Part shown: piece after piece, positions 1-64,000 of the stretch | Layout of the letters: every line of letters starts with the position of its first letter | How positions within the stretch are numbered: the first letter of the stretch is position 1 | Assembly: GCA_048939245.1 (NCBI GenBank) | Contig: JBHLPR010000002.1 | Span: forward strand, 1 to 64,000 | Direction of reading: 5' to 3' | Length of the DNA stretch: 64,000 nt | Origin: Promethearchaeota archaeon | GTDB lineage: Archaea > Asgardarchaeota > Hermodarchaeia > Hermodarchaeales > Hermodarchaeaceae | Notes under the pieces: generated by a model | Told to the model about the DNA's origin: nothing | Databases searched by the model: none | Seen by the model: only the letters and a program-made list of their open reading frames with translations | Program-made: the position numbers and the translations under genes

Positions 1-1763
1 GCTTGCACCAGCTCATCAATGATGGCTTTTAATTCATCCTGTGAAATAACCCCTAGTTTAAGTTCATGAAGGGCCTCATCAACAAATTTACTAGTGTGCT
101 GTGCAAGCCACGTTAAAAGATCTTCAAGACCTTCTTTGGCATATTTCTTTTCTGCGAGTCGATCAAAGAGAAGAAGAATCTGTTGTTCAGGAATATCATC
201 AACATTAATCCCCTCTCGTTCGAGGTTACGCCACGTTGTCTCAAGGGTAGAGGCAGCAGTAACTGCTAGTTCTGGGTGTTTCTCAATAATCTGTTCGAAT
301 AGATCGATTCGAAGGGACCGTATCATGATTCCAGCTAATTCTTCACTCAAATGATATTCTTCTCGGAATTTTTCCAATTTCTTTTCTGGTAGCTCTGGTA
401 GTTCCTGCCTTATTCGTTCAAGGCGTTTTTGAGTTACTGTGACAGGGGCTACATCGGTTTCAGGATACATTCGCGCTGCTCCTGGTCTTGGACGTGAATA
501 TCTGGTTGTCCCGTCAGCTAGTGGTCCACGTGTTTCGGCTGGAACTCCCTTCAAAGCTTGTTTTGCCCGTTTAGCGACGGCTTCAAGGGCATCCTTTGAT
601 TCCCCTTTGGAAGCCGCCACCAGGATTATAGCATCCCTTTCGTGTACCTTCAGGTATTTTCGCAGTTTTGCGACTTCATTTGCTGTGATACCATAATTTG
701 GGAGTTCATCCGTGTGGAAAAGACCTCTTACGCCTCCCCAGAACTTTGCATAATCTGCAAATTCACTACCTAGTCGGCGTCCTAGTTGAATCTCTTTTCC
801 AACCAATCCTCCAAATCCTGGCAATATCAGCGCATAAACGCCTTCCTTTCGTTTTATCGCGCCTTTAATCACCTTACTGTCACTTTTCTGAAAGAGTACT
901 GTTACATCATGAACTTGGTCTTTGATTTGTCCGACCCGAACCCCTCGTTTTTTCAATTCATTTCGGAGTTTGAGAAGCTCAACTTGTCGCTGGACCTCAT
1001 ATTGGACGACTTGTCCGATAAGGTTGAGTTTTTGTACGCCTTTAATTTCGATGATTGCACCTCCTTTTATCGACACGTTGATGTCCTGGCGAATAGTCCC
1101 TAATCCCCGCTTCACCTTGCCTGTGACTCGGAAAATTTGCCCCATACGTAGAGCAGTAGCCTGGACCTGTTCTGGAGTTTTCATCACTGGGGCAGTAGCT
1201 ACTTCAATAAGGGGAATCCCAAGACGATCAAGTCGCCAATAGGTTTGGGTTCCGTTCTCTCGGATTTTTCGGGCTGCATCTTCTTCCACACCAATAGTTT
1301 GGATTGGCACTGTCAATCCATCGACCTCAATAGATCCACCAAAAGCCACAACGACACTTCGCTGGAATCCGGTTGTGTTGGATCCATCAATGACCAGTTT
1401 CCGCATTACTTGAATTTCATCGACGGGCTGGGCTTTCATTAATAGGGCGATTTCGAGGGCAAAATCTACGGCTTCTTCGTCAAGAAGATGTGGTGGTTCT
1501 TCGTCTTGTTCGACTAAACAAATTGTATCATCGTAGTTTTCATAAATGTGGATCCGACCCTTTTGAAATTCGAAGAGAGCTGCAGGATCTACTTCACCTA
1601 GCTCGCTTTGTGTGGGTCGTAATCGACGGAAGAATGTGAAATCCGGTTCATCTTCGCGGATTTCAGTTGGGCAGTTGCAAAATAATTTGGTCCTAGTGTC
1701 TAGCTGTTGATGGACTTCAATACCGATGAGTGCTCCAACTTTTTCGTAATCAATTTTGTTCAT
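1..1763 (-). CDS. gatE: Glu-tRNA(Gln) amidotransferase subunit E (3' end runs off the window)
   Basis: Not in the ORF track. Manual translation from the ATG at 1763 gives MNKIDYEKVGALIGIEVHQQLDTRTKLFCNCPT...RRLRPTQSELGEVDPAALFEF..., with later KLVIDGSNTTGFQR and LDRLGIPLIEVAT motifs. The ATG overlaps the gatD stop (ATGA). Confidence 0.97.
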   Translation of the reverse strand, partial: MNKIDYEKVGALIGIEVHQQLDTRTKLFCNCPTEIREDEPDFTFFRRLRPTQSELGEVDPAALFEFQKGRIHIYENYDDTICLVEQDEEPPHLLDEEAVDFALEIALLMKAQPVDEIQVMRKLVIDGSNTTGFQRSVVVAFGGSIEVDGLTVPIQTIGVEEDAARKIRENGTQTYWRLDRLGIPLIEVATAPVMKTPEQVQATALRMGQIFRVTGKVKRGLGTIRQDINVSIKGGAIIEIKGVQKLNLIGQVVQYEVQRQVELLKLRNELKKRGVRVGQIKDQVHDVTVLFQKSDSKVIKGAIKRKEGVYALILPGFGGLVGKEIQLGRRLGSEFADYAKFWGGVRGLFHTDELPNYGITANEVAKLRKYLKVHERDAIILVAASKGESKDALEAVAKRAKQALKGVPAETRGPLADGTTRYSRPRPGAARMYPETDVAPVTVTQKRLERIRQELPELPEKKLEKFREEYHLSEELAGIMIRSLRIDLFEQIIEKHPELAVTAASTLETTWRNLEREGINVDDIPEQQILLLFDRLAEKKYAKEGLEDLLTWLAQHTSKFVDEALHELKLGVISQDELKAIIDELVQ

Positions 1764-3115
1764 CGATTGTTCATCTCTTTGTATTGGCTGCGAGTGGAGC
1801 GCGCTGTTATCTCCCCAACTAGATTTTCGAGCATGCGCGCGCGAACTTCGGACAAGTCTCGTGTTTGTGCAAGAACCCACATCAGCTTGACATAAGCGGT
1901 TTCTGCAATCATGTCTTCAGCCGGAATTACTCCACGCTGAACTAATTCCACCCCAGTCCGATAAACACGCATCTGCACTCGTCCCCAAATACATTGGGAT
2001 GTCATAATAATAGGGATTTGTTCTTCCTGGGCTCTTTCAATAGCAGTGAATAAACTTCCAGGAGCATGACCAAGTCCTGTTCCCTCAAGCACAATACCAT
2101 GGTAATTCTGATCAATTAGCCAATCAATTCGGTCGCCCGTCATTCCTGGTGCAGTTTTTACTAATGCAACTTTTGGGTCGAATTGAGGTTGTAACACTAT
2201 CTGGCGCTGGGGGTTTCGGTGGTGATAGGCAGATTCATCAACAAGCATCTGCACTTTTCCATCCTTGACCTCTCCGAGGAGATCCGAATTAATAGTCAAA
2301 AAGGCGTCACGGCGGCTAGTGTGGCATTTTCTCACCTGAGTACCCATATGAAGAGCGATGCTGACATCATCGGGTGATCGGTGCATTGCAACGACAACTT
2401 CAGCAAATGGAGCTTGGCTCGCAGCCATTACTGCGCCTGTTAGGTTTAATGCCGCATCTGAAGAGGGGCGATCTGATGACCGTTGCGAGCCAGTGAGAAT
2501 TACAGGGCGCGGAAGATTTTGTAAGGCAAAACTGAGGGCTGCGGCAGTATATCCCATGGTATCAGTGCCATGTGCAATGACAACTCCTTCTGATTCCGTG
2601 AGATGTTTTACCGTCTGTTTCGCTATCGTGGTCCAGTGGCTTGGTCTCAGGTTTTCACTAAAGACACTAAAGAGGACTTCAGCACGAATATTGGCAATAT
2701 CACCAAGTTCGGGAACAACGGTATATAGGTCATCTGCAGTTAAAGCGGGATTGACCGCACCTGTGTGATAGTCAACTCGGCTTGCGATGGTTCCTCCGGT
2801 GCTGAGGATACTCACCCAGGGAACTCCTTTCTTCATCTTTCGAACTACTGCTGGAAGCTCAGGTTTAACCGTCTTCCCCGCCTTAACTCGCTTGAGTCGT
2901 TGTATATTACCCACGCGAATTCCCAGGTTGTATCCGGAGTCAAGTTTAAGGACGATATGTTGATCATCCGCCCCAATCTCAGCGCGAGGAATCAAAATAC
3001 CTTCAAAAGTATTATCCGTAGTTTGGATGAAAATCCGATCACCGATCTGAACCTTCGCTTTGTCCAAGACTTTCTGTGCCGCACCCAAATAACCTGCAGG
3101 TTCGTCTGTTGGCAT
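1760..3115 (-). CDS. gatD: Glu-tRNA(Gln) amidotransferase subunit D
   Basis: Asparaginase-like motifs TGGTIASRVDY, HGTDTM, GSQRSSDRPSSD and KCHTSRRDAF; N-terminal KLDSGYNLG domain; coupled to gatE. Confidence 0.97.
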   Translation of the reverse strand: MPTDEPAGYLGAAQKVLDKAKVQIGDRIFIQTTDNTFEGILIPRAEIGADDQHIVLKLDSGYNLGIRVGNIQRLKRVKAGKTVKPELPAVVRKMKKGVPWVSILSTGGTIASRVDYHTGAVNPALTADDLYTVVPELGDIANIRAEVLFSVFSENLRPSHWTTIAKQTVKHLTESEGVVIAHGTDTMGYTAAALSFALQNLPRPVILTGSQRSSDRPSSDAALNLTGAVMAASQAPFAEVVVAMHRSPDDVSIALHMGTQVRKCHTSRRDAFLTINSDLLGEVKDGKVQMLVDESAYHHRNPQRQIVLQPQFDPKVALVKTAPGMTGDRIDWLIDQNYHGIVLEGTGLGHAPGSLFTAIERAQEEQIPIIMTSQCIWGRVQMRVYRTGVELVQRGVIPAEDMIAETAYVKLMWVLAQTRDLSEVRARMLENLVGEITARSTRSQYKEMNNR

Positions 3116-3235
3116 ATTAAATGACCGCCTGTAAGGATGTTAGGGCTTTGGGCTTTTAGGACTTTGCCCAACACCGTTGCAGGTACTATTGAAGGCCAAT
3201 TATACCAATGTAGCAGTTAATGCTCGTAGATTTAA

Positions 3236-4612
3236 CTAAAAGATGCGACGTCGAAAACGGTAGATGATAAGAATCACGATGATGATAATAACAACGACAA
3301 CTGCGATTCCAATAAGAGTTACCTCGCTGGGAATCAATCCATTGTTTATCGTTATCGATTCTGACATGCTTTGAAACGTGGTTTGTTCAAAGAACACATC
3401 GATGCCTAACGCTTGAACTCCAGGATACTCATAAATTCCCGCAACAAGTGCCATAGCTGAATATTCTAAGGTGACATTTTCACCTGGTTGGAGGTTTATA
3501 ACTGTCGTTGAAGCTTTTCCACTGGTAAGCTGGAATATCCCTGTTTCAATTGCGAGGACATCACTAATTGTTGCTGTCGAAAAATAGGTGTTCCCGGTAT
3601 TTACGACAGTAATTTTCACATTTAGTGAATCACCGCGGTTTAGCACATTCGTACTGAATTCTCGAGTAATGGCGAGAACAGACGATCCTGGTTGGAATGA
3701 AATGGTATAATCGAACTCTTGATTCGAATCAGAGAATTGGTATTCCTCTACACCAAGCGGGTAATAGGGGAAGCTGATGTTTTCGAACACCCATTCAGGA
3801 GTGCCATCAAGGTAGACGCGGTTGTAAGGACCATGGACAGTTACAAGTCCTTCTCCTGTGAGGTTTAACGGATTGGGGGTGCCTAAGGCGTCTCCAAGCC
3901 GAAACACGGATGTACCAGCCTGATCTTCGATGACATTCGCGATGGTGTAAGTGAAGGTGACATTAGCGATGGGTTGGTTTTCAAACCATTCCAGATGGAT
4001 GTGATACTCCAAAACGTCTGCAATTATCTCTGTAGCGTTGAATCCATCCATTAGGTAGGCTGTTGAATTGTTAACTAGATAGAAGGTGTTGTTGAGGAAT
4101 TCCTCATGGGAAGCAATACTATCAACAAAGATCCAGATAGTCTGATTTTCATAGGCTGTAAAATTGAAGAGGTTCAAACTGGGATAGCTAGTATAGCGAA
4201 CATAGTCTATCATGGTAAAGTTCAGGAAATCGCGGACTTCGGCAGCGGTGGTATGGTTGTCCCAGGCTTCTGCGTAAATTGTGGCATTACCGGGATTTCC
4301 CTCCCAGACGCCACCATCGATATAGCCCGCCTTGGTCCAGTTGTAGAGGGGATTAAAAGGGGATTGGGCACCAGTTCGTGGCTGTCCAGACCATGTAATT
4401 GTAACCGCATCATTGTCAATGGCGTATTCTACATCAAGAGTGACGTCAAGCCAGTCCGGCTGAGTTTGTGGTAGCGGTGGTACATTCGGAGTCAATTCGT
4501 TTGTACTACCTATTCTGGGTTGTTGAAGCTGGAGAACAGGAATAAGAATAGGGTTAATGCAGAGTATGCCTACTAGGAGAAGTAGGGAAATCAGTGCGGT
4601 CTTTTTCTTCAC
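3236..4612 (-). CDS. Membrane-anchored cell-surface glycoprotein with C-terminal Ig-like (DUF11/BatD-like) domain
   Basis: N-terminal KKK + hydrophobic signal; many N-x-S/T sequons; VKITVVNTG...LQPGENVTLEY beta-sandwich motif; C-terminal TM helix followed by RFRRR. Confidence 0.7.
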   Translation of the reverse strand: MKKKTALISLLLLVGILCINPILIPVLQLQQPRIGSTNELTPNVPPLPQTQPDWLDVTLDVEYAIDNDAVTITWSGQPRTGAQSPFNPLYNWTKAGYIDGGVWEGNPGNATIYAEAWDNHTTAAEVRDFLNFTMIDYVRYTSYPSLNLFNFTAYENQTIWIFVDSIASHEEFLNNTFYLVNNSTAYLMDGFNATEIIADVLEYHIHLEWFENQPIANVTFTYTIANVIEDQAGTSVFRLGDALGTPNPLNLTGEGLVTVHGPYNRVYLDGTPEWVFENISFPYYPLGVEEYQFSDSNQEFDYTISFQPGSSVLAITREFSTNVLNRGDSLNVKITVVNTGNTYFSTATISDVLAIETGIFQLTSGKASTTVINLQPGENVTLEYSAMALVAGIYEYPGVQALGIDVFFEQTTFQSMSESITINNGLIPSEVTLIGIAVVVVIIIIVILIIYRFRRRIF

Positions 4613-4736
4613 GGTTATACACCATTGAGGCTTTGAAGCAAGTTATAGGAGTGAACCCGAATGTTCAAAGGTTTTTAAAAGATTTTCTGGTAGGAGCACT
4701 TCTTATTAACATCCCATTAACTACACTCTAACTACC

Positions 4737-5621
4737 ATGATTTCTGTATTTCCACTTCATGGGGTGGGTTCCCTTTCGACTTCAACCATGATTCATTGGG
4801 AGGGTCATCGATTCATCCTGGATTGTGGGCCAGGGACAATGACTGAAATCTGGCGTCGAAAACTCCGTCTCCGCGGGTTATCAGCGATTCTTCTCTCACA
4901 TGCCCATCTTGATCATCTCTGGGGTCTACCACCATTACTGTGGTTTTTAGATCAACGTGATTGGAACCATGAGCTCAACCTCATTTATCCCCCTAAAATT
5001 GAATCATCGATCAAAGAAATGCTTCGTATTAGTGGAGAACCAGAATTCGTGAAATTACAGCCTCTCAAACCCGGTTCTCAATCCGTGAATATTGGGCGTC
5101 TAATCATTCAGGCATTCGAGGTAAATCATCCTGATCCAAGTTGTGGGTTTACCATTATGGAGCCTCTCAAGCCACGGTTAGATACAAAGAAACTTAAAGC
5201 CGAGGGAATTCCTCAGAAGCTGTGGGGCACGCTAGCTAAGAATCTATCAATTCGTTTCAAGTCACAAATCTTTCAATTCCGCGACTATCAACTCCCCCTG
5301 CGCCATCGAAAGCTTGCTTATACAGGCGATACGGGCCCCTCACCCAATCTAAAAGATGCGGTTCGCGATGCTGACTTAGTTATTATTGATGCTTCATGGC
5401 TCTATCCTCAATGGGAGCCACCGAATGAAGCACCACATTTAACCTTACAACAAGCATTCGAAATTTGTCATAAAGCGAATGTAAAACGAGTTCTTCTTAC
5501 TCATTTGACAACCAGGGTTTCGCAGAAAGATTACACCATAGCAATCGAAAAGCTTCAACAGGAATTAGACAGTTCGATACCTGTGTTTTTACCAGTTGAG
5601 AAAAGAATCGAATTTGATTAG
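4737..5621 (+). CDS. rnz: Ribonuclease Z-like metallo-beta-lactamase hydrolase
   Basis: LDCGPG, SHAHLDH, YTGDT and LTH motifs plus an exosite-like insertion (KPRLDTKKLKAEGIP). Confidence 0.75.
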   Translation: MISVFPLHGVGSLSTSTMIHWEGHRFILDCGPGTMTEIWRRKLRLRGLSAILLSHAHLDHLWGLPPLLWFLDQRDWNHELNLIYPPKIESSIKEMLRISGEPEFVKLQPLKPGSQSVNIGRLIIQAFEVNHPDPSCGFTIMEPLKPRLDTKKLKAEGIPQKLWGTLAKNLSIRFKSQIFQFRDYQLPLRHRKLAYTGDTGPSPNLKDAVRDADLVIIDASWLYPQWEPPNEAPHLTLQQAFEICHKANVKRVLLTHLTTRVSQKDYTIAIEKLQQELDSSIPVFLPVEKRIEFD

Positions 5622-5627
5622 ATGGTC

Positions 5628-5843
5628 CTAACCGCCTGCAATTATTGGTAATACAATAACGCGTTGCCCTTCATCGATTTGCTCATCCAATAAGGCACGT
5701 TTTCCATCCACCAAAACCACATAATGTCGGTGAAGCAATCCCAATTCCTTTAATAGTATCCGGACTGTCTTAGATTCAGTCAATCGAATCTCTGAAACTC
5801 CGCTAGGTAACGCAGCCTGTGTGATTCCAAAATCTACTTCCAT
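5628..5843 (-). CDS. MoaD/ThiS/SAMP ubiquitin-like protein (71 aa)
   Basis: Beta-grasp pattern VVLVDGK...IVLPIIAGG with C-terminal Gly-Gly. True start is probably the ATG at 5843; the ORF-track extension runs into the tRNA. Confidence 0.85.
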   Translation of the reverse strand: MEVDFGITQAALPSGVSEIRLTESKTVRILLKELGLLHRHYVVLVDGKRALLDEQIDEGQRVIVLPIIAGG

Positions 5844-5953
5844 CGATATCCACCCACAATACCACTCACACAACACGATGTATAGATAAAAATATATCCG
5901 GCTCTTACTGCTATCTTCTTCGAATATGCCGAATTCCTTATTCCACTTAATCT

Positions 5954-6030
5954 GGGCCCGTGGCCAAGCCGGATAAGGCATCGGCCCTCTAAGCCGAAGA
6001 ACCGGGGTTCGAATCCCCGCGGGCCCGCCA
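5954..6030 (+). tRNA. tRNA-Arg(UCU), intronless, CCA encoded
   Basis: Acceptor stem GGGCCCG/CGGGCCC; D-loop GGA (A20 Arg determinant); anticodon stem TCGGC/GCCGA with loop CCTCTAA; T-arm CGGGG-TTCGAAT-CCCCG; 3' GCCA. Confidence 0.95.
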
Positions 6031-6037
6031 TTTCCGG

Positions 6038-6631
6038 ATGAACATTATGATATCTAATATGCAACCTCCGACCTTTCTCAACTCCACACCCGCTCTTCGC
6101 CTACGATTTTTCATTCCGTATCTACTGATCTTTTTGTTAGTACCTATTGGCACTTTTCTTCTCGGGTCATGGTTTGATGTGGTATTGCATCTCCCCCCGT
6201 TTCCTCCCTTTCCTTTCAATATCGTCTTTGGGATAACAGTGATGTTGGGTGGAGCTACAATTGGCATCAAAGCCACGCGACAATTACATGCCATTGGAAA
6301 AGGCCTTCCATGGGGTGAAGCGGATAAGCGCTCTCAATCATCAGTTCTTTTAACAACCGGAATCTTCGCATATACAAGAAACCCCATTACCTTTGGATAC
6401 ACGCTTCTCCCCGTGGGCATGGGATTACTTTTCAGATCCTTGGGGATGTCCGTGTTAATTCCTCTCATAGTGCTTGGAGTACAACTCGTTATCATCAAAG
6501 TGCGTGAAGAACCCAATCTAGAACAGCGATTTGGAGAAGAATATCTAACATATAAGCGGAAAACTCCCTTCTTGGTTCCTAATATCCGACTATTCTTTAC
6601 CCGTCGCAGAGAAAAGAGCGTGCGTCACTGA
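6038..6631 (+). CDS. Isoprenylcysteine carboxylmethyltransferase / PEMT-family membrane methyltransferase
   Basis: LLTTGIFAYTRNP and EEPNLEQRFGEEYLTYKRKTP signature; several TM helices. Confidence 0.88.
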   Translation: MNIMISNMQPPTFLNSTPALRLRFFIPYLLIFLLVPIGTFLLGSWFDVVLHLPPFPPFPFNIVFGITVMLGGATIGIKATRQLHAIGKGLPWGEADKRSQSSVLLTTGIFAYTRNPITFGYTLLPVGMGLLFRSLGMSVLIPLIVLGVQLVIIKVREEPNLEQRFGEEYLTYKRKTPFLVPNIRLFFTRRREKSVRH

Positions 6632-7188
6632 TCCTTAAATTCATTCTGATACATCTCAATGGCCATGTTAATGATTTTTTCCGCTGTTGGCGAGTCTTTC
6701 CATTCTTTGACTTTGACCCATTTACGCGGTTCTAGGTTCTTATAGTTTAGAAAGAAATCTGCAATTTCCGCACGAAGATGTGTAGCCATTAAGGAACAAT
6801 CCGTTAGCTCTTCGAAACGTGGATCAGTGAGCGGAACGGCAATGATCTTATCATCTTCTCCTTTTTCATCTTCCATCGTGAGGACCCCAATGGGTCGAGC
6901 TTCCATAATGCAACCAGTAAAGGTAGGCTTTGATGTGAGAACCATTATGTCTAAGGGATCATTATCCGTATACCAAGTTTGTGGAATGATTCCATAGTCC
7001 GCTGGATAATATAAGGCTCCATAAAGCACCCGGTCAAGCCGAAAAACACCCCATTGGGGGTCATATTCGTATTTATTCGTCTCTCCCTTGGGGACCTCGA
7101 CTATCACATTGACCCGTTTTGGAGGATCTGAACCTGCTGGTAAATCTCGCCATAAGTTCGTCATAGGAAAGACCTTTCTATCCTTCAA
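6625..7188 (-). CDS. ppa: Inorganic pyrophosphatase (family I)
   Basis: NKYEYD, LDRVL, YPADYG, DNDPLD, DEKGEDDK and FFLNYKNLE motifs. Confidence 0.96.
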   Translation of the reverse strand: MKDRKVFPMTNLWRDLPAGSDPPKRVNVIVEVPKGETNKYEYDPQWGVFRLDRVLYGALYYPADYGIIPQTWYTDNDPLDIMVLTSKPTFTGCIMEARPIGVLTMEDEKGEDDKIIAVPLTDPRFEELTDCSLMATHLRAEIADFFLNYKNLEPRKWVKVKEWKDSPTAEKIINMAIEMYQNEFKDQ

Positions 7189-10010
7189 CTAGCTTCGGAC
7201 TTTTTGGCTGTTTTCCTTTGTTTCTTTTTGGATTTCTTGGACTTAACTGCGTCGGACGTTTCCATCAAAATATCCTCTGGCGCTGGACTGAACTCCTTAG
7301 AGGTCCTCCATTGCCTTTCGGCATTCAAATCTAGGTTGGCCTCTACAAGCCCTTCCTCTGTACGTTTTAATGTGAAGCCCATTTTTTCCATCAATCGATG
7401 TGCTCGGTAATTATCAGGAAGCATTACTCCATAGATTTCTTCAAGACCCCGGTCGATGCAAATTTCTATCATGTAATCAATCATTTTTGAACCGAGTCCA
7501 AGTCCCTGCCAGGGGTCAGCAACAATGAATGCGATTTCTCCCCGTTTCCCATTTGGTTCTTCGATGAGTCGAACAACACCTAAAATGCGATCTCGGCTAT
7601 CTTCACGTAAAACAGGGACTATTGCGATTTCTCGATCATAATCGATGTTTGTGTATCGAATTCGAACTTCATGAGGAGTGTCTTTGATAATTTCAAAGAA
7701 GCGATAGCGAATTGATTCCTCTGAAAAGTTTTGGAACATCTCTAACCAAAGTGGTTCGTCTTCTGGTTTTATTGGTCTTAATAATACGCTTCGTCCGTCA
7801 CGCATACACCATATCTGTTCATACCGTTTTGGGTAAGGACTAATTACAAGTTCCTCAAGGGATTCTACTTTTTTACCAACACGCTTCAAATCAATAACGA
7901 CTCGAGCATCTAAAGAGGTAGCCTGCTTATCATCAATGAGCAACGGGTTTATGTCCATCTCTTTGATTTCAGGAAAATCAACGATCATTTGGGAAAATCG
8001 GACGATTAATTCCTCTAACATTTTTAGATTAGCAGGTGGAACTCTTCGATAACCCTTTTTTAGAATCCTATAGACGCGTGTATCTTCCATGATGCGCCGG
8101 GCAAGGGTTTGATTTAGTGGTGGAAATCCTAGCGAAACATCGTTGAAGAATTCAACTCCAATTCCACCCATTCCAAACATGATAACCGGTCCAAAAAGGG
8201 GATCACGTTTAGCCCCGAGAATTACTTCAGTACCTATTGGATTGATCATGCGTTGGACGCTTACGCCTTGAATTTTTGCTTTCGGATTATGTGCTTTCAC
8301 GGATTCTATAATTTCATTATACGCATCTCGAACTTCATTATCGTTTTTCAAATCCAGCTTTACTCCACCCGCGTCGGATTTATGGGAGATATCTGGTGAA
8401 TGAATTTTAAGTACTACCGGGAATCCTATTGAGGCTGCTGCTGAAGCAGCTTCATCCACAGTTTTAGCAATTCGGGTTTTGGCTACCGGAATATTGTAGA
8501 ATTCTAGCAATTGTTTGGCTTCAACTTCAGTCAGAATTTCCCGCTTTTCTTTAGATGCATTTCGAATAAGCACAGTGACCGGTCGTTTGGGTGGGGCACT
8601 TTCGATGGGTAATTCTTCTGGTGTCTCATAGAGTAGTTCGAGATTGCGCTCATACTGATACATGTGCATGAAAGTCGCAATTGCTTGTTCTGGAGTCCAA
8701 TATGTAGGATAACCATTTTCGATGAAAATCTTGTTAGCCTCATCGACTTTTTCTGCACCCATAAAAGAGGTCAAAATAGTTTTTTTGCATCCTCCCCTCG
8801 CATCACACATACCGACGATGCTTCGTGCAATTTCGGAAGCCGTCGCTGTGGCTTGAGGAGTGTAGATAATTAATATTCCATCGACCCCAGGGTCGGCTAA
8901 GCAGAGATCCATAACTGCACGATACCGCTCGGCATCTGCATCACCCAATAAATCCACTGGGTTACCATGACTCCAATACGGTGGAAGAATTGCATCGAGT
9001 CCTTCAATCGTAGAATCACTTAATTTTGCTAGTTTTCCTCCACGGGCAATCAATGCATCTGCAGACATTACCCCTGGTCCACCTGCATTGGTGATTATTG
9101 CCAGGCGGGGACCTTGAGGGAGGGGTTGTATTCCGAGAACTTCTGCAGCATTGAAAAGATCAGAGATTTCTTCAACGCGGACAATGCCTGCCCGTTTGAA
9201 AGCTGCATCATAAACTAAGTCTGAACCTGCTAATGATCCAGTATGGCTTGCCGCTGCTTTTGCACTTTCACTGAATTTACCAGCTTTCACTACAATTACT
9301 GGTTTTGTCTTAGCGAAGTGACGTGCTGCGCTCATGAATTTTCGAGCATCAGTAATACCTTCAATATACATGATAATGCTTCGAGTATGTTGATCGGTGC
9401 CAAAATAGTCAATAAGGTCACCGAAATCAACATCAATCATAGAGCCCACAGAAACGAATGCGCTGAAACCGATTTTTTGGCTCACAGCCAGATCAAGTAT
9501 CGCTGATCCTAAGGCTCCGCTCTGTGAAATGAAGGCAATATTACCTACATTGGGTTGGGTTTCGGTGAAGGTGGCGTTTAGATTGATGTTTGGACGAATA
9601 ATGCCTAAGCAATTAGGTCCAATAATTCGTAGGTTATACTTTTTTTGTAATGTCTTCAGTTTGGCTTCTCGTTCTCGTCCCTTTTTCCCGATTTCACGAA
9701 AGCCTGCGGAGATGATAATGACTCCAGGAATACCCGCTTCTCCACATTCTTCAACAATTCCTGCCACCGTTTTTGCTGGAGTTGCTATGATTGCTAAATC
9801 TACAGGCTCTTCTATTTCGCCTATTTTTGTATACGCTTTGAAGCCCATGATCTTTTCTCGTTTATTATTCACGGGATAGATTTTCCCCAGATACCCAGTT
9901 TGTGTTAGATTGTGCATGAGGATTTGGCCGACAGATTCTTCTTCTTCGCTAGCTCCGATTAATGCAATACTTTGGGGATTAAAAATTCGCGCCAAATTGG
10001 TCGTTACCAT
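7185..10010 (-). CDS. ADP-forming acyl-CoA ligase (alpha+beta) fused to C-terminal GNAT (Pat/YfiQ-like)
   Basis: GPNCLG, SQSGALG, ASHTGSLAG, NPVDLLGDA; ATP-grasp HKSDAGGV and DINPL; GNAT LRPIKPED...RYRFF...WQGLGLG. Confidence 0.93.
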   Translation of the reverse strand: MVTTNLARIFNPQSIALIGASEEEESVGQILMHNLTQTGYLGKIYPVNNKREKIMGFKAYTKIGEIEEPVDLAIIATPAKTVAGIVEECGEAGIPGVIIISAGFREIGKKGREREAKLKTLQKKYNLRIIGPNCLGIIRPNINLNATFTETQPNVGNIAFISQSGALGSAILDLAVSQKIGFSAFVSVGSMIDVDFGDLIDYFGTDQHTRSIIMYIEGITDARKFMSAARHFAKTKPVIVVKAGKFSESAKAAASHTGSLAGSDLVYDAAFKRAGIVRVEEISDLFNAAEVLGIQPLPQGPRLAIITNAGGPGVMSADALIARGGKLAKLSDSTIEGLDAILPPYWSHGNPVDLLGDADAERYRAVMDLCLADPGVDGILIIYTPQATATASEIARSIVGMCDARGGCKKTILTSFMGAEKVDEANKIFIENGYPTYWTPEQAIATFMHMYQYERNLELLYETPEELPIESAPPKRPVTVLIRNASKEKREILTEVEAKQLLEFYNIPVAKTRIAKTVDEAASAAASIGFPVVLKIHSPDISHKSDAGGVKLDLKNDNEVRDAYNEIIESVKAHNPKAKIQGVSVQRMINPIGTEVILGAKRDPLFGPVIMFGMGGIGVEFFNDVSLGFPPLNQTLARRIMEDTRVYRILKKGYRRVPPANLKMLEELIVRFSQMIVDFPEIKEMDINPLLIDDKQATSLDARVVIDLKRVGKKVESLEELVISPYPKRYEQIWCMRDGRSVLLRPIKPEDEPLWLEMFQNFSEESIRYRFFEIIKDTPHEVRIRYTNIDYDREIAIVPVLREDSRDRILGVVRLIEEPNGKRGEIAFIVADPWQGLGLGSKMIDYMIEICIDRGLEEIYGVMLPDNYRAHRLMEKMGFTLKRTEEGLVEANLDLNAERQWRTSKEFSPAPEDILMETSDAVKSKKSKKKQRKTAKKSEAS

Positions 10011-10112
10011 ATTCGGTTCCTCCTCCCATTCATCAAGTTACGGTGTATCCTTACTAATCCGGGCTTCATTTTTACTATTAATTTTAGCATACAGATTCAC
10101 GCTTTTTGAAAC

Positions 10113-12044
10113 CTATGTTGCAAGGAAATCCTGTAAGAAGATTGCATATTCACAAGGATGTGTTCCGTTTTGGATAAGGGATTTGATGATTTTTATCCGT
10201 CCTTTTCCACTTTTGGTAACCCTTGAGAGAATGTATTCTATGGCTTTTTTACGGAATGTACAGAGCCAGGTTTTCTGGTTGTTTTTCACTAGCTTGTAAT
10301 AGGGGCAGGTTCTGTATTTGAGTGTAAATCCGCCTTCGAAATATTCGATTTCTACTTGTATTCCTAATTCTCGATACATTGCAAGTAATCTATCTCCAAT
10401 TTCGTGTATGGTCCAAGGATAATCAAGCGGAAAGATTTCGTCTAAAGTGGGTTTGACTTGTTTAAGGGCGGCTTTAACAGAATCCGCAGCAATGGCATCG
10501 CTGACCATTTGAACTACTTCACTTCGATGCAACGGGCTAAGAAATGGTTTATCCACTTTTTTCATCGTGACATTCAGCAAATTCTGAAATTCTGTAAATG
10601 CTACTTCATATCCTAATGCTTCAAGCATGGCACCAAAAATTAATCGTTGACTGGCAATTGCTACTAGTTTAACCTTTTTGAATACGATTGTAAAGTTCTC
10701 GTCGTCAAGAAAGCGAACTTCGGCGTTTGGTTGAGATTGGTACACATTCTTTTCGATGAAAACTTGAAATAACCGTCTTATTTGCGCCTCATCATTTTTA
10801 GCTAACATCCGAATGGCATTGGCAACCCGATAACCCATATTCCGGTAAATCTCCTCAAACCTTCGCCTATCACTATCAAAGATTTTAACGGCAAAAGCTT
10901 CGTATAACTCACGGGGCACCGGAATTGAATCCAAAAATTGCTCATTGACAACACGGTACAGGTTTAGTTCACTCAGTTGATCAAGTACATCTTGGGACCC
11001 ACCCCCCACTAATTCTATGGTTAGGTTGCCGTGGTTATATTCGGTAGAGTATCGAATGAGTTTCCATCCGCGTGTAGCTAAAATTACTGCAAAAGTGACT
11101 GTGGCAATATTTGCTATTTGGGGGGAAGTAGCCTGAAATGTGATTGAGTACTGGTTGTCGTTTTGGCTAATTTTGAATTGTGAAATCCAGTTCATGGCTC
11201 GTGTGGCTTCAAGCAATTCTTGCATGAATTCTTGTGGGACCTCAGATAACTCTGCGGGTTTGAGGAATAGTTGAATATCCTCAACAGCGGTTCCCAAATC
11301 AGATATTGAACCTTCAAGATTTTTAGCCGCCCACTTCAGAAACGATGGTCCTACGAGGGCAAGTTGGTCCTTGAAAAGTTGCGGTTTCAGGGTTTCTAGT
11401 TTTTCCCGAATTCCTTGAATAATTAACTGCATAGGATCGGTTGTCCGAATTACCGAGAGCTCTCTTCGCAGCATTTTTACGATAATTTCTTTTCGCATAA
11501 TCCGGAGATCAAAATTCACTCCAATTCCTTCGAGAATGATTGCCAACTGAAAAGCAACTAATTCGGGTAATCGGAGAAACACTAAGGGTCGTAGTATTAT
11601 GGTATTATCCATTTCCCGATAAGAAGTAACATCAAATACACGCGTAGTTTCACTAATTTGTTCAATTATCACTAGAAATTCCCGAAATTGTGTAGGCGCT
11701 TTCCACTGGATTGTGCTTTGAATGAGTTCAATAGAATTTTGTGCCTCGTTCTTTTGCCATTGAATAAATTCTTCTGTGGTTTGATCCGAAAGAGCAATTT
11801 TAAGGAGTTCATCCAGCAAATCCCGACGAACTGAACCCAGCTCCAATGCTTCACGCAACTTCATCTGTTCTTCGATTTGTGCTTTTATCTCACAATCTTC
11901 ACAGGAGCCAACTTTGTCGACACGAACTAAGGTTTCTAATGCCTTCTCGAGAACGCGGCTTTTAGTACCATAAGTGCCTGCCAACTCATCTAGAATCGCT
12001 CCAGCTTTCTTGGGTATGGTTGTGTGTATATGTACAGACAACAA
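10113..12044 (-). CDS. Putative transcription regulator: N-terminal ribbon-helix-helix, CxxC, repeated V4R/methanogen-output-like domains
   Basis: VHIHTTI beta-strand followed by two helices; SCEDC; C-terminal TCPY...LC...PCEY pattern typical of V4R/MetOD1. Confidence 0.65.
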   Translation of the reverse strand: MLSVHIHTTIPKKAGAILDELAGTYGTKSRVLEKALETLVRVDKVGSCEDCEIKAQIEEQMKLREALELGSVRRDLLDELLKIALSDQTTEEFIQWQKNEAQNSIELIQSTIQWKAPTQFREFLVIIEQISETTRVFDVTSYREMDNTIILRPLVFLRLPELVAFQLAIILEGIGVNFDLRIMRKEIIVKMLRRELSVIRTTDPMQLIIQGIREKLETLKPQLFKDQLALVGPSFLKWAAKNLEGSISDLGTAVEDIQLFLKPAELSEVPQEFMQELLEATRAMNWISQFKISQNDNQYSITFQATSPQIANIATVTFAVILATRGWKLIRYSTEYNHGNLTIELVGGGSQDVLDQLSELNLYRVVNEQFLDSIPVPRELYEAFAVKIFDSDRRRFEEIYRNMGYRVANAIRMLAKNDEAQIRRLFQVFIEKNVYQSQPNAEVRFLDDENFTIVFKKVKLVAIASQRLIFGAMLEALGYEVAFTEFQNLLNVTMKKVDKPFLSPLHRSEVVQMVSDAIAADSVKAALKQVKPTLDEIFPLDYPWTIHEIGDRLLAMYRELGIQVEIEYFEGGFTLKYRTCPYYKLVKNNQKTWLCTFRKKAIEYILSRVTKSGKGRIKIIKSLIQNGTHPCEYAIFLQDFLAT

Positions 12045-12155
12045 AAGCCCCTCAATTCACAGCGATGTACACACGTTTATTAATGTTGTACATATTGAAC
12101 ACGTCTCATTCCTGTACATTTTTTACACATTTTTTTAAACTGGTCAAAATGAACA
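12031..12155. promoter_or_regulatory. Cluster of TG(T/A)ACA boxes upstream of and overlapping the regulator start
   Basis: TGTACA at 12031, 12066, 12087 and 12113; TGAACA at 12096 and 12150. Confidence 0.6.
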
Positions 12156-12191
12156 CATCAGGGTCTGTAAAAAGAAAAAGGATAGGCAGCA

Positions 12192-13979
12192 TCAACTGCC
12201 TACTGACTCGAGGGTTTTTTCTGTGGTCTGTACAAAAGGCTTTGTTACTAGTGAACGTTTCCTTGTTTGCATCGCATAGCTGATTCGACTTAAAGCTAGA
12301 ATATATGCTGCAATTCGCATAGGGACATTGTGTTCCTTCGAGAGAACTAAGACGTCGTGAAAAGCAGTCTGCATGATCTGTTTCAGTTTACTTTGGACTT
12401 CTTCTACGGTCCAGAAGTAGTTCATGTGGTTCTGAACCATTTCAAAGTAGCTAACCGTCACACCACCTGCATTAGCAAGAATATCGGGAATGAGGAAGAT
12501 GTTTCGTTCATGGAATATTTTGTCAGCTTCAGGGGTGGTTGGGCCATTTGCTCCTTCAGCGATGATTTTTGTTTTGATTCGAGGAGCGTTTTCTTCGGTG
12601 ATGACGTTTTCTAATGCTGCAGGTATGAGTATATCGCAATCAAGTTCGAGGAGTTCGTGATTACTTATTTGACTTACGTCCTTGTAGCCAATGACTGAGC
12701 CCGTATTCTTCTTATGCTGTCTCACTTTCTGGGGGTCCAGCCCTTCCGAACTAAGGATGCCTCCCTTTGAATCTGAGACTGCGATGATCTTACAGCCATG
12801 TTGATGGAGTATCCGTGCTGCATGAAAACCAACATTTCCAAATCCTTGAACAACCACTCGCGTTTCATTGAGTGGAATTCCAAGTTCTTGAACTGCTTCA
12901 ATTACAGTATAGACCAAACCAAGTGAGGTTGCATCATCTCGGCCTTTCGAGCCTCCGATTCCTACGGGTTTTCCAGTGACCACGCCTGGACAATAAAGAC
13001 CTGTACATTCAACGTATTCGTCCATGATCCAGGCCATTGTTTGAGAGTCAGTATAAACATCAGGTGCAGGTATGTCCGTCTGGGGGCCAATGAATCGCAC
13101 CATTTCTCTGGTATATCCCCTGGTAAGGCGTTCAAGCTCACCAAGTGACATATTCTTGGGGTTACACCGTATCCCGCCTTTACCGCCACCCAAGGGCAAG
13201 CCCACGACAGCTGTTTTGAATGTCATCCACGCAGATAATGCGATAACCTCATCTAATGTTACATCCGGATGATAGCGAATACCTCCTTTAGTAGGTCCCA
13301 GTGCATCGTTATACTGGGATCGAAATCCAGTGAAAACACGGACGCTTCCATCATCCATGTGGACTGGAATATTGATGATGAGAATTCGTTGTGGGTGACG
13401 AAGTACCTCGTGAGTGGCTGGGTCCAAACCCAGTTTCTCGGCAGCGAGATCCAGCTGTTCGAGTGCGGCTTCGTAGGGATTTGGAGTTGGAGTGACTGTA
13501 TCAAGGGTTTGAATCTTGATTGTTGTCGCGGTGCATAGCTGATCTATTAAATGATTACAGCTCTGCGTGATTGTCTCGATGTCGCCACCGTGAATCCATT
13601 TGAAATAGTCAATGAATGCTTCTCGGCGGTCGGTTATTAAGCTCGCTTCTGCATAGGAGGGTTGTTCCGCAAAATAGTCGAACATCGTGTTTAAAATTTG
13701 AAGCTCATGCCGGGTTAAGCAGCCTTTTCCTGATTTATCATCAGGGCACTTAACATTCATGTATTCGGCACTGCGGATCTTCGTTGCGAGGCAATTGAAG
13801 ATTCGTGAGGTGTCTTCGAAGGGAATCTTGTAATTTTCGGATAACGCTGTCATTAAAGCATAATGAGTAGAGGTGATTTGTTCAAGTCCCGCAGTGTAAT
13901 GGGGCTCTTCGGCAAAAAAGTCAACCATTAACTTTTGCAAGCCCAATTCAATTGGAGTTAATTCAACCAGGTTAAGCAA
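12192..13979 (-). CDS. gdhA: Glutamate dehydrogenase with ~166-aa N-terminal extension
   Basis: GPTKGGIRYHP, GGGKGG, DIPAPD, TGKP, QGFGNVG, EGANGP and NAGGVTVSYFE motifs; GGTGA SD upstream of the TTG start. Confidence 0.93.
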   Translation of the reverse strand: MLNLVELTPIELGLQKLMVDFFAEEPHYTAGLEQITSTHYALMTALSENYKIPFEDTSRIFNCLATKIRSAEYMNVKCPDDKSGKGCLTRHELQILNTMFDYFAEQPSYAEASLITDRREAFIDYFKWIHGGDIETITQSCNHLIDQLCTATTIKIQTLDTVTPTPNPYEAALEQLDLAAEKLGLDPATHEVLRHPQRILIINIPVHMDDGSVRVFTGFRSQYNDALGPTKGGIRYHPDVTLDEVIALSAWMTFKTAVVGLPLGGGKGGIRCNPKNMSLGELERLTRGYTREMVRFIGPQTDIPAPDVYTDSQTMAWIMDEYVECTGLYCPGVVTGKPVGIGGSKGRDDATSLGLVYTVIEAVQELGIPLNETRVVVQGFGNVGFHAARILHQHGCKIIAVSDSKGGILSSEGLDPQKVRQHKKNTGSVIGYKDVSQISNHELLELDCDILIPAALENVITEENAPRIKTKIIAEGANGPTTPEADKIFHERNIFLIPDILANAGGVTVSYFEMVQNHMNYFWTVEEVQSKLKQIMQTAFHDVLVLSKEHNVPMRIAAYILALSRISYAMQTRKRSLVTKPFVQTTEKTLESVGS

Positions 13980-14009
13980 GTGACTTCACCTGGTTAAGAT
14001 AGAATATCG

Positions 14010-14055
14010 TGTTCAACTATTCAAAGGTTGTGTTCATCTTGTACATAGATGTACA
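14010..14055. promoter_or_regulatory. Second TG(T/A)ACA box cluster, in the divergent gdh / KaiC-like promoter
   Basis: TGTTCA (reverse complement TGAACA) at 14010 and 14031; TGTACA at 14040 and 14050. Confidence 0.6.
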
Positions 14056-14115
14056 TGAAACAACAGCGATACATATAATCCGTTGATGGTTAACCATTGC
14101 ATGTGGTTGGTCACC

Positions 14116-14844
14116 ATGCGCTGCTCAACAGGTATTCCACAATTTGATGAAATTCTTGGGAAAGGATTAATCTTGGGCGAAAATGTGGTTTGGGAATATG
14201 AAACTGGAACTTTTGTAAATGAATTCATGCATAATTTTATGCGCCAAGGGATTGAAATTGAGAATCAAGTCATCTACCTAGACTTCATATATCCACCACA
14301 AGCGCTGTTATTATTTCTCGAACCCTTGATTCGTACTCTTCCGAAAGGATGGGAAGATCATTTCTTGGTCCTTGATTGTTTCTCCGAATCTGGGGGTCGT
14401 GGTGAATTGATTTTCACTGATTTTTATGATAAAGCTCCATCTTGGATTCGAAGAGTTCCCATGTCTCGCGAGGTAGAACGATTTCATCATTTCTTTGGAC
14501 GAATAGAACGAGAGTTCGTAAGTGATGGAACGCGACTCGTAATTAATAGTCTCACCGCAATGGAAATTCTCTGGGGTCAGGAAAATGCCCGGGCTCTTTT
14601 TGGCCATATCTGTCCCGCACTCTATGCTTACAAAACTTTAGCCTATTGGACGATAAACCGGCATGCTCATGATAAAGCCTTTCTTGCTGCAATTGAACAC
14701 ACAACTCAGGTCGTTGTTGAGTTAAATCGAGATGATAACCATCGGTTCCTTCGAGTAAAGAAAGCAGGTGGCCGATACAATCCCAACACCTATGAATCCT
14801 ATCCATACACTGTCGATGGATTGAATATTACAATTGAAGCGTGA
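14116..14844 (+). CDS. RecA-superfamily KaiC/RAD55-like protein with degenerate Walker A
   Basis: STGIPQFDEILGKGL N-terminus; RLVINSLT Walker-B region; IEHTTQVVVEL...RFLRVKKAGGR; P-loop position reads EYETGTFV. ATG at 14116 preferred over the ORF-track start. Confidence 0.8.
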   Translation: MRCSTGIPQFDEILGKGLILGENVVWEYETGTFVNEFMHNFMRQGIEIENQVIYLDFIYPPQALLLFLEPLIRTLPKGWEDHFLVLDCFSESGGRGELIFTDFYDKAPSWIRRVPMSREVERFHHFFGRIEREFVSDGTRLVINSLTAMEILWGQENARALFGHICPALYAYKTLAYWTINRHAHDKAFLAAIEHTTQVVVELNRDDNHRFLRVKKAGGRYNPNTYESYPYTVDGLNITIEA

Positions 14845-14913
14845 GTAATCTTTATACACCCGAAAATCTCCCCTCACTCAGAATTTCTCAAACCCTGCTA
14901 GGGAGCCACCAGA

Positions 14914-15750
14914 ATGTTCGAGGTACTAACTACTCGCCAAATCGCCCCTGATATATTTGAATTTGAAGTGTTTGCTCCAGAAATTGCGACCAAGGCTAAA
15001 GCTGGCCAGTTTCTGATTTATAGATTACACGACATGGGCGAACGTATTCCTCTCACCCTCAAAGCTTGGGACAGTAAAAGAGGTTCTGTTACGATTGTCT
15101 TTCAAGTCGTCGGAAAATCCACTATGGAACTTTCCAAACTAAAAGCTGGAGATACCATCAAAGATATTCTCGGACCACTCGGAACTGCTCCACACGTTGA
15201 AAACTATGGAACCGCTGTCGTAGTCGCTGGAGGTTGTGGCGCTGCACCCGCCCTCCCCCGGGCGCGACAACTTAAGGAGGCTGGAAACTATCTAATAACC
15301 ATTCTGGGAGCACGTCAATCAAATCTTCTAGTCTGCGAGCTTGAACTCAGTCAGATAAGTGATGAACTCCATATTACCACTGATGATGGCTCCAAAGGCA
15401 CAGAAGGATTTGTCACAACAAAACTCAAGGAACTTCTAGAGTCCGATCAAAAAATCGATTATGTCTTTACCGTTGGTCCTCCTATTATGATGAAATTTGT
15501 CGCGGCTACTACAAAACCCTTCGGTGTTAAAACAGAATGCAGTTTGAACCCAATCATGGTTGATGGTACAGGTATGTGTGGTGCTTGCCGGGTTGCCGTT
15601 GGAGGAGAAATGAAGTTTGCCTGTGTTGATGGACCTGAATTTGATGCTCATGAAGTAGATTTTGATTTACTTATGACACGTCTTGATACCTATAAAGAGC
15701 AGGAGAATATTGCAACTAAGTCGTATCAACATAAATGTGCCAATAGTTAG
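14914..15750 (+). CDS. nfnA: NADH-dependent reduced ferredoxin:NADP oxidoreductase small subunit (NfnA/SudB)
   Basis: GERIPLT, GPLG, GP..MMKFV, SLNPIMVDGTGMCGACRV and FACVDGPEFD motifs. Confidence 0.93.
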   Translation: MFEVLTTRQIAPDIFEFEVFAPEIATKAKAGQFLIYRLHDMGERIPLTLKAWDSKRGSVTIVFQVVGKSTMELSKLKAGDTIKDILGPLGTAPHVENYGTAVVVAGGCGAAPALPRARQLKEAGNYLITILGARQSNLLVCELELSQISDELHITTDDGSKGTEGFVTTKLKELLESDQKIDYVFTVGPPIMMKFVAATTKPFGVKTECSLNPIMVDGTGMCGACRVAVGGEMKFACVDGPEFDAHEVDFDLLMTRLDTYKEQENIATKSYQHKCANS

Positions 15751-15834
15751 GCTGGAACGAGGCTTCGATTTAGACTCAGGCAAATCCGTAACTTTTTGAC
15801 GCTGATTTTTCTCTTTTTCTTTGGGGGATCCTAA

Positions 15835-16194
15835 ATGGATTGGTCTTCCTTCGGTAAACGCTTGACTATCTTGTTTGTAATTTGTCTTCTCGTTGCTTGG
15901 GTGGCAACAGTACTGATTTTTCTAATTTGGACTCCCTCCGGTTATTTCACGATTTTGATGTTTATGGGTCTAATTCTGCTAATCTTCGGAGCGTGCTTAC
16001 AGACACCTTTTATCGAAGCAATTGCAACAGGACGGTATTCCGTGAATCCTCCAGTGACTCGAGACACTACCCGGCATTACTCAGAAAGACGGGCTGCGCA
16101 AGAAAGAAGCGGTGTTGTAGTTCTAGCTACAGGGGCCCTGCTTTTAGCCATCGGTCTGGTAGGGCTATTTCTGTTACCCTCTTTTCCCGTATGA
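15835..16194 (+). CDS. Small membrane protein (3 TM)
   Basis: Hydrophobic segments; GGGGGA upstream of the ATG; sits between co-oriented genes. Confidence 0.65.
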   Translation: MDWSSFGKRLTILFVICLLVAWVATVLIFLIWTPSGYFTILMFMGLILLIFGACLQTPFIEAIATGRYSVNPPVTRDTTRHYSERRAAQERSGVVVLATGALLLAIGLVGLFLLPSFPV

Positions 16195-16301
16195 GTACTG
16201 GTTTTCTTGATGGTAATCGAAATCCGCCATTCGTTTATTCTGAATGGGGAGTGTTTTTAACTAACTTAGTAATTGGAATGTGCACTAGGTGAGAATGAGT
16301 C

Positions 16302-16637
16302 ATGACAACAAAAGACGAGGTCAAACAAGTGCTTGAGGGTGTACGAGAGAAATTTGACACTCCTGATATAAACTCTAAATTCGAAGGATTTGATCGAACA
16401 CTCCAATTCGTGTTCACAGATCTTGAAACGAGTTTTTACACGCGAATCCATGATGGACAAATGGATTCCTTTTTGGAAGGCGACATAGAAAAACCTAATC
16501 TCTTGGTAACAACGGATAGTAGCACCTTAGTCGGTATCATGCAGGGGAATCTTAGCCCCCTTGATGCATATTCAGTTGGTAAATTGAAAGCTAAGGGTAG
16601 CATGACCGACCTCTTGAAACTCCAAATGCTTATGTAA
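16302..16637 (+). CDS. SCP2 sterol/lipid-binding domain protein
   Basis: EGDIEKPNLLVTTDSSTLVGIMQGNLSPLDAYSVGKLKAKGSM signature. Confidence 0.88.
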   Translation: MTTKDEVKQVLEGVREKFDTPDINSKFEGFDRTLQFVFTDLETSFYTRIHDGQMDSFLEGDIEKPNLLVTTDSSTLVGIMQGNLSPLDAYSVGKLKAKGSMTDLLKLQMLM

Positions 16638-16665
16638 GCTTTCTACAATAGGAGAGCGAAGGAGT

Positions 16666-17670
16666 ATGCGTATCTTCATCACAGCATCATTTCATGAAGA
16701 CGGGCTCAGAATCCTGCGCAAACATGGAACGGTCATTCATGAAGACTGGCGAACCTCTGGTCATGTCTATTGGGGAGAAGAACTTCTTGAAAAACTCATA
16801 GCCGTTAAAGCAGACGCGGCGATCGTAGAAGCTGATGCCGTGACCCAGGAGGTTTTTGATGGTCTTCTCTTGAAGTTCATTGGGAGTGCCCGTGATAGTC
16901 CGAAAGAAGTGGATATTGAGTCAGCGACAAAACATGGTGTACCCATATTCTATGCTCCGGGACGCAATGCAGATTCAGTTGCTGACCTAACGATTCTCCT
17001 GATACTCGCCCAAGCTCGAAAACTCATAATCACCGATCGTCTCCTCAAATCCGCGAATATCACGCTTCATAGTGCTGAGGACTTTACCCAGTTGTATGAG
17101 TCGCTCAAAGGCCAGGAACTGGGTCGGAGTACGGTTGGAATCATTGGCTTAGGACAAATCGGAAGCCGCGTTGCCAGACGACTTCAAGGCTTTGGTAGCC
17201 ACGTAATCTTTTATGATCCTCATGTAAGCGCTGAAGAAGGTAAAATTGTGAATGCAGAAAAGGTGGAATTGGAGATACTTATGCGGCAATCAGATTTTGT
17301 GACGCTCCACACTCGGGCGACTCCTGAAACCTTTCGCCTAATCGGAAAGGAACAAATCTCTTGGATGAAGCCCACTGCGCATCTAATTAATACTGCTCGT
17401 TCAGCCATCATCGATGAAGATGCACTGTTTGACGCTATTCAAACTCGGACCATTGCTGGCGCGGGACTTGATGTGCATTCACGGGAACCCGTGGGATCGG
17501 ATAACCGGTTCCTACAATTTGATAATGTGACAGTAACACCTCATATCGGAGGCAACACACAAGATGTGATCTATCGACAATCGATGATTCTATCCAAGGA
17601 TATTGACCGATTCTTAAAGGGAGAAACGCCCAAATACTTAGCCAACCCAGAGGTGTTTAAGAAATCATAA
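16666..17670 (+). CDS. D-isomer-specific 2-hydroxyacid dehydrogenase
   Basis: PGRNADSVAD, GIIGLGQIG, INTAR, LDV..REP and TPHIGG motifs. Confidence 0.92.
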   Translation: MRIFITASFHEDGLRILRKHGTVIHEDWRTSGHVYWGEELLEKLIAVKADAAIVEADAVTQEVFDGLLLKFIGSARDSPKEVDIESATKHGVPIFYAPGRNADSVADLTILLILAQARKLIITDRLLKSANITLHSAEDFTQLYESLKGQELGRSTVGIIGLGQIGSRVARRLQGFGSHVIFYDPHVSAEEGKIVNAEKVELEILMRQSDFVTLHTRATPETFRLIGKEQISWMKPTAHLINTARSAIIDEDALFDAIQTRTIAGAGLDVHSREPVGSDNRFLQFDNVTVTPHIGGNTQDVIYRQSMILSKDIDRFLKGETPKYLANPEVFKKS

Positions 17671-17682
17671 TGAGCGAGTGGC

Positions 17683-19212
17683 ATGCCCAAGGAACAATTT
17701 CTCACAATAGATTTTGGGACATCAGGAATTAAATGCATGCTTTTTACTCCCGAAGGAAACGTGCAGGCTCGACAATTCGTACCTATCCATTATATTGATT
17801 CAGAGGGACTTTTTGGCATCGGGAAAGAATTCGATGCCCCTGCCGCTTGGCAGACAATGTGTCAAATGATTCCTCGCGCGCTTAAAGAGGCAAAGTCCAA
17901 ACCGGCTGATATAACAAGTATTGCAGCGACAAGTCAAAGACATGGTGCTGTTTTTCTTGATAAGAAAGGTGGGGTTATTTATGCTGGACCAAACCTTGAT
18001 GCACGGGGAGTCTTAATCCAAGATTCAGTATTGATGGGCTTGATTGAAGCCTGTCCTCCCACCGGGTGCTGGCCCCCTCTCCTCTATTCGTTGTGTCGAC
18101 TTCTTTGGTATAAACGGGAGAAACCTGAGTTATTTTCTAAAATTGAACACGTATTATCCATCAGTGACTGGATTGTATACCAGTTCACTGGTAAAGCAAC
18201 AACCGATCCCACTCAAGCTTCCAATACCCAGTTGATGGATATTCGGTCTTCACAATGGTCTCCAGAAATTCTTGAGATGGCTGAACTGTCTGTCAACCTA
18301 TTACCGGAAATCTGTGAGCCTGGCACGGTTGTTGGGAATGTATCTGCTGCAGCGAGCAAAAGCACCGGATTATCAAAAGCCTCACAGGTCAGTATTGGAG
18401 GCGCCGATACTCAGTGCGCCCTTCTGGGGTCGTCAGCCACTCAACCTGGAGATGTGGCGGTCGTTGCAGGAAATACAGGACCAATCCAACTAGTAACCTC
18501 TAAACCCCTGATTGATCCCAAAAATTGCTTGTGGACAGGGCGGTTCCTCCTGCCCAAGAAATGGGTGCTCGAAGCGAATTGCGGACCCTCCGGCTCCGTT
18601 CTAACTTGGTTCATTACCAACATAATCATCCCTCTTTGTAGTGAATTGGCCGAATCAACAGCACAGGCATTCACTTGTGCTGAGCAGTTAGCCTCTGAGG
18701 CTCCAGTGGGCTCTTTTGATACCGTTGCCTTACTTGGTCCTCAGATAATGGACGCCACTGATATGACCACGGTTCGTCCCTCGATTTTCCTCTTTCCTCC
18801 TCCTACTTCCCCAGTAGTAACTCCCATCTCTATAAAAGAAATCTCCCGCGCCTTGTTCGAAAATATCTGTTACGCTATTCGAATTAATCTGGAGCGAATA
18901 CAAAATTTGGCACAATGTGAGTTCAAAAAGTGTTCTGTTGCCGGGGGAATGACGCGAAGCAGCTTTTGGCTTCAAATGCTTGCGGATGTCACAGGTCTCA
19001 ACATCCAGTGTACTCGGGTCGTTGAAGCATCGAGTTTAGGTGCTGCTATTTGTGCTGCAACCGCAGCTGGCTTTTACAAATCACTCACCGAAGCGGCGCG
19101 TCACATGGTGTATTTCCAATCTGAACTTGTCCCACGAAAGGAAATCCATAACAAGTACAACACCTATTTCACCCGATGGCAAACCTTGTATAACCAATCC
19201 ACAAATTTATGA
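17683..19212 (+). CDS. FGGY-family carbohydrate kinase (LsrK/xylulokinase-like)
   Basis: IDFGTSGIK, TSQRHG, GGADTQCA, AGGMTRS..WLQMLADV and EASSLGAA motifs. Confidence 0.92.
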   Translation: MPKEQFLTIDFGTSGIKCMLFTPEGNVQARQFVPIHYIDSEGLFGIGKEFDAPAAWQTMCQMIPRALKEAKSKPADITSIAATSQRHGAVFLDKKGGVIYAGPNLDARGVLIQDSVLMGLIEACPPTGCWPPLLYSLCRLLWYKREKPELFSKIEHVLSISDWIVYQFTGKATTDPTQASNTQLMDIRSSQWSPEILEMAELSVNLLPEICEPGTVVGNVSAAASKSTGLSKASQVSIGGADTQCALLGSSATQPGDVAVVAGNTGPIQLVTSKPLIDPKNCLWTGRFLLPKKWVLEANCGPSGSVLTWFITNIIIPLCSELAESTAQAFTCAEQLASEAPVGSFDTVALLGPQIMDATDMTTVRPSIFLFPPPTSPVVTPISIKEISRALFENICYAIRINLERIQNLAQCEFKKCSVAGGMTRSSFWLQMLADVTGLNIQCTRVVEASSLGAAICAATAAGFYKSLTEAARHMVYFQSELVPRKEIHNKYNTYFTRWQTLYNQSTNL

Positions 19213-19916
19213 TTACCAGCTTTAAAGAAAGGCGGATTAACATGACACTCGATACGAAAAAAGAGGCAAAACAACGAGTCCTCAAAACCTGTCAGAGCAT
19301 GCAATCAGCTGAGTTAGTGATTGGAAGCTCAGGAAACGCAAGCTATCGACTTGAGGGCACAGATCATGTGGCCATCACTCCAAGCAGCGTTGATTACTCG
19401 TGCATGACTGCAGATGATGTACTAATCATCAACATGGATGGTGAAGTCATTGAAGGGGATAGAAATCCATCGATCGAACATCCATTGCATCTTGCCATCT
19501 ATAAAGCAAGACCTGATGTGAATGCGATTGTTCATACCCATTGTATCTATGCCTCAGCTATGGCTGTACTTCGAGAACCATTACCTCCCATTGTCGATGA
19601 ATTTGTAATCCGTCTTGGGGGGCAGGTCGAAGTGGCGGAATATGGGATGCCAGGAAGTGAAGAATTGGCAAAAAACGTCGTGAAAGCCCTTGGACCCCGA
19701 AATGCGGTGTTTTTAGCAAATCATGGTGCTTTATCTTGTGGTCCTACGCTCGAAATAGCCCTTCACAATTCTCTTCTTCTCGAACGAGTTGCCCACATCT
19801 ATTTATTAGCTTCCGCAGCGACGGGTGGAAAAAAGAAACTGTCAACGATTCCACCGGATGCAATTGAAACTCAAGAACAGATGTTTCAACTCATGAACCG
19901 TATGAAGAAGCGGTGA
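19209..19916 (+). CDS. Class II aldolase (FucA/adducin family)
   Basis: SGNAS, ITPS, PSIEHPLH, VHTH and LANHG motifs. Confidence 0.92.
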   Translation: MITSFKERRINMTLDTKKEAKQRVLKTCQSMQSAELVIGSSGNASYRLEGTDHVAITPSSVDYSCMTADDVLIINMDGEVIEGDRNPSIEHPLHLAIYKARPDVNAIVHTHCIYASAMAVLREPLPPIVDEFVIRLGGQVEVAEYGMPGSEELAKNVVKALGPRNAVFLANHGALSCGPTLEIALHNSLLLERVAHIYLLASAATGGKKKLSTIPPDAIETQEQMFQLMNRMKKR

Positions 19917-21772
19917 GCTTAATGTCGGCTCTACCTGGGTATATGGGAGAAATTCTTCTCGTTGACTTAACCCGGGGAACCACTGAACGAAAACCACTTA
20001 ACAAGGATTATGCGCGTGATTTTATTGGCGGTGCGGGCTATGCGATTCGATTACTCTACACTCGATTAAACATTGAAAACCTGGATCCCTTCAATCCTTC
20101 AAACGAAGTAGCTATCTTCGCTGGTCCACTTACTGCGACCGGAGCCCCGTGTACTGGACGCCATGCTATTTGTACCAAATCTGCGCTTACAGGTATTTGG
20201 GGTGAGTCAACAGCTGGTGGCTATTTCGGTGCTGAACTACGTCATACGGGTCTAGATGGTATTCTAATTACTGGTAGGGCACAATCACATGTCTATCTCA
20301 ATATCTCAGAGACCGAAGCGACTCTTGAGCCTGCTGAACATCTTTGGGGTAAAGACACCTTTACCACAGAAAAAACCATCAAAACCGATACCAATGATCC
20401 AAAAACTCGCATTCTCTCCATTGGTCCAGCCGGCGAAAACCGAGTCCGCTTTGCTGCCATCATGAATGATGAAGGGCGAGCCAGTGCTCGTGCAGGCGCA
20501 GGGGCGGTTCTTGGAGCCAAGCATTTGAAAGCTATTGCCGTTCGAGGAACACAAAAACCAGAACTAGCTGACCCAACCACATTTCGAGTGCATGTCAAAA
20601 CGGCAAACCAATTACTGCAAGGACTTTCCCCGATTCTAGGAGATAATGGAACACTTTACAGTGCCGACATGTTGATGAATCTCTTTAATGATATGCCGAT
20701 TCGCTATTTCTCCGAATCATCCATGGACATTTCAAAAATCAATGCGTCTGCTTTGAACCAGTATCGAAGCGGTCAATTCCGTTGCCATGCTTGTCCGATT
20801 GGATGCGGACCAATCATCACCGTTGAAGAGGAGAATGTAAAACTCAAAGATGTTGCTGGTCCCGAATATGAAACCGTCGGTGCCTTTGGCTCACTCTGCC
20901 AAGTCGATAATCTTCCGATTCTTTGCCAAGCAAATCACCTTTGTAACTTATACGGATTAGACACCATCTCTTGCGGTAACACAATCGCCTTTGCCTTCGC
21001 AGCAAATGAAGCCAAAAAACTCCCGAAGAAACTGCTCGGTTCTCTGAAACTCCAGTTTGGAAATGGCGAGACCCTTCTACAGCTTATTGAGATGATAGTT
21101 CAACGCCAAGGTTTAGGTGATCTCCTTGCAGAAGGAGTGAAACGAGTGGCTGATAGGTTTGGTATACAAGATATGGCATTTCATGTTAAAGGGCTTGAAA
21201 TCCCAATGCATGACCCCCGTGCATTCTTTGGCTTAGCTACCGCTTATGCTGTTTCCCCAATTGGGGCCTCTCATATGCAGGGCGATGTGCCTACAATTGA
21301 AATGGGTGTTGCAATTCCCGAATATGGTATTGAACCGGGAGACCGCCATTCCGACCAAAATCAAGGGATGAAGGTTGCCACGCTTCGGAACTGGCGGACG
21401 CTTTTTAATTCACTGCCCCTTTGTCAACTTACTCTTCTTGAACCTCTTCTTGTTACACAGCTCTATAATGCCGCAACGGGGCTTACTCTTACTCCGATAC
21501 AGCTCCTTGAGATTGGTGAACGTTCAATGAATCTGAAACGAGCTTTCAATATTCGGTGTGGAATCACTGCAAAAGACGATTGTCTTCCCCCAGGGCTACT
21601 GAAACCACTTCCTACAGGACTAAATGAAGGGAAGGTCCCTAATGTAGAACGCCAACTCCATGATTTTTATGAAGCAAGTCATTGGGACCCCAAGACAGGT
21701 AAACCAACTCGGGATACTTTAATGCGCCTTAGGCTGGTTGAGGTTGCTAGCGATCTATGGTCCAGCTCCTAA
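19913..21772 (+). CDS. aor: Tungsten aldehyde:ferredoxin oxidoreductase family protein
   Basis: GESTAGG, SIGPAGEN, CHACPIGC, GPEYET, GLDTISCG, VKGLE..HDPR and LCQL motifs. Confidence 0.93.
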   Translation: MSLMSALPGYMGEILLVDLTRGTTERKPLNKDYARDFIGGAGYAIRLLYTRLNIENLDPFNPSNEVAIFAGPLTATGAPCTGRHAICTKSALTGIWGESTAGGYFGAELRHTGLDGILITGRAQSHVYLNISETEATLEPAEHLWGKDTFTTEKTIKTDTNDPKTRILSIGPAGENRVRFAAIMNDEGRASARAGAGAVLGAKHLKAIAVRGTQKPELADPTTFRVHVKTANQLLQGLSPILGDNGTLYSADMLMNLFNDMPIRYFSESSMDISKINASALNQYRSGQFRCHACPIGCGPIITVEEENVKLKDVAGPEYETVGAFGSLCQVDNLPILCQANHLCNLYGLDTISCGNTIAFAFAANEAKKLPKKLLGSLKLQFGNGETLLQLIEMIVQRQGLGDLLAEGVKRVADRFGIQDMAFHVKGLEIPMHDPRAFFGLATAYAVSPIGASHMQGDVPTIEMGVAIPEYGIEPGDRHSDQNQGMKVATLRNWRTLFNSLPLCQLTLLEPLLVTQLYNAATGLTLTPIQLLEIGERSMNLKRAFNIRCGITAKDDCLPPGLLKPLPTGLNEGKVPNVERQLHDFYEASHWDPKTGKPTRDTLMRLRLVEVASDLWSSS

Positions 21773-21898
21773 TGAGATTGTATCTGGCTCTGAATCGTTC
21801 GATGGTTGTAGTTCGTTTTTTCTCTGTATTTGCGGAAGGCTTTAATTCTGTGACACTGGCACCCTCGATGACTGGTTTCAAGACAAGCAGGGTTACAC

Positions 21899-23320
21899 AT
21901 GACACCAAAGAAACAAAAAGAAGACCGGCCTCGTCCTTGGCTAATCGAGCCGCCTGAGATGCCACATCAGGATCCAAAGAAACGAATTCAGAACTTTGAT
22001 GAAGTCAATCTGGGTTATACCGAATCCCAAGTTCTTCAAGAAGCGGAAAGATGTATGGCTTGTAAGAATCCTAAATGTGTTAGTGGCTGTCCTGTTGAAA
22101 TCGAAATTGGTCGCTTCCTAGAAGCGGTTCGGGAGAAGGACTATCGCAGAGCAATCAATATTATCAAAGAGAAAAATAGTCTTCCCGCAATTTGTGGTCG
22201 GGTCTGCCCCCAAGAAGTCCAATGTCAAGCAGGGTGTATTTTGAGCAAAAAAGGCAATCCCATTGAAATTGGGCGTGTTGAACGATTTCTAGCGGATTGG
22301 GAACGCGAACATGGAGTGCAAGTCCCCAAGCTTCCTAAATCGACTGGTCGCAAAGTTGCAATTGTGGGGAGTGGTCCAGCAGGACTTACTGCGGCAGGAG
22401 ATCTTGCGCTGCTGGGACTTAACGTGACAGTGTTTGAAAGTCTGCATGAACCTGGAGGTGTGCTAGTGTATGGTATCCCTGAGTTTCGCCTCCCCAAAGC
22501 TATCGTCAAAGCGGAGGTTGACTACCTGAAAAAAATCGGTGTCGACTTCCGATTGAACGCCTTTATCGGACAATTATATGCCTTCGATGATCTCTTCGAG
22601 CAGGGCTTTGACGCCATTCTCCTTGCTTCAGGTGCGGGTCTCCCACGATTCCTTCGGATTCCCGGAGTTAATCTCGTAGGAAGCTACAGTAGCAACGAAT
22701 TCCTGACCCGGGTCAATCTTATGCGTGCTTACCAATTCCCTGATTATGACACACCCATTATTCATGGCAAAGTTGTTGCAGTGATAGGTGGTGGCAATGC
22801 TGCTATGGATAGTGCCCGTACCGCACTCCGTTTGGGTGCAACGAAGGTATATATTGTATACCGTCGGTCGGAAAACGAAATGCCGGTTCGGCGTGAAGAG
22901 TATTATCATGCCCAAGAAGAAGGAGTGGACTTCCAATTCCTCACCCAGCCCATCGAGTTGATTGGAGACGATCAAGGTCGAATCAAAGTTATGCGTTGTC
23001 TCCGCAATTGCCTTGGAGAACCCGATGAAAGTGGACGTTGTCGTCCCGAACCCATTGAAGGTTCAGAGTTTGAAATGTCAGTGGATACGGTGATATTTGC
23101 TATTGGTGCGAGCGCAAATCCTTCTGTGCCCAGTTGTACACCAGGGTTAGACTGTGATCGGTGGGGCGATGTCATCGTTGACCCCGAAACCCTCGAAACC
23201 TCAATAGCGCACGTCTGGGCTGCTGGTGATATCACAGGTGGCGAAGGCACCGTCATTGCAGCTGCTGGGGAAGGAAAACGGGCTGCTCGAAACATCCACC
23301 AATATCTTCTCACTAAATAA
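21899..23320 (+). CDS. nfnB: NfnB/SudA large subunit (GltD-like NADPH oxidoreductase)
   Basis: RCMACKNPKCVSGCPV, CGRVCPQEVQC, GSGPAG, YGIPEFRLPK and GGGNAAMD motifs. Confidence 0.93.
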   Translation: MTPKKQKEDRPRPWLIEPPEMPHQDPKKRIQNFDEVNLGYTESQVLQEAERCMACKNPKCVSGCPVEIEIGRFLEAVREKDYRRAINIIKEKNSLPAICGRVCPQEVQCQAGCILSKKGNPIEIGRVERFLADWEREHGVQVPKLPKSTGRKVAIVGSGPAGLTAAGDLALLGLNVTVFESLHEPGGVLVYGIPEFRLPKAIVKAEVDYLKKIGVDFRLNAFIGQLYAFDDLFEQGFDAILLASGAGLPRFLRIPGVNLVGSYSSNEFLTRVNLMRAYQFPDYDTPIIHGKVVAVIGGGNAAMDSARTALRLGATKVYIVYRRSENEMPVRREEYYHAQEEGVDFQFLTQPIELIGDDQGRIKVMRCLRNCLGEPDESGRCRPEPIEGSEFEMSVDTVIFAIGASANPSVPSCTPGLDCDRWGDVIVDPETLETSIAHVWAAGDITGGEGTVIAAAGEGKRAARNIHQYLLTK

Positions 23321-23381
23321 TGACCGTTTGGTAATTGTGGTCTGACGAAAGATATTTATTGAATTGCTCTTGCTAAGGTTT

Positions 23382-23406
23382 TTAAGTGTGCCTAAATTTA
23401 AGGCAC
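23382..23406 (+). promoter_or_regulatory. Palindromic operator (DtxR/MntR-like) overlapping the TATA box of the MgtE pair
   Basis: TTAAG-TGTG-CCTAA (23382-23395) and GTGCCT-N7-AGGCAC (23388-23406), adjacent to TTTTTAAG. Confidence 0.4.
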
Positions 23407-23499
23407 GTAATACAAAGCTCCAAAAGGGTGACCAACCAATGACTGACTGCATACGACCTGCTCAACGACGAGCCACACTGACCCCTACGAGCCCGCAAG

Positions 23500-24138
23500 G
23501 TGATGATGATGGGGATGGCCAACGGCCGCTCACACGAGCGTTCACTAATTTGGCGGGTATACCGCGAAGCGATGCCTGTCTTACTCTTTACAGTCCTAGC
23601 GGAGCTACTTGCAGGCGCTCTCCTTCTTCAACTTGACATCGCATTCCACAGCCTCATAGGCGTATTTATCCTCATCCCCGGTCTTATGCAATTACGTGGA
23701 AATATCTCTACCAGCCTTGCCCAGCGCCTAGGATCAGGAACGCATCTGGGAACCATATCATGGAAACAAGGGCTCAATGAGCCTCTCCAGGCTAACATCA
23801 AAGCCGCATTCTTTCTAGTCATCATTATGTCAACAGCACTAGGAATCGGGGCATGGGTAGTTGCATTTTTACTTCAGCTCATTACTCCACAAACTGGCCT
23901 TACTCTTCAATTGCCACATTTTCTCGCCGTTGCATTAATCACTGCACTGCTAGCTAGTGTATTTCAAGTAACAATTACTGTCACCGTATCGTTATTTTCC
24001 CATGCTCGGGGTCTTGATCCGGATAATATCACTATTCCTCTAGTTGCGGCACTTGGGGACATCATCACTATCGGGTGCCTAATTATCGCTATTCAAGTGG
24101 CATTAGCGTTCATTCCGTTAATTCCTGTCATCCTATGA
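23500..24138 (+). CDS. MgtE/SLC41-type divalent cation transporter, integral membrane half 1
   Basis: IPGLMQLRGNI and GLDPDNITIPLVAALGD motifs. Confidence 0.88.
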   Translation: MMMMGMANGRSHERSLIWRVYREAMPVLLFTVLAELLAGALLLQLDIAFHSLIGVFILIPGLMQLRGNISTSLAQRLGSGTHLGTISWKQGLNEPLQANIKAAFFLVIIMSTALGIGAWVVAFLLQLITPQTGLTLQLPHFLAVALITALLASVFQVTITVTVSLFSHARGLDPDNITIPLVAALGDIITIGCLIIAIQVALAFIPLIPVIL

Positions 24139-24142
24139 CGAG

Positions 24143-24748
24143 GTGAAGACTATGGTTGAATACACTGTGAGAAAAATTCTCATCGAGAGCCTCCCTGTGC
24201 TCCTCGTAGTCTTAGTCTTTGCCTTGGCTGCCGGACAATTCCTGGACACCACCCTTGAAGGGCTCAAGACTATCTTCCCTCTAATCCTTCTCATGGTTCC
24301 TGCATTCATCGATATTACAGGTGATCTTGCCGGTGTCGTTGGTGCTCGAATCACCAGCCACCTATATACTGGTGAACTTGACAAAGGCTTTCGACCCTAC
24401 CGACTTCTCCTCTCCAATCTGATAGCTATACTCCTCGTCTCTATGACAGCCTATGCATTCTTAGGTGTTTGTGTAATTGCTATCACTCTCGGGTTCGAAC
24501 CAATAATCGGACCAATTTTTCCCATCACCGGCTTTCCGCACCTTTTCATTGCTATTCTGCTAGCAGGTATTTTAGCTACCGCGTTAACAAGCTTGATTGG
24601 CTTATTGGCTGCCAGGGTCGTTTATCGTTCAGGACGGGATCCTGATAGCATTATCCCTCCCTTAACCACAACGGTAGGTGACCTACTTGGAATTGTTTTT
24701 GTAGCTTTGGCAATCCTTACAACAGGGATTTTCCTTGGGCTTGTATAG
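24143..24748 (+). CDS. MgtE/SLC41-type divalent cation transporter, integral membrane half 2
   Basis: VPAFIDITGDL and GRDPDSIIPPLTTTVGD motifs. Confidence 0.88.
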   Translation: MKTMVEYTVRKILIESLPVLLVVLVFALAAGQFLDTTLEGLKTIFPLILLMVPAFIDITGDLAGVVGARITSHLYTGELDKGFRPYRLLLSNLIAILLVSMTAYAFLGVCVIAITLGFEPIIGPIFPITGFPHLFIAILLAGILATALTSLIGLLAARVVYRSGRDPDSIIPPLTTTVGDLLGIVFVALAILTTGIFLGLV

Positions 24749-24819
24749 AATCAAGAGGTAAAAAAGGGGAAAGGGAAGAACGTTTAGTAGCTCTTCGGTT
24801 TTTCGACCATTTGCTCTTT

Positions 24820-26058
24820 TTAAACGCTCTTCCAGCCTGGAGCACGTTTCCAGATGTAGACGTGAATTAACATCGCCCAAAGCAACCAAAGTAACCAATT
24901 GACAGGATTGAATACGCCAGTAAGGAGGAAATCTCCTAGTAGAATTGGTGAGATGAAGAAGTAAAGGAAGAGGCTAATGACTCCGAAGATGATGACAAGG
25001 ATAGTACGAATTATGATGTTCATAATAGTACTGTAGTGGTTTGGCCAGTTGCCAAAATAATGTGTCCAGATGAAGATATTCACTATGATGAATACCGCAA
25101 TCCACGCTGAGTACCCGTGCATCGCTGCAAATCCCATTGTTACTAATATTCCCGCAAGCAAAAAGGGCATAATCACGAATGCAAAGAGAGCACCAAGGAG
25201 AGTGCAACCAATTAGTGCTGCTAAACCGATCCACGGTTGTTTCTTTAGGGCTTTCCATGGTTGATATTCCCACGTCATGAGCGTAAGCAATCCGAATAAG
25301 ATGATCCACTGGGTAAACGCTAATGATAGATATGCGCCACCATTGTTTACTTCGCCTGCAATTGGGTCGTATGCCCAGAAAGGCCAAGCAGTCCAAATTG
25401 TCCAATCAACAGTAGTGGTAGCAGGGGGAAGTGAGGTTGCGATTTGAAAAGGCCAGTAAAGGATGAGCCAGGTCGCAGTTGTGAGCACCACTCCCATCAG
25501 CATAACGACGAAGCCACGCTTGGGTTGCTCTAACTCTGTGAAGGGCCAATAGATACCTCCAGCTGCCCAAATGGATGCAAAACTGAAACCGCACGAGAGG
25601 ATTGTACCGATTGCTGCTGATGACAGAAAGAGTGCCAGCCACCAGTTACCTCCAATCGAAGAGACGTTCATGAGAGCAAAGGGGCTAAACATTGGAATCA
25701 TGTATGGACCAACAATAAACCAGAACACCAGGATTATCATTGCAATACCGAAGATATTGAGTAAAGTACCGACGATTCCCTGAGTGACCAAGCTTTTCAT
25801 CTTGGACGATAGGTAGTGTTCAAACCAGATTTGGAGGACAACAACTAGGATTCCCCATCCAGCTATAGCTGATCCTAAAAATAGCCAGCCAGACCAATAG
25901 AAGAGAGAGAATCTCCAGTCCATGAAGATATACCAGAAAACAAGGGCCACTATGAAGACAATGATGAAATTAACCAAACCTGAAACAATCCAGTTCCACC
26001 GACGCTTCGTGATAACCGGACGCCACATCTGATTTTCTAACGGTTTTTCTTCTGACAT
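24820..26058 (-). CDS. Polytopic Trp-rich membrane protein with internal repeats (possible transporter)
   Basis: About 10-12 TM segments; recurrent W/F-x-x-W/Q-P-F/W...L-x-Q-P-x-x-G loops. Confidence 0.7.
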   Translation of the reverse strand: MSEEKPLENQMWRPVITKRRWNWIVSGLVNFIIVFIVALVFWYIFMDWRFSLFYWSGWLFLGSAIAGWGILVVVLQIWFEHYLSSKMKSLVTQGIVGTLLNIFGIAMIILVFWFIVGPYMIPMFSPFALMNVSSIGGNWWLALFLSSAAIGTILSCGFSFASIWAAGGIYWPFTELEQPKRGFVVMLMGVVLTTATWLILYWPFQIATSLPPATTTVDWTIWTAWPFWAYDPIAGEVNNGGAYLSLAFTQWIILFGLLTLMTWEYQPWKALKKQPWIGLAALIGCTLLGALFAFVIMPFLLAGILVTMGFAAMHGYSAWIAVFIIVNIFIWTHYFGNWPNHYSTIMNIIIRTILVIIFGVISLFLYFFISPILLGDFLLTGVFNPVNWLLWLLWAMLIHVYIWKRAPGWKSV

Positions 26059-26168
26059 TTTGTCAACACCAGTTGACGTTTTGGCGTTTCATATATCGCA
26101 CAGTCAAGATATTTAAACATGAATAGGTGAAATTTTCACTATCCAATTCTTCTTAAGAGGCTCCAGAA

Positions 26169-26948
26169 ATGCCAGAAGTCGAAATATGTGAAGAAGTGAC
26201 ACTCTATTATGAAGAAAATGGTGACGGTTTCCCACTCCTCCTTATCCATGGACAATTGAGCGACCTAACAAGCTGGCGATACCAGATTACCCCTTTTGCC
26301 AAGCATTATAGAGTAATCGCAGTTGACTTAAAGGGTTTTGGCAAATCCACAAAACCCCGAAAAGAATATCCAGTCCATTCTCACGCAGATGACCTCAAGA
26401 CATTACTTGACCATCTCAATATCACTCAGACACATGTTTGTGGGCTCTCAATGGGTGGGATGGTAGCTGAAGTATTGACCATAAAATATCCTCAGCTTGT
26501 CAAGGGACTGGTTCTAGCTGATTCTGCAGCGATGATTGCGGATTACGCTGTGAGCGATCGCCTCACACTCATGGATGATCACGATATGAACTGGTTTGCT
26601 GACTGGGGAACAAAGAAAATTCTTCGACTGGCATCGGATGAAGCGAAAAATCATGTACGAGAAATGATACGACGAGTTGACAAAACAGACTATCGTTTAG
26701 CCATTCTCTCAACAGCTGGATTCAACATCGCAAATGCATTAAAGACTATCAGCACGCCAACTCTGATCATCCAAGGTGAGAAGGATGAAACAGTACCGAT
26801 GTGGCACGCTGAACAATTAAAAAGTTGGATACCAGACGCGAAATTCATCGTGATGAAAGGCGCATCACACATGACCCCGGTAGATAATCCTGAGGAATTC
26901 AACCAACTCGTACTAGACTTCTTAGCAGAAGTTGATAGTAATAACTGA
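26169..26948 (+). CDS. Alpha/beta-fold hydrolase
   Basis: LIHG, DLKGFGKS, GLSMGG nucleophile elbow, GEKD and ASH motifs. Confidence 0.93.
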   Translation: MPEVEICEEVTLYYEENGDGFPLLLIHGQLSDLTSWRYQITPFAKHYRVIAVDLKGFGKSTKPRKEYPVHSHADDLKTLLDHLNITQTHVCGLSMGGMVAEVLTIKYPQLVKGLVLADSAAMIADYAVSDRLTLMDDHDMNWFADWGTKKILRLASDEAKNHVREMIRRVDKTDYRLAILSTAGFNIANALKTISTPTLIIQGEKDETVPMWHAEQLKSWIPDAKFIVMKGASHMTPVDNPEEFNQLVLDFLAEVDSNN

Positions 26949-26983
26949 AGATTAAATGTGTAGTTATTCTTATGTGAACAACA

Positions 26984-28546
26984 ATGATGAATATTTCACC
27001 ACCTGAAGATTGGGAATGGATCGGTGACTGGCTCGGACGTCGCGCAACTCTCACTCCAGACCGTGAAGCCCTCTTTGATGTTACTACCAACAGCCGTTAT
27101 ACATATACCGAGTTAAATCAACGGGGCAACCAACTCGCCAACCTGCTCTCCCAACAATATGAAATCAAGAAGGGAGACCGTGTTGCTTTTCTACTCAACA
27201 ATCGTCTCGAATGCATCGATGCATTCGCTGCCTGCGGAAAACTTGGAGCCATTCTAGTCCCTCTCAACGTCCGGCTTGCAGCCGTCGAACACCAAGAATA
27301 TATCAACAATGTGACTCCCAAAGTGCTCATCTTCGAGAAAATTTTCGATGAAGTCATCAGCGAATTTCACCCCAATACCCCCAGCCTTTCTGATCTCCTC
27401 GCCGTTGATAAAACCTCTATACCTAAGATTCACTCCTATCTCCAACACCTCAAGAAACAATCAACAAGCCCGCCCCAAAGACCAACTATGCACTTTGAAG
27501 ATCCCTGTTTTATCCTCCCCACCGGAGGAACCACCGGCCTCCCCAAAGGCGCCATTATCTCACATCGCCACGTCTTCTGGAATTCGGTGAATACCATCAT
27601 CAACTGGGGACTTGGCCCAACCGATGTCTGCCCCATAATCTTCCCCCTTTTTCATACCGGTGGCTGGAACGTCCTCCTCATTCCCCTCTTCCATGTGGGT
27701 GCTCGTGTTTTACTCTGGCAAAAATTTGATGCACTCGATACCCTCCAACGAATCGAGAAAGAAGGCTGCACCATCGTTATTGGTGTCCCTACTATGTATC
27801 ATCTCATGATTAACACCCCCGCATTTGCTACTACTGACTTCAGTTCAGTACGCTTCTGGCTCAGCGGCGGGGCTCCATGCCCTGTATCCATTATGGAAGC
27901 CTTCTGGGACTGTGGCCAAGAATTCGCCATGGGGTACGGTCTCACTGAAGTTGGACCCAACAACTTCTACATGCCACCAGGCGCCTCAAAAACTAAACCC
28001 ACCGCAGTCGGATTACCCTTCTTCCACAATGAACTACGCGTAGTAAATGATGACCTTGAAGACGTGCCACAAGAACAAGTGGGAGAACTTCTTCTCCGGG
28101 GACCTCACGCCTTCAGCGGCTATTGGAACAACCTTCAAGCCACACAAGACACAATTGAACCTGATGGATGGGTTCACACAGGAGATCTGGTTCGTCAAGA
28201 CCAAGATGGCTTTTATTATATCGCTGGACGTAAGAAGGAATTATTCATTTCAGGTGGCGAGAATGTTTTCCCAATTGAAATTGAACGGGTATTAGATGAG
28301 CACCCCGCAATTGATCAAGCTGCTGTGGTCGGAATGCCTGATAAAAAATGGGGTGAAGTAGGTTGTGCCTTTATTGTTCTGGAGAAAGGCAAACAAGTAT
28401 TAGAAAGTGAGTTGACTGAATTTATGCGGTCCAAACTTGCTCGGTATAAAATACCAAAACGAATAATCTTCGTTGATGAATTGCCTACAACGAGTGCAGG
28501 TAAAATTGATAAACGGAAATTAGAGGACCAGGCGAGGAATTTATAG
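26984..28546 (+). CDS. Acyl-CoA synthetase (long-chain/MenE-like, AMP-forming)
   Basis: TGGTTGLPKG, GYGLTE, HTGDL, SGGENVFP and GKIDK motifs. Confidence 0.94.
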   Translation: MMNISPPEDWEWIGDWLGRRATLTPDREALFDVTTNSRYTYTELNQRGNQLANLLSQQYEIKKGDRVAFLLNNRLECIDAFAACGKLGAILVPLNVRLAAVEHQEYINNVTPKVLIFEKIFDEVISEFHPNTPSLSDLLAVDKTSIPKIHSYLQHLKKQSTSPPQRPTMHFEDPCFILPTGGTTGLPKGAIISHRHVFWNSVNTIINWGLGPTDVCPIIFPLFHTGGWNVLLIPLFHVGARVLLWQKFDALDTLQRIEKEGCTIVIGVPTMYHLMINTPAFATTDFSSVRFWLSGGAPCPVSIMEAFWDCGQEFAMGYGLTEVGPNNFYMPPGASKTKPTAVGLPFFHNELRVVNDDLEDVPQEQVGELLLRGPHAFSGYWNNLQATQDTIEPDGWVHTGDLVRQDQDGFYYIAGRKKELFISGGENVFPIEIERVLDEHPAIDQAAVVGMPDKKWGEVGCAFIVLEKGKQVLESELTEFMRSKLARYKIPKRIIFVDELPTTSAGKIDKRKLEDQARNL

Positions 28547-28589
28547 AATTGTGGAGCAGGTGGAACAATGCGCGGTGAATTGATGGTGT

Positions 28590-30389
28590 TCACCCTTTCT
28601 TCTTTCCATAGAGTTCTCTTTTGATTGTTCTGACTTCTTTTGCCTCATTCTTTCGGTCTAGCGTCTTAAGATGCGATGCAATTTGGTTGAGCACCCACTT
28701 CTGTAGCAATCTGTGTTTGGGATTAGTTTCAACTAGCATTTTGAGTTCAGTTACTGGGTCATCCCATTTGACTCCGCGGCAGTTCTCTACCCAAAGTTCT
28801 TCTTTGCCATCGAAGGTAACTGTCTCTCCCTTGGGAAGGAACCATAGTCCTTCGATTGACTCATGAGGGTAGGCAGGTCGCATCCCATAGAGTGTTTGGA
28901 CGTAGAGTTGTCCCTTATCGACCTTCGCAAGATTGAAGGTTGGTTCAATTCCATAGTAAGTGGCTTTGTAAATCCCTGTTAGCTTTTCAGCCTGTTCAGA
29001 ATCTATTGGTTGGGTATTTGGGGTTGGTTCAATAGGGGTCACACGTGTCATATTAAGCTCGGCTATAGGATACCTGGCTCCAACATATGTAACACTTTCC
29101 GGGCGCTGGGATTTCTTTGATTTGAAATTGAATCGTACGGCGTTCCCAGAAGGAAGAATGAATCCATTTCCCTCTGGTGTGAGTTCATATTGATCATGCC
29201 AATAGAGCCGTTTATCTTTGTAGGTGACGAGAACGACATTATTCCATAGACCTGCGTAAAAACCTGCAAATTTGGACTTATCTTCTATTATGGGCGCTTC
29301 CACTTTTTCTTTAAGGAACTCCTTTGGTTGTTTTCGAGTGAGTGTGACGCCATGTGTTCTGAGAAGCTGTTCTCTTGCTTGGTTTCCTAACTCATGTGGG
29401 TTCTTCTTTTCACCGGTGTAATCTTCTCGATTGGTCTGGACAGCCACTCCGAAATCATAGTCAGGTATCCAGTAGAAGGTACTTCCATAACCAATGGAGC
29501 CGCCGCCATGTCCTAAAATTCGTGGAGTGAAACCCCCATAAATGTCAACACCTAGCCCATAGTTGAATCCCTTATCCTTGGTAAAATGTGGACGTATCAT
29601 CTGACCAAACAGGTCCTTTCTGAGGACTGTGTTTCCATTGTATTTACCTTCGTTCAAGACAAGGACCAGGACCTTTGCAAGGTCGTCCTGGCCAATCCAG
29701 ACATCTCCACACCCATAATCCTCAGAGGCACCAAACTCGCATTCATGTCTACCAGTTTCTGTTCCTATGGCGACGTTGCCTTCTTTGAGAGCCTCGCTGC
29801 TTCCATATCGGAGCGTTGTCATTCCTAGTGGTTCACCCAGTTTCTTCTTTGTCCACCTCGGGTAAGTCATGCCAGTTGCACTTTGAAGGGAATATGCCAC
29901 AATGTCCATTCCAATGTTTGAGTAATAGTAGCGATCGTTGACAGGAGCAATCATCCAGCACTCCTTGATAGATTCAACTGCTTCCTCGAAGGTGTAGGGC
30001 TCCTCATTACCGAAGTTTCCTCCAATCCGGGGCTCTCTTGGGAGACCAGCCCGATGAGATAGAAGGTGTCTGAAGGTGATTTTCTCGTGTTCTTTCGGAC
30101 CGTGTCTTGAATTTATCTTGAATTCGGACCAGTGGTCAGTTACCTTGTCATCAAGGGTGACTACACCATCCTGAACTGCTAACATGAACGAGAGTCCAGT
30201 GAATAACTTGGTAGTGGACCCGATTTGAAAGATCGTCTGGGTGTCCACTAAACCTGACCTTGCTAGGTTCTGATGCCCAAACCCCTCGGTCCAGATGGGA
30301 CCAGCACTCGTGACCACAGACATCGTGGCTCCGGGAGTAGGTCCTTTTTCCACATAATTTTTCATTCGACGTCGGAGTCGTTTGATCAC
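28590..30389 (-). CDS. Serine hydrolase, beta-lactamase/peptidase S12 family, with C-terminal extension
   Basis: GSTTK (SxxK), LLSHRAGL, YSN and GHGG motifs. Confidence 0.9.
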   Translation of the reverse strand: MIKRLRRRMKNYVEKGPTPGATMSVVTSAGPIWTEGFGHQNLARSGLVDTQTIFQIGSTTKLFTGLSFMLAVQDGVVTLDDKVTDHWSEFKINSRHGPKEHEKITFRHLLSHRAGLPREPRIGGNFGNEEPYTFEEAVESIKECWMIAPVNDRYYYSNIGMDIVAYSLQSATGMTYPRWTKKKLGEPLGMTTLRYGSSEALKEGNVAIGTETGRHECEFGASEDYGCGDVWIGQDDLAKVLVLVLNEGKYNGNTVLRKDLFGQMIRPHFTKDKGFNYGLGVDIYGGFTPRILGHGGGSIGYGSTFYWIPDYDFGVAVQTNREDYTGEKKNPHELGNQAREQLLRTHGVTLTRKQPKEFLKEKVEAPIIEDKSKFAGFYAGLWNNVVLVTYKDKRLYWHDQYELTPEGNGFILPSGNAVRFNFKSKKSQRPESVTYVGARYPIAELNMTRVTPIEPTPNTQPIDSEQAEKLTGIYKATYYGIEPTFNLAKVDKGQLYVQTLYGMRPAYPHESIEGLWFLPKGETVTFDGKEELWVENCRGVKWDDPVTELKMLVETNPKHRLLQKWVLNQIASHLKTLDRKNEAKEVRTIKRELYGKKKG

Positions 30390-30472
30390 TGGACTATATC
30401 GCTCGTTATCGTTCGTGGTGGTTCATCCCCGTAACTGAATACGAAATCGTTTGTCTTCGAAAATGAGCCTTT

Positions 30473-30958
30473 CTATTTTTCTTTCTCCTCGGGTGGTGGC
30501 CAGATTCCCAAGATTTTTCGTAACAGGATAATTTGTCCGATGTGATATGCGTTGTGCTGGAATTCGATAATAATTCCCCGTCCAAGGGGTGTGTTTCCAA
30601 AACCTTTGATAAGGCGGTCAAAATCAGCTTTTTCAGCGATTTCTTTGAGTTTGTTAAGATGGTCGGAAAAGTTCTCAACAAGTTGTTTCCAGGCGTTCTC
30701 GGTGAGTTTGGCGCCTTTGGGTAACCAGTCAGTGCCTTCGATTGCTTTCCAATCCAATTCTTTGCCTTCGATGGCTTTCCACGTTATTTCGTGCCAAAAC
30801 ACAATATGGTAGAGGTGATCCCAAATCGATCGTTCATTTTTGATAGGCTGTTTTTTTGCGTCTTCTGCGGTGATTCCCTGCAGCGCTTTGAGCACATCGT
30901 AGTGGGCATTTTTTCCATACAGAGCATCTCCAAATGCTTGTCTTATCCAATCCGTCAT
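30473..30958 (-). CDS. DinB family protein
   Basis: SIWDHLYHIVFW and HNAYHIGQI motifs. Confidence 0.9.
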   Translation of the reverse strand: MTDWIRQAFGDALYGKNAHYDVLKALQGITAEDAKKQPIKNERSIWDHLYHIVFWHEITWKAIEGKELDWKAIEGTDWLPKGAKLTENAWKQLVENFSDHLNKLKEIAEKADFDRLIKGFGNTPLGRGIIIEFQHNAYHIGQIILLRKILGIWPPPEEKEK

Positions 30959-31047
30959 GAGTGTTCAGCCTCAGTTCTTATGGAATTAGCATTCTTGTAA
31001 GTTATACATAAAATAGACTTATGCATACTTTGCTTTAGTTATCCACA

Positions 31048-32979
31048 TTGGATGGAGGTTCTTCGTTGCTCACCATTGAGGATGAGTGGCTGGTCGATGA
31101 TGCTGGTCGGAAGGTGTTACTCCGTGGTGTCAATCTTGGTGGGAGCTCCAAGGTGCCTTTTACTCCCAACGGAGCAACTCATCATGAAACAGATTTCACC
31201 GACTATGATGTGTCTTTTGTTGGTCGACCTTTTCCTCTCAAGGAAGCTGATAGGCACTTTCATCGAATTCGTCATTGGGGCTTTAATGCCCTCCGCTTTC
31301 TTGTCACCTGGGAAGCCATTGAACACAGTGGTCCTAGACAATATGATAAAGAGTATCTGGAGTTCGTTGAAGAAGTTCTCAAGGTGGCAGCTGAACATCA
31401 ACTTTACACCTTCATCGATCCCCATCAAGATTTATGGAGTCGTGCTTCTGGCGGTGATGGCGCTCCAATCTGGACCTTTGAAAAGGTTGGGCTTGATGTC
31501 ACAAAATTCGATCAATCAGATGCGGCATTTGTGATGCAACATCGCTATGATCCTGAGAATCCCGATTCTTATCCTCCGATGTCGTGGCTGCAAAACTATG
31601 CCCGCTTCGCAACTTGTACGATGTTCACACTATTCTTTGGTGGGAGTGTGTTTGCTCCCTTCTGTAAGGTTGAAGGTGTTCCGGTACAGGAGTATTTGCA
31701 GGAACACTATCTGAATGCCCTCAAGCAGGTAGCCCACCATGTTCATGACAATCCCTATGTGATTGGATTTGAAGCCATGAATGAACCTAGTCCAGGATGG
31801 ATTGGGCAACGGGTGGACGGGGTGTCGAAAATCATTTCTCGTGAGCTATTTTATGGTGTCACCCCCTTTGATGCGATGGCTCTTGCCGCTGGATTTCCAC
31901 GAGAAATTCCTTATAGTCTCATTAAACGGTTTGCAGTGCGAGAAATTCGTCGCGACGTATTGAATCCCAAGGGCGTTAGTTGCTGGCTGGAGGGGTATTC
32001 GGATATCTGGCGGCAGCATAAGGTCTGGGATGTTGATGAGACGGGAGAGCCGGTGATTCTTCAAAATAATCATTTTCGAGAAGTGAATGGTTCACAAGTG
32101 GATTTTTTGCACCAGTTTCTATCTCCGTTTATCCAACGGTTCACAAATACGATTCGTGAAGTGTGTCCTAAAAGTTTAGTTGGAGTTGAACCACCACCGG
32201 AAACTGGCATGCGAGGGGAAGCGTTTCTTCGCGAACCACCTCCCAATAGTGTAAATAGCAGCCATTGGTATGATGAGCTTATGATGGGGTTAAGGCGATT
32301 TCGGGGATGGTTAAGCTATGACACAACACGGAGCAAGCTTGTGTTGGGGACGAAGAATGTGCAGAAGATGTACACCCGGCAACTTGCAAAAATCAAGGCA
32401 TGTTCCCAAGAATCATGCGGTGGGATACCTACGATTATCGGGGAATTTGGTGTATGTTTTGACCTAAATGATCGCGAGGGGTTTCGTTATTGGAAAATCA
32501 AACCAAAGAAAGCATGGCGGAAACACAGCAAGGCACTGACCATGTATTATAATGCCATGGATGCAAATCTTCTTCATTCCATGCTTTGGAACTACACAGC
32601 GGACAATGACAATACTTGGGGTGACCAATGGAATCAAGAGGACTTCTCTATTTTCAGTCTCTCCCAGCAAACAAATCCTGAAGACATCAACAGTGGTGAA
32701 CGGGCTATTGAAGGATTCTGTCGCCCCCACTTTGTTGCCGTCGCTGGAACCCCGTTAATCATGAGTTTCTCAGCGAAGACGAAGGTGTTTGAATTCACAT
32801 TTGAAGCCGATCCTAGCCTTGATGCGCCTTCGATTCTGTTTCTTCCACAAATTCATTATCCTCACGGTTTTCGAATTGAGCCTCCAGATCTTGATTTGGA
32901 AGAAACCCAAAACCCCCAATTACTCGCGTTTCAAGTTCCTACTTCCGGAATTCACAAAATAAAAATCCGATCAGTCTAG
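31048..32979 (+). CDS. GH5 glycoside hydrolase (endoglycoceramidase / steryl-glucosidase-like) with GH5_C domain
   Basis: RGVNLGG, WGFNALRFLVTWEAIEH, DPHQD.WSR..GGDGAP, catalytic NEP and IGEFG motifs. Confidence 0.9.
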   Translation: MDGGSSLLTIEDEWLVDDAGRKVLLRGVNLGGSSKVPFTPNGATHHETDFTDYDVSFVGRPFPLKEADRHFHRIRHWGFNALRFLVTWEAIEHSGPRQYDKEYLEFVEEVLKVAAEHQLYTFIDPHQDLWSRASGGDGAPIWTFEKVGLDVTKFDQSDAAFVMQHRYDPENPDSYPPMSWLQNYARFATCTMFTLFFGGSVFAPFCKVEGVPVQEYLQEHYLNALKQVAHHVHDNPYVIGFEAMNEPSPGWIGQRVDGVSKIISRELFYGVTPFDAMALAAGFPREIPYSLIKRFAVREIRRDVLNPKGVSCWLEGYSDIWRQHKVWDVDETGEPVILQNNHFREVNGSQVDFLHQFLSPFIQRFTNTIREVCPKSLVGVEPPPETGMRGEAFLREPPPNSVNSSHWYDELMMGLRRFRGWLSYDTTRSKLVLGTKNVQKMYTRQLAKIKACSQESCGGIPTIIGEFGVCFDLNDREGFRYWKIKPKKAWRKHSKALTMYYNAMDANLLHSMLWNYTADNDNTWGDQWNQEDFSIFSLSQQTNPEDINSGERAIEGFCRPHFVAVAGTPLIMSFSAKTKVFEFTFEADPSLDAPSILFLPQIHYPHGFRIEPPDLDLEETQNPQLLAFQVPTSGIHKIKIRSV

Positions 32980-33027
32980 AATCTGCGAGCTGGTCTAAAA
33001 TTGTCTAAATTGCTTAACGGTGTGCCA

Positions 33028-34050
33028 TTAACCCCATTTGATACAGGTCGAAGACCACGTATAGCCAATTCCCGCAGCAGCCATACAGACTAAATCTCCC
33101 TTCTTGATTTTTCCTACCTTCAGTCCTTCCTCAATGGAAACGATTGCGTCATTTTGCCCCATATGCCCCCATTCTTCAAAGTAGGTCGTTTGATTCATGG
33201 TCAACCCCAATTCATTTAGTACGTAAATGAAAGCGGAGCGTTTCATATGCAATAAGGCAAGGTAATCGATGTCTTTGATGGCGTAGCCACTCCGTTCTGT
33301 CGCTTCTTTGACGACACTAATGAAGTTTTGCATGGATAGTTTATCCAGGCGTTCTTTCATACTAGCAGGGTCTGGAACATCAAGGTATTGAAGACCTTGT
33401 TCAATGGCTTCACAGCTGATGGGAATTTCTGTTCCTCCCGCAGGACAATAGACATCATCAGCGAAAGCTCCATCAGTTATAATTGCCGTTTCTAATACTT
33501 GATTTTGAGGATAATCTCGTTGAAGAATAGCGGCTACTCCGCTAGCTGCTAAGCTAAACATGAAGCGGCTACGTTCATTCTGATAATTGATTAGATCACA
33601 ATTTTGGTATCCGCTAGCAAGGAGAATCGTGTGAATCTCTGGCTCAGTTGTCATTAGCGCTTTAGCGAGACGAATGCCACTCATCAAGGTGGCACAGCGG
33701 GCATTTAGGTCCAAAGCCCACGCGTTTGTAGCGTGGATTTTATGGGAGAGTTTAACGCCTGCTACTTGCATTGGCCGTTCAATAAATGTCTCTCCTGTCC
33801 ACAGGATTACATCGATATCTGTTGCTGTGATATCTTTGGCTTTTTTTAGGGCTGTTTTCGCTGCTCGGGTTCCCATGGTGACTGGTCCATCTTCAGGACC
33901 ACCGACAGTTTTACTCTTGAGCCCGAATTTAGTTTTTAAAATATCTTCAGGAATTCCGGTTTGTTCCTCGATATAGGCTGCAGTGTGCAGGTGTTTAGGT
34001 AGATATACTCCTGTGCTAACAAGTCCCATCTTAACCGGAGAATTTGTCAA
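33028..34050 (-). CDS. 3-oxoacyl-ACP synthase III (FabH)-like condensing enzyme
   Basis: ARCAT catalytic Cys, LLHMKRS, WGHMGQND and AAAGIGYTW motifs. Confidence 0.9.
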   Translation of the reverse strand: MTNSPVKMGLVSTGVYLPKHLHTAAYIEEQTGIPEDILKTKFGLKSKTVGGPEDGPVTMGTRAAKTALKKAKDITATDIDVILWTGETFIERPMQVAGVKLSHKIHATNAWALDLNARCATLMSGIRLAKALMTTEPEIHTILLASGYQNCDLINYQNERSRFMFSLAASGVAAILQRDYPQNQVLETAIITDGAFADDVYCPAGGTEIPISCEAIEQGLQYLDVPDPASMKERLDKLSMQNFISVVKEATERSGYAIKDIDYLALLHMKRSAFIYVLNELGLTMNQTTYFEEWGHMGQNDAIVSIEEGLKVGKIKKGDLVCMAAAGIGYTWSSTCIKWG

Positions 34051-34122
34051 GGTCCATCACCATAAGTTAGAAGCGTTTAAGGTTGATGAATGCCTAGGGC
34101 ACGCTTGAGGTTAAAAACCTGA

Positions 34123-35517
34123 TTAGGTTTCCATCTCTGCTTCTTTTTTAGTTTGATCTTCAAATCTTTGCCGGGTTTGATTTTCGGTGGTACTGATGTC
34201 CTTGCGAATATTCCAAATAATGGGGAATGTTGCAGCTGCACCTACAAAGAAGAACAAACAGATGATAGCAAACGCCATTGAATAAAAACCGCCAAAAAGT
34301 GTGACGGCGATGGTGGGGACTAGCTGAGTGCCTAGCGCAACGCCAATCACGTGAGCTAGCATATTTAGAGATAGAGCGGTGCTTCGGATTTCTGGCGGGT
34401 TGACATCGCCAGCACTCACATAGATTAATGGGGTGATTCCTGCATCAAAGAGGGTTCCTATGAAGATGAGACAGAAAAAGATGAAAGTTGCCGGATTTAG
34501 AAAGAGGTCTAATATAGTTGAGCTAGGGGCAACAGTGAACGGATAAAGACTTGCAGTGATGAGAATGGGACCTGCTACTAGACAGCATAGAAGAATCAGG
34601 TAAGCTCGTCCTCGTCGATTCCGTCTGAAAAACCGATCACCTAGTCTGCCAAAGACGGCGGTTCCAATGATTTGGCTTGCGAGGGCGATGGTCATGAATA
34701 AGGTAGCGACGAAGATACTGAGACTATGGTCAACATTGAGCCACCGAACCGCCCAAGCTCCAAAAGCAGCAGTGGGAATAATAGCGATAATTCCTACTAT
34801 GAGTAACCATATGTTCGTTCCTTTTCGCCACATGAGTTGCAGGTCTTTACGATTCAGTGTATAAGAATAAACAGTGTCAGTGTCTAACAAGTCGACTAGG
34901 CATTCTTCGTGTTGTGCTCGTGGGGGTTCACGGGTCAGGAATAAGAGCAAGCCGGTAGTAACTCCGAAGACTGTAATAGCGAGAAAAGGCGTTTGCCAAC
35001 CAAAAGTCTCTACTAATAGCCCTGAGATGATATATCCAAGTCCATATCCTGCGCCGGCTGCAGTCCCTAGGATTCCAATGGTCGTGGACCGATAGTGTGC
35101 AGGGACACAATCAATGGTCATCGAGAGTGAGAGAGGACCTGCGGCACCTACACCAATGGCGGCAAGACTGTAAAAGAGTAGCAGCTGCCAATATGTGATG
35201 AATGGAAGAAGGAGGGGGATAAACCAAAACACCCAGAAGAAGGTGCTAATAATGAGAAGATTTCGCCGGGCTGAACGGTCCGCCATATAAGCCCAGGGGA
35301 TGGCAGTGAAACCGGAGATGAGTAGAAAGATGGTCACGATGAGGGCAATCCAGTCATCTGAAGGAACGCCCAAAGCGGTAACAAGGACTCCGGTCATCGG
35401 GGGTAATAGAGCACTGGCTGCCGCGATTACAATGCCGAGAATGAACAGGATGCCATAAGTCAACCTATCACGCCCCTGCCATGGTTTTGTAGGGGGAGAT
35501 TTGTTTGTGGTTTCCAT
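34123..35517 (-). CDS. MFS transporter
   Basis: About 12 TM; YMADRSARR and GRLGDRF motif-A loops. ATG at 35517 preferred over the TTG at 35547. Confidence 0.9.
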   Translation of the reverse strand: METTNKSPPTKPWQGRDRLTYGILFILGIVIAAASALLPPMTGVLVTALGVPSDDWIALIVTIFLLISGFTAIPWAYMADRSARRNLLIISTFFWVFWFIPLLLPFITYWQLLLFYSLAAIGVGAAGPLSLSMTIDCVPAHYRSTTIGILGTAAGAGYGLGYIISGLLVETFGWQTPFLAITVFGVTTGLLLFLTREPPRAQHEECLVDLLDTDTVYSYTLNRKDLQLMWRKGTNIWLLIVGIIAIIPTAAFGAWAVRWLNVDHSLSIFVATLFMTIALASQIIGTAVFGRLGDRFFRRNRRGRAYLILLCCLVAGPILITASLYPFTVAPSSTILDLFLNPATFIFFCLIFIGTLFDAGITPLIYVSAGDVNPPEIRSTALSLNMLAHVIGVALGTQLVPTIAVTLFGGFYSMAFAIICLFFFVGAAATFPIIWNIRKDISTTENQTRQRFEDQTKKEAEMET

Positions 35518-35675
35518 GGTATAGCCCCAAATTTTACCGGTAACCAATCGCTTAATGATTTAATGTCTTTCTATCCTATTGGAAAAGGTGTTACAGTATT
35601 TGGTTGAAAAGTTCTTGGGCTGTGAAAAAATCTTAAAGGGATAGTGTAATAGCCCCTCAATTTGAATGCGAGTAT

Positions 35676-36902
35676 TTGGTGGCTAAGATAGTGAATCAAA
35701 GGAATACAACCTTATTAATCACTGGCGCTTCGCACGGTTTGGTTCACCTGTTAATGCTCGCTCTTCCCTATATTACTACAAAGCTCTTGTTGGTTGCTCC
35801 CACACCTCCAGGTACTGAATGGCTCGTTGTCTTGCTTCTCAATACCCCGGCTTATTTTGTTTTTGGGTTTGGTGCTCTTCCTGCTGGGGTTCTTTGTGAT
35901 CGAATTGGTCCTCGAAAGGTGATTGTCTTAGGTTTGTTGCTTTCAGTATTTTCAGGAGTTGCCCTCTTCTTTTTGTGGCCCTTTGGTATCGGTATTATCG
36001 CATTCCTCTTCATGACTTACGCGTTTGGAGCTGGTTTGTATCATCCTGCTGGAACAACTTGGGTTTCTAATACCTTCGTAACGGACCGTGGGAAGGCCTT
36101 AGGTCGTCATGGCATCGGTGGAAGTATTGGTCAAATGATGGCACCCCTCATTTCTGCAATTATTTTGAGCACGATTTTTTGGCCAATCATCTTTCTCTTT
36201 CTAGCCGCTGTTGGCATTATAATAGCCTTCATAATTCTACGTGTGTCCGTTCAAACAGCTGAAATGCGAAGTGCTTCCAATTCAAACACAGGAGAAAGTG
36301 GCAACTTCTTTAGCCTTGTAACTCCGGCAATGATGTTCATCGTTTCCATAATTCTCGTTGCAAGAGGGATGCTGTATCGCGGAACCGTAACTGCTCTTCC
36401 TGTATACATTACCTTAGAATTAGGGACTCTGCTAGTAATCGCAGGCTTCATTGGAACCCTCGTGTACGTTGGAGGAATTTTTGGGCAAGAAATTGGCGGG
36501 CGACTCACTGATCACTTTGGTTGGCGGCGAGTTCTAGCAAGCATGACATTAGTTACAACTGGATCTTTAGTACTCTTATCAGTTCCATACACTCTCACCA
36601 TCTGGAATGACGCCTTGCTGATCTTTTCTGTGCTTTTATTCGGCTTCTCCTACTTTGCTGCACAAGCCGCAACGAATACGATGATCGCTAGCCTATCAAA
36701 TCCAGAAAGTCGGGGTCAGGTGTTCGGGTGGAGTTTCTTCAGTCGCTTTGGTCTCGGCGCATTTGGAATTCCCATCATCACAGTTAGTGCCTTTCTGTTT
36801 GGCACATGGGTAGCTGGATTCTTCCTAATGGCACTTCTTGGGGTTCTTGCTGCGGTACTGGTGACAGTTGTTCACCAGCGTCGTACCGATAAGGTTAGCT
36901 AA
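35676..36902 (+). CDS. MFS transporter (Fsr-like)
   Basis: GVLCDRIGPRK, GLYHPAG, RGKALG.HG.GG and GGRLTDHFGWRR motifs. Confidence 0.9.
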   Translation: MVAKIVNQRNTTLLITGASHGLVHLLMLALPYITTKLLLVAPTPPGTEWLVVLLLNTPAYFVFGFGALPAGVLCDRIGPRKVIVLGLLLSVFSGVALFFLWPFGIGIIAFLFMTYAFGAGLYHPAGTTWVSNTFVTDRGKALGRHGIGGSIGQMMAPLISAIILSTIFWPIIFLFLAAVGIIIAFIILRVSVQTAEMRSASNSNTGESGNFFSLVTPAMMFIVSIILVARGMLYRGTVTALPVYITLELGTLLVIAGFIGTLVYVGGIFGQEIGGRLTDHFGWRRVLASMTLVTTGSLVLLSVPYTLTIWNDALLIFSVLLFGFSYFAAQAATNTMIASLSNPESRGQVFGWSFFSRFGLGAFGIPIITVSAFLFGTWVAGFFLMALLGVLAAVLVTVVHQRRTDKVS

Positions 36903-36965
36903 GAATTTACAATGTTCAGAAATCTTTTAGCTTTGAATTAATTTGGAGTTAGCAGGAGAAAGACG

Positions 36966-37778
36966 ATGAATGAAACCTTGACTGGTAATGGCATCCCCAT
37001 TGTTGCCCGGGAATTGGTTCGGGAGTTTGGGAAGGTCGTTGCAGTGGATCACCTCTCTTTCGAAGTCCGTCCAGGTGAAATCTATGGGCTGCTTGGACCG
37101 AATGGTGCTGGAAAAACTACGACTGTGAAAATGGTCAGTGGCCTGCTTCCACCAACTCTTGGAGAAGTCGAAGTGTTTGGTTTTGATCCCATGAATCAAC
37201 CAATCGAAGTGAAAAACCGAATTGGCTTGGTTCCCGAAGACCACATTCTCTATGAATCCCTAACCCCTCGAGAATTTTTTAATTTCATCGCATCCATTCG
37301 TCAACTCGACCAAGGGTGGCTGAAGAAACGGGTCACATCATTGATTGACGCTTTCGAGTTTCGAGAGTATTATGATAAGCCTATTGCGGCGTTAAGCCAT
37401 GGAAACAGGCAAAAAGCCAGTATCCTTGCCGCCATCCTCCACGATCCCCCTCTCTTAGTACTAGATGAGCCATTCAGTGGGTTAGATGCTCGCACGGTTC
37501 GGGTGTTTAAGGACATCTTAAGTATTCACTTAGAAAATGGGGGTGGGGTGCTGTTTAGTAGTCACATTCTCGAGGTGGCTGAAAGTCTTTGTGACCGGAT
37601 TGGAATCATTGATGACGGTAGAATGGTGGCAGAAGGAACGGTTGATGAATTACGGGAGATGGTCAAAGCTCATGGGTCGTTAGAAGAAATCTTTCTCCGC
37701 GCCGTTCAGCAGGATGCTGAAGTTGCAGAAACTGTTCAAGCACTCCGAAAAGCCTTAGCAAAGAATAATGATCAGTGA
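36966..37778 (+). CDS. ABC transporter ATP-binding protein
   Basis: GPNGAGKTT, LSHG, LDEPFSGLD and SSHIL motifs. Confidence 0.96.
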   Translation: MNETLTGNGIPIVARELVREFGKVVAVDHLSFEVRPGEIYGLLGPNGAGKTTTVKMVSGLLPPTLGEVEVFGFDPMNQPIEVKNRIGLVPEDHILYESLTPREFFNFIASIRQLDQGWLKKRVTSLIDAFEFREYYDKPIAALSHGNRQKASILAAILHDPPLLVLDEPFSGLDARTVRVFKDILSIHLENGGGVLFSSHILEVAESLCDRIGIIDDGRMVAEGTVDELREMVKAHGSLEEIFLRAVQQDAEVAETVQALRKALAKNNDQ

Positions 37779-39519
37779 TGTTCTGGGTGGGTTAGAAACC
37801 TTGTCAACACTCATGGAGACACAACAGAACATTGGTTGGCGGGAAGCCTGGAGAATTGCAGGAAAGATTGCGTTCGAGGTGCAGTTCCGATCTGCAATGT
37901 CCATGAGCTCCGGGGCAATGACTCAGACGGTCGAAAAGCAAATCGATAAAGCTCGAAGTAATGCCCGCTTTAGCAAGTTGACTGTCAGCATTTTCATTAC
38001 TATGCTAGCTGCAGTGTTTGGCTTTGTGGTGTGGGGTACCCTTAGTGGCCTCTATGGAACACCTGAAGAATTCCGATGGATTACCATTGCATTCACGGTG
38101 TCCATCTTCTGCTCATTGGGTTTCGCGTTCCTTGTTTTTTGGGGAATTATGGTTTCTACTTCGTTTATTTCATCCAATGCCGCTAGCATCGGTCATTATC
38201 TTCCGGTCTCTCGAGTGGATACAGGAAAATTGGCTCTCCTGTCGTATGTGCGTTTATTTGATGCCCAGATGATATCTATCGTCGTTGGATTTCCCCTAGC
38301 CTATGCTATTGCCCTTTATTTTGTGTCTGGACTCGCTATTCCCGCATTTCTTGGCTACCTCGCTTGTCTTGTCGGCTTTCTCGTCAGCGTCGGGCTAGCA
38401 ATCACCACTATGCTCTTACTTGCTCTCTACTTTTATACTCGTATCCAATCAACCGGTGGATCCCGACTCGGATCAATAGTACGATTATTATTCATCGTAC
38501 TTTGGGTAGTAGCTATCATGGGATTTTCCTTAGCCTTCCAGCTACTGAACATCATCATCCCCCTCCTTGAAGGTCTGGCGATCCAACTAACCCCCTTTTG
38601 GTATCTCCTCTATTTTGCATATCCTTTCTCCATGGGCACGTTCGTCGTGTTAGCTACCGGAATTCCCGGTACCCCCGCCTTTTGGCTAGATTTCGTAGTT
38701 GTCGGATTTTATGTGGCCTTAGCGCTCATTGGGCTTCGTTGGTCGCGCAATTTCCTGCAACATATTGGCACAGGTGCTGTTACAGTTTCTACTTCGAATG
38801 TTGTTCATCCTGTCACTGTTAAATTAAGTCGTGTCGGAGTTGCTCTGTTGCGGAAGGACTTGCGAATCGCCACGAGAACTCCTGGGCAGGCAATAATGTT
38901 CTTTCTTCCCTTCATAACCATGCTTCCGATTTTCCTCCAGTTTATCTGGGAAATTGGGGTAGTACACGTCTCCGATCTTCTCATTTTCATCGTTATTCCA
39001 ACAGTCATGTTGGGGTTTTTCTCCATCTTCTTTCTCAGTGTAGAAGCTCGCGGAATGGCTTACACGATGACCTTACCATTGCCAACTGAAAGAATTCTTC
39101 GAGCAAAAGCACAACTGTTAACTTTAACAGCGATTGCCATTCCAGTTTTTGTGATAGCCATCTCATTCTTTAAGCCATTCACGAATCCGGTTTCCTTTCT
39201 CATTGCCGCATCGATGGTGCCTACTGTTTATGTTTCCGCCTATATCACCCTGGTCTTATTTACACGGGTCGTTGGAGGAGGGCGCCTTATTGGTTTTGAA
39301 TTAGGTCAACATATAACCCAAATGATGCTTGTCGGAGTGTTGAGCGCATTGATTGCTTTCATTCCAATCGGAATATTTGCTGCTTGCTGGTTTACAATTT
39401 TCTTGTCGGGCTATCCAGTACAAATTGCTCATTTCGTCGCGCTTGCCGGCTTATGGTTGGGCATTATCGTGAACTATCTGCTCGGAAAAATACTCGCGCG
39501 ATTTCTGATAATTGGCTAG
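37768..39519 (+). CDS. ABC-2-type exporter permease
   Basis: Multi-TM; overlaps the ATPase gene; LLRKDLR...TLPL....ILRAK pattern. Confidence 0.85.
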   Translation: MISDVLGGLETLSTLMETQQNIGWREAWRIAGKIAFEVQFRSAMSMSSGAMTQTVEKQIDKARSNARFSKLTVSIFITMLAAVFGFVVWGTLSGLYGTPEEFRWITIAFTVSIFCSLGFAFLVFWGIMVSTSFISSNAASIGHYLPVSRVDTGKLALLSYVRLFDAQMISIVVGFPLAYAIALYFVSGLAIPAFLGYLACLVGFLVSVGLAITTMLLLALYFYTRIQSTGGSRLGSIVRLLFIVLWVVAIMGFSLAFQLLNIIIPLLEGLAIQLTPFWYLLYFAYPFSMGTFVVLATGIPGTPAFWLDFVVVGFYVALALIGLRWSRNFLQHIGTGAVTVSTSNVVHPVTVKLSRVGVALLRKDLRIATRTPGQAIMFFLPFITMLPIFLQFIWEIGVVHVSDLLIFIVIPTVMLGFFSIFFLSVEARGMAYTMTLPLPTERILRAKAQLLTLTAIAIPVFVIAISFFKPFTNPVSFLIAASMVPTVYVSAYITLVLFTRVVGGGRLIGFELGQHITQMMLVGVLSALIAFIPIGIFAACWFTIFLSGYPVQIAHFVALAGLWLGIIVNYLLGKILARFLIIG

Positions 39520-39559
39520 GGGCACTCGCTTTTTACATTGGAACTAATCTCTAGCGGAC

Positions 39560-40174
39560 TTACGGTTTCATGAGTTTTTCTAATAAAACGTACAGGCGGT
39601 CCATGGTTTTGTAAAGCGTTTTCAATCCCCGTTTATCTGCTTCAGCACCTTTCGCACGCTTGTCTTTGGACCAGATTGTTGCCCCAAGGTTTGCGCCAAA
39701 TGCTCCACCACCTGTCGATAAGATATGATTGATGATATAGAAATCATGAATGGTGCGCAGCGTTGGTTCTTGACCTCCACTCCGGTCGCCACCGACTGCA
39801 ATTCCTGTCCCGATTTTTCCTTCAAAGATGTCGGGTTGTCGTACAACCATTGCTCGCGTGCGATCTAAGAGGGTTTTGAGTTGACCGCTGATATTGCCTT
39901 GATAGACTGGGCTGCCAAGAACATAGGCTTGTGCCCATTCCATGAGTTCATAGACTTCAACCATGTCATCTTTAAAGACACACCCTTCTTTCTTTCGAAT
40001 GCAGTAATCACAATGAATACAAAAATTCAGTTTCTTCCCAGCCACTGAGAAATACTTCGTTTCTACCGCGAATTTGTTCTTCAAATACTTGAGGGCTTCT
40101 TGGACGATATAATCGGTGGCCGCTTTTCGCGGACTTCCAGATATCCCAAGAACTCGATACGGGAGATTACTCAT
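39560..40174 (-). CDS. Iron-sulfur flavoprotein (Isf) / flavodoxin family
   Basis: ISGSPRK, CIHCDYC....C, DDM, GSPVY and GGDRSGGQE motifs. Confidence 0.92.
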   Translation of the reverse strand: MSNLPYRVLGISGSPRKAATDYIVQEALKYLKNKFAVETKYFSVAGKKLNFCIHCDYCIRKKEGCVFKDDMVEVYELMEWAQAYVLGSPVYQGNISGQLKTLLDRTRAMVVRQPDIFEGKIGTGIAVGGDRSGGQEPTLRTIHDFYIINHILSTGGGAFGANLGATIWSKDKRAKGAEADKRGLKTLYKTMDRLYVLLEKLMKP

Positions 40175-40610
40175 TAAGGTGCACCATTACCACCATTGGC
40201 TTAGCGTTTTATCTACCTTCTCAATTATCAACACGCAATCGTAAAGCACTTCATACGTAATCTATCTGATTCTTATTAAGCTATTAATCGACGTAGTGTA
40301 CGGAAACTTTCAATCCCTAGATGCAAACTTGAAGGAGGGCTGTAATAGACTAGTGATGTGGTGCTCAGTTGCACTCATCAAGTAAGAATTCAACCGCGCC
40401 TTTCTTCCTCGGCACTGTAATCTTATAATAGCACCTTTCCTCACGGAGTGTAGCTACGTCATTCGAAGAGCTCGTCTACCGCCAATAGAAAAGTGTCAAA
40501 ACTTGATTCCTTGGGAAAAAATGTCAAGCTGCTTAATTTATAAGGTGACTAAGAGAGAATCCTAGTCAATTGCTTCTTTAAAGAAGTAATTAAATTTCAA
40601 TCTACGAAAG

Positions 40611-40988
40611 GTGAAAAAATTGGCTGATCGTCCTATTGGGGTAACAATAATCGCTATCCTACAACTCATCGGCGCTATTGCGTTTCTTGCGCTTGGTGCT
40701 CTCTCTGTGATGAATGGCATGGCAATTCCGCTATTGGGAATTATTCTAATGGCTTTTGGTGCTTTCATGGTTATCTGGGGTATCATTGGGCTCATCCTAT
40801 TCTGGGGACTCTTTGCAATGAAGGGCTGGGCCTGGCTAATCACATTGCTTTTCAATATAATTGGTTTAGTCACCGGTATCTTTGGATTCTACAATTCTGC
40901 TTTTACTGACTTTACACAGTTGGTCAATGTCATCATCCCACTCATAATCGTAATTTATCTCTTCTTCGTTAGAGATGCCTTCAAGTAG
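40611..40988 (+). CDS. Small membrane protein (RPxGVTI family)
   Basis: DRPIGVTIIAIL...WGL..MKGWAW...IIVIYLF pattern, 4 TM; probable start is the TTG at 40620. Confidence 0.75.
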   Translation: MKKLADRPIGVTIIAILQLIGAIAFLALGALSVMNGMAIPLLGIILMAFGAFMVIWGIIGLILFWGLFAMKGWAWLITLLFNIIGLVTGIFGFYNSAFTDFTQLVNVIIPLIIVIYLFFVRDAFK

Positions 40989-41018
40989 TCTACCCCACAT
41001 TATATACGCTATTTTTAT

Positions 41019-41041
41019 CGGTGCCCTCTTTTGGGGCACCG
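41019..41041 (+). terminator. GC hairpin downstream of the small membrane protein
   Basis: CGGTGCCC/GGGCACCG stem, followed shortly by TATTTTT. Confidence 0.5.
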
Positions 41042-41367
41042 TCCACTATTTTTCCTATCATCAAAGCAATACTATTAGAAACATCAGGGATCCTCGTCTC
41101 CTTTTGAACTGTGAATCAGTCTTGTGAAGCGTGGTAAATCAAAAAATCTAAACCTTATTGCAATAGAATAATTGGAAAGATTTTCGTTGGCTATTCCCTC
41201 AATAAGCCCCGAATTTCCTAATCCAAAAAATTATGCTACCGGGGTTCACATGCGTTTGAACCTGAATAGCTGATAGTTATTCGCCAATAGAAATGCTGTT
41301 GAAAACGATTTATACAATAGTTCTCGAAAAAGAGATAACCCAAATAACCTGATACCATCTAAATATT

Positions 41368-41937
41368 ATGGATACGAGCTGGTCTGTGATGTCTGTGAAA
41401 TTTGCCTGGGCGATAACTGGGGCGGGGGATTACATAGCTGAATCAGTAGCTGTGATGAAAGAGATCGTGAATGAACATGATGTTGAAGTTTTAGTCTTTC
41501 TGTCCAAAGCAGGCAAGCAAGTCATCAAATGGTACAAATTAATGAAAGAATTGGAAGCGATTTCATCCCAAATACGTACAGAGCTTGACGCCAATACTCC
41601 ATTCATTGCTGGTACCCTACAAAAAAGGACTCACCGCTTTCTTGTCGTCATGCCAGCCACTGCAAATACAGTAGCAAAAATCGCTTATGGCATCGCTGAT
41701 ACCCTTGTGACTAACGCCGTAGCGCAAGCCATGAAAACTTCTGTTCCTATTTACATCTATCCCGTCGATCAAAAACCGGGAACTGTGACTACCGTGTTAC
41801 CAAGTGGGGCAAAATTAGAGCTTATCACACGGGAAGTGGATCTAGAGAATGTAGAAAAACTTCGTGCGATGAAAGGAATGACCGTGCTGGGGCATCCATC
41901 TGAGATCAAAGAACACCTTAGCCACTATCTAAAATGA
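41368..41937 (+). CDS. afpA: Archaeoflavoprotein AfpA (DmrX-related, no Fe-S domain)
   Basis: AWAITGAG, PATANTVAKIAYGIADTLVTNAVAQA and YPVDQ motifs. Confidence 0.88.
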   Translation: MDTSWSVMSVKFAWAITGAGDYIAESVAVMKEIVNEHDVEVLVFLSKAGKQVIKWYKLMKELEAISSQIRTELDANTPFIAGTLQKRTHRFLVVMPATANTVAKIAYGIADTLVTNAVAQAMKTSVPIYIYPVDQKPGTVTTVLPSGAKLELITREVDLENVEKLRAMKGMTVLGHPSEIKEHLSHYLK

Positions 41938-41949
41938 AAGAGTAGACGT

Positions 41950-42381
41950 CTAATCCAGTATCCCCGCTTCCTTTAGGAGCAGTTGGGTATCTTCATGTAT
42001 CTCATTCACAATTGCTACTACTTCTTCTTTTGTAAACCAATCTCCTTCCCCTACATCAGACGCTGGTTTGAACTGACCATCTTGAACTTTCGCAATAACG
42101 TCTAAATATAGAATGTGCTCTTTGATTGTTCCGTCTGCTTCTCGTATCATGCGTTCCATGGGTCGAACCCAACGCAGAATTTCAATCTCCAATCCCGTTT
42201 CTTCAGATATTTCACGTCGCACACCCACTTCGAGGGACTCACCGAATTCAAGACGACCTCCGGGACAAATGTATCTTTCTCGCCAGAATCCACCTTTTTC
42301 CGGAACGTGCTTTACAAGTAGAACTCGCTGGTCATCATTAAAAATCACAGCACCCACACAAGGTACGATTTGTTTCGTCAT
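41950..42381 (-). CDS. NUDIX hydrolase
   Basis: PGGRLEFGESLEVGVRREISEETGL Nudix box; start at ATG 42381. Confidence 0.92.
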   Translation of the reverse strand: MTKQIVPCVGAVIFNDDQRVLLVKHVPEKGGFWRERYICPGGRLEFGESLEVGVRREISEETGLEIEILRWVRPMERMIREADGTIKEHILYLDVIAKVQDGQFKPASDVGEGDWFTKEEVVAIVNEIHEDTQLLLKEAGILD

Positions 42382-42509
42382 TATATCACACTCATAATAT
42401 GACAGATGCAAGTCTTTGTGAAGAGAAACGCTTAAATTCATTTAGGAGCAGAACGCCCATTAACACCTTTATACTTCATGGCTGTAAAATAATTGTGGGG
42501 TCATCTACT

Positions 42510-43577
42510 ATGAGCAAAATCAAAATAGCCATTGCAGGCGTTGGAAATTGTGCTAGTAGCCTTGTACAAGCCCTCCAGCATTATGGGCATCCCGATACGG
42601 CTGAAGAAAGTGCAGGGCTAGCCCATCCCATGTTGGGCAATTATACTGTGAGTGATATTGAAATCGTATCTGCTTTTGATGTGGACCAACGCAAAGTCGG
42701 AAAAGATCTAAGTAAAGCCATATTCGCCTCTCCAAACAATGCTCCAACATTCGCCAAGGTCCCTGCCATGAAGATTCCTGTTCAACGCGGACCAACCCTT
42801 GATGGCATTACGTCTGAGCTTCGTGAACTTGTGAAAGAGAGTGAAGCGAAACCTGTTGATATTACGACGGCTCTGAAGGAAAGCAAAGTGGATATCCTTT
42901 TAGGCCTTTTACCCAGTGGGGCGAGCAAGGCCACCTATCATTACGCTACCGCCGCTTTAAACGCTGGGTGTGCCTACATCAATACCTCCCCTGTGTTATT
43001 AGCTAGCGACCGTGAATGGGCCAATCGATTCCTGAAAGCGAAAATGCCGGTTGTTGGGGATGACCTAATGAGCCAGTTAGGCGCGACAGCATTGCATCGA
43101 GCTCTACTAGATTTTTTAGTTAAACGCGGAGTACGAATCCAAGAGAGCTATCAGCTAGATGTGGGCGGTGGCACTGAATCCTTAGAATCGCTTCACCGCG
43201 CCCGTGATCAAAAGCGATCCTTGAAAACAAATATCGTGTCCACGGAGGTTCCCTATGCCGTCCCAGTCACCGCAGGATCAACAGATTATGTATATTTCTT
43301 AGGTAACCGCCGGGAAAGTTACTTCTATTTACGAGGAAAATATATTGGAGACGCAGACTTCAAAATTGATCTCCGCCTAGTTAGTCAAGACGCACCGAAT
43401 AGTACTTCCATTCTCTTGGATGTAATCCGTGGCGTCCAGATTGGGCTCGATCGCGGATTTACGGGTCCTATTGATGCAGTGTGCTCATATGGCTTTAAAG
43501 CTCCTCCTCGCCCCTATCCTCTCTCGGTCAGTGAAACCATTTTTGAACATTTCATTCGCAGCACACGACCGGTCTAA
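42510..43577 (+). CDS. ino1: myo-Inositol-1-phosphate synthase
   Basis: KIAIAGVGNCASSLVQ, AFDVD.RKVG.D, GDDLMSQLGAT and DAPNS motifs; ATG at 42510. Confidence 0.92.
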   Translation: MSKIKIAIAGVGNCASSLVQALQHYGHPDTAEESAGLAHPMLGNYTVSDIEIVSAFDVDQRKVGKDLSKAIFASPNNAPTFAKVPAMKIPVQRGPTLDGITSELRELVKESEAKPVDITTALKESKVDILLGLLPSGASKATYHYATAALNAGCAYINTSPVLLASDREWANRFLKAKMPVVGDDLMSQLGATALHRALLDFLVKRGVRIQESYQLDVGGGTESLESLHRARDQKRSLKTNIVSTEVPYAVPVTAGSTDYVYFLGNRRESYFYLRGKYIGDADFKIDLRLVSQDAPNSTSILLDVIRGVQIGLDRGFTGPIDAVCSYGFKAPPRPYPLSVSETIFEHFIRSTRPV

Positions 43578-43660
43578 ATTTGCCCTTCTAGTGCTCTTTT
43601 ATATGCAATGGCTTGCAACGCATAAGCTACTATTTCATGAATTGTTGGAGTGTGTAACAG

Positions 43661-44545
43661 TTGCGAATTGGAATCGCCATAAGTCGAGACCGCCCAAATT
43701 GGCCGGTTCGTCGATTGATACGTGCTTTAGACGCCAAGTCCTGTGAGAACTTTATCTTTTGTCTCAAAGACCTTTCAGTGCATATGAACTCAAAGGAAAT
43801 GCAATTTCTCCTGCCACGCCGTCGGTCACTTGATGCAAATGGGATTATACTTCGGAGTATCGGCGGGGGCTCCACAGATCAAATTACAAGTCGGATATCC
43901 CTGCTTGAAGCTCTCGAATTCACAGGGACTCGAATTTTCAATCGAGCGTATAGTCATCGGCGAGCCAAAGATAAATTCGCCACTTTGGTTTGGTTAGCAC
44001 ATAATGGAATCCCAATTCCAAGCACCACAGTGACTGAAAGGCTTACTGTCGCAGTTGCCTCTACAAAGCGGTATAGAGATATCGTTTCAAAACCTCTCCG
44101 TGGCTCACAAGGTCAAGGAATATTCCGGTTACAGGATCCGGATTTGGCTTTTCGAATTTTTAAAATTATGCAAACCGCGAATCAGACGATGTTGATTCAG
44201 GAATTCATCAAAACCCCGGGTCGGGATATCCGGGTGTTTGTAGTTGGAGCGAATGTTATTGGGGCTATGTATCGATATGCAAAACCTGGTGATTGGAAGA
44301 CCAATGTCTCTCGCGGTGGTAAACCGAAAAAATGTCCCGTTTCTAATGAATTAGAGGAGCTTGCCCTGACTGCGGCTCATGCATTAAAGATGGACTTTGC
44401 AGGGATTGATATCTTGGAGTCAAATGGTCAATTGGTGGTGAGCGAGGTAAATGCCGCCCCGAATTGGAGTGGGCTTCAAAAGGCAACGGGTGTGGATGCC
44501 GCCGAGGCAATTGTTTCTCATATTCTACAGGAACTAAAGCGCTAG
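43661..44545 (+). CDS. RimK-family ATP-grasp glutamate ligase (MptN/CofF-like)
   Basis: KPLRGSQGQG, QEFI, DIRVFVVG, WKTNVSRGG and EVNAAP motifs. Confidence 0.92.
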   Translation: MRIGIAISRDRPNWPVRRLIRALDAKSCENFIFCLKDLSVHMNSKEMQFLLPRRRSLDANGIILRSIGGGSTDQITSRISLLEALEFTGTRIFNRAYSHRRAKDKFATLVWLAHNGIPIPSTTVTERLTVAVASTKRYRDIVSKPLRGSQGQGIFRLQDPDLAFRIFKIMQTANQTMLIQEFIKTPGRDIRVFVVGANVIGAMYRYAKPGDWKTNVSRGGKPKKCPVSNELEELALTAAHALKMDFAGIDILESNGQLVVSEVNAAPNWSGLQKATGVDAAEAIVSHILQELKR

Positions 44546-44546
44546 T

Positions 44547-44592
44547 AAAAAAAGAAAGGAGGGATGCAGTGATTAATTTCACAATACATCCC
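44547..44592 (-). terminator. Hairpin + oligo-T terminator (possibly bidirectional)
   Basis: GGGATG...CATCCC stem at 44561-44592, followed on the minus strand by TCCTTTCTTTTTTT. Confidence 0.6.
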
Positions 44593-44599
44593 GGGAATC

Positions 44600-44701
44600 T
44601 TAGAGCAGTTTAGCCTTAACATGGCCAGATTGGGCCATCAGTTCGTGGGTCCATAATGTTCCGCGCCTTCTTTGATTCGATGTAAGGGGGATCGTGTCCA
44701 C
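44600..44701 (-). CDS. Candidate leaderless 33-aa small protein MDTIPLTSNQRRRGTLWTHELMAQSGHVKAKLL
   Basis: GTG start about 25 nt downstream of a CGAAACGC-TTTTAAAC promoter; stop lies just upstream (7 nt) of the terminator hairpin. Confidence 0.5.
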   Translation of the reverse strand: MDTIPLTSNQRRRGTLWTHELMAQSGHVKAKLL

Positions 44702-45220
44702 TCACGCGCGAATTTTGTTTAGTTTAAAAGCGTTTCGTGAAATCCTTAGATTAACAAGAAGGATATTGAATCGATGAGCTGCCTCTAAAGAACCGTTAAA
44801 GCCCGATTTCACAATCTCAGTATCAAAAACACTGGGCTTTATACAGATTAGGGAAAAATATCCAATGCTGTTTTTTGTCTGATAAAAAAATTATCGGGAA
44901 ATCTCGTGATTAGTACTGTAAATATCTCGAATGAATTCGATTCTCAACCGTAAATGCAGGTATACGGTCTTCTTGCATTTTTAAGCACCCTCACAGAGCG
45001 CAATTTGACCTTGTATTTCTCATTCGCTCCCCATATCGCTTAAGAATCGTTGAATTCACAGCTTTGGTTTGATGGAACGTAACCGTGTGGTCATTGATTG
45101 AACCTGACTCGGACATTAGGTCCACTAGCGGCTTTGAAGTGAGCGTAGTGGATCAATGCCTTCCATCTACTCTAAGTCCCAGGTTTCGTTTCACCAGTAA
45201 AAAGAATAGGGAGCGAGAAT

Positions 45221-46798
45221 ATGATTTGGAAACTACTTTCCAAGCTGCTATATCAAACCAAAGTGAAACCATTTATCAAAACTCTTCAAAACCCCGCAGC
45301 AGCTCAAATGGAACGGCTTGAACAGCTAATAAAAAGTTCTGAAAAAACGGTATATGGAAGACGTCATAATTTTTCGAAGATACGAAATTATGATGATTTT
45401 GTAAAGAACGTTCCGATCAATCAATATGCTACCCTTCAACCCTATATTCACGAGGAACTGAAGGGCACTGAGAATGTCTTATACCCCGAACCCGTATTTG
45501 CGGTGATGGCCACAAGCGGAACCACGGGTGAACCCAAATTAATTCCCTACACGGCAAGGACGTGGAAGTCTGCAAATCGGTTCCAGTTACTTTATTTTGC
45601 TTCAGCAGATTCAATCCGACCCTTTCTCCAAGGAAAATTACTAGCCATAATGGCTCCATCCATCTACAAGCGTATGGAAAACTGGGATATTGGGTACCTT
45701 ACCGGATATGGCATGAAACACGCAAATCGATTCTTGAGAAGTAAAATCGTTCCGAAGACCGATGTGTTTGACATCCTTAATTGGGAAGAAAAATTCCGAG
45801 AAACAATTCGTCAAGCCATTGAAAAACGCAATATCACAGCCTGTATCGGGCTTACATCCTTTGTTATGGCCTTACTTCGACGTACGAAATACGAATCTCT
45901 CGATTGGCTGGTTCATGATCCAAGTATCTCACCGAAAACAAAACAACGACTCAAAGCTGCTATCACTGATGATAATGCAATCGATTTGCAAACCCTTTGG
46001 CCCAATATGTCTGTGGTCTTTTCTTCTGGGGTGGTAAAAGAACTGTATACCCCCGTGATCAAGGATTTAGTTGGTGAAGTTCATGTCCACGAAGCCTATG
46101 CAGGAACTGAGGGAACCTATGGGTTTCAGCTGTTAGAAGACCAGCGAGGGGTTGTACCGGTTGTTGATGACATAGTATTCGAATTTGTCCAATCACGGGA
46201 TGGAATGCTTCCTTCGGATACGCAAGCGATTCCCCTTTCTGATGTAAAACTCAATACTCCGTATCGAATCGTGGTTACGACTCCAAGTGGATTATGGCGA
46301 TATGATGTCCATGATATAGTGATATTCACCTCCCTCGACCCCATTTCTCTCCAATGTCTTGGGAAAAGTCAAAATACCATCAACATTAGTGGTGAAAAAG
46401 TCTCTGAAGGAGATATTAGTGCAGCTCTGACATTAGCTAGTGAAGACCAAGGGCTACTTGTCCGCGAATTCGTGGTTGCTCCTGAGGTTACGGATAAAGG
46501 TGGAACCTATCACATCTTTGCCGAGTTCGGGCAGTCCCCTTCGAATCTTGAGTTATTCATGAAACGTTTTGACATCCACCTTCAACATGTAAACGAACTC
46601 TATTATCACGTTCGCGCTGCACGAACCGTCCTCCCAGCTATAATTCATCCTGTGACTTTGGGGACCTTCGATTTACTTGAACGTCAACGTCTCCGTGAAC
46701 AGAACAAAGCGATTGGACAGACAAAAATGCCGCGAATTACCAGCCTGGATCACGCGCTAGAAAATTTACTGCCCGTAAACTTATCAATCGAAGGCTAA
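45221..46798 (+). CDS. GH3 family acyl-acid amido synthetase
   Basis: ATSGTTGEPKLIPYT, YAGTEG, FEF, VVTTPSGLWRY...D, SGEKV and GQTKMPR motifs. Confidence 0.9.
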   Translation: MIWKLLSKLLYQTKVKPFIKTLQNPAAAQMERLEQLIKSSEKTVYGRRHNFSKIRNYDDFVKNVPINQYATLQPYIHEELKGTENVLYPEPVFAVMATSGTTGEPKLIPYTARTWKSANRFQLLYFASADSIRPFLQGKLLAIMAPSIYKRMENWDIGYLTGYGMKHANRFLRSKIVPKTDVFDILNWEEKFRETIRQAIEKRNITACIGLTSFVMALLRRTKYESLDWLVHDPSISPKTKQRLKAAITDDNAIDLQTLWPNMSVVFSSGVVKELYTPVIKDLVGEVHVHEAYAGTEGTYGFQLLEDQRGVVPVVDDIVFEFVQSRDGMLPSDTQAIPLSDVKLNTPYRIVVTTPSGLWRYDVHDIVIFTSLDPISLQCLGKSQNTINISGEKVSEGDISAALTLASEDQGLLVREFVVAPEVTDKGGTYHIFAEFGQSPSNLELFMKRFDIHLQHVNELYYHVRAARTVLPAIIHPVTLGTFDLLERQRLREQNKAIGQTKMPRITSLDHALENLLPVNLSIEG

Positions 46799-46802
46799 AT
46801 AC

Positions 46803-46866
46803 ACGGGAGGAGAGTCGTCTTGGCACATGACTCCCGTTGCTCCCTATTTTCTGATTCAGAAGGGAG
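46803..46866. terminator. Two tandem hairpins between convergent genes
   Basis: ACGGGAG/CTCCCGT (46803-46837) and CTCCCT/AGGGAG (46840-46866) inverted repeats. Confidence 0.4.
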
Positions 46867-47526
46867 TTATTGCTTTTCTGTTAGTCGACCAGTTTTAGCA
46901 TAGCCTGGTTTGATAAGCAATCCAACAGCGAGGATGCTGAGACCAATAAGATCGAGGATTTCAGAAACCCACGTTAGATTTATGGTGCTCAAGGGGACTT
47001 TCAGTGCTTGTCCAAACATGGCAATGATTACACCAATTGCCATGACCAATCCATGAACATCAGGTAGCCGTTTCCAATACCAGGCTAGTATGAAGGTTAT
47101 AATAAACACGATGAATAACGCAAATAAGAACGGCATCACCCATAAGCGGACGAGGTTTATTTCTGGGGCCAGCCAAGTCACAGATAAGAGCACTACCACG
47201 TAAACAATGACGATAAGGTATCCTAATCGGGGGCGTTCGTTAAACCAGATTAATAGGGTCGCGATTAACCAGAAAATGAGTGTAAAGGTAACAATTGTGG
47301 TTCGAATCTTGAAGATGACGAGTTCAGGGGGAAGAATCGCCAAATCCATCAAGACATCGAGACTTTCTCCAACTGCCGCAAAAAGCATGGCAATACCGAA
47401 AAGGAAAGGCATGTCTGTATAGAATCGATTCTTACCTCGGAACCATTTTGCCAGGAGTATCAATCCGATTAGGGTCATAACAAAGACTTTGAAGATTTCA
47501 ATAATCGGAAGCAGGGGTTCACTCAT
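46867..47526 (-). CDS. Hypothetical ~7-TM membrane protein
   Basis: Seven hydrophobic segments; GGTGA SD upstream of the ATG. Confidence 0.75.
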   Translation of the reverse strand: MSEPLLPIIEIFKVFVMTLIGLILLAKWFRGKNRFYTDMPFLFGIAMLFAAVGESLDVLMDLAILPPELVIFKIRTTIVTFTLIFWLIATLLIWFNERPRLGYLIVIVYVVVLLSVTWLAPEINLVRLWVMPFLFALFIVFIITFILAWYWKRLPDVHGLVMAIGVIIAMFGQALKVPLSTINLTWVSEILDLIGLSILAVGLLIKPGYAKTGRLTEKQ

Positions 47527-47691
47527 TGAGGATCACCAGGGCGAGTGGCGTATCAGTAATTAGTTTTTGCTTTTAAGCATTTAAACTACAATTTTCCCCC
47601 TGATGTCAGGGCTGGCTGTTGTACTCGTTTATTTTGCTGTTACAGCCGATTCTAGTATGTTCAAATACCTCCTGTTGGTATTTCACCAAAC

Positions 47692-48648
47692 TTAGCTATC
47701 TTCTTGGAAGATTCCTGCTTTTTCGAGTAAGTCAATAATAAACTGGTTGGTCTCGGTTGGCACTCGAAGAAGGGATCGATGAAGGCTTGTACAATATTGA
47801 TGCAGTTCGTCGAACTGATTTAGGAAGGTATGCTTTGGCGGAAGATTTCCGACGAGTAAGTCAAGTTCTCGTATTCGACTTCGAGTATAGTCTATCAAAT
47901 TTTGGAGACCGGTCCAGGATAGATGATTAGTGTGTCCTAAGGTGATAATTGCCCGTGCCATATCAATCAATAGGAAAGAAAGGGACCAAGGCGACTCTGC
48001 TATTTCAGGATAGGCTGATAAGGCTAATTCATATAGAAGGGTCGTATGCTGGTACATTACACCGGTGGCGTATCCATGGTCAATCAATAGTTGATCGGCA
48101 ATATACGTGCGGAGGCGAAAAATGGCTTCCAGCGTCAAAGAGAAAATCGTAGGGTCTGCATCATCCACGTCATGAGGGATTTGAGGATTGAGTGCATACA
48201 TTGGGGAGAGGTGAATTGGGTGACATTCTAGATACTGTGGCAACACCATTTCAGGAGTATTGGCTGGCATATAATACGGGTAGTCTTCGACCGTGTGAAC
48301 GTAATGTTGGGCAAATCCTACAGGGATAAGATAATCGATATCATGACGACTGGGGGGTCGTAAGGGATCGGCGACTAAGACGCAGGTATCACGATTAGAC
48401 CATAATGGCATCCATGCCATGTGTGGCCATAAGGGGTCTTCCTCATCATCGAATGGCATTAAAATAATTCGGGCTCGCATATCACTGCAGAATGCATCCT
48501 GAACTTTTTTAATGGCAGACCGATATTGCAGCGTTACCTCCCGGTAACCTGTAGTCATCAGCATTTGGTCCAGAGCCTCATCCCGAAGGCCATAACCTTC
48601 ACTGAGCCCTTCCAGAGGTAAAAGGGTACTTGGTTCCATCGTAATCAA
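47692..48648 (-). CDS. Hypothetical protein
   Basis: 318-aa ORF with normal composition and no recognised family motif. Confidence 0.65.
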   Translation of the reverse strand: MITMEPSTLLPLEGLSEGYGLRDEALDQMLMTTGYREVTLQYRSAIKKVQDAFCSDMRARIILMPFDDEEDPLWPHMAWMPLWSNRDTCVLVADPLRPPSRHDIDYLIPVGFAQHYVHTVEDYPYYMPANTPEMVLPQYLECHPIHLSPMYALNPQIPHDVDDADPTIFSLTLEAIFRLRTYIADQLLIDHGYATGVMYQHTTLLYELALSAYPEIAESPWSLSFLLIDMARAIITLGHTNHLSWTGLQNLIDYTRSRIRELDLLVGNLPPKHTFLNQFDELHQYCTSLHRSLLRVPTETNQFIIDLLEKAGIFQEDS

Positions 48649-48717
48649 TGACGGGCAGAATTTGGTTTTTTTAAATAGCTTACGGAGGCTGAATGAGAAC
48701 TAAAATACTGGATTGTC

Positions 48718-50016
48718 TCATTCCCACTCTTTTAGAATGAGAGATGTTTCCATATCAATGACGCCTTTCAGTTCTTCGATTTTTTGCAGTGTTTTTACGC
48801 GTGTGCTACTCAAGGTTCGAATTTCGATACGTATTAGATAATCCCATTGCCCTGAAATCGCTGAAACCTGGCGAACACCATGGATTCGTCGGAGCTCGCT
48901 CATAATGTCTCCGGTTCCATGTCTTAGTTTTACGAATACATATCCGCGTAAGGTTGCAGTTGACAAAGCCATGATTCCTGCACTGACAAATATTGTGCCA
49001 GTTATTTTTAGCATCCAGGATAAGAAATCAGTGGCCGGGGGATTAAAGATGCTGGGAAACAGAAAGGCACCCAACAAGGTTAAAGGAATTCCGAGGATGA
49101 TCGCCACGGACCCAATGCTTTGGACAACTGACATTTTTCCCCGTCCTAAAGCCTGCAAATACGCGACCAATGAGAAGAAGGTGAGACTAACGGGTAAAAG
49201 AAGCCAACTCCAGACCAATGGGAGGAGGAGGATGAGTGATGCGATTACATCCGGAGTGATGAATGGAATCATGAAAAGAGTCATGATGAGGTTGAGAAAA
49301 AGAAGGATCCACAACCGAAGATTCAGGGAATCTGTGGTTGTTTTATGGCGAATCTCTGTACGTTTTGCCCGGCTTTGAAAGAAGATACTAAATGCAATTC
49401 CACCTGCCCATACGGTGATTACAAAGAGTAGTAGAGTTGGGCTAAAGACACCCACTGGCGTTATTCCAATTAAGATGACACCGAAAGTTATCGCGAGGAT
49501 TGATAGGATTTCAATAGAGCTGGGCCAATCGCGAATAAGGATGAGGTCTCCAATCATTAAGTAGATCAGTGAAAGTCGAGAGAATGGGATGACAGCTGAG
49601 ACGTCGCTACTTTGACCTGCAACGTAGTAATAAGCAAAGGTAGAGACCCCTGCAAAGACACCTGCTAGAATAATGTCTCTTACGATTTTCCGGGAGGGCA
49701 AGGTTACATGAGAGAAGGATGAATCGATTTGTGTTCCTAGGCTTCGACGACGAGCTCTGTTTGTGGGGATGCTAAGAAGAAGGAGCAAGACGACGGTGAA
49801 AAGCAGGGCCAACCATTGTTCAGCAAGTGCGAAAGCCACTGAAGAATAAAGGTCTGAAAGGAAGGGAAAGAAGAATAAACGATAGATGAAGACATCAAAA
49901 AATACAGAGAATGCATACAATACTCCGGAGATGAGGGAAAGGAAGTAAAAGATCGTCTTTGCTTGTCGAGCTCCCAAGCGTCGCTCCATTGCTGCTCGCA
50001 CTAATATCCTCTCCAC
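48718..50016 (-). CDS. EamA/DMT-like transporter fused to C-terminal Lrp/AsnC ligand-binding (RAM) domain
   Basis: About 10 TM with DMT-like duplicated halves; C-terminal GYVFVK...ISGQWDYLIRIE...GVIDMETSLIL RAM motif. Confidence 0.8.
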   Translation of the reverse strand: MERILVRAAMERRLGARQAKTIFYFLSLISGVLYAFSVFFDVFIYRLFFFPFLSDLYSSVAFALAEQWLALLFTVVLLLLLSIPTNRARRRSLGTQIDSSFSHVTLPSRKIVRDIILAGVFAGVSTFAYYYVAGQSSDVSAVIPFSRLSLIYLMIGDLILIRDWPSSIEILSILAITFGVILIGITPVGVFSPTLLLFVITVWAGGIAFSIFFQSRAKRTEIRHKTTTDSLNLRLWILLFLNLIMTLFMIPFITPDVIASLILLLPLVWSWLLLPVSLTFFSLVAYLQALGRGKMSVVQSIGSVAIILGIPLTLLGAFLFPSIFNPPATDFLSWMLKITGTIFVSAGIMALSTATLRGYVFVKLRHGTGDIMSELRRIHGVRQVSAISGQWDYLIRIEIRTLSSTRVKTLQKIEELKGVIDMETSLILKEWE

Positions 50017-50037
50017 GTCATCCGTCAGGTTTCGTTT

Positions 50038-50277
50038 CTAGAATTCTTTTTCAACAACAGCCGTTGTCATGGTTTCTAAACCTTGAATTTTCCCGATATG
50101 ATTCACGGTGAGATCATAGAGTGCTTCTAAATTCTGTAAATCGAATCGGGCGATGATATCAAATTCTCCTGTTGTTACAGAAATACTGGTTGCTTCTTGA
50201 AGCTCCCGAAGCGCTTCAAGGACGTTTTGGATATGCCCCATGAATACTTTTATCATGATGAACACGGATACAGCCAC
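50038..50277 (-). CDS. Stand-alone Lrp/AsnC ligand-binding (RAM) domain protein
   Basis: VFIMIKV...VTTGEFDIIARF...IQGLETMTTAVV; no HTH. Confidence 0.9.
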   Translation of the reverse strand: MAVSVFIMIKVFMGHIQNVLEALRELQEATSISVTTGEFDIIARFDLQNLEALYDLTVNHIGKIQGLETMTTAVVEKEF

Positions 50278-50553
50278 AGTTTTCTACCTCTGACTTTGTG
50301 TTTGTTGCCTTCACCTAACTAACTGCGATTAAAGGTTTTCTTCTTGAATGCGAACTCAAAGTTCCCTAAAGGAATAAAAACACATGATTTCTCTTAACCT
50401 AGTATTATCTACGTAATCCCCGAAGAATTCCTCCTAATAACACACAAGGTACTGTTTCGGTTGTTACCGTTATTTGACCGTCTGGGGTTTACCCTTGGAG
50501 TTTATCTATTGAATCTATGAACTTCTGGTCAAATAATGGCATCTATCTCCTCG

Positions 50554-50862
50554 TTAGACGCTCAGAAGACGCTCTGTAAGTGTCTCCATTTCCAAACAGG
50601 CTGAAATGAAATCATCAAGGGCATGACGTTCACTCCCTACGCAATGTTGCACTCTGATTCGTGCTGAATGAATTGCTAAAAGCAGCGATTCTCGGAGCGC
50701 CATTTCAACCGGCATACCTGCAGAAATATGTTGAGGGATTTGCTCGATCATTACCTTTGTTAAGTGTAATGCAGGCCCTCTCGCTTGGAGGGCAACATGT
50801 CGAATAACAGAATTAATTAGCCAATGATTTTTCGTCATACCATTTGTGCTCCTGTTTCTCAT
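50554..50862 (-). CDS. Hypothetical helical protein
   Basis: 102-aa ORF co-oriented with the downstream genes; no motif. Confidence 0.45.
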   Translation of the reverse strand: MRNRSTNGMTKNHWLINSVIRHVALQARGPALHLTKVMIEQIPQHISAGMPVEMALRESLLLAIHSARIRVQHCVGSERHALDDFISACLEMETLTERLLSV

Positions 50863-51309
50863 CTTTATAGAAGAAACTACATAAACATCACAAAGGGTGT
50901 TTCTGTTTTTTCTTGGGCAAATTGAATAAATGGAGTGTTCAGCATTTTGACAGACGTTCTGAACCTCTTTGCTACATGAACTAAATCATAGGACCTAACA
51001 TTCACTTTGAGTAACGAAAACGGTTGTTTCCCGGTGGCTCTTCCTTTGAACTAGATTTTCTATTTCCAAAGTGGGGTTCTGCTAGAGTGTTCAGTCCTAA
51101 CTCTATTTCACTGAACAGCCTTACATCACAGTTCTTCTGTGTCAGATTTTCTTTAATGCTACACTAATACCGAAACTACCATCAATCACTAGCTTCTGAC
51201 CTGTTACATTTTCCAAGCGATCCCCTTCGCTTCTAATACATTGTCCAATCTTTACACCAACTGTTTGCGCCGTTGGAGCCAGGAATAGGAATCCTTAAAA
51301 ATTCTTCAA

Positions 51310-52137
51310 ATGCCGCCCGCACTCGTCATGACTCAAAATGCAGCAGATGCGCCTAGTGAAGAATCGATAAGTGATATCCAAGGAATTCTCCACCAGCACA
51401 ACTTTGTGTCCTTGCCGACAAGAGCAGATGGCACCCAACTAGCGATTCGCAATTATGATAAACAAGGGCTGGTTCGCTGTGATCTCCTTGTTTTTAGGGA
51501 AATCAATGAGGCGAGTAAAGCGCTCCGTAAAGAGGCTACTCAGCTCATTCAAGCCCTCTCAGAACTACAAAGTGACCTTCCTGATAATCCCCAATATCTC
51601 AATTCCACCTTTCAAAGTCATGCTATCCGACTCTGCGGTAAAAAGGCGCAGGTTCTCACTGATCAAGTTGGACAACCTCTCTATTGTCAAATTATTCCCT
51701 TACTTCTCTATCCGCCCGGGGTTTACCTTCCTTCAATCCGTGAACGCGCAACCGCCTATCCTGCTCAAGTTCTTCCTCTGAATCAAATGAATGCATATTT
51801 GAATCAGAATTTGTCCCCTCAACGGTGTCAAATAAAAACACCACATAAAAGAATTCAATACCTTCGAAAATCGTTTCGAATGCTTGGCCTCTCTTTTCTC
51901 TTCCTACCGCTTCTAATCGGACTCACAGGAATCTTTTTAGCCCTGACACTATTGCTACCCGCTCTATTCGCGATTCTTCTATGTATCCTCGGATTCGTCC
52001 TCCTCTTTCGAAAAGCCCTTAGCTCTTTCAACAAGTTCCGGCTTCACACGGTAATTCCCATTCTCACGACCAAACCAGTCTCTGCGCATCTTAGAGCATC
52101 AAAAATCCAAATCGGGAATCCCCCCCAAGAGAGGTGA
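51310..52137 (+). CDS. Hypothetical protein with two C-terminal TM helices
   Basis: Soluble alpha/beta N-domain then a hydrophobic hairpin; first gene of the operon. Confidence 0.65.
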   Translation: MPPALVMTQNAADAPSEESISDIQGILHQHNFVSLPTRADGTQLAIRNYDKQGLVRCDLLVFREINEASKALRKEATQLIQALSELQSDLPDNPQYLNSTFQSHAIRLCGKKAQVLTDQVGQPLYCQIIPLLLYPPGVYLPSIRERATAYPAQVLPLNQMNAYLNQNLSPQRCQIKTPHKRIQYLRKSFRMLGLSFLFLPLLIGLTGIFLALTLLLPALFAILLCILGFVLLFRKALSSFNKFRLHTVIPILTTKPVSAHLRASKIQIGNPPQER

Positions 52138-52141
52138 ATCA

Positions 52142-52969
52142 ATGCAGCTAACCTCCGATCTATTTGTATTAGGGTTGCTTGTTGAAGCGATAATTTACAT
52201 CCCTCTTTTTCTCATCGCTAGTCTGTTCATAATGAAACTCATTAACTTGCTTAGCAGACGAGTAGGAACGATTATCCGATACTTGGCTTTTCCAGGTGTT
52301 GTCTTACATGAAGTCTGTCATGATCTCTTTTGTCGAGTCACTGGCATTCCTATCATCGAACATCGTATCTTCTTAGGTAAGCATGAAGGGGTGGCTGGGG
52401 GTGTAATCATGGATGCGACAAAAATACGAACATTTACAAGCAGTTTCTTAGTGGCATTTGCTCCCTTCTTCATCCTTGCCTTCGCTTTGTATCTCCTTGT
52501 CGCTTTTTGGCAGCTTCTCCCGATGCATCACGGGCTAGCCTTATACTTGGCATTCTGTTTTTTCATTGGGTTATCTCCCAGCCGAGCGGATGTGCAACTC
52601 ATTGTCTCTGTAGCACAAGAACGCCCTGGCCAGACCCTCCTCGAAATTGGGCTGCTAACCATTCCCGTTATTGCAGCTATTGGTTACCTGAGGTTTTGTT
52701 CGGCAGCTAGTCTTCCGTTTTCATTCGGCGTTTTTATAGGTCTTATCTTGGTTGGGGCAATTTTCGCCTTGCTTCTCTGGCAGCTCCTTAGTCCTCATCG
52801 AAAGGTTCGTGTCATCAAGGAGCAAGAACCAAGGCGAAAAATCCGGGACGCGTCAGATCTGCTCACTGTAGAAGCTACCTATTATCTCACCGATCTTGGA
52901 TTAGGGCGCAAAGACGGTTTTGGCCACCTTACTGACAATTCAACCACAAATCAAGGGGCAGAAGAGTGA
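52142..52969 (+). CDS. Membrane zinc metalloprotease-like protein (HExxH, M50/DUF3267-like)
   Basis: FPGVVLHEVCHDLFC, LVAFAP and SPSRAD motifs; multiple TM; GAGGTGA SD. Confidence 0.8.
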   Translation: MQLTSDLFVLGLLVEAIIYIPLFLIASLFIMKLINLLSRRVGTIIRYLAFPGVVLHEVCHDLFCRVTGIPIIEHRIFLGKHEGVAGGVIMDATKIRTFTSSFLVAFAPFFILAFALYLLVAFWQLLPMHHGLALYLAFCFFIGLSPSRADVQLIVSVAQERPGQTLLEIGLLTIPVIAAIGYLRFCSAASLPFSFGVFIGLILVGAIFALLLWQLLSPHRKVRVIKEQEPRRKIRDASDLLTVEATYYLTDLGLGRKDGFGHLTDNSTTNQGAEE

Positions 52970-53799
52970 ATCCAATCATTGGAAGAAAACAGAAGAGATT
53001 CCTGTCATGCCTATTCTTCCTCATCCTTCTTTGCTTGATAACGCATCTCTCCTTTGGTGGATTCCTATCCGCTCAACCGACCTCACGACAACCAGGGCTA
53101 AGTCAAATGCGACGCTATTTTCTCAGCGTGACCACTCGATACAATAACCTCACCAACTCCTATTTTGGAACACAAGAACTAATTCTGAATACCTCCAGTT
53201 TCCGAACCTATAACGGATACATTACATGGAATCTAAGCTGGGATAATGGAAACACATGGGCCCACGATTCAGCATGGATTACTTACGCTCGGAATCGCAG
53301 TTACCAGTTTGCAGGGCATTCTCTTTACACCGGCTGGTGGATTCCCCCTGCCCTCCAAATTGGAGCCCAAATCCGTATCGATGGTGACACTCCAGCTACC
53401 AATACCCTCCTGCGCACTGCCCCCTTTATCGTGACCGACCTTGTCTCGATTCCTCTCAACGACGCATATTATCTTTGTTGGCAACTTTCCTACAGCTCGG
53501 ATTCACCTCAATCTGAAACCTACTATTATGAATACCACACCGGTGTCCTTGTTCATGCACGCTCTCAATTATGGTCAGCTAACCTTCCTATTCACGAAGT
53601 TGAAATTTCACTTCTATCCTCTTGGCCAGATCTTCCAACAATCTCCGTTCTATTTCATTATTGGTTCAATTATCACACCTTGGTTTTGGCTCTAATCGGC
53701 GCCAGCCTAACAACGGTCTTTGTCTATTATCTACTCCAACACTTCGTTCCGCCTCCCTGTAAGGTTGACAAGATGATGGAAATCCGGCAAAATGCTTAA
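52966..53799 (+). CDS. Secreted beta-rich protein with C-terminal membrane anchor
   Basis: Signal-like N-terminus; CWQL...YYEYHTGVLV beta-meander; C-terminal TM; GTGA overlap with the previous gene. Confidence 0.7.
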   Translation: MNPIIGRKQKRFLSCLFFLILLCLITHLSFGGFLSAQPTSRQPGLSQMRRYFLSVTTRYNNLTNSYFGTQELILNTSSFRTYNGYITWNLSWDNGNTWAHDSAWITYARNRSYQFAGHSLYTGWWIPPALQIGAQIRIDGDTPATNTLLRTAPFIVTDLVSIPLNDAYYLCWQLSYSSDSPQSETYYYEYHTGVLVHARSQLWSANLPIHEVEISLLSSWPDLPTISVLFHYWFNYHTLVLALIGASLTTVFVYYLLQHFVPPPCKVDKMMEIRQNA

Positions 53800-53850
53800 A
53801 AAGAAACCAAAAACCCCGCTCCGCCATCCATCTCATGGGACGCAACACGA

Positions 53851-56800
53851 ATGCCAGAAAACCTGAAACACGTCAGCGCATTCATCACCTACTGCCTTTT
53901 CCTTGCACCCATACTGGCTGGTTTGCTCATAACACCTACACAACTCCCAATCGTAGCTACTCTGGATACAGCTTCTCCTAGTTCGCCTACTATCCCAATC
54001 GAATTTCCTGCTTTGGACTCTCAGTCATCGAACGATATCAAAAAATACCATAACTCAATAATCAGCGAGGGTCCTGCTCCTAAAGAGTTCCTCCCTGTAT
54101 TCTCTTTAGGTAATCTGCTCTTACTGTTCGGTAACTTTGTCAATGAATCCAGCCAAGAACCCGTTGAAGCCTGGGAAACGCTTTTTCACAATCTTGGATT
54201 TGACACTACCACACAGCATCTTGATAATTTCTCTCAATCTCCTGACTTTGATTTAATCGTAGTCACCCCCAGCGTGGGAACCAGCAACAACTCGTTTGGT
54301 GTAACCTTAACGCAAGCTCAACTGCTCGGGAATTGTACACAACCCATTCTTCTACTCGGTTATGGCCACGAAGTTTTAGATCAACTCCACGGATTTAACC
54401 CCTTCACAGATTTCATTCCAAGCGTTGAAAGGTACCTTTGGTCACCCGATAAAACGCTGCAGATATTTACCCTTCCTCATCTTATCCCAATCATCAGCGG
54501 GCGATTTGGCATCTACTCAGAGCACATTAGCTATGATGCCTATCGCCAATCAGCTCTCCCTTCCAAAACCGCAATCTTAGGTACCAACTATGCCGGATCA
54601 GGGTCTCAACTACTCTGGTTTCGCGACTACCCCTACAATTCACATATCTACTATTGGGGAATAAACCGAGCCGAAAACCTAAACTCGGATGGCTGGCAAT
54701 TCTGCGAAAATCTCCTTCATTGGCTAATCCGACCACCGATTCAACAACGGTTAGGCGCAACACTCGCCAAATGGCAATTAGTCTCAAATGACGATTATTG
54801 GGCTGTCCAAGGTGCAGGCGGGTTTGGCTATCCACTCGAACCCTCCCTTCGATTCTCTTACTATGTGATCAAAATCGTTGAAACCCATGGATTACCAGTC
54901 AACCTCTCCAGTTGGAAATCATGGCTCGGTCAAACATACAATTCAGATTTGGGCTGTTTCGAAGATTTAGCTAGTCCACAACTACACGACCGTTGCATTA
55001 CCACGGGAATGGCTGTTCTCATGGCAGAAGCCTTGGGAATTCTGACTTGGTTCAATCAAACCCGAATCCGTGATTATCTGCTCGCTTGCCAAGATACTAC
55101 TTCGGGTGGTTTTTTCACTGAATTAGGAAGTATACACACAAGCGTAATGGCAACACACTTTGCCATTGAAAGCCTAGCGGTTCTAAATCAACTTCCTTCA
55201 ATCAACACCTCCGCAGTTGTTGATTTTATAATCAATTGCCAGGAACTTAATCCCTTGAATTCGGAGTTTGGTGGGTTCTACAGTTCCGCTAGCGGAGGGT
55301 TAAGTGCCAGTCTCGTATACGCAACCGATGCGTTACTAACCCTTCAAACATTAGATGCTCTGAGTGCTATCAACCAATCGGCTCTCTTAGCATTCATTGC
55401 AATGTGCGAGGAACCCGTAGGAAGTGCTATCTTTGACACAAAATATACTATGGATACAGAGGAACGGGTTCTGGGAACTGCATGTGCCATTCAGCTTTTA
55501 GATATCCTTGGAGCGCTCAACCATTATGATACAAATTCCAGTCGCGCTTATATTTTAGATCAACAATATCCAAATGGCGGATGGGGACGTGGTGATTCAG
55601 CACATGACTACCATAACTCGCCTGACGAAACGGGACAAAGTGTTCGTGCGCTAGCTTTAACCGGAGGGCTAGGTCCAGCAGAAACCAATCTCACCAACTA
55701 TCTCCTTGATTGTTGCACACCTTGGGGTGGCGCTACTGAACCAGTCATTTTCGGAGATTTTTTGGTAAGTACCGACATTGTGTTGGCTCTGTGGCAAATC
55801 GAAGCTAGAGAACAGATGAACCTCTCTGCTTTTCTCTCTTACCTAGAAAGCTGTTGGTCCCCAACTCGTACTTCCTTTGTGGCTCATCAGCTTCCTGACA
55901 TCGTTGGAACTGATTCCGACTCGCCGTCTCCGGATCGCATCGTTTTAGAAGCTGGAACTTTTGGTCCACTCTACCATTATAGCTACAGTCAATTGATTAC
56001 CTCCCTGGGCCTTAGTGGTGAACCTTGGACTACTCGTAGCACACAGATTCGTTTAGAAATTGAAGCTTGTCAAACCACTGCGGTAGGCTATGCAGGGATG
56101 CTTGGCTTTCATCACCTCTACGTAGGACACGAGACTGATACTACCTTCCGCTTTGATACCACCTGTTGGAATTTAATGGCGCATCAAGCATTGGGAGGAC
56201 AACCAACTGACCTCGATAATGCCTCCGCGATTCTAACATACTTAGCAAGTTGCTTGCAAAGCAATACGACTCACCAATATTTCCATGATTCAATACATCT
56301 GGTTCCGCCTCCTGCACCCTGGCGAGAGGCGGAAGGTTATCTGACCGAAACCTGGTTAGGTCTCCAAGCATATGCCTATCTGGACCCTTCCCTCTCAGCA
56401 CTCGATGGCGACAAATTAGCAAACTATGCCATTAGTTTTCTCCAAGAAAATGCCTCAGTAATAACCACACATTATGCTACAGAGATTCTCTTCTTTTTAC
56501 TTGAAACCGGTCTTCAACCAGCAGCTCTCGACACAGTTGACTGGACTGTTATCAAGAGCAACCTTATTGACGCTTTTACCTTTGAAGGACATCTTATCGA
56601 TCCTTCACTCCCATCAGGAAAGTGGATACCTTTCCTAATCGTTTTGGGACTACAACTCGTTAATCGATTACAACTCCTCCCTCACCTCGATGTTAATCCA
56701 ATCCTCAGCTTCAACGGAATCACCTATCCCACAGGAATCCTCCTCCTTGGTGAAAATTTCACCATCTCTGCATCGGTGATCGAATCTCGTTGGGGACAAT

Positions 56801-58788
56801 TACCAGGCATTCCCTCCGTCCAAACACACATCTTTGGTTATACATTCCTCAAATCCTGTAATCTCTTATCCTCAGGATATTTTGAACTCCAAGCACCCAT
56901 CCCCATTTCACCATCTACTTTAGGTCCACAAAATCTCTCTCTCATTGCTTTTTTTCCCGGAACAATTCCTGCTTATACACGATATTTTGATATCTGTACA
57001 GGCTGGGGTTCACTCACTCTCACCACTAACATCTCTCCAAGTTCAACCATCCCTCGGAGCATACCACTTAGTGCATCCATCCAACTCGGTCTCTTAGGGT
57101 CCACTTCTCCAATTGATTCCCTCGGAAATGGAACTGTTTCGGTTACAGTTACAACAACTTCTCACACCTACTCCGCTTCTCAACAGGGAACGAACCAATA
57201 TGTTGTATCAATCCCCACTCAGACTCTAGCCCCCACTAATCATATTCTTCGCATCAATGCCAGTATCCCCTATTGTAGCCATCACTCTGAAACTATCCTC
57301 ATCACCATTGTGGTTTTCGAGACTCACCTGACAATGGAACAAATCTTCCCTGACACACCAGTTCTCTTTGATCCTGCCACTTTAACCATTGGGCTTTGGA
57401 ATGATAGTGGAATACCTCTTGGTGGTTATCAAATCAGATTCAATATAACACGACCTGGAGATACCAGTCCCTCTCACTCAATAAATACAACCACCGATGA
57501 AAACGGTCTAGCCTACTTCTCGTGGCTCCCAGATTTATTAGGGGAATGGCAAGCGATTTTTACATTTGCTGGACAGGACATGTACACTGCAAGCCAGAAT
57601 AGCTCAATGATTTACATTCACCGACGATCTTTAGGTTGTACAATTACGCTGTTTCCATCTTCAACGCTTTTTGTGGGAAATCTCAGTGCTATTCATATCA
57701 AGGTTTTCGACGGTCTTAATTCCTCCCTCCTTCCTGGCTTGTTAATAAATTTTTACGAAGACAGTCTCCTTCTCACTTCTAGTATCACTAATGAAACCGG
57801 TGAGGCTATTTGCCATTGGTATGCCACGGCTCCAGCAGGTCTTCGAGAACTACGGATTGAAATTACAGGCACAGCAACGCATGAACCATGGACCTCGTCA
57901 CCGCTAGCATATCTCATTCAAGACACTACAACCATTTCGATATCTAGTAACTCTACAACACTTTGGCTGGGTGAAACCGTTCTTTTGGATATTTACATCA
58001 ACAGCTCAGCCTCCGGCCCTCCCAACGGAACCGCATCTATCTACTTGGATGGAGCTTGGCAAAAAGATGTGCTGATTATCCAAGGATCTGGAACCACTCT
58101 ACTTCCCATTTCATATACAGAACTTGCTGGTGAACACTTAGTCGTTGTACTCTTCGGCCATCTGGAAACCCCGGATATTTACCTTGAAAATTCTGCAGCG
58201 CTTTTTCTTACGCTTCGTAGTGTCACCGTGCCAACAATCATATTGATAGTCAATCCTCTCGAGATAGATGATCTGCTCTTACAACCCACAATCGAGATTA
58301 TAGTTCAACTATCATACACCACTATAAACAGCTCTCACGGACTTTCTGCAAATCTTACAGTACAAGTATACACTCAAGATGCTGCCCTCCTCTTCACCCT
58401 AGACCTTCTCACTAATTCCAGTGGTTTCAGCCAATCATTTTTTTCCACTCCCCAACCGGGTCTATATTCGATTACAGTTCTATTCGAGGGACGTCGAGGC
58501 TTTTCATCCTGTTCTGCAACAACTCCTTTCCTAGTACGCTATCCCTACAACCGTATGAGTGACATTGCTTTTTCTCTCCTTCTTGGATCGCTAGCTGTGA
58601 TGATTATTGGATTCATTATAGGTATCTTTGCTTATATTCGTCTTCAGAGGCAGCTAAACGGCTTCCTACGCCGGATACAATCAAACCAGAATCCGGTTAC
58701 CCAATCACAATCAGCTCCTCTGCAATCCCTTGACCCATTAGAATCCGAAACGCCATCAAGTAATGAAGCTGATATGAGAAGTGATTAA
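53851..58788 (+). CDS. Giant surface protein: prenyltransferase/squalene-oxidase (PFTB) repeats + Ig-like domains + C-terminal TM
   Basis: Repeats YLLACQ..SGGF, FIINCQ...GGF, YILDQQYPNGGW and YLLDCC.PWGG; Ig-like TTDENGLA, TNETGEA and TNSSGF motifs; N- and C-terminal hydrophobic helices. Confidence 0.85.
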   Translation: MPENLKHVSAFITYCLFLAPILAGLLITPTQLPIVATLDTASPSSPTIPIEFPALDSQSSNDIKKYHNSIISEGPAPKEFLPVFSLGNLLLLFGNFVNESSQEPVEAWETLFHNLGFDTTTQHLDNFSQSPDFDLIVVTPSVGTSNNSFGVTLTQAQLLGNCTQPILLLGYGHEVLDQLHGFNPFTDFIPSVERYLWSPDKTLQIFTLPHLIPIISGRFGIYSEHISYDAYRQSALPSKTAILGTNYAGSGSQLLWFRDYPYNSHIYYWGINRAENLNSDGWQFCENLLHWLIRPPIQQRLGATLAKWQLVSNDDYWAVQGAGGFGYPLEPSLRFSYYVIKIVETHGLPVNLSSWKSWLGQTYNSDLGCFEDLASPQLHDRCITTGMAVLMAEALGILTWFNQTRIRDYLLACQDTTSGGFFTELGSIHTSVMATHFAIESLAVLNQLPSINTSAVVDFIINCQELNPLNSEFGGFYSSASGGLSASLVYATDALLTLQTLDALSAINQSALLAFIAMCEEPVGSAIFDTKYTMDTEERVLGTACAIQLLDILGALNHYDTNSSRAYILDQQYPNGGWGRGDSAHDYHNSPDETGQSVRALALTGGLGPAETNLTNYLLDCCTPWGGATEPVIFGDFLVSTDIVLALWQIEAREQMNLSAFLSYLESCWSPTRTSFVAHQLPDIVGTDSDSPSPDRIVLEAGTFGPLYHYSYSQLITSLGLSGEPWTTRSTQIRLEIEACQTTAVGYAGMLGFHHLYVGHETDTTFRFDTTCWNLMAHQALGGQPTDLDNASAILTYLASCLQSNTTHQYFHDSIHLVPPPAPWREAEGYLTETWLGLQAYAYLDPSLSALDGDKLANYAISFLQENASVITTHYATEILFFLLETGLQPAALDTVDWTVIKSNLIDAFTFEGHLIDPSLPSGKWIPFLIVLGLQLVNRLQLLPHLDVNPILSFNGITYPTGILLLGENFTISASVIESRWGQLPGIPSVQTHIFGYTFLKSCNLLSSGYFELQAPIPISPSTLGPQNLSLIAFFPGTIPAYTRYFDICTGWGSLTLTTNISPSSTIPRSIPLSASIQLGLLGSTSPIDSLGNGTVSVTVTTTSHTYSASQQGTNQYVVSIPTQTLAPTNHILRINASIPYCSHHSETILITIVVFETHLTMEQIFPDTPVLFDPATLTIGLWNDSGIPLGGYQIRFNITRPGDTSPSHSINTTTDENGLAYFSWLPDLLGEWQAIFTFAGQDMYTASQNSSMIYIHRRSLGCTITLFPSSTLFVGNLSAIHIKVFDGLNSSLLPGLLINFYEDSLLLTSSITNETGEAICHWYATAPAGLRELRIEITGTATHEPWTSSPLAYLIQDTTTISISSNSTTLWLGETVLLDIYINSSASGPPNGTASIYLDGAWQKDVLIIQGSGTTLLPISYTELAGEHLVVVLFGHLETPDIYLENSAALFLTLRSVTVPTIILIVNPLEIDDLLLQPTIEIIVQLSYTTINSSHGLSANLTVQVYTQDAALLFTLDLLTNSSGFSQSFFSTPQPGLYSITVLFEGRRGFSSCSATTPFLVRYPYNRMSDIAFSLLLGSLAVMIIGFIIGIFAYIRLQRQLNGFLRRIQSNQNPVTQSQSAPLQSLDPLESETPSSNEADMRSD

Positions 58789-59206
58789 CATGGTAAGAAA
58801 ATACAAAGTAATCCAATGTCCTAACTGCTCTGCGTATACCTACATCCCCTTTAGTGCACACCAAAATTCTTGTCCTCGATGCAACTTCCAGCTTGCCTTC
58901 CATGAGTTAGATGGCACTCTTGTCTCCACAGTTCAGGAAGCCCAAAAACATGTTCGAGAACAACAATATGCTCTCCATAGTATGATTCCACTGGATACTA
59001 GTCTCTGCCCTGCAAAGAAAGTACTTCAAATCTTGCGATCCTTTCCATCCGATAATCCTCAGTGGCTCCCTATTCATGAAATCTTTCAACGTTCCATCGA
59101 AGCCGGACTACTACCCAAAGAAGTACAGGAAGCAATTGATATTCTCACAGCAGAAGGCTTTCTCGAAAAACGGGATGACACCATCCGTGCTGTTCCTCTC
59201 AACTGA
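58781..59206 (+). CDS. Zn-ribbon (DUF1922-like) + winged-helix protein
   Basis: CPNC...CPRC, EAQKHV, and C-terminal IHEIFQRSIEAGL...AIDILTAEGFL wHTH. Confidence 0.75.
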   Translation: MINMVRKYKVIQCPNCSAYTYIPFSAHQNSCPRCNFQLAFHELDGTLVSTVQEAQKHVREQQYALHSMIPLDTSLCPAKKVLQILRSFPSDNPQWLPIHEIFQRSIEAGLLPKEVQEAIDILTAEGFLEKRDDTIRAVPLN

Positions 59207-59330
59207 CAAGTCTGGTTGAGCTACTTATTTATAACGTTTCATTTTTTACTTCAGACCTAGTCGCAATTCTAAAGGGTTTCACCGTAAGGCATATAAACAA
59301 ACCAAATTTCGCCAGCTCAACGAAGAACCC

Positions 59331-62300
59331 ATGAGACGCGTCTCAGTCCCCACACTGGTATTCATTAGCTTACTACTAGGTAGTCTCCACTCAGTGAACC
59401 TTCTCATTGAAGTATCTCCGTTTGCAGTTCTTGCCATCCCCACTGAAAAGTCACTGAATACAGCCCCATCCCTTCCTTATTCTAGCGCTGTTTCTCCACC
59501 TGGATCGTCCCCTCCATCCGTAGCTTATGTGACAAATACCTCAGACCTTGCCTGCTGGCAACGCAGCTTCGCAAACCGTGTGAATGAGACGCGTCTATTG
59601 GGTCTTCTCAATTCACTCTCGAGCTTCGATTGCCGTCATCCCTTCAACACCGATGGGAACGCTTCAATAGAATTGGTTACTTCCTATCTCACATCGATGG
59701 GTCTTCCTTATACTAGTGACTGGTTTCTAATCCCCAAGGAAATATGGACAGGTTCTGGGTATGTTTATCAGAATTACTGGACACGAAACCTCTATCTCAC
59801 TCCCTGGGAAGTTAATCCCTCCGCACCAACTCTCATTGTCACCTGTCATCTTGATTCCGCACGCCATGGATTACTCGGAATGTCGACGACGAATGCCCCA
59901 GGAGCAAATGACAATGCAGCAGGTATAGCATCAATTCTCGAAGCTCTTCAGATCCTAGCAAGAAGTTCTGAATCCTCCCAGAATTGGAATGTTCTCATCG
60001 CATTCCTCGGGGGCGAAGAAGGAAATGGCACACTCTCCTTGTTAGGCTCTCGACAACTCCTCTCTCATGGACTTGAGACATTAGCAATCAATCCTTCCAC
60101 TTCCTTTGTTCTCAATATTGATGAAATTGCTTATCAAGGAGCCATCAGTCCCTCAACCCTTGCCTTGTATCGGTACCTTGACGATGAAATTGCTCCACTC
60201 CAACTGCCCCTTACCATGACTTCAGAAAATTTAAACGTTAAGTTGATTGATACTCAAAGCCCGCGTACGCCCGATTTCGCAGCAATTCAAAGTGATGCTG
60301 GTTGGTGTATTTCAGAATGGGCCTATTACACAAATAATATTCCCTCTCTAACGATATCCACAAGTCCCTACCCAGACCCCTATAAACATACCATCTATGA
60401 TGGAATCTCACGTTGTAGCCTTGTTAACATCGTAAACACAACCAAACTATTCATTGGGCTCATTCTAGCCCTCACAATTGACCTCCCTGCGAACTCCCCC
60501 AATAATGCTGCTGCTTGGCTACCAATCCTCTCGCAGGAGGCTAACATCACTACCACTGATTACCTAGATCCCTCTCTATCAACCTATCAAGCTCTTGTAT
60601 TGGATCCCCTCATTACCATCGATGCCAGTGTCACCGCTCAACTACTCCAGGCTTCGCTTCCTCTGCTCTTACTCGGAAACGCTGGTGCCTATTTTCTTCA
60701 CCTCTCCAATGGCTTTTCCGTCACAACTCAAGGAATCCTTGCTCTGCAGGTCCAAGGACTCAAAGCCTTTCATCCCATCATTCAAAGTCCTTGGCTACTT
60801 GAAAACGAAAATGCACAACTATTTCAGAACTGTTCAACTGTCCACGCAGTTTCCTCCATCTCTGCAAGTCTCGTCCTCGTGGGCAATTCTACGTGGTGTT
60901 CATTGGTGTATTTACCACCCCCACTAATGGAGCTCCCGACACTATTTCTCGGATTAGATTTGCCGGAAAGCCAAATAAGCAAACAAATCTGCGCACAAGG
61001 GTTAGCCTGGCTCTTAGATAACAACCCAGTTGGAGTCTGCTTAGGAGTCAATCAACAAGCTCCTTCTGTAGGAGATTCACCCCTGCTCAATATTTTTGTC
61101 GGGGATTTAGCAAACTGGACAGGACACCCCAATGAGGCAATTCGACTCAACATCACGGTTCTTGGATCCTCAGAGGAATATCGCCTAATTACTAATGAAA
61201 CGGGGATTGCACAACTTGAACTCTTCCTTAAGGCACCCACACAATATGATGTTAAGGCACAATCGACATCTGGATTAGAATCCTTCTATACTCTCACGCC
61301 ATTATCTGTCTGTTCAGCCACCTTACAATATCCTCATTCCATCAAGCAGGGAGAGCGTCTCTCAGTTACTTGCTTCATCAATTCCTCTTGGGACACATCA
61401 GCTTACATCAATCTCAGTCTCTTTGCAGAAGAAGTAGGGGGCGTCTTCAAACCAAATCTACTTCTCATACCTGGTGAAAACTTCATTCATCTAAACCTTG
61501 AAATCCTTCCCAACTGTCCCCCTCAAACCTACAACCTCACCCTATTCATACACGCTTCTCCCCTCCTCTTATTTACCGACCAATTCCCATTGCAGGTACA
61601 GACGGCTTTCATACTCACTATCATCGAGCTTCCAGATAATACCTTACAGAATCAACCCTTTCCTTTAACAGTGAATCTAACAAACCTTGGGTCTCAGGGT
61701 AGGGCATTTGAAATCGTTGCTAATCCCAACTTCGTAGGAGCCACCCAAGTCATTATTCAAAGCAACGAGACTCGATCCATTACATTCCTCATTCAATATA
61801 TGCCCCAAACGGTCATAGACACAGGATTCCGTCAGCTGTCTCTCACACTCCTCACAATGAATCAACAAATCCTCACTATCGAAAATACACTATTTGTTGG
61901 CTACGCCATTGTCAATCTCGTCATTACCTTCCTCCCACCCATTTTCCTATGTGGACTCTGTATTCTTGGAATTTTCTGGTTGAGAAACGCAAAACGCTCC
62001 CAAAAACAAACACCGTCAGAAGCATCCGCGCCTCCAATAACTACTCCCTCAAATGAACAGGTAATGCAAATTCAATTGGGTACAAACTCCGGAGAAACAA
62101 GAACACAACTGCCAATCAACCCTCAAGTAAAGCGACAGTTGTCACAAGTAATCCAGAAGTTAAGACTAGCCAAAACCAGCTCAAAATACTATTCAAATGA
62201 TCGTATAGTCCTCGCCTGGGAAAAGAATGGTCAAGAACTCCACATCATTCTCCAAGGAGAAAACCACCAACTCATCCAACAGCTCTTCAGACTGCTCTCG

Positions 62301-62348
62301 GATTCAACCCTCTTTCAAACCCAACAAGGTGATTCAACTGATTTCTAG
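59331..62348 (+). CDS. Membrane-anchored M28 metallopeptidase with Ig-like domains and cytoplasmic tail
   Basis: CHLDS, GANDNAAG, GGEEG, NIDE and YKHTIYD ligand motifs; signal peptide; TM near the C-terminus. Confidence 0.87.
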   Translation: MRRVSVPTLVFISLLLGSLHSVNLLIEVSPFAVLAIPTEKSLNTAPSLPYSSAVSPPGSSPPSVAYVTNTSDLACWQRSFANRVNETRLLGLLNSLSSFDCRHPFNTDGNASIELVTSYLTSMGLPYTSDWFLIPKEIWTGSGYVYQNYWTRNLYLTPWEVNPSAPTLIVTCHLDSARHGLLGMSTTNAPGANDNAAGIASILEALQILARSSESSQNWNVLIAFLGGEEGNGTLSLLGSRQLLSHGLETLAINPSTSFVLNIDEIAYQGAISPSTLALYRYLDDEIAPLQLPLTMTSENLNVKLIDTQSPRTPDFAAIQSDAGWCISEWAYYTNNIPSLTISTSPYPDPYKHTIYDGISRCSLVNIVNTTKLFIGLILALTIDLPANSPNNAAAWLPILSQEANITTTDYLDPSLSTYQALVLDPLITIDASVTAQLLQASLPLLLLGNAGAYFLHLSNGFSVTTQGILALQVQGLKAFHPIIQSPWLLENENAQLFQNCSTVHAVSSISASLVLVGNSTWCSLVYLPPPLMELPTLFLGLDLPESQISKQICAQGLAWLLDNNPVGVCLGVNQQAPSVGDSPLLNIFVGDLANWTGHPNEAIRLNITVLGSSEEYRLITNETGIAQLELFLKAPTQYDVKAQSTSGLESFYTLTPLSVCSATLQYPHSIKQGERLSVTCFINSSWDTSAYINLSLFAEEVGGVFKPNLLLIPGENFIHLNLEILPNCPPQTYNLTLFIHASPLLLFTDQFPLQVQTAFILTIIELPDNTLQNQPFPLTVNLTNLGSQGRAFEIVANPNFVGATQVIIQSNETRSITFLIQYMPQTVIDTGFRQLSLTLLTMNQQILTIENTLFVGYAIVNLVITFLPPIFLCGLCILGIFWLRNAKRSQKQTPSEASAPPITTPSNEQVMQIQLGTNSGETRTQLPINPQVKRQLSQVIQKLRLAKTSSKYYSNDRIVLAWEKNGQELHIILQGENHQLIQQLFRLLSDSTLFQTQQGDSTDF

Positions 62349-62841
62349 CTTATATACTAGTCTTACAATTGCAGTTCTACTAATCTTCTTCCTTGAAACA
62401 CTTACTGCCATATGCCTTTATCGCCAACATCGAAACCACTTAAAATCCAAATCCACACAAAAGCTTCTAGTGCTTGTTAACTTCAATCATTCCTCTTATT
62501 CAACGCGTTACCCACTCAATACCCAAGATAACAGGATCCCCTCTCCACAAATCTCCAAACTCGCTATCAACGATTTATCTCATTTTCCGCCTCAAGGTAA
62601 GTGGATTCGATTCAAGCACAGCCTCTGCCTTTCCACCGTCTTTGTCATCTCTTTTCTTCTCCTCCACGTTATACTCAGACCTTACACGTCTTCATGGACC
62701 CTAATTCTTCTCCCCATTCTGATTCCGATTCCTTTCCTCGTCCTCCCCTCTCTCCTCAATTTAAAATCCTTTGCAACCTTTAGCTGTCTTTTGGGCGGAC
62801 TTGGCATAAGCGCGATTATTCTTGTCGTATTCTTAAGGTAA
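62329..62841 (+). CDS. Hypothetical membrane protein
   Basis: In-frame GTG at 62329 overlapping the M28 gene end; 4 hydrophobic segments. Confidence 0.55.
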   Translation: MIQLISSLYTSLTIAVLLIFFLETLTAICLYRQHRNHLKSKSTQKLLVLVNFNHSSYSTRYPLNTQDNRIPSPQISKLAINDLSHFPPQGKWIRFKHSLCLSTVFVISFLLLHVILRPYTSSWTLILLPILIPIPFLVLPSLLNLKSFATFSCLLGGLGISAIILVVFLR

Positions 62842-63180
62842 TGCAAAATATCTATACAAAAAATAAATTCAGTCCGAAAACCGAGTATTCAAATCCGAAC
62901 GTTGGGTACCAATACCTCCAGAACTTCTCGCCATCAAGTTGTAGAAATCTAGTCTCTCATAACTCTATTCAAACTCAGAAAATCGGTAAGCGACATTACC
63001 GACGAAGGATGTCTTCTATGATAGCTACGTGTCAATCTGCACTGCAAGAATCTGCCAAATATCTGTTAGCATTAAACTCATCCAGTTCTCCGTAATTCTG
63101 AAATCACATATTTATCCAGTTGCTAAACTTCTTATGGCTCCGATATTAAACTACCTTGAAAAATAATCAAGGGGATACAT

Positions 63181-64000
63181 GTGAGTACTACCCGGCTTGG
63201 CCGCGTTGCCAAAGAGGCACTGCTCCTCATTCGGAAATTTATGGGTCAGGGCGATTTCCAACGGGCATCCAATGCAGCCCTCAACGCGGCAGAAGCCTTC
63301 AACGAAATGGCCAAGCACTCCTCTGGATCCTCTTCCAAGCTTGCCTATCAACGAGCCCGGACCCTGGTGGAAATCACCAAAGCTCTAAGACGTGAAGAAC
63401 CTCTACCCGTCCATCTGGTTGACGCGCTGGACAGTTTCTTCCTTGAAGACAAAGAACCGCTACCCCCGCCACCGGTCAATGAAGAAGAATCACCAGTCCT
63501 AGAAACCACATCTACAGAAGACTCTGATGAATCGATGGAGCTCGAATCCGTCTTGCAAACCTCAGAAGCGATGGAGCCGACACTTCACCAACTACTCAAT
63601 GGAATTTCCATTGCTTGCACACTTGTTGAAATGCTAGAACGCGCAACCCAAAGCATTCGAATTATGGTCCAAAATCTGACTGATGTCAAAACAATTGCCA
63701 TTGGCACGGACTCCTGTGAAGTAAACCTCCTAGATCGGCTAATCGCAAAAGCGAACGAAGGTGTAAAAATCCGCATTATTATCCGCGAACCCGAAGCATT
63801 TGGTGCGGCTTCTAAGCACTTCCAAGAAGCTGTCGAAAAACTCCTCCAAGAAAGCCCAGCCATAGAAATCTTGGTGTGTGCTCAAATGCATATCAAATCC
63901 CTCATCGTTGATGAAACAGAAGTCCTTGAAGGTAGTGCGAATTTTACCGCGAAAGGGTTATCCGGAATTGGTGAACAAGCCACATGGACAAACAATTCTG
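63181..64000 (+). CDS. MIT-like helical domain + acidic/Pro linker + phospholipase D (HKD) domain protein, 3' end off window
   Basis: Not in the ORF track. GTG at 63181 after GGGGA; open to the window end; HIKSLIVD......GSANFT at ~63889-63948. Confidence 0.85.
   Translation, partial: MSTTRLGRVAKEALLLIRKFMGQGDFQRASNAALNAAEAFNEMAKHSSGSSSKLAYQRARTLVEITKALRREEPLPVHLVDALDSFFLEDKEPLPPPPVNEEESPVLETTSTEDSDESMELESVLQTSEAMEPTLHQLLNGISIACTLVEMLERATQSIRIMVQNLTDVKTIAIGTDSCEVNLLDRLIAKANEGVKIRIIIREPEAFGAASKHFQEAVEKLLQESPAIEILVCAQMHIKSLIVDETEVLEGSANFTAKGLSGIGEQATWTNNS

Follow-up and report, generated by a model that had tools for sequence, protein, structure and literature searches.

The window analysed here, a stretch of 64,000 nucleotides, corresponds to C9:1-64000 of a 2.52-Mb assembly that is 88% complete. 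Near its end an open frame starts with a GTG at position 63181 on the + strand and covers 63181..64000 (aa 1–273). The preliminary description had reported this frame as having no stop inside the window, and had read the stretches HIKSLIVD, GSANFT and PLPPPP in its translation; all of them are present. The frame overshoots the window end by 122 nt. Its remainder, which that description had proposed to retrieve, was recovered from the contig: the stop lies at 64122, and the full CDS (63181-64122 on contig C9, + strand; L001:1501-2442) encodes a protein of 313 aa, referred to here as P0002. The recovered part adds a His/Cys tail, which had been missed in the first reading because it lies past the window end. 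We found 46 full-length homologues of ~310 aa that share 50–88% identity and come from sources labelled Promethearchaeota, Hermodarchaeota and Thorarchaeota. Since aa 1–20 are conserved among these homologues in the family alignment, the GTG start is supported, and judging from sequence the ORF at 63181 is a genuine gene.

Upstream of P0002 lie an M28 peptidase and a small membrane protein. The M28-peptidase-like protein (window positions 59331-62348, + strand; 1005 aa) is secreted or anchored, with a C-terminal TM segment; it carries many N-x-S/T sequons and has a 1008-aa counterpart in a relative (L005). On the downstream side follow a 587-aa wHTH protein, a 111-aa protein, a weakly Mrr-like protein, a Roadblock/LC7 protein and a longin-like protein, in an order that is repeated in relatives at 68–71% identity. 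The syntenic block found 3–11 kb past the window end contains the Roadblock/LC7 protein (32.9 bits; L074:3306-3710, − strand), a 344-aa protein with a weak longin-domain match (L074:5431-6462, − strand) and a 190-aa helical protein (L074:10200-10772, + strand), all of them kept together in relatives. No ESCRT gene was found near P0002 among the neighbours examined, and gene order therefore lends no functional support.

P0002 itself is built from four parts. Residues 1–88 (63181..63444, + strand) form an MIT-like domain, a three-helix bundle with a conserved fourth helix: AlphaFold, run with the family alignment, predicts helices at aa 3–23, 26–45 and 49–70 and a short fourth one at 77–85, and the domain modelled by itself reached a pLDDT of 92.7. 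The first three were already part of the preliminary description, while the fourth had gone unmentioned there. These 88 residues are strongly conserved in the family alignment, with helices 2 and 3 nearly invariant, and the domain is basic (net +4, pI 10.0). An acidic proline-rich linker, also described earlier, comes next (aa 89–133; 63445..63579, + strand); it has a net charge of −14 and is predicted to be disordered (AlphaFold pLDDT <50). Across the family the linker measures 36–52 residues and its sequence varies, and it is always acidic (median net −10) and proline-rich. The third part is a single-HKD PLD-fold domain at aa 134–288, of which the stretch up to aa 273 lies in the window (63580..64000, + strand). 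PLDc_2 (PF13091) matches aa 148–287 over the whole model at 67.8 bits (cut-off 27, E 1e-18), and AlphaFold models the region as an alpha/beta PLD fold. The HxKxxxxD motif reads HIKSLIVD (63889..63912, + strand; H237, K239, D244) and the GSxN motif GSANFT (63931..63948, + strand; G251, S252, A253, N254, F255, T256). In an alignment of 24 sequences H237, I238, K239, G251, S252 and N254 are invariant and D244 is nearly so, and together with the PLDc_2 score this conservation supports the earlier assignment of a PLD domain with an intact HKD motif. Last comes the tail at aa 289–305, past the window end (+ strand), with the pattern H-x4-C-x2-C-x4-C-x2-H; its residues H289, C294, C297, C302 and H305 are invariant in the family. 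The PLD core has a mild excess of acidic residues (net −4), and this disfavours non-specific nucleic-acid binding; the charge analysis does not discriminate between a nucleic acid and a lipid as substrate.

With its asymmetric three-helix bundle of ~70 residues, the N-domain has the fold of MIT (PF04212), and its best structural matches in a structure search were MIT domains. For comparison at the level of profiles, an MIT profile was built from 25 distinct Vps4 MIT domains of the source genome and its relatives. When aligned to this Asgard Vps4 MIT profile with hhalign, the N-domain of the P0002 family (hereafter A-type) gave a probability of 84% (P 7e-6, score 32.4, identity 29%), and the alignment spanned 62 columns end to end, from aa 9–74 against MIT positions 13–75. 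Reversed profiles, used as controls, scored 14.7 and 16.7, 25 column shuffles at most 14.3, and a group consisting of two TPR proteins, both ESCRT-III proteins and one SNAP-like helical protein of these genomes 10.8–15.5. By these profile scores the likeness to MIT is specific with respect to reversed, shuffled, TPR and other helical controls. The Pfam MIT model (PF04212, cut-off 30 bits) gave no match at E<=1 on aa 1–80, and a search of the PDB sequences with the N-domain profile returned chance matches only and no MIT chain. Because the domain matches the Vps4 profile yet is missed by Pfam and by the PDB-sequence search, it belongs to a diverged rather than a canonical MIT type, and very probably it is a diverged MIT homologue. 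Comparison of the N-terminus with MIT domains had been proposed at the outset as a check on what was then a call by pattern; with MIT domains as the top structural matches and a whole-domain profile match, the call holds in fold and profile, for a diverged copy that stays below the Pfam threshold.

An exhaustive HMMER search recovered distant PLD relatives with the same Cys tail. One of them belongs to a second Asgard family, f18; it is 275 aa long and is encoded at L054:6083-6907 (+ strand) in a closed 3.6-Mb Asgard genome (G053). It matches Pfam MIT at 35.9 bits (cut-off 30; model positions 2–66 of 66) and PLDc_2 at 72.7 bits; its HSK...D/GSANLT motif is intact, and the Cys tail is present. 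The gene lies directly downstream of one for a DUF2070 membrane protein, and the same is seen for another relative, P0071 (L040). The N-terminus of P0071 matches Pfam MIT at 29.2 bits (E 1e-6) and that of a further relative, P0056, at 21.2 bits. P0056 is found on a JGI metagenome contig (L041:1-12771) whose other genes include PCNA, an RPA-like OB-fold protein, a Hjc resolvase and many small ORFs; the contig may come from a virus or mobile element that carries genes for DNA metabolism. A weak MIT match in a relative (a 304-aa frame in G029) turned out to be a TPR protein and was discarded.

The source genome encodes a related protein of its own, paralogue B (P0189, 274 aa; G000 contig C86:24772-25584, − strand; L039:5764-6585), which combines an MIT-like domain, a pseudo-PLD domain and the Cys tail. 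Compared with the MIT profile, its N-domain gives a probability of 92% (P 5e-7, hhalign). The catalytic motif is degenerate in all 22 of the 22 aligned sequences, with the Lys replaced by Asn (HFN) and GSxN by GTAP, while its His and Asp are retained, as is the Cys tail; from this pattern B is predicted to be a conserved pseudo-enzyme. It is divergently transcribed from an XPB/Rad25-type helicase gene. The fourth helix is missing from both the B and the f18 forms. Direct hhalign comparison of the A and B N-domains gave no alignment (0.2%), and neither did that of the A N-domain with the single N-termini of the f18 protein, P0056 and P0071. Maximum-likelihood analysis of the PLD module groups A and B with the f18 form and with Heimdall- and Loki-labelled relatives in one archaeal clade (SH-aLRT 95); the bacterial Cys-tail PLDs fall outside it, and B is not placed as sister to A. 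An N-terminal MIT domain thus recurs within the archaeal PLD clade.

The A-type N-domain, helix 4 included, is also found joined to a transglutaminase-like (papain-fold) core (~280 aa) in 4 of 4 genomes of a sister genus, g2 (for example at L055:528-1364, − strand, on contig C287 of G017, with counterparts in the other three). The N-domain of this fusion aligns with the A-type one at 97.7% over 85 columns (hhalign), and its core matches PF01841 at 25.9 bits (cut-off 23). A word-index search of the N-domain among longer proteins had returned the same PLD family only and missed the transglutaminase fusion. Being attached to different effector domains, the A-type N-domain acts as a portable module, and eukaryotic MIT domains likewise sit on different effector domains (PMC9477494). 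As predicted from their domains, the MIT-effector fusions of this lineage are a small set: the active PLD, the pseudo-PLD paralogue and the transglutaminase-like protein of the sister genus.

These proteins have a restricted distribution. The A-type N-domain was detected in 15 of the 18 genomes of the source GTDB family and in none of the 182 genomes searched that represent 26 further Asgard families (E<=1e-5). B-type or f18-type proteins occur in 17/18 genomes of the source family and 6/6 of f18, and in no other sampled Asgard family. The MIT-PLD family as a whole is thus known from 2 of 27 sampled Asgard families (A-type in one, related forms in one more), where absence means not found in the genomes searched, many of them incomplete and the thresholds strict. 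As most ESCRT-bearing Asgard genomes are without it, MIT-PLD is not a core ESCRT component.

Recruitment by ESCRT had been part of the preliminary description, which had counted a genome lacking ESCRT-III, together with a PLD that groups with defence nucleases, as evidence against itself. The genome in fact holds two adjacent Snf7-family (ESCRT-III) genes, P0257 and P0258 (L003:804-2052 on G000 contig C19, − strand), which match at 65.7 and 63.4 bits, above the Pfam cut-off, and one Vps4 (P0190, 385 aa, MIT domain 42.8 bits). In genus g2 the Vps4 gene adjoins the ESCRT-III pair, and two Snf7 genes are present in the f18 genomes as well. Each ESCRT-III tail consists of a proline motif and a terminal amphipathic helix, that is, MIM2-like and MIM1-like elements, and these are conserved in the family: in P0257 an LPEPE precedes a helix with the MIM1-like spacing L-x3-I-x2-L-K, and in P0258 a MIM2-like LPxVP precedes a charged helix. 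The tails are acidic, and the A-type N-domain is basic like the MIT domain of the genome's Vps4 (net +8). Complex prediction with the ESCRT-III C-termini had been suggested earlier and was run for the P0257 tail, the N-domain alignment being paired with that of the tail. It gave 0.43 (runs 0.35, 0.43 and 0.48) against 0.00 for the best control, which amounts to weak support. Of 80 solved complexes, 58 reached the mark applied, as did 2 of 110 mismatched pairs, but only 7 of those 80 scored 0.60 or less. Contact agreement between the runs was at least 0%, and the pLDDT of the partner was at least 73. Since MIT-MIM complexes have already been solved, the pass may reflect model memory. The proposed recruitment has thus gained partners with MIM-like tails and a weak complex score, and for the rest we infer it; we put binding of the N-domain to ESCRT-III at slightly better than an even chance.

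The PLD fold is most similar to the Nuc/NucT nucleases by structure comparison, and among PDB sequences the family profile matched Zucchini/PLD6 best (E 8.5e-4). Scores against named families were far below their cut-offs: 20.9 bits against 297 for NCBIfam NucT (NF010490/NF010492), 42.5 against 100 for DpdK and 29.9 against 133 for DrmC. None of the DISARM, Dpd or Mokosh partner genes lies near P0002. On these scores and this neighbourhood, membership of a defence system was rejected. As for the grouping with defence nucleases that the preliminary description had named beside a lack of ESCRT-III, the nearest named families are indeed defence and nuclease families, yet P0002 scores far below the cut-offs of them all. 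By analogy with the nearest relatives (NucT, Nuc, Zucchini, DpdK and DrmC), a nucleic-acid phosphodiester is somewhat more likely as substrate than a lipid head group. No protein of the genome matched MIT_C (PF16565) at E<=1, and the Pfam scan of P0002 did not show it either; none of the PDB sequences matched by the family profile at E<=10 was a MITD1 chain, MITD1 was absent from the best 50 Foldseek matches, and its C-domain was absent from the best 50 PLD-fold entries. The MITD1-like architecture noted earlier therefore stands as far as the layout is concerned, but is not supported for the PLD domain, which shows no MIT_C match and is closest to Nuc/NucT.

In the explanation that we favour, P0002 would be a cytosolic modular phosphodiesterase. 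Its residues 1–88 would be a diverged MIT domain that docks most likely on the acidic MIM-like tails of the genome's two ESCRT-III proteins, and the acidic disordered linker of ~45 residues would tether the single-HKD PLD domain. By analogy with Nuc and Zucchini, this domain would homodimerise, so that one active site is formed from two His/Lys pairs, and the C-terminal three-Cys/His knuckle probably binds zinc. What the analysis shows directly is how the protein is laid out, that its motif is intact, that the N-domain resembles MIT in fold and profile, and that the genome has ESCRT-III and Vps4 genes; as a whole, an ESCRT-III-docked MIT-PLD phosphodiesterase seems to us an evenly balanced proposition. 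Several results speak against it: the N-domain is missed by Pfam MIT and by the PDB-sequence search, the A and B N-domains do not align with each other, ESCRT genes are not found nearby, the PLD core is mildly acidic, and most ESCRT-bearing Asgard genomes are without the protein; moreover, helix 4, being conserved, could fill a MIM groove. Alternatively, the N-domain might be MIT-derived but re-purposed: having lost ESCRT-III binding, it would serve as a regulatory or oligomerisation module or bind another partner, with helix 4 (LPxxLVDALDSFY), for example, sitting in a groove of its own domain, and the PLD domain would work in DNA or RNA metabolism with no membrane role. The strong divergence of the A-type N-domain with its lack of a Pfam MIT match, the extra conserved helix not shared by the B and f18 forms, and the lack of ESCRT synteny would all fit such a re-purposing, as would the nucleases that are the closest PLD relatives, the XPB/Rad25 helicase beside paralogue B, and the PCNA, RPA-like OB protein and Hjc around P0056. 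It is nevertheless rather unlikely in our estimate, given that the domain stays basic like the MIT domain of the genome's Vps4, keeps helices 2 and 3 nearly invariant in the family, occurs as a portable unit on two different effector domains, and is weakly supported in complex prediction with clean controls.

Still less is retained if the N-domain is taken as a generic three-helix bundle unrelated to MIT, attached to a defence or restriction-type PLD nuclease of the DrmC, DpdK or Nuc kind. The DpdK, DrmC and NucT scores are far under the family cut-offs, DISARM, Dpd or Mokosh partners are not found nearby, the MIT profile score exceeds those of reversed, shuffled, TPR and other helical controls, and clade relatives carry a Pfam-grade MIT domain at the same position; we consider it improbable. 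The preliminary description had left a choice between a protein ancestral to MITD1 and one convergent with it. Under the former, eukaryotic MITD1 would be an orthologue that descends directly from this archaeal protein and later lost catalysis; with no MIT_C match and occurrence in just 2/27 sampled Asgard families we regard this as very improbable. Convergence is likelier than ancestry because of this narrow spread; the resemblance to MITD1 most likely lies in the layout and is convergent.

To our knowledge, Vps4/CdvC is essentially the one archaeal protein known to carry an MIT domain. In eukaryotes the tails of ESCRT-III recruit some twenty MIT-domain proteins, among them kinases, proteases, deubiquitinases and MITD1 (PMC9477494). 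An archaeal MIT-PLD protein is not described in the 2024 ESCRT census (PMC10936438), in a domain-architecture survey or in the other literature searched, and the literature search returned no paper linking MITD1 with Asgard. MIT-tethered effectors have so far been described in eukaryotes, and P0002 would be an archaeal variant of such proteins. If its N-domain binds ESCRT-III, MIT-based effector recruitment arose, or arose independently, in Asgard archaea, and the protein would offer a simple test bed for enzyme action at an ESCRT-III polymer. Since Asgard ESCRT-III is reported to associate with chromatin (bioRxiv 10.1101/2021.11.29.470303), a tethered nuclease is an interesting possibility. 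More tentatively, this one Asgard lineage could already be running a small MIT-MIM recruitment code, with Vps4, the active PLD, the pseudo-PLD and the transglutaminase-like protease of the sister genus all docking on ESCRT-III tails; enzymes would then have been tethered to ESCRT-III polymers before eukaryotes arose, and the PLD domain would cut nucleic acid or lipid at ESCRT-III assemblies.

Among known systems, the best structural match of the N-domain, and a whole-domain profile match, is the MIT domain of Vps4/CdvC (e.g. Sulfolobus 2w2u; P0190), and both are basic. Unlike Vps4/CdvC, P0002 has no AAA+ ATPase; its helix 1 carries a four-residue insertion, helix 4 is added, and the Pfam MIT score is below threshold. 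The single-HKD bacterial nucleases Nuc (1byr) and NucT (6ehi) share ~20% identity with the PLD domain of P0002. In contrast to P0002 they are secreted or periplasmic and have neither an MIT domain nor a Cys tail. Zucchini/PLD6 (4ggj, 4gel) bears a zinc-binding element. It is a nuclease with a single HKD motif, as in the PLD domain of P0002, but its zinc site lies elsewhere in the fold, and its mitochondrial anchor is a TM helix rather than an MIT domain. The pseudo-PLD (DUF1669) domains of FAM83 proteins (5qhm, 5lzk, 4urj) belong to eukaryotic signalling scaffolds without an MIT domain. The transglutaminase-like fusion of the sister genus, which is absent from the source genome, echoes eukaryotic MIT-protease fusions such as calpain-7 (MIT domains plus cysteine protease; 8uc6), although the protease families differ. 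Human MITD1 (PDB 4a5x/4a5z) has the same order of parts: an MIT three-helix bundle, a linker and a PLD-fold domain. PMC9477494, citing Hadders et al. 2012, describes its MIT domain as binding ESCRT-III tails, with ESCRT-III recruiting MITD1 to the midbody, and its PLD-like domain as a membrane-binding, non-catalytic fold. P0002 differs from MITD1 in its intact HKD motif, its PLDc_2/Nuc-like C-domain, the extra His/Cys tail, the acidic linker and the fourth helix, and in the narrow taxonomic spread of its family.
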